From a virus (lineage: Duplodnaviria > Heunggongvirae > Uroviricota > Caudoviricetes): 13,938 nt of DNA. The stretch spans positions 64,001-77,938 of IMG/VR virus record IMGVR_UViG_2795385844_000002; one strand, 5' to 3'. The position numbers and the translations under genes were made by a program. The notes below the pieces were generated by a model. The model ran no database searches and was not told the DNA's origin. It saw only the letters and a program-made list of their open reading frames with translations. Below, one piece after another: positions 1 through 13,938 of this stretch. How positions within the stretch are numbered: position 1 is the stretch's first letter; each line of letters begins with the position of its first letter.

Positions 1-1
1 G

Positions 2-628
2 AGGTCCATCGCCCTGTGGCGCAGTATCTTTCGGAGCCTTCTGCGCAGGCGTCTTCTTGGTGTTTGACCCGCCCTCACTCAGGACGTCGAGTAGTTCTTG
101 TGCGTCGGCACGCATCGCATCTTCGTCATCTCCCGTGATACGGGAGGCGAATCGGACTGGAAGTCCAATCTCTTCGGCGATCTCACGCGCGAGATTGTTG
201 CGATCGGTAGATGCCTTGAATTCGCGGAGCTGCTGAAGCTCGTTTGCCAGAGCGGCCTTTTCAGTCTCCCAACGCTGCGCGTCGGTCTGACCAGCTGCCT
301 CAAACTGCTTGAGGCGCTCTACCTCTGCCTTTAGTGTATCACGCTCTGCGGTAAGGGGATCGAGCTTGTTCTTACGATCACGCGCAAGGCGGTCAGTGAC
401 CAGTTTGTTTCCCCACTCGGTAGCAGCTTCCTTGCTCTCGAAGCTCCACCAGTTGTTTGCCGCAGGAGGGGTGATATCCGCTCCGTCATTGCCGGAATCG
501 TCGCCTGCCCCAGCGTCATTCCCAGCATCCTCGGACCCGCCCATGATGGGCCAGATAGGGCCGCGCGAGGTGAAACCAATAGCCTTAAGGCCGGTGGTTG
601 GGTGAATGGGCATCAGTGATTCGCTCAC
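2..628 (-). CDS. Phage head scaffolding protein (partial, runs off the left edge)
   Basis: Not in the ORF track; translated by hand from GTG at 628: MSESLMPIHPTTGLKAIGFTSRGPIWPIMGGSEDAG...LKAEVERLKQFE...EIAEEIGLPVRFASRITGDDEDAMRADAQELL. It has an acidic N-terminus, a coiled-coil middle and a GLP..A.RI.G.DE..M.ADA..L motif typical of actinophage scaffolds. It sits directly after the portal and MuF genes. No stop codon before the window edge. Confidence 0.85.
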   Translation of the reverse strand, partial: MSESLMPIHPTTGLKAIGFTSRGPIWPIMGGSEDAGNDAGAGDDSGNDGADITPPAANNWWSFESKEAATEWGNKLVTDRLARDRKNKLDPLTAERDTLKAEVERLKQFEAAGQTDAQRWETEKAALANELQQLREFKASTDRNNLAREIAEEIGLPVRFASRITGDDEDAMRADAQELLDVLSEGGSNTKKTPAQKAPKDTAPQGDGP

Positions 629-679
629 TGCATTCTCTTCTCTCCGAACCGTTTTCGGTCGTTCGTGAAACCGTCCTGG

Positions 680-1801
680 CTACGCAGCCAGTTGCGAAAG
701 GCGCGTGTTCGCCCACTCCACCTGGGGAGAATTACGGCTGAATCCTGCGCCGAGGAGAGCTCGCGATCGGCTCTCAAGTTCTTTGCGCACCTTGCCTAGA
801 TCGGGTGTGGTGCGCTTGAAAGGGGTGTACTGCTCGCGGAACTTCGCGGCCTGGTCTTTGTTCGATAGCCAGTACCATTCGCGGGAAACCTTGTCCCACT
901 GATCGAAATAGAACTGAGCTTCTTCGTCGCGGATCGCTTCGTGCTTCTGTCCGAACGACTTCTCGCGCGCATAGACCGGACGCAACTGGCAGCGGCAGTG
1001 GTTGTGCACCTTGGCGACATTCGAGAAGCCTTCGGGCAACTCTGGTCCATCCTTCGGTGCGATGAAGTCCTGATCTCCCTTGGTTAGGGATCCGTTCCAA
1101 GGATTAGCTCGGCCACCCTTGAACGAACTCTTTCGGAAAACCGCTCCCCTACTTGCCAATAGGGCGCAGAACCAACAGGGGTTACCATCGGTCACGCGTG
1201 CATAGCCGATGATCTTGCGATCGGCGTACACCACGTTGCCCGTGACATTCCGGCCACCGTTCATCGCCTGACGGATCGCGGCACCCGAAGAGTTAGACAA
1301 CCCGCTGTACATCAGATCCTCTTGAGGACCCGGCATCGAAGCTTTGATCTCGTAGTTGCCGTTGATCACCAGTGATGTGGCGACATCCTTTTCAGGAAAG
1401 GGATCGAACTCAACCAGAGGCTGATGTTCCAGTGACACGGAAGGAATAAGGCTGTCTGAGAACCGCAATGGCGAGATGTTGCTCGGAACCTCCACGACCG
1501 GCACATCCATAGGCAGGAAGTCCTCAGTCGACAGTGTTGCGTTGCGGACGTCACTCGCGAACACAGCTGCGGCCCTCTGAGACTGCAGGTAGGCGGTCTT
1601 CACCAGCGGAAGCGCTGAGCTCACCCAGAGGGGCGTGGTCCTGTCGAGCTCATCGAATCGCTGAATCAGCCAGATTGGGTAGAGCTTCAAAGCCAGCCCT
1701 GCCGCGATGGCGTCCTGGTCCTCGCTGTGCTTCAGTGTGCGATAGGCGACGTATGCCTCAAGGGCCTTCAGTCCACTCCCCTGCTCCTGGGGCGCGGTCA
1801 C
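680..1801 (-). CDS. MuF-like head morphogenesis protein (often annotated as capsid maturation protease in actinophages)
   Basis: Motifs YARVTDGNPCWFCALLASRGAVF and VHNHCRCQLRPV (CxxC ... HxxCRC). Located between portal and scaffold. Its GTG start overlaps the portal stop (GTGA at 1801-1798). Confidence 0.8.
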   Translation of the reverse strand: MTAPQEQGSGLKALEAYVAYRTLKHSEDQDAIAAGLALKLYPIWLIQRFDELDRTTPLWVSSALPLVKTAYLQSQRAAAVFASDVRNATLSTEDFLPMDVPVVEVPSNISPLRFSDSLIPSVSLEHQPLVEFDPFPEKDVATSLVINGNYEIKASMPGPQEDLMYSGLSNSSGAAIRQAMNGGRNVTGNVVYADRKIIGYARVTDGNPCWFCALLASRGAVFRKSSFKGGRANPWNGSLTKGDQDFIAPKDGPELPEGFSNVAKVHNHCRCQLRPVYAREKSFGQKHEAIRDEEAQFYFDQWDKVSREWYWLSNKDQAAKFREQYTPFKRTTPDLGKVRKELESRSRALLGAGFSRNSPQVEWANTRLSQLAA

Positions 1802-3360
1802 TTACTAGCCATTCCCCGCGAGACGCCCGTCTTGTTGTTCAGCGGCCTCTGGTTGGTTGGGTTGTTGGGCCCACCGCCACCCGGGCCACCTGGGTTGGGC
1901 GCTGCCGGTGGAGGCTCTGGCTTGCCGGTCTTCGAATCCACGCCTACCGAAGTGGTGGTTACACCCACAACCTCGCGCAAGTACGTGGTGAGCGGATCGT
2001 CATCAAGAGCCTTCTTCTCCCAGGCCTCGACCTCGGTCTGCTCAACACCAGGGATGCGGTGCCATGCGGCGATCTTCGGAACTCCGAGCTGCGAGCAGAT
2101 CTTGCCCCACGCGTCAGCGAACTGAGCCAGCGAGCGAACCTCGACGTCCTGCCAGTGGACGCGTGCGAAAAAGTCAGAAGCATCCTCTTCACGGCCCTCA
2201 ATCAGGGCCGCGAGACGGAGCACCTGGGCGTGCGACTCACCCATAACTGTCTGCTTCTCGAACAGACGCTGGTAGGTCTGCTTACGAGCACCATCGAGTG
2301 CGTCAGCAGCCACATTCACGACCTGGCCGAGCAGGTTGGGTGGCAGCTGCATGACTGCCGCGAAAGTCTCTAGATCAGCCTTGTAGGCGGCAATAAAGCC
2401 GTCCATCGAGGTCTCATCCAGGGTGCCAAACCGGGCCTGCGCCTCCGAGGAGATGAGGATGTCCTCGTGCCCAATGCGGATCTTTGCCTCTTCGACCTCA
2501 TCCGAGGTATCCGGCTGCTCTAGACCGGTAGCCCAACGAACCTTGAAGCTGTTGAAGTGCTGAACCAGGAGGCGGTCGAACACCGTCTTGTCGATACGGG
2601 CCGCAAGATCAATTACCGACTCCACATCTCCCCAGCAGCGACCACGCAGGTCGATCTGGTTGACGTAGCGGACGAACGGTGGCGTGCCGTACTTGGTCTC
2701 CTCCAGCGTCCCTGCGCCGAACTTGCCCTTATCGAAAGTCAATGGGATGAAGTCACCATTGGGCAGCCACCAACGGTACTTGCCCTTCTGGGGAAGCTTC
2801 TCCAGAACGAACTGGGGGTACTCGTCAGCGTATGGATCGTCGTAAAGAGCGAAGCAATCCATAGGGTCGACGGCGCGCATGATCGCCATGACCTTGCTGG
2901 TCTCATCGACACCCTCGGTGACGCGAACGTAGGCGTATCCGTAGGTCATCACAGCGCGGTTCAGGGAGATCTGCTGCGCGGTCATCTTGTTGCGAACCCA
3001 GGACTTCCAGCCCTCAGAGTTCTCCGTCTCGCCTTCCTTGCGATAACCGTCAACGATCATCTGCTGGGCGAAGGTGGAGATCATCACCGGGATCCATGGA
3101 GTGCGAGCCATCCGCTGTAGCACCGCGCGCTCAGTGTTGCGCTTCAGTGGCCGCACAGACGGCTGCTTACCGGCACCCCAGGACTCAAGATGGGCAAGTC
3201 GGCCACGCTCGAGCTCGAATGCGGGAAACACCTTCTTGGTGATGAAAGTTTCCAGCGCCTTACCCGACAGCGAAGGATCTGGAAGATCGACTGGCGCAGG
3301 GCAGAATTCGGGTGCGTATACGTCTGACTGGTAGTAGACGTCGCTCTGGTAGACGCTCAC
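1798..3360 (-). CDS. Phage portal protein (SPP1 gp6-like)
   Basis: About 520 aa, directly after terL. Actinophage portal-like segments (ISTFAQQMIVDGYR, AVMTYGYAYVRV, LLVQHFNSFKVRWATG, ARFGTLDETSMDGF) and a Pro/Gly-rich tail. Start moved from the track's TTG 3363 to GTG 3360, which has GGAGG 6 nt upstream and a GTGA overlap with the terL stop. Confidence 0.9.
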   Translation of the reverse strand: MSVYQSDVYYQSDVYAPEFCPAPVDLPDPSLSGKALETFITKKVFPAFELERGRLAHLESWGAGKQPSVRPLKRNTERAVLQRMARTPWIPVMISTFAQQMIVDGYRKEGETENSEGWKSWVRNKMTAQQISLNRAVMTYGYAYVRVTEGVDETSKVMAIMRAVDPMDCFALYDDPYADEYPQFVLEKLPQKGKYRWWLPNGDFIPLTFDKGKFGAGTLEETKYGTPPFVRYVNQIDLRGRCWGDVESVIDLAARIDKTVFDRLLVQHFNSFKVRWATGLEQPDTSDEVEEAKIRIGHEDILISSEAQARFGTLDETSMDGFIAAYKADLETFAAVMQLPPNLLGQVVNVAADALDGARKQTYQRLFEKQTVMGESHAQVLRLAALIEGREEDASDFFARVHWQDVEVRSLAQFADAWGKICSQLGVPKIAAWHRIPGVEQTEVEAWEKKALDDDPLTTYLREVVGVTTTSVGVDSKTGKPEPPPAAPNPGGPGGGGPNNPTNQRPLNNKTGVSRGMASK

Positions 3361-4877
3361 CAAAGTCCTCCCCCACGAGGCTTACCCTCGTAGTGCTTCT
3401 TTTCGACAATCGCCTTGGAACGCAGCATGTTCAGTCCCCATAGGGCGTAGGAGATGGCGCAGACTCCGGTGATGTCGACAGTGGTATCGGCTCGGGACCA
3501 GCCCCAGCCGTTGTATTCGCCCTCGTCAATGGCGTTGCTGACTTTGCCGCCGAGGTTGTATTTGCGGGCCCCGGCCAGGCCGACAGTGATCGTGGGATCG
3601 CCAAGGTGGATAAGGGAGCCATCCTCAACCGAGTCGTAGAAGAACCCAGTCGCGGCAATAATCTCCTTAGTGCCGAACGGAATTACTTCGATACCAAGGG
3701 CTTCAAGCTCAGGAATCAGTGCACCCGCGCGTGCTCCTGACTGAATGCAAACAGCAAGTGGCGTCGGCGAATTCTTCGCCTTGTAGATCTGATCAATCAC
3801 CTCAACACACCAGGAGATGCCGCGCTCGCTCGACTCGACCTCAACCTGCTTCTTGCCGTCAGCTGTGTAGCCAGCCAGGCCGATCGTGGCATTAGAGCGA
3901 TCTGGTGCTGCATCAACAGCAAGGACGATGCGTGAAGTGATCTGGGAGACGCCAAGTTCGGAATGCTCGGAATGAACGAAACCGGCGCAGCGACAACGCG
4001 ACTTCCAGAGCTCAGCATCGATAGGAGACTTGATCGAGTTGTCGTGCCACAGGCCGAGGCGCTCACGGGCGAACTTCTTGTCGTCCATCGAGCCGCGCTC
4101 AACATTCGCAATCCACTCCTCGGTGAGGCGGATTCCCAACGCGGGGTTCGACTTGTACCACTGCTCGATGTCATCGAGCTTGCAGCCAGCATCCGCACAC
4201 CACTCGAAGAGGGCGATACGCGGATGGTGGTCCATACCACGCTCACGAGCCTTGACAAGGACCGCTGAGTCCTCGTTACCCGTAGACGAGGTGTAGATAA
4301 CCTGGGGGTTCTTACGCGCTGACAGTGCGGGGATCAATGCCGCGACCATGTCAGGATCGAGGTCGTATGCCTCATCTAGCACAACTAGATCGCCCGAGAA
4401 GCCTCGGCCCTGACCTGTACCGCGAGCCTTATAGAGCAGGCGCGCACCGTTATTCAGGATGATGCCAACCTTGCCGTTGGCGGAAGGCTTCGATCGAACG
4501 TACTTATCGAGGGCAGGACATCCCTCGATGATGTCCACCATGCGCAGGTACGACTCGTAGGCCGTATCAAAGAGGTGGGCGGTGTGGATGATCAGGCGTG
4601 TTCCGAATAGGAACAGGTGGACGATCTCCAGTGCTTCGGTGATCGCCGTCTTGCCATTTTGTCGCGGAATGAGCAAAACCGCCTCTAGCGCAGCCCACTT
4701 GCGATCCTCACGTTCGCCTAGAAGGTCACGAAGGATCAACTGCTGCCACGGATCCAAGTGGTATCCAATGGCATTCAGGAATGCGATAGCTTTGTCGCCG
4801 CGTGATCGGACATACTCTGGAACCCAGTAGTTGGGTGGAATCTGGTCACCAACGCGGACTTCACCAGTTGCAACCAC
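3357..4877 (-). CDS. terL: Terminase large subunit
   Basis: Walker A LIPRQNGKT, Walker B LVVLDEA, coupling motif YTSST, RNase H-like nuclease start LAVDAAPDRS; 506 aa; upstream of the portal gene. Confidence 0.95.
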   Translation of the reverse strand: MVATGEVRVGDQIPPNYWVPEYVRSRGDKAIAFLNAIGYHLDPWQQLILRDLLGEREDRKWAALEAVLLIPRQNGKTAITEALEIVHLFLFGTRLIIHTAHLFDTAYESYLRMVDIIEGCPALDKYVRSKPSANGKVGIILNNGARLLYKARGTGQGRGFSGDLVVLDEAYDLDPDMVAALIPALSARKNPQVIYTSSTGNEDSAVLVKARERGMDHHPRIALFEWCADAGCKLDDIEQWYKSNPALGIRLTEEWIANVERGSMDDKKFARERLGLWHDNSIKSPIDAELWKSRCRCAGFVHSEHSELGVSQITSRIVLAVDAAPDRSNATIGLAGYTADGKKQVEVESSERGISWCVEVIDQIYKAKNSPTPLAVCIQSGARAGALIPELEALGIEVIPFGTKEIIAATGFFYDSVEDGSLIHLGDPTITVGLAGARKYNLGGKVSNAIDEGEYNGWGWSRADTTVDITGVCAISYALWGLNMLRSKAIVEKKHYEGKPRGGGLW

Positions 4878-4906
4878 TGAGGGCCCAACCGTCCTTGTCT
4901 ACATAC

Positions 4907-5293
4907 TCAGTCCGGTAAAGCGAACTCCGCCATCATCTTTGCGATGGGGTCGTCAACTTCTCCCGAATTAGCCTCGGAATTTCCGAGTTTCAGTTGCGCC
5001 AACAGCTGACGCAGAGCGAGCCGCTGCTGGCGAATCTCACCCAGAAGGGGATTCACGACAATCTTGATTTCAACAGCATCAGGCGCTGTGTATTCAGCAT
5101 CCTCAGCCAGGCGGATCCACTCCGACGAGCCTGAGGCCAATGCCCCACTGAGTCGTTCAATGATGTCAGCGGTACGGCATGCCTCACCGAGAAGGACGTA
5201 TCCAGCTGGATCTAGTGTTGACCCTGCTGTAACGCCGTCCCATAGATGCTTACCCCAGTCCTTGAGCCCCTTGGGCTGCTGTGGTTCGGGCAT
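4907..5293 (-). CDS. terS: Terminase small subunit
   Basis: G..LW..V...LL.EACR.AD..ERL ... NPLL.EIRQQR..L..LL pattern typical of actinophage small terminases. Immediately upstream of terL, with AGGAAG 7 nt before the ATG. Confidence 0.8.
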   Translation of the reverse strand: MPEPQQPKGLKDWGKHLWDGVTAGSTLDPAGYVLLGEACRTADIIERLSGALASGSSEWIRLAEDAEYTAPDAVEIKIVVNPLLGEIRQQRLALRQLLAQLKLGNSEANSGEVDDPIAKMMAEFALPD

Positions 5294-5543
5294 CGCGAAT
5301 CTTCCTGTACCAGGACCAATGCGCGTCCTGTGCGTATTCCCAGGCCTTGATGTAGGTCCGCAAGCGATAGTTGGGCTGACGGTTTCCGTCCGCGCAAAGT
5401 GCTGCGTCCTGCGCCTGTAGGTCGAGGTAGTGGTTTAGCTCGGCTACGTCATTTCGGATGAGTGCACGAACATCTTCAAGCGTCAGATCGCTCCACAAAG
5501 GCTTTGTTGCCTTGTCATCGAAGCTAATTGACGGAGCGATCAC
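5250..5543 (-). CDS. Hypothetical protein (97 aa), first gene of the packaging operon
   Basis: Perfect Shine-Dalgarno AGGAGGT 7 nt upstream of GTG 5543; predicted helical; overlaps terS by 44 nt; no family recognised. Confidence 0.7.
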   Translation of the reverse strand: MIAPSISFDDKATKPLWSDLTLEDVRALIRNDVAELNHYLDLQAQDAALCADGNRQPNYRLRTYIKAWEYAQDAHWSWYRKIRDARTTAAQGAQGLG

Positions 5544-5563
5544 CAGCTGTACCTCCTGTTACA

Positions 5564-5572
5564 AGTGTATCA
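5564..5572 (-). promoter_or_regulatory. Candidate extended -10 promoter (TGATACACT) for the packaging/head operon
   Basis: Matches TGnTAnnnT. The predicted start site near 5557 coincides with the AGGAGG of the 5543 gene. No clear -35. Confidence 0.5.
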
Positions 5573-5657
5573 GCAAACTTCATAGGTAAGCCTTCATCTA
5601 CCCACATGAACCACTTTGGCGTTCATATGCTTTAAGCACACGAAGGAAGGGATTGAG

Positions 5658-5864
5658 ATGTTGAAGCCCGTGAAACGGCTCAGGAAGCGCCACCGTAAGT
5701 ACATCTGGGTGGACCGCGAAGGCACAGTGTGGGTGTACCTGAAGTCCGAGAGGAATTGGTGCACGCTCACCTGGGTCGACGGCTTCCCGGAGCTTCTGGC
5801 CACCATTGATGATGACGGCTGGCCAGACGGTCCGTTCTACCCGGTGCCGGTGTTCGATGCCTAA
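5658..5864 (+). CDS. Small hypothetical phage protein (68 aa)
   Basis: ATG 5658 preceded by GAAGGAAGG; basic N-terminus followed by WVDREGTVW; first gene of the coupled plus-strand string. Confidence 0.7.
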   Translation: MLKPVKRLRKRHRKYIWVDREGTVWVYLKSERNWCTLTWVDGFPELLATIDDDGWPDGPFYPVPVFDA

Positions 5865-6051
5865 CCCAGGCAAAGCCGCAGTAGTCCTTGCAGCGGTTGC
5901 CATCGCCCTCACGGGTTGTGAAGACAACAGGACGGACTATCAGACCCATATCGACTACGCCGACTTCTATCTGAAGGTCAGAGACAACCGCACGGTCTAT
6001 TGCGTCACCATCCGCGACGGCCTCTCATGCGACTGGGGGAACGCAAGGTGA
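5857..6051 (+). CDS. Small phage lipoprotein (64 aa)
   Basis: MPNPGKAAVVLAAVAIALTG-C: signal peptide with an LTGC lipobox; C-terminal CV...GLSCDW; 8-nt overlap with the previous gene. Confidence 0.75.
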   Translation: MPNPGKAAVVLAAVAIALTGCEDNRTDYQTHIDYADFYLKVRDNRTVYCVTIRDGLSCDWGNAR

Positions 6052-6278
6052 CCGCACAAGTACACCTCCTGGTCAAGTTTGATGGAGGTAAACCATCACT
6101 GGCACTTGGTAACTCAGGCAACAGTCGTTCATACACAAAAAAGGGCGTAGCTAAGAACTACGCCGAGTCGGTTGAAGGAGATGTTCGCATTCTTACGGTG
6201 ACGATCCCCGATGAAGGTGTGGTTGGTGAAGGCTTGTGGCCCGAGCTCCTCCCCCAGGTGGCGGTGAGCTGGTCATGA
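6048..6278 (+). CDS. Hypothetical protein (76 aa)
   Basis: GTG start overlaps the upstream TGA (GTGA); its stop overlaps the next ATG (ATGA). Confidence 0.7.
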   Translation: MTAQVHLLVKFDGGKPSLALGNSGNSRSYTKKGVAKNYAESVEGDVRILTVTIPDEGVVGEGLWPELLPQVAVSWS

Positions 6279-6550
6279 GTGAACTCAAATCCCGCCACGG
6301 CGAACCCCCACCCCCATTTCTGGGATGGAAGTGGCGCGTCAGGTGGGGAAGCTCCGAACACCTACTGGTGGAACTACTCGATGGCGGCGAGTCTGAATTT
6401 GTTGTGACAGAACGGACTGTGGATATTTCTAGCTGCACCACTGAGTCTCGTCTCCTGCAGAGTGTGCACGCAGCCATGAATGGCATGCGCACCGAGGTGC
6501 TCAGTAGCCGTGACAAGCTCGCGTGGGTTAACAAGCATTGGGGGATCTGA
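6275..6550 (+). CDS. Hypothetical protein (91 aa)
   Basis: ATGA coupling at the start and TGATG coupling at the end. Confidence 0.7.
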   Translation: MSELKSRHGEPPPPFLGWKWRVRWGSSEHLLVELLDGGESEFVVTERTVDISSCTTESRLLQSVHAAMNGMRTEVLSSRDKLAWVNKHWGI

Positions 6551-6807
6551 TGTTGAAGTGGGTCAACGCGTCCAAGGACAACCCCGGCTACAGCGTGTAC
6601 TACGCAGTCCCATCTCGAAACGCCAACATCCTCTATGTCATCCGGCAGAAGAGGAAGACAGCCGAGTTCACCCCGAAGTTCTGGCGCGCGTTCGTGCGCA
6701 CAGCCAAAGGTGAAGCCCTGAAGGTTGTTTACGCGGCTGAGACACAAGGTGAATGCAAGGCATACATCCAAGACTTGGAGGACACGGCAAATGCCGCAAA
6801 TGGATAA
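6550..6807 (+). CDS. Hypothetical protein (85 aa)
   Basis: TGATG coupling; basic, aromatic-rich protein MLKWVNASKDNPGYSVYYAV... Confidence 0.7.
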   Translation: MLKWVNASKDNPGYSVYYAVPSRNANILYVIRQKRKTAEFTPKFWRAFVRTAKGEALKVVYAAETQGECKAYIQDLEDTANAANG

Positions 6808-7003
6808 GCGAGCCAAGGAAGTGATCCTGCGAACCGCGATCACCAACCTGGATATTCAACGTGCCTCCGTTACAAGGCTTCTCACCGGCAAGCGTGGTGA
6901 TGGACGACTGAACTGCGCGCTCGAGAAGATACGGGCAGCTGAGGACGCGATGCGCGAGTGGGCCGCGAAAAATGATGTCCCTATCCGACCGATGAAGACG
7001 TAG
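6791..7003 (+). CDS. Hypothetical protein (70 aa; alternative start at 6800)
   Basis: GGAGG about 9 nt before ATG 6791; overlaps the end of the previous gene; predicted helical. Confidence 0.65.
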   Translation: MPQMDKRAKEVILRTAITNLDIQRASVTRLLTGKRGDGRLNCALEKIRAAEDAMREWAAKNDVPIRPMKT

Positions 7004-7010
7004 GAGTCTC

Positions 7011-7298
7011 GTGACGATCCAAATAAACTGCACATTAACGATTCTCAGAGAATGCACCTTTGATGTCTCTGAGCGTGAACTCGACGTGATGGTGGCCCAC
7101 GGCGTTGACGTAACGGACGAGTTCGCAGTTGCTGACTGGTACCGAGATCACCTCGACCAAGAGGTCGATGGCGTCTGGTTCCGCGACCTCCATCGCATCG
7201 CCTCGGATGATTGGCACAGTGCTGACAAGCCGGAAATTGAGGACTGGTGGCCTGAAGGCGTAGCCCCTGACCGCTTCTGGCCTAAGGATGACGAGTGA
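7011..7298 (+). CDS. Hypothetical acidic, Trp-rich protein (95 aa)
   Basis: AGGAG immediately upstream of GTG 7011; GTGA coupling to the next gene. Confidence 0.7.
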   Translation: MTIQINCTLTILRECTFDVSERELDVMVAHGVDVTDEFAVADWYRDHLDQEVDGVWFRDLHRIASDDWHSADKPEIEDWWPEGVAPDRFWPKDDE

Positions 7299-7621
7299 GC
7301 TGGCAGATAGGCGTATATAAGAACACCCTACGCATGAGCAGCGAAGTGGCGGAAGGGCTCGTCACCGTTGCGGGCGCGAATAGTCACCACATCTCCTACA
7401 GCGAGAAGGATGGACTGTCTCTAGATCCTGACGCTATGGAGTGGATGGACTTCTTCTGGGACGACTGGGCCATCGACGCATTGAACGACCCATCCGTGAA
7501 CGGAGATGTTGTATTCCTTTGCGCTGAAGGAGATCAGGCGGGTCAGATCTGGGGCTACCGATTCAAACATGGCCACATGGCGAAGCTGTCTGCGGAAGTT
7601 CGACTTCAGGAGACAGCATGA
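7295..7621 (+). CDS. Hypothetical protein (108 aa)
   Basis: GTGA and ATGA couplings at the two ends. Confidence 0.75.
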   Translation: MSWQIGVYKNTLRMSSEVAEGLVTVAGANSHHISYSEKDGLSLDPDAMEWMDFFWDDWAIDALNDPSVNGDVVFLCAEGDQAGQIWGYRFKHGHMAKLSAEVRLQETA

Positions 7622-7821
7622 CCGATCCAGCAGTAGAGGCAGTACGGCGGGCACGGCACTACCGGGCCGACTACTCATGGGAAGACAAGGTGTCGGGTCT
7701 CGCGTCTGCCCGTGAGGCTTTGAAACCGATACGGGAGTGGTATTTCGCGGCGATGGCGTACAACGCCACCATAGACGACCTCGCCCCCTTGATTTTCACA
7801 ACAGAGGAGATGAACCGATGA
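7618..7821 (+). CDS. Hypothetical mycobacteriophage protein (67 aa)
   Basis: ATGA couplings. MTDPAVEAVRRA...SAREALKPIREW resembles a recurrent small mycobacteriophage family (recognised from memory, not searched). Confidence 0.7.
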   Translation: MTDPAVEAVRRARHYRADYSWEDKVSGLASAREALKPIREWYFAAMAYNATIDDLAPLIFTTEEMNR

Positions 7822-8147
7822 CAACTACACACGTCTATCCGCCACTCACCCCGGAAGACTTCGAAACACAGTACGACGAGAAGCACCGCTACATGTTCAC
7901 CGAGGATGAGAACGGCGACATGTACTACGCCTACGGGCATGACCGGGATGGCGAATTCGTAAGGCAGTTAAGGGAATACTGCATAGAAATCGCCAGAAGC
8001 AATCCCGACGTCGCTGAGTTCAGCGAAGGGGACATAAGGCATCTGTGGGCGGTAACCGTTGAGCCAGGCCCTGAGTGGGGATTCACCTGGCGGGACATAA
8101 CTGAGAACACACCAGGGGCCTTCCCTGTGTCTGTGGTTGTTCTGTGA
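7818..8147 (+). CDS. Hypothetical protein (109 aa)
   Basis: ATGA coupling with GAGGAG upstream; C-terminal TPGAFPVSVV. Confidence 0.75.
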   Translation: MTTTHVYPPLTPEDFETQYDEKHRYMFTEDENGDMYYAYGHDRDGEFVRQLREYCIEIARSNPDVAEFSEGDIRHLWAVTVEPGPEWGFTWRDITENTPGAFPVSVVVL

Positions 8148-8163
8148 CAGAGGAGCTAGAGCG

Positions 8164-8391
8164 ATGAGTGAATACACCGTCTACTTCACAACCGTGGCGA
8201 GTTCTCCGGGGATAACCGTTGAAGCCGATGATCCCGAAGACGCCATCAACAAGGCATGGGACTCCGACGACCTTCCGAGTCTCGGGTCCATCTGTCATCA
8301 GTGCGCCCGCGACTTCGATCTCGGCGGTGAATGGGAGCCGAACGCTGTCGAATGCGACGGCAAAGTGGTGTGGTCTGAGCGAAATGAGTGA
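8164..8391 (+). CDS. Hypothetical protein (75 aa) with a CxxC motif
   Basis: GAGGAG upstream of ATG 8164; contains VEADDPEDAINKA and CHQC. Confidence 0.7.
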   Translation: MSEYTVYFTTVASSPGITVEADDPEDAINKAWDSDDLPSLGSICHQCARDFDLGGEWEPNAVECDGKVVWSERNE

Positions 8392-8707
8392 GCTTGTAGA
8401 CCGCGCTAAAGCATCCCTAGAGGGCGTAACCGAAGGGCCGTGGGAGCCGGTAGAGGAACGCGGCAATCCCGGCTACAGCCCGTTCTACGGCGTCAGGTCT
8501 GCCGGTGATCAGCCCCGCAGAGTTGTATTCGCCCAGTCCGATTGGGAGGGGTACGGCAACGGGAGTACCAAAGCTGACGCCGAGTTCATCGCCGCTGCAA
8601 GGCAGTTGGTTCCTGAACTCATCGCTGAAGTAGAGCGGCTAACGCGAGTGAACGAACGATGGGGTGTCTGGTGGGAACGTCACTCCTGTGATGGGAGGCT
8701 GCTTTGA
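8384..8707 (+). CDS. Ead/Ea22-like phage protein (107 aa)
   Basis: T.GPW near the N-terminus and DAEFIAAAR..VPELIAEVERL, the signature pattern of Ead/Ea22-like proteins; 8-nt overlap with the previous gene. Confidence 0.6.
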   Translation: MSELVDRAKASLEGVTEGPWEPVEERGNPGYSPFYGVRSAGDQPRRVVFAQSDWEGYGNGSTKADAEFIAAARQLVPELIAEVERLTRVNERWGVWWERHSCDGRLL

Positions 8708-8829
8708 TGTCGGACACACAGAAGCAAACAAGGGGAAGACAATCCACTTTGCGGCGGCTATCAGCGGATCATGTGAGCTTGACGATCAGTCACCCAACCG
8801 TTAAGTCAGCCTTCATCTTTCGCGGTTAA
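8707..8829 (+). CDS. Possible 40-aa ORF or gene remnant (MSDTQKQTRGRQSTLRRLSADHVSLTISHPTVKSAFIFRG)
   Basis: Below the ORF-track cutoff. Its ATG overlaps the upstream TGA (TGATG), as at other junctions in the string. No other support. Confidence 0.35.
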   Translation: MSDTQKQTRGRQSTLRRLSADHVSLTISHPTVKSAFIFRG

Positions 8830-8836
8830 GTAGTGG

Positions 8837-8894
8837 GCAGCTGGACGGGTAAGGACACAAATCGGGGGTGAGTTATGTATCGCCGCCCAGCTGC
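8837..8894. terminator. Inverted repeat at the convergent junction; possible terminator or RNA structure
   Basis: GCAGCTGGACGG (8837-8848) pairs with CCGCCCAGCTGC (8883-8894) at 11 of 12 positions. The loop is 34 nt and only GTTTC follows, so it is not a canonical terminator. Confidence 0.3.
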
Positions 8895-8909
8895 GTTTCG
8901 ATCGTACAG

Positions 8910-9242
8910 CTACTGACTCTTGTCGGCGGGCTTAGCGTCCACGTCCACATCGAAGTAAATCCCCCGGTCGTCCAGCGAGGTCACCGTGGTTGTCACTCCC
9001 CATAGGACACCTTCACGGTCGGTGATCCAGCACCGCTGCGTAGCGCCCTTCTCCCCACTTAAAGATCCGTCGCACCTAGTCGAGGTAGGCCACACGCTGG
9101 TCTTGTGGCGAAGAGTGTCCGAAACCCTATCCGCCAGACGGAATCTGTCGATACTCCGGTCGCGGCCGAAATGAATGCTCCCCGAACAACCAGTGAGCAC
9201 GACAGTGCCAGCCACCAACACCGACCCGACTATCGTCTTCAC
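8910..9242 (-). CDS. DUF4333-like lipoprotein (110 aa)
   Basis: Signal peptide with an LTGC lipobox; C.G.L.GE.GATQ.C motif; GTGA coupling to the upstream paralogue. Confidence 0.75.
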   Translation of the reverse strand: MKTIVGSVLVAGTVVLTGCSGSIHFGRDRSIDRFRLADRVSDTLRHKTSVWPTSTRCDGSLSGEKGATQRCWITDREGVLWGVTTTVTSLDDRGIYFDVDVDAKPADKSQ

Positions 9243-9595
9243 GACGGCAAGTTGGACGTCTGCGTTGGAGCGTAGTTGAACTTGATGTTGCCGTCCCCGT
9301 TGACCGACTTCGTTGTTACCAATACGTCGTAGTGGACGCCTTCGTCGTCAATGATCTTGCACTTCTGGGTTGCGCCCACCTCGCCTTTAAGCGGCCCTTC
9401 GCAACCCACGCTCTGCAAGACGTAGCCCTGCTTCTCTTTAACCGCGTCCGCGAGGGCCTTCTCTAGTCCCGCCTGTGTAAGCTGAGGGGCCTGGTTGGTC
9501 TGCTCTTTGTCGGAGTTTGAGAAGAACCTCACCTGGCAACCCGAAAGGGTTACAGCCAGGAGTGCGGCACCAATTGCCAAGCTATTCTTCATCAT
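9239..9595 (-). CDS. DUF4333-like lipoprotein (118 aa)
   Basis: Signal peptide with an LSGC lipobox; LE..L...V.....V.CEGPLKGEVGATQKC...YDVLVT..SV.G.I.F pattern typical of DUF4333. Confidence 0.75.
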   Translation of the reverse strand: MMKNSLAIGAALLAVTLSGCQVRFFSNSDKEQTNQAPQLTQAGLEKALADAVKEKQGYVLQSVGCEGPLKGEVGATQKCKIIDDEGVHYDVLVTTKSVNGDGNIKFNYAPTQTSNLPS

Positions 9596-9659
9596 TCACC
9601 ACTTCCAAGGTTCTCAGGAATGTCCCAAACTCGGGTTTCAGAGCGAGAGGGGGGACCTC

Positions 9660-10058
9660 CTACTCACCCGTGCGATCATCGATGCGCTTAGCGTCTTCGC
9701 GGTATTGGGGTGGTACGTAGAACAGTTCAGGCGGAATTTCACGTCCCGAGGCAGTATCGTAGATACTTGTCTTCTTTCCTTCCCGGACTATTTCAAGGTC
9801 GGACCCGACCGGAAAGTCATAGATAAAGATTAATGCAGGTTCTATATAGCAGACATCGTTGTAAGCCACAATCTGCCAATTACTCTTATCATTTAAGTAC
9901 TCACTAGTATCAATTTCGCTAATTATCTGCCAGCCATTGTCTGCGCCGCCCGTAGATGGAACACGCACCATCCATCGCACCTTGCCTCGACGTTCCATCA
10001 CATTAGTTGTCGCCAGGCATGCGCCGGAATGCGGGATAAACTCTTTGTATTCGCCCAT
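9660..10058 (-). CDS. DUF2185/Imm33-like immunity protein (132 aa)
   Basis: CLAT..V......V.WMVR......DNGW..IS..DT.EY.ND..NW.....N.V..IEP......D.P.G matches the DUF2185 pattern; lies in the toxin operon, 6 nt after the ankyrin gene. Confidence 0.75.
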   Translation of the reverse strand: MGEYKEFIPHSGACLATTNVMERRGKVRWMVRVPSTGGADNGWQIISEIDTSEYLNDKSNWQIVAYNDVCYIEPALIFIYDFPVGSDLEIVREGKKTSIYDTASGREIPPELFYVPPQYREDAKRIDDRTGE

Positions 10059-10064
10059 TGGGAT

Positions 10065-10586
10065 TCAATTCTTGGCGTGTGCGGATTCATATGCCTGAAC
10101 TCGCTCACGCAGCATGGGTAGATTCCACGCAGAGTTGAAGATCAGGTCACGCAGATAGGGGTAAGTCAGATTTAGGTTCGGCTGGTCGAATATCACATCG
10201 TAAAAAGGGGCGCATACACTTTCAGGCGAGGGCCCATGCTCTATCAGCACTGCCAGCGGAGGGCCGGAACGCGTGGAGAACAGGTTTATGTCCGCGCCGC
10301 TTTCAATCAAGCGTCGCAGCATCGGAGCTTCATACGCTGGGTCGTGCTTACGTTGGTCAAACAGCACGTGTAAGACATTCACGTTATCGGGGGCAATCGA
10401 GGGATCCGCGCCGTCATCAAGCAGCCTTGTCGTGATAGCCACCCGTGCTTCAACATCTCGATTGGCCACGGATGAAAACAGCAGCGTGCGGCCCCCGCCA
10501 TCAACGAAAGAGGCATCATTGGGCGTGTACTCTCTCAAGAAGTCCTCGTAAGAACCCCGTTTGGCGACGGTGATCAGGCTGGCCAT
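10065..10586 (-). CDS. Ankyrin-repeat protein, probable cognate immunity protein (173 aa)
   Basis: Ankyrin-like units GRTLLFSSVAN...RLLDDGADPS, NVLHVLF...RRLIESGADIN and GPPLAVLI; first gene after the toxin (22-nt gap). Confidence 0.8.
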   Translation of the reverse strand: MASLITVAKRGSYEDFLREYTPNDASFVDGGGRTLLFSSVANRDVEARVAITTRLLDDGADPSIAPDNVNVLHVLFDQRKHDPAYEAPMLRRLIESGADINLFSTRSGPPLAVLIEHGPSPESVCAPFYDVIFDQPNLNLTYPYLRDLIFNSAWNLPMLRERVQAYESAHAKN

Positions 10587-10596
10587 GTTGACATCA

Positions 10597-10625
10597 ATCT
10601 TATACTAATCATCGGTGCTCATCAA
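10597..10625 (-). promoter_or_regulatory. Candidate internal sigma-A-type promoter for the immunity genes
   Basis: TTGATG (10625-10620), a 17-nt spacer, then TAAGAT (10602-10597), 10 nt before the ankyrin ATG, which has no Shine-Dalgarno. Confidence 0.4.
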
Positions 10626-12474
10626 TATGTGACCGATTTCTGTAAGGGTCTTGTACCCGATAGTTTTCGGGGTCTCGGTATTCGTCAATGAAATCTCGGA
10701 ATGTTATTAGGCCGTCGTGGTACTGGTCTCGCAGTTTTGCATACTCATTACCGCCAACGTGTCCCATGTCCCATAGACCAGTTCGAGAATCCCCCTCCCG
10801 CCATTCAATTAGTCGGTGTCCGTTCTCAATGATCCAGTCGTCCCCGATTGGACCATTAGGGTGCAAACGTACCCATTGTTGATCTGGGCCGGGTTCTGGT
10901 AGGGCTAGTTTTCCACTCTGTATATCTACTATTTGCTCTTCGCGCGAGAGACTCCATACATCTATTAATTGATTCGCACCGTAGTCGGGCCTGCTGCCGT
11001 TTAGGTACTTGAGTGGATTGCCTTCCATGTCGAGCCTCGGCCCATCAGCGTCATGGGTTACCGATGAGTGGTCAGCACCTGCTGGTGCCGGATGATCCGA
11101 CACGGGGGCGTGGGTTGTGCTGTTTGGGGGTTCGACACTATGCGGGGTGGGTGGGTGCCCTGGCGCAGCGTCTTCGAGTCCGTGGGTGAGGGCGCGGCCT
11201 TCGGTGCCGAGTAGTGCGCCTTCGCCACCCACGGGTGCTGTTGCGATGCCTGCGGCGATTTCTATGCCGTGTTTGCCGATGAAGGCTTTGGGGTTGTCGA
11301 TGCCGGATTTGACCTCATCGATAGCGCCCTTAGCTTGGTCTATGCCACGTTCGACCTGGTGGACGGGATCGGGGTTGACCACATCCCACAGCCCTTTAGC
11401 GACGCCCTTCCACGCCTCTTTCGCGTGGTCTCCACCGTTGATACCCAGCAGGTCATCCTTGGCGCGGCCAGCTTGATCCCACGATTCGGCGAAGGCCTCG
11501 CCACCGGATTGCCGATGCGGCGTTGGGTTGCCCTCTGGGGCCTTCGGTGGTGGTAGCTGCTTGTTGGGGTCAAAGTTCTTGGCCCGATTGATGATGTCTT
11601 CGACCTCGGCAGGCGTGCGGCCCGGAGACAGGATGACACGCATCTTGTCGATCGCGGCCTTACCTTCGGGGCTGTTTGGATCGAGCTTCTGCACCGATGG
11701 CGGCCCGTATACCGGAGCATTCGGGTCTACGGGCGCGGCAACAGGTTTGGTGAGGCCGGGGTTGTTGATGTGTTCCAGCTTGTCAGCGAGCGTCCCGGCA
11801 CCGGGATCGATAGAGGCTGGATCGGTCTTCTTGGCGTACCAGTCCTTGTAGAAGTTCGCGGGCTGGGCAGTCGGATCAGCGGGTGTCGGCTGCGCCACGG
11901 CGTCGCGCAGAATCTTGCGGCCATCGACTAGGGCGGTTTTGGGGTTGACGCAGCCGGTGATCTTCTGGGCCGCCGCGTCGGCCTGGGCCTTGAGTGTTTG
12001 ACAGCCCTGCTCCCACTTGGCGACATACTCTTTGATCTGGCGCTCAATGTCAGCGACATGTTCGCGGTTGCGGGCTATCGAGTCATCGCTTTCACCCTCG
12101 GCTGGGTGGTATTCCACGTGGTATTGCTGGTCGATCGAGACACCCCGATCCTTGTGCTCTAGCACCCTCTCGATGAGACGTTGGCCGTTGACTAGGGGAT
12201 CAACCACCTCGTATTCGATGGTGGCGGCAACAAGCTTGCCTGCATCTTCGGCGGTGTCGTTGGTGTTATCAGAGCTGTGACAGTCGGTGGATGCCGTGTC
12301 ATAAGCTGCGTTCGAGGTGCGCCCGGTCCATTCCGTGCCATTTGGAGCCCCGACCCACCGTTTGTACTCGTCAAAGACATCCTTGAACTGCCCGGCCTCC
12401 GGGTGCCAGGTATCCACCACCGCCATATAGTCATTGGCCTTCTTGGCCATGAACTCATCAAGCGGCGTCAACAC
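10609..12474 (-). CDS. WXG100-like type VII-secreted polymorphic toxin with a C-terminal GH-E (HNH/EndoVII superfamily) nuclease domain (621 aa)
   Basis: N-terminal helical region with W49-T-G51. Pro-rich linkers. The C-terminus WDMGHVGGNEY...GLITFRDFIDEY.DPENYR.QDP..NRSH..E matches the GH-E nuclease pattern (as in Bacillus subtilis YqcG). Followed by immunity-type genes. Confidence 0.88.
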   Translation of the reverse strand: MLTPLDEFMAKKANDYMAVVDTWHPEAGQFKDVFDEYKRWVGAPNGTEWTGRTSNAAYDTASTDCHSSDNTNDTAEDAGKLVAATIEYEVVDPLVNGQRLIERVLEHKDRGVSIDQQYHVEYHPAEGESDDSIARNREHVADIERQIKEYVAKWEQGCQTLKAQADAAAQKITGCVNPKTALVDGRKILRDAVAQPTPADPTAQPANFYKDWYAKKTDPASIDPGAGTLADKLEHINNPGLTKPVAAPVDPNAPVYGPPSVQKLDPNSPEGKAAIDKMRVILSPGRTPAEVEDIINRAKNFDPNKQLPPPKAPEGNPTPHRQSGGEAFAESWDQAGRAKDDLLGINGGDHAKEAWKGVAKGLWDVVNPDPVHQVERGIDQAKGAIDEVKSGIDNPKAFIGKHGIEIAAGIATAPVGGEGALLGTEGRALTHGLEDAAPGHPPTPHSVEPPNSTTHAPVSDHPAPAGADHSSVTHDADGPRLDMEGNPLKYLNGSRPDYGANQLIDVWSLSREEQIVDIQSGKLALPEPGPDQQWVRLHPNGPIGDDWIIENGHRLIEWREGDSRTGLWDMGHVGGNEYAKLRDQYHDGLITFRDFIDEYRDPENYRVQDPYRNRSHIDEHR

Positions 12475-12482
12475 CAGTGTCC

Positions 12483-12803
12483 CTATGCCCGCTTCGGGGA
12501 CTGATAGATGCTGGGCAGGTTACGCAAACCGGCCTCCAGCCCACCGGTACTGACCGCCAGGGCATGCTGAGCCTCGTCGGAGAAATCTGCGATCGTGTTC
12601 AACCGCGCAGCGCCGATCCGCTTGACATCCGCAATAGCCTTGGACACCCCATACAGCGCCGCCAACCCCGGATCAGCACCAGCCGGGGTCGCAACACTAG
12701 CCGCCGTGCTCCGTGTGAGCTGATCAGCCAGCGTCCGCAGATGCGGACCGAGCTTGCCCAACGCCGCAAGATCAACCTTGAGAACGTTCTCGTCACCTGC
12801 CAT
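12483..12803 (-). CDS. Small helical ESX/WXG100-like partner protein (106 aa)
   Basis: About 100 aa, Ala/Leu-rich, with an N-terminal LKVDLAALGKL typical of ESX-substrate partners; 8 nt upstream of the toxin. No literal WxG or YxxxD/E motif. Confidence 0.7.
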   Translation of the reverse strand: MAGDENVLKVDLAALGKLGPHLRTLADQLTRSTAASVATPAGADPGLAALYGVSKAIADVKRIGAARLNTIADFSDEAQHALAVSTGGLEAGLRNLPSIYQSPKRA

Positions 12804-12866
12804 CGTCGGCCTTGATCACCCCCACCCTCCTGACTTAGGTGACCATCATCACCCAGATTGTTACGC

Positions 12867-12875
12867 AGACTAGCA
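12867..12875 (-). promoter_or_regulatory. Candidate extended -10 promoter (TGCTAGTCT) for the toxin cassette
   Basis: Matches TGnTAnnnT, 64 nt upstream of the partner gene ATG, in the divergent intergenic region. Confidence 0.4.
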
Positions 12876-13002
12876 CTACAAGGGCAGTAGGGAAGCCTTG
12901 CGGGAGAAGGTTGTTACACGACAAGCAGGCTAATAATCAAGATACTGTCGAATTTGTTATCTCTAAGTGCACGATGCGAGACCTGGGATACCGTACGGCG
13001 TT

Positions 13003-13305
13003 ATGAAGATCTTGATCGCAGCGTGTGCCGCATTTCTGGCGTTCGCACCAACTGCCACAGCGCAGCCAGACGCGGCGGGCGACGAGGACTTCGCATCGAT
13101 CATGGACTACTCGCACATCAGTCGGATCGGCCCGACGTATCTCTACTCCAAGCAGGCCAAGGAGATCTGCTACGAGTACAAGAACGGGTGGAGCACTTTG
13201 TCGGTCAGCAATGTCGTTGAAGTGAATCACCCTGAGTGGAACCGGGACACCGTCAGCCGCTTCATCAAGATCTCCATGGCTAGCTGGTGCCCCGAACTCC
13301 TATAA
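13003..13305 (+). CDS. DUF732-like secreted protein (100 aa)
   Basis: Signal peptide MKILIAACAAFLAFAPTATA-Q; D..F...M....I ... A..IC.....G.S...V ... W....V..FI..S..SWCP pattern with two Cys residues. Confidence 0.75.
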   Translation: MKILIAACAAFLAFAPTATAQPDAAGDEDFASIMDYSHISRIGPTYLYSKQAKEICYEYKNGWSTLSVSNVVEVNHPEWNRDTVSRFIKISMASWCPELL

Positions 13306-13306
13306 G

Positions 13307-13345
13307 TAGACCGCCTACACAGCGACGAGGTACCCTCAGGTCATG
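13307..13345 (+). promoter_or_regulatory. Candidate leaderless promoter for the 13343 gene
   Basis: TAGACC (13307-13312), an 18-nt spacer, TACCCT (13331-13336), then exactly 6 nt to ATG 13343. Confidence 0.4.
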
Positions 13346-13705
13346 GCTGCATCGCCAATTGAAATATTGATCATCCGACAGGATGAGTCCTACCAAATAG
13401 ATAAAGTCCCCAACGACATCAAACGCCTCAGCCATCTTGTTGGCGGTCACCTACAGGCTAAGAACACCCCTACTGCGACCTTCTGGTTTAACAGCCACAG
13501 CAAGCGCGAAAAATTACCGGTCAACCACGCGGCCACCTACTTGTGGTGGAAATTAGACCCGGCTTCTGAATCTCGAGACACAATCAACGGCCCGTGTGTC
13601 GTTACTGGCCCAGCAAACGACGTCCAGGAAGCCACCGATATTTACCCAGATGTGCTAGATCTTCACACGACCATCGACCTGGTGCGTGAGGAAGTACGCC
13701 CCTAG
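13343..13705 (+). CDS. DUF3846-like protein (120 aa)
   Basis: L..LVGG.LQ ... FW.N...K...LPVN..AT..W......D.INGPCVVTG matches the DUF3846 pattern. Confidence 0.65.
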   Translation: MAASPIEILIIRQDESYQIDKVPNDIKRLSHLVGGHLQAKNTPTATFWFNSHSKREKLPVNHAATYLWWKLDPASESRDTINGPCVVTGPANDVQEATDIYPDVLDLHTTIDLVREEVRP

Positions 13706-13938
13706 CGCAAACCCAGCTCGTGTAGCAGGGCTACCTCGTCATTGAATGGGGTGGCCCTTTGTTTTCGGCGCTCGAGCACTACACACTCCCCCTTCACACC
13801 GACGCTGTAGCGCTGGTAGCGACGTACAGGGGTATCCAGTGGCTCACCCTTGCGCCAGCGACGGTAATGGGTCATGCACATATCGCGGACGACCGTCTTC
13901 CGGCCACAGTCTTTATTGGGCCCGTGCAAACAGGGCAT
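13702..13938 (-). CDS. Small Cys/His (putative Zn-binding) protein; the 5' end may extend beyond the window
   Basis: C...C.R.....D.C.THYRRWRKG resembles the Zn-binding N-terminal module found on actinophage HNH-type proteins, but no nuclease domain follows. The ATG is at the last bases of the window. Confidence 0.5.
   Translation of the reverse strand: MPCLHGPNKDCGRKTVVRDMCMTHYRRWRKGEPLDTPVRRYQRYSVGVKGECVVLERRKQRATPFNDEVALLHELGLR

Follow-up and report, generated by a model that had tools for sequence, protein, structure and literature searches.

A PEST1-type module with a GH-E toxin and two immunity-type genes in a cluster MabI Mycobacterium abscessus prophage

Six co-oriented genes on the minus strand of the 13,938-nt stretch of viral DNA analysed here (the window) raise the question of which of them make up a toxin system and which belong to the phage that carries it. 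An earlier note had read all six as a single type VII toxin cassette. The six ORFs were confirmed at 8910-12803 and encode, from upstream to downstream, a small secretion partner (12483-12803, 106 aa), a toxin (10609-12474, 621 aa), an ankyrin-repeat protein (10065-10586, 173 aa), an Imm33/DUF2185 protein (9660-10058, 132 aa) and the DUF4333 lipoproteins A (9239-9595, 118 aa) and B (8910-9242, 110 aa). They are separated by 8, 22, 6 and 64 nt, and the two lipoprotein genes overlap by a 4-nt GTGA, so the co-orientation and spacing described in the note agree with the ORF coordinates. The six genes are real: many homologues of each are found in the same order elsewhere. No ESX machinery was seen within the window, as the note had also observed.

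Exchange boundaries and the phage backbone

The phage is assigned to cluster MabI (cluster-M-like) of Mycobacterium abscessus prophages. Both prophiT49-2 and prophi86-1, published as MabI, show approximately 97% nucleotide identity across 64-66% of the window, outside the cassette. The window's own toxin is present on a 1.06-Mb contig, which indicates that the prophage is integrated; the window covers its attL-proximal end. Around the cassette, BLAST breakpoints limit homology with prophi86-1 to 8837-9640 and 12823-13938; it ends at 9640 and restarts at 12823, delimiting a four-gene PEST1 module at 9641-12822 (minus strand). In the same place, prophi86-1 carries a WXG gene, a gene for a 478-aa toxin and an LpqN gene, followed by the same two DUF4333 genes. 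The 9641-12822 module takes the place of the WXG, toxin and LpqN module of sister phages. The proposal that an M. abscessus prophage carries a PEST-type cassette here is upheld, but the exchanged unit has four genes rather than six.

The lipoproteins are paralogues with 32% identity. Both match DUF4333 (PF14230; E-values of 8e-8 for A and 1e-10 for B), and lipoboxes were read by eye as LSGC in A and LTGC in B. The gene pair is 95% identical at the nucleotide level to prophi86-1 genes 8 and 9 (A corresponding to gene 8 and B to gene 9), which in that phage are preceded by another toxin and by an LpqN-like gene. In each of the five MabI prophages examined, DUF4333 genes lie behind the cassette, irrespective of the toxin that it carries. 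They are absent within 5-6 kb of the GH-E tip, ankyrin and Imm33 trio in at least 11 other, non-MabI mycobacterial elements, and from the vicinity of the trio in all non-mycobacterial loci. The pair, counted in the note as part of the cassette, therefore follows other toxins as well, and its distribution marks it as a lineage-specific part of the MabI backbone and not of the GH-E toxin system.

The region upstream of the cassette (12804-12966, minus strand), which is common to a divergent DUF732 gene, contains an extended -10-like sequence recognized by eye (TGCTAGTCT, 12875-12867), a palindrome (GGTGATGATGGTCACC, 12853-12838) and a GGAGGG box (12830-12825). This region is also backbone: 12823-13938 is 92.7% identical to prophi86-1, and the control-region blocks are kept in five MabI prophages carrying different cassettes. 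It may contain a promoter, a candidate assigned by eye; a consensus scan of the minus strand in this region gave no match. Downstream, a hairpin with a 12-bp stem (8837-8894, minus strand) begins 16 nt past the last stop codon (-39.9 kcal/mol over a 126-nt stretch, z -2.1 by strand folding). It lacks a U-tract and drew no call from the terminator scan, and is a candidate for the end of the transcription unit. The 64-nt gap upstream of the lipoprotein genes could accommodate an unrecognized terminator or promoter.

The toxin and its secretion partner

The toxin comprises an N-terminal WXG-type secretion domain (W40-V-G and W49-T-G), a linker extending to approximately residue 480 and a GH-E His-Me-finger nuclease tip (approximately residues 481-621). 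The GH-E domain predicted in the note was recovered with PF14410 at residues 562-616 (E-value: 1.4e-16; 61 bits, above the cut-off of 25) and in 67 of 67 tip homologues. G571-H572, N613, H616 and D618-E619 are invariant in the tip alignment, and H572, singled out earlier as the key residue, is the invariant histidine of the GH motif. As the structure model of the tip is poor (pLDDT 57), its His-Me fold is taken from the Pfam match. The database toxin call begins eight codons downstream (613 aa), while the GTG start used here agrees with the GenBank annotation of relatives.

Comparison with published PEST loci identified PEST1-type partners and toxins in prophiGD43A-5 and prophiGD43A-6. Over residues 1-480, the toxin shares 66% identity with its prophiGD43A-5 counterpart and 39% with PEST1 prophiGD43A-6 gp91 (E-value: 5e-78), and did not match the PEST2 or PEST3 representatives; the toxin is accordingly placed in PEST1 by homology. 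Homology to the prophiGD43A-5 toxin stops near residue 480, the tip boundary that the note had put there. The small partner is 83% identical to prophiGD43A-5 gp112 and 55% identical to the WXG gene product of the PEST1 representative prophiGD43A-6 (E-value: 2.6e-33). Annotations call its homologues "WXG motif protein", but the protein has no W-x-G motif, no tryptophan, no YxxxD/E motif and no WXG100 HMM, Pfam or NCBIfam match. Its feature neighbours in the atlas are EspC, ESX-1-associated and PE clusters (score 0.92, a lead only), and it is probably a helical, ESAT-6/EspC/PE-like secretion partner. Among the domains named in the note, HMM searches thus recovered GH-E, DUF2185 and DUF4333, whereas Ank fell below its cut-off and WXG100 had no match.

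The ankyrin and Imm33 proteins

Two unrelated immunity-type genes follow the toxin, as had been proposed. The first product scores 19.4 bits with Ank_4, under the cut-off of 22.7, but an AF2 model (pLDDT 94.7, pTM 0.90) confirms an ankyrin fold: the best Foldseek match is 3t8k (TM 0.77), followed by ankyrin proteins and DARPins, and the matches include the ankyrin-type immunity proteins 9cys_I and 5cea. It is 36% identical (E-value: 2e-30) to the product of the sole gene downstream of a distant GH-E toxin and may act as a variant-specific immunity protein against the GH-E tip. The second product matches PF09951 (E-value: 4.8e-18), has a TM of 0.86 to Imm33 clusters in the atlas and is 67% identical to an Imm33 standing alone behind a GH-E toxin (locus L012). 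Neither protein has a signal peptide. Imm33, the candidate second immunity-type protein, is more conserved than the tip or the ankyrin protein: its mean pairwise identity is 68%, while theirs are 56% and 58%.

The tip, ankyrin and Imm33 genes occur in this order at 21 distinct loci, including all mycobacterial loci. Beyond mycobacteria, the loci are from Gordonia, Pseudactinotalea, Canibacter (Micrococcales being among the groups), metagenomes and a Streptococcus suis element, and the loci span two phyla and keep the order even where tip identity is as low as 35-40%. Propionibacteriaceae-like loci have only one of the two genes, ankyrin or Imm33, behind the tip; there are tandem toxin-ankyrin arrays (L018, L047 and L054) and toxin-Imm33 loci (L012, L050-52 and L055). 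One toxin-less gene encodes an Ank-Imm33 fusion, and Imm33 is also found fused to SUFU, Imm68 or a second Imm33. Because the trio keeps its order at 21 loci and either partner stands alone behind the tip elsewhere, both proteins appear to behave as genuine immunity partners of the GH-E tip. The trio is also one mobile block: locus L005 lies in an unrelated type of prophage and its toxin has another N-terminal domain, and it shares linker, tip, ankyrin and Imm33 with the window at 89.7% nucleotide identity (11856-9679), stopping at the Imm33 stop codon. This stretch (9679-11856, minus strand) forms a sub-block within the four-gene module. Both proteins vary together with the tip (Mantel r 0.88 and 0.80, values inflated by shared descent); the partial r is 0.70 versus 0.45 overall, with the order reversed among close relatives, and co-variation does not tell the two candidates apart.

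Known systems, alternative readings and proposed role

In M. smegmatis, PEST toxins are lethal in the absence of the imm gene, and lysogens express some of the PT-Imm loci (PMC10654092, PMC8092301). Like the window, the PEST1 cassettes of prophiGD43A-6 (gp90-92) and prophiGD43A-5 (gp110-112; Dedrick 2021, PMC8092301; mSystems 2023, PMC10654092) begin with a small WXG-type gene. Their toxins have a secretion domain and linker homologous to the window's (39% and 66% identity), immunity lies downstream, and the cassettes are recombination-made mosaics near a prophage att junction. They differ in having an Ntox15 or other tip in place of GH-E, one immunity gene in place of two unrelated ones, and a position at attR rather than attL. 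Loci of prophi86-1 (genes 5-9), prophiT49-2 and prophiGD54-2 share the MabI lineage, site, upstream region and DUF4333 gene(s), but carry WXG, a 478-497-aa toxin (unknown or AvrE-like tip) and an LpqN-like lipoprotein in place of the window's PEST1 partner, GH-E toxin, ankyrin and Imm33. In B. subtilis, the LXG toxin YqcG is encoded by the phage-derived skin element and breaks down the chromosome in vivo (PMC4436073, PMC8321402). YqcG is likewise a polymorphic toxin of the type VII kind encoded by an element of phage origin, and its nuclease tip is of the GH-E type, as judged from the UniRef name of a PF14410-only homologue. It has an LXG (T7SSb) leader, unlike the WXG/ESX leader of the window, and a single antitoxin, YqcF; the papers on it describe no ankyrin and Imm33 pair (PMC4436073, PMC8321402). 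The S. suis element OP662532 ("phage YS34-rum") has the trio in the window's order with short gaps (GH-E, E-value: 1e-13; Ank_2, 1e-9; Imm33, 1.5e-13), all annotated as hypothetical. Its toxin, from Bacillota, has only 277 aa and no WXG domain; it comes after an RHS-repeat/EndoU toxin, apparently as an alternative tip. The computational survey of Zhang et al. 2012 (PMC3482391) predicted that GH-E toxins of Actinobacteria carry WXG T7SS leaders and have Imm-ank as their immunity. It pairs GH-E with Imm-ank or Imm-SuFu, assigns Imm33 to other HNH-fold toxins (Tox-HNH, Tox-DHNNK and NGO1392-like) without listing it with GH-E, and gives no fixed ankyrin and Imm33 pair behind one toxin.

That all six genes form one toxin system, with the lipoproteins as dedicated accessory or immunity factors (in envelope release or a block to re-entry), is very improbable. 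The single strand, small gaps, GTGA overlap and lack of a predicted terminator before 8910 would suit it, and LpqN-like lipoproteins are the proposed immunity proteins of other MabI cassettes, yet the near-identical pair behind a different prophi86-1 toxin and the MabI-wide distribution described above argue against it, and a nuclease acting in the cytoplasm needs no extracytoplasmic inhibitor. We also think it unlikely that only one downstream protein is the cognate immunity protein, the other being an orphan directed at the GH-E/HNH-fold toxins of rivals. Orphan immunity genes often build up in polymorphic toxin loci, and poly-immunity proteins frequently contain Imm33 and Imm-ank (PMC3482391), in keeping with the Imm33 fusions and the toxin-less Ank-Imm33 gene. 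Furthermore, at locus L028 the ankyrin protein is 87% identical to the window's and Imm33 only 67%, which suggests separate histories. However, an orphan would be expected to be lost or shuffled, whereas the order is kept at 21 loci in two phyla and Imm33 alone lies directly behind the tip in L012, L050-52 and L055.

It is likewise doubtful that the cassette, instead of being an interbacterial weapon, acts on infected eukaryotic cells or as an abortive-infection or phage-defence module. CpnT/TNT of M. tuberculosis, which has an immunity factor, acts on infected eukaryotic cells, and a producer needs a cytoplasmic immunity protein whatever the final target. PEST cassettes are expressed in lysogens and lie beside att sites, as do many defence genes, and the authors who defined them regard the role as unknown, naming virulence, competition and viral defence with none directly supported. 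Conversely, YqcG, the closest characterized GH-E-type toxin of a phage element, serves B. subtilis in competition between strains; the tandem toxin-immunity arrays and the toxin-less immunity gene described above are hallmarks of kin conflict among bacteria; and the conserved secretion partner and WXG domain argue against a purely intracellular role. Mycobacteria are not known to deliver toxins into other bacteria by an ESX-dependent route.

We consider it probable that the locus is a MabI prophage site with an exchanged PEST1 GH-E module, ankyrin and Imm33 immunity, and a backbone DUF4333 pair. Cassette exchange would have placed a promoterless four-gene module between the backbone promoter region and the lipoprotein genes, which are probably co-transcribed with whatever cassette lies upstream. 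The WXG-type domain of the toxin would pair with the small ESAT-6/EspC-like partner for export by the host ESX (type VII) system, and the GH-E domain would cut DNA. The substrate is not certain, because the isolated C-terminal domain of YqcG was an RNase in E. coli according to one earlier report, cited in the papers on YqcG (PMC4436073, PMC8321402). The ankyrin and Imm33 proteins, both cytoplasmic, would bind toxins of the window's GH-E clade as immunity proteins, guarding the lysogen against its own toxin before export and against toxin made by kin, the ankyrin protein probably as a fast-evolving, variant-specific inhibitor and Imm33 probably as a slower-evolving second one.

PEST cassettes and their exchange are already published. 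A description of the GH-E/ankyrin/Imm33 form was looked for in the literature and not found, and GH-E, ankyrin, Imm33 and DUF4333 are named neither in the main text of the two key PEST papers nor in their accessible supplements, in line with the earlier note, which had not recognized the form as characterized. What is new here is the comparative result that two unrelated immunity genes travel with a GH-E tip across many bacteria.

A MabI prophage with two adjoining gene units

The window is the final 13.9 kb of a 77.9-kb IMG/VR provirus record. Positions 1-5300 encode the scaffold, protease, portal and large and small terminase proteins, and the order terminase, portal, protease, scaffold is common to the window and the MabI members. 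The window shows 97% identity to prophiT49-2 and prophi86-1 over 64-66% of its length and 87% nucleotide identity to prophiGD54-2, all three of which are published cluster MabI prophages of M. abscessus carrying a toxin cassette near attL (PMC8092301, PMC9934374). By nucleotide identity and synteny, this phage is a cluster MabI (cluster M-like, Mclasvirinae) prophage. It is integrated, since its own toxin also occurs on a 1.06-Mb contig. Synteny with prophi86-1 places the start of the cassette approximately 2.4 kb from attL; the record stops approximately 1.3 kb short of the junction, leaving the att site outside the sequence. Plus-strand genes for a DUF732 protein (12967-13305) and a DUF3846 protein (13343-13705) are situated between the cassette and the end of the prophage, both kept in prophi86-1 and prophiT49-2. 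The DUF732 gene is divergent from the cassette promoter region, and the N-terminus of its product is hydrophobic and, by eye, resembles a signal peptide.

Six co-oriented genes occupy the minus strand: a small partner (12483-12803, 106 aa), a toxin with a GH-E domain (10609-12474, 621 aa), an ankyrin protein (10065-10586, 173 aa), an Imm33/DUF2185 protein (9660-10058, 132 aa) and the DUF4333 lipoproteins A (9239-9595, 118 aa) and B (8910-9242, 110 aa). The intergenic gaps are 8, 22, 6 and 64 nt and a GTGA overlap joins the last two genes, exactly reproducing the coordinates and spacing of an earlier note made from the sequence alone. Three of that note's domain assignments were recovered by HMM search: GH-E on the toxin (PF14410, residues 562-616, E-value: 1.4e-16; 61.3 bits against a gathering threshold of 25), DUF2185 on the fourth gene (PF09951, E-value: 4.8e-18; 65.2 bits against 25.4) and DUF4333 on the last two (PF14230; 32.8 and 42.1 bits for A and B against a threshold of 27). 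An Atlas model of the Imm33 protein matches Imm33 clusters with a TM-score of 0.86. The lipoboxes of the DUF4333 proteins, LSGC and LTGC, were identified by eye behind hydrophobic N-termini.

The six genes had been read as a single toxin cassette, a reading that the comparison with prophi86-1 does not support. BLAST homology between the two phages covers 8837-9640 (95%) and 12823-13938 (93%) with none between, and the non-homologous interval is exactly the first four genes, so that the breakpoints separate a four-gene module from the DUF4333 pair. In the equivalent interval, prophi86-1 carries a different WXG gene, a 478-aa toxin and an LpqN-like lipoprotein, and its genes 8 and 9, directly behind this cassette, are the same two DUF4333 genes. 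One or two DUF4333 genes also directly follow the cassettes of prophiT49-2, prophiGD54-2 and the MabI-type provirus L028, irrespective of the toxin. In at least 10 other mycobacterial proviruses or genomic elements carrying the GH-E toxin and its two downstream genes, no DUF4333 gene was found within 5-6 kb. The six genes thus form two units, and the DUF4333 genes are part of the MabI backbone. A role for the lipoproteins as GH-E-specific immunity proteins was rejected because the same pair follows other toxins. Both proteins match the C-terminal half of the mycobacterial "anti-apoptotic protein" family NF052486 of NCBIfam (E-values: 1e-8 and 4e-12); membership was rejected at 35-46 bits against a cut-off of 250, and only a domain is shared.

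Upstream of the cassette lies a region that all five MabI phages conserve, with an extended -10-like sequence, TGCTAGTCT, a GGAGGG ribosome-binding box and, between the putative -10 and this box, a perfect 6+6 palindrome, GGTGATGATGGTCACC (GGTGAT-GATG-GTCACC, 12838-12853), which may be an operator or a 5'-UTR hairpin. The palindrome core GGTGA(N6)TCAC is kept in all five prophages despite their differing cassettes. As only 19 nt separate the left breakpoint of the exchanged module from the start codon downstream, the module arrived without a promoter. It probably uses the resident promoter, and the lipoprotein genes would remain downstream in the same transcription unit. A consensus promoter and terminator scan of the window returned no minus-strand site. 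A 12-bp hairpin lies behind the last gene, and folding of the 64-nt gap is no better than that of shuffled sequences (z -0.64). A GTG at 12819, 5 nt past the GGAGGG box, begins a mini-ORF of 8 codons whose TGA stop (12795-12793) falls just within the first gene; the annotated ATG of that gene (12803) is 21 nt from the box. The mini-ORF (12793-12819), an arrangement also found in L028, may represent translational coupling arising from a cassette swap.

A PEST1 toxin gene with a mobile GH-E tip

[quoted passage not shown] The N-terminal domain of the toxin is 39% identical over 500 aa to gp91 of the PEST1 representative prophiGD43A-6 (E-value: 5e-78), and the small partner, 8 nt upstream, is 55% identical to the WXG gene product of that prophage (E-value: 2.6e-33). 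Relatedness to prophiGD43A-5 is closer: the partner is 83% identical to gp112, and toxin residues 1-480 are 66% identical to the toxin of that prophage, whose C-terminal tip is Ntox15. Neither the toxin nor the partner significantly matched the representatives of PEST2 (GD05-2) or PEST3 (GD17-1). As expected of PEST immunity genes, the ankyrin and Imm33 genes are directly downstream, and they co-occur with the tip in 21 loci. The description of the first gene as WXG100-type is correct only in that it is homologous to the PEST1 WXG gene. It gave no match in Pfam and NCBIfam at E ≤ 0.1, WXG100 (PF06013) included, and its 106 aa contain no tryptophan; the W-x-G motifs are instead found in the toxin N-terminus (W40-V-G and W49-T-G).

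The C-terminal tip (approximately residues 481-621) belongs to Tox-GH-E, a family of the HNH/EndoVII His-Me finger nucleases. All 67 proteins identified in a search with toxin residues 470-621 have the PF14410 domain; the majority come from Mycobacteroides and Mycolicibacterium and bear GH-E or HNH/ENDO VII nuclease annotations. In 20 homologues, G571, H572, N613, H616, D618 and E619 are invariant, while E577, present in the window's tip, is a lysine in some relatives. The conserved module reaches approximately 70 residues upstream of the Pfam GH-E model (residues ~482-560, window 10795-11031), with D482, G485, N492, R495-P496, Q502, W507, R511 and Q514 invariant; the tip of the Streptococcus suis element is without this extension. 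An AF2 model of residues 472-621 built from a 20-sequence alignment (pLDDT 57) was too poor to be searched for the beta-beta-alpha-metal fold expected of this family, and PDB sequence searches with the tip and with Imm33 returned nothing meaningful.

That this cassette might be unique to the phage was considered and rejected, since the tip, ankyrin and Imm33 trio is present in other proviruses. L028 has a cassette 74-87% similar in the same place, and the trio is found in other provirus types (L005, L026, L027 and L029-L034). L005 is informative as to how the module moves. Its N-terminal toxin domain is different (23% identity), and it shares window 11856-9679, a block comprising the linker and tip together with the ankyrin and Imm33 genes and terminating at the Imm33 stop codon, at 90% nucleotide identity. 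The toxin gene itself is therefore recombinant, and tip, ankyrin and Imm33 move as one piece. Cassette exchange between prophage clusters has already been published (PMC9934374, PMC10654092). Some M. abscessus proteins bear the same tip on other N-terminal parts (P0030 and P0017, the latter of which NCBI calls an alpha/beta hydrolase DUF1023 protein), and the tip is therefore also spliced onto non-PEST1 leaders.

Two candidate immunity partners

The third gene had been called an ankyrin gene. Pfam HMMs remain below threshold (Ank_4, 19.4 bits against 22.7; Ank, 13.7 against 21.1), and the assignment stands on structure instead: an AF2 model built with 20 homologues has a pLDDT of 94.7 and an ankyrin fold. 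By Foldseek, its best PDB match is the uncharacterised 3t8k (TM-score 0.77), with dozens of ankyrin-repeat proteins and DARPins ranking next, among them ankyrin-type immunity proteins; TM-scores to RFXANK, ANKRA2 and DARPins are 0.6-0.7. A PDB sequence search retrieved designed ankyrins with E-values down to 5e-7, and the S. suis homologue does exceed an ankyrin Pfam threshold.

To follow the trio, loci were gathered from genomes, viral contigs, metagenomes and exact-protein look-ups and scanned for the three parts with tblastn and HMMs. In the profile search of genome contigs, a single tip sequence gave no matches and an alignment query did. Tip, ankyrin and Imm33 occur in that order with short gaps in 21 distinct loci, which take in every mycobacterial locus and three metagenome contigs. 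The trio tips of Gordonia are 47-51% identical to that of the window, and those of Pseudactinotalea and Canibacter 35-41%. Among 50,697 GenBank phage records, the only match was the S. suis element, in which the three domains keep this order downstream of an RHS/EndoU toxin. The record in question (L041, OP662532.1 73077-78065), called Streptococcus phage YS34-rum, carries just 34 annotated features over 91 kb and includes a 9.4-kb ORF, and the GH-E/ankyrin/Imm33 set behind its RHS-repeat/EndoU toxin is orphan-like. The record resembles an integrative element bearing a polymorphic-toxin locus more closely than it does a typical phage.

In Propionibacteriaceae-like loci, many tips are followed by an ankyrin gene alone, often in tandem toxin-ankyrin-toxin-ankyrin arrays (L018, L047 and L054), while in another such set the tip is followed by Imm33 alone (L012, L050-52 and L055). 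The ankyrin protein of one ankyrin-only locus is 36% identical to that of the window (E-value: 2e-30), and the Imm33 of an Imm33-only locus is 67% identical. A single 326-aa protein (P0072, L042:5001-5981) fuses Ank (2-173) to Imm33 (219-325); this fusion was seen once, in one assembled run, at a toxin-less locus. Because of the single-partner loci and the fusion, each protein behaves, as judged from gene content, as a self-sufficient candidate immunity partner of the GH-E clade, and mycobacteria keep both.

The two partners differ in conservation. Mean pairwise identity is 68% for Imm33, 58% for the ankyrin protein and 56% for the tip, with minima of 53%, 33% and 37%, respectively. Both co-vary with the tip (r 0.88 and 0.80, mirror-tree/Mantel), a comparison that does not discriminate the cognate partner because shared ancestry dominates. 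The residue five positions past the GH histidine, Glu577 in the window, shows a suggestive association with Imm33, which was present with 24 of 27 Glu tips and absent with 14 of 17 Lys tips, these tips being related and the events not independent. When the tips in L010, L018, L045-49 and L053-57 were compared with those in L012, L050-55 and the trio loci, Lys was found in nearly all ankyrin-only tips and Glu in all Imm33-only tips. One explanation, which we consider unlikely, is that the tip is guarded by a specialist ankyrin protein and a generalist Imm33, and that Lys tips have escaped the latter. The fast-evolving ankyrin protein would neutralise its own toxin variant only, and the slow-evolving Imm33 would recognise a conserved catalytic face including Glu577, just past the GH motif, giving broad protection against the GH-E toxins of rival strains. 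Toxin variants with a Glu to Lys change would then have escaped Imm33, which would subsequently have been lost. Were this the case, a polymorphic toxin would have a defined two-tier immunity architecture, and Imm33 would gain its first functional assignment.

Predicted action and significance

We predict that the partner and toxin pair via helical domains and exit through the host ESX system, that the tip cuts DNA, and that the ankyrin and Imm33 proteins would keep it inactive in the producer and in kin. Both of the latter, as read from sequence, are without signal peptides. A cytoplasmic immunity protein does not decide the target, because M. tuberculosis CpnT/TNT also has one. The authors who described PEST leave the target open among rival bacteria, host cells and infecting phage (PMC10654092). 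PEST toxins could not be transformed into M. smegmatis without the immunity gene, some PEST loci are expressed in lysogens, and M. abscessus has ESX-3 and ESX-4 (PMC8092301, PMC10654092). For GH-E, a toxin of the HNH/EndoVII fold, WXG leaders have been predicted in Actinobacteria, as has Imm-ank immunity more generally, and Imm33 is predicted to confer immunity to other HNH-fold toxins (PMC3482391). YqcG, an LXG toxin encoded by the skin element of B. subtilis, destroys the chromosome in vivo and acts in competition between strains (PMC4436073, PMC8321402); one earlier report, cited in those papers, described the isolated domain as acting as an RNase in E. coli. From the UniRef name of a PF14410-only homologue, we infer that YqcG is of the GH-E type.

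PEST cassettes, their three superfamilies, their attL position in MabI, their exchange, WXG-led GH-E toxins and the association of Imm-ank with GH-E are already known, and GH-E tip proteins are present, automatically annotated, in many public genomes. Our literature searches found no description of a PEST cassette with a GH-E tip, of a fixed ankyrin and Imm33 pair behind GH-E, of natural ankyrin-only or Imm33-only variants, or of the MabI-backbone status of the DUF4333 genes. GH-E, ankyrin, Imm33 and DUF4333 are unmentioned in PMC8092301 and PMC10654092 and their accessible supplements, and the only source on Imm33 in the searchable literature is a computational survey of 2012 (PMC3482391).

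Recognition of the DUF4333 genes as phage backbone guards against the mis-assignment of such lipoproteins as toxin accessories. PEST cassettes rank with the most common of the genes that M. abscessus prophages express in lysogens. The biochemistry of the tip is easy to assay (DNA cleavage, with H572A as a control), which makes this cassette a convenient model, and it is suited to testing for export of an antibacterial nuclease by mycobacterial ESX systems. The locus comparison has bearing outside the mycobacteria as well, with a single toxin domain linked, across Actinomycetota and in a Streptococcus, to two candidate immunity proteins of unrelated structure. The natural ankyrin-only and Imm33-only loci offer a direct route to why a toxin would need two inhibitors and to the first experimental function for Imm33.
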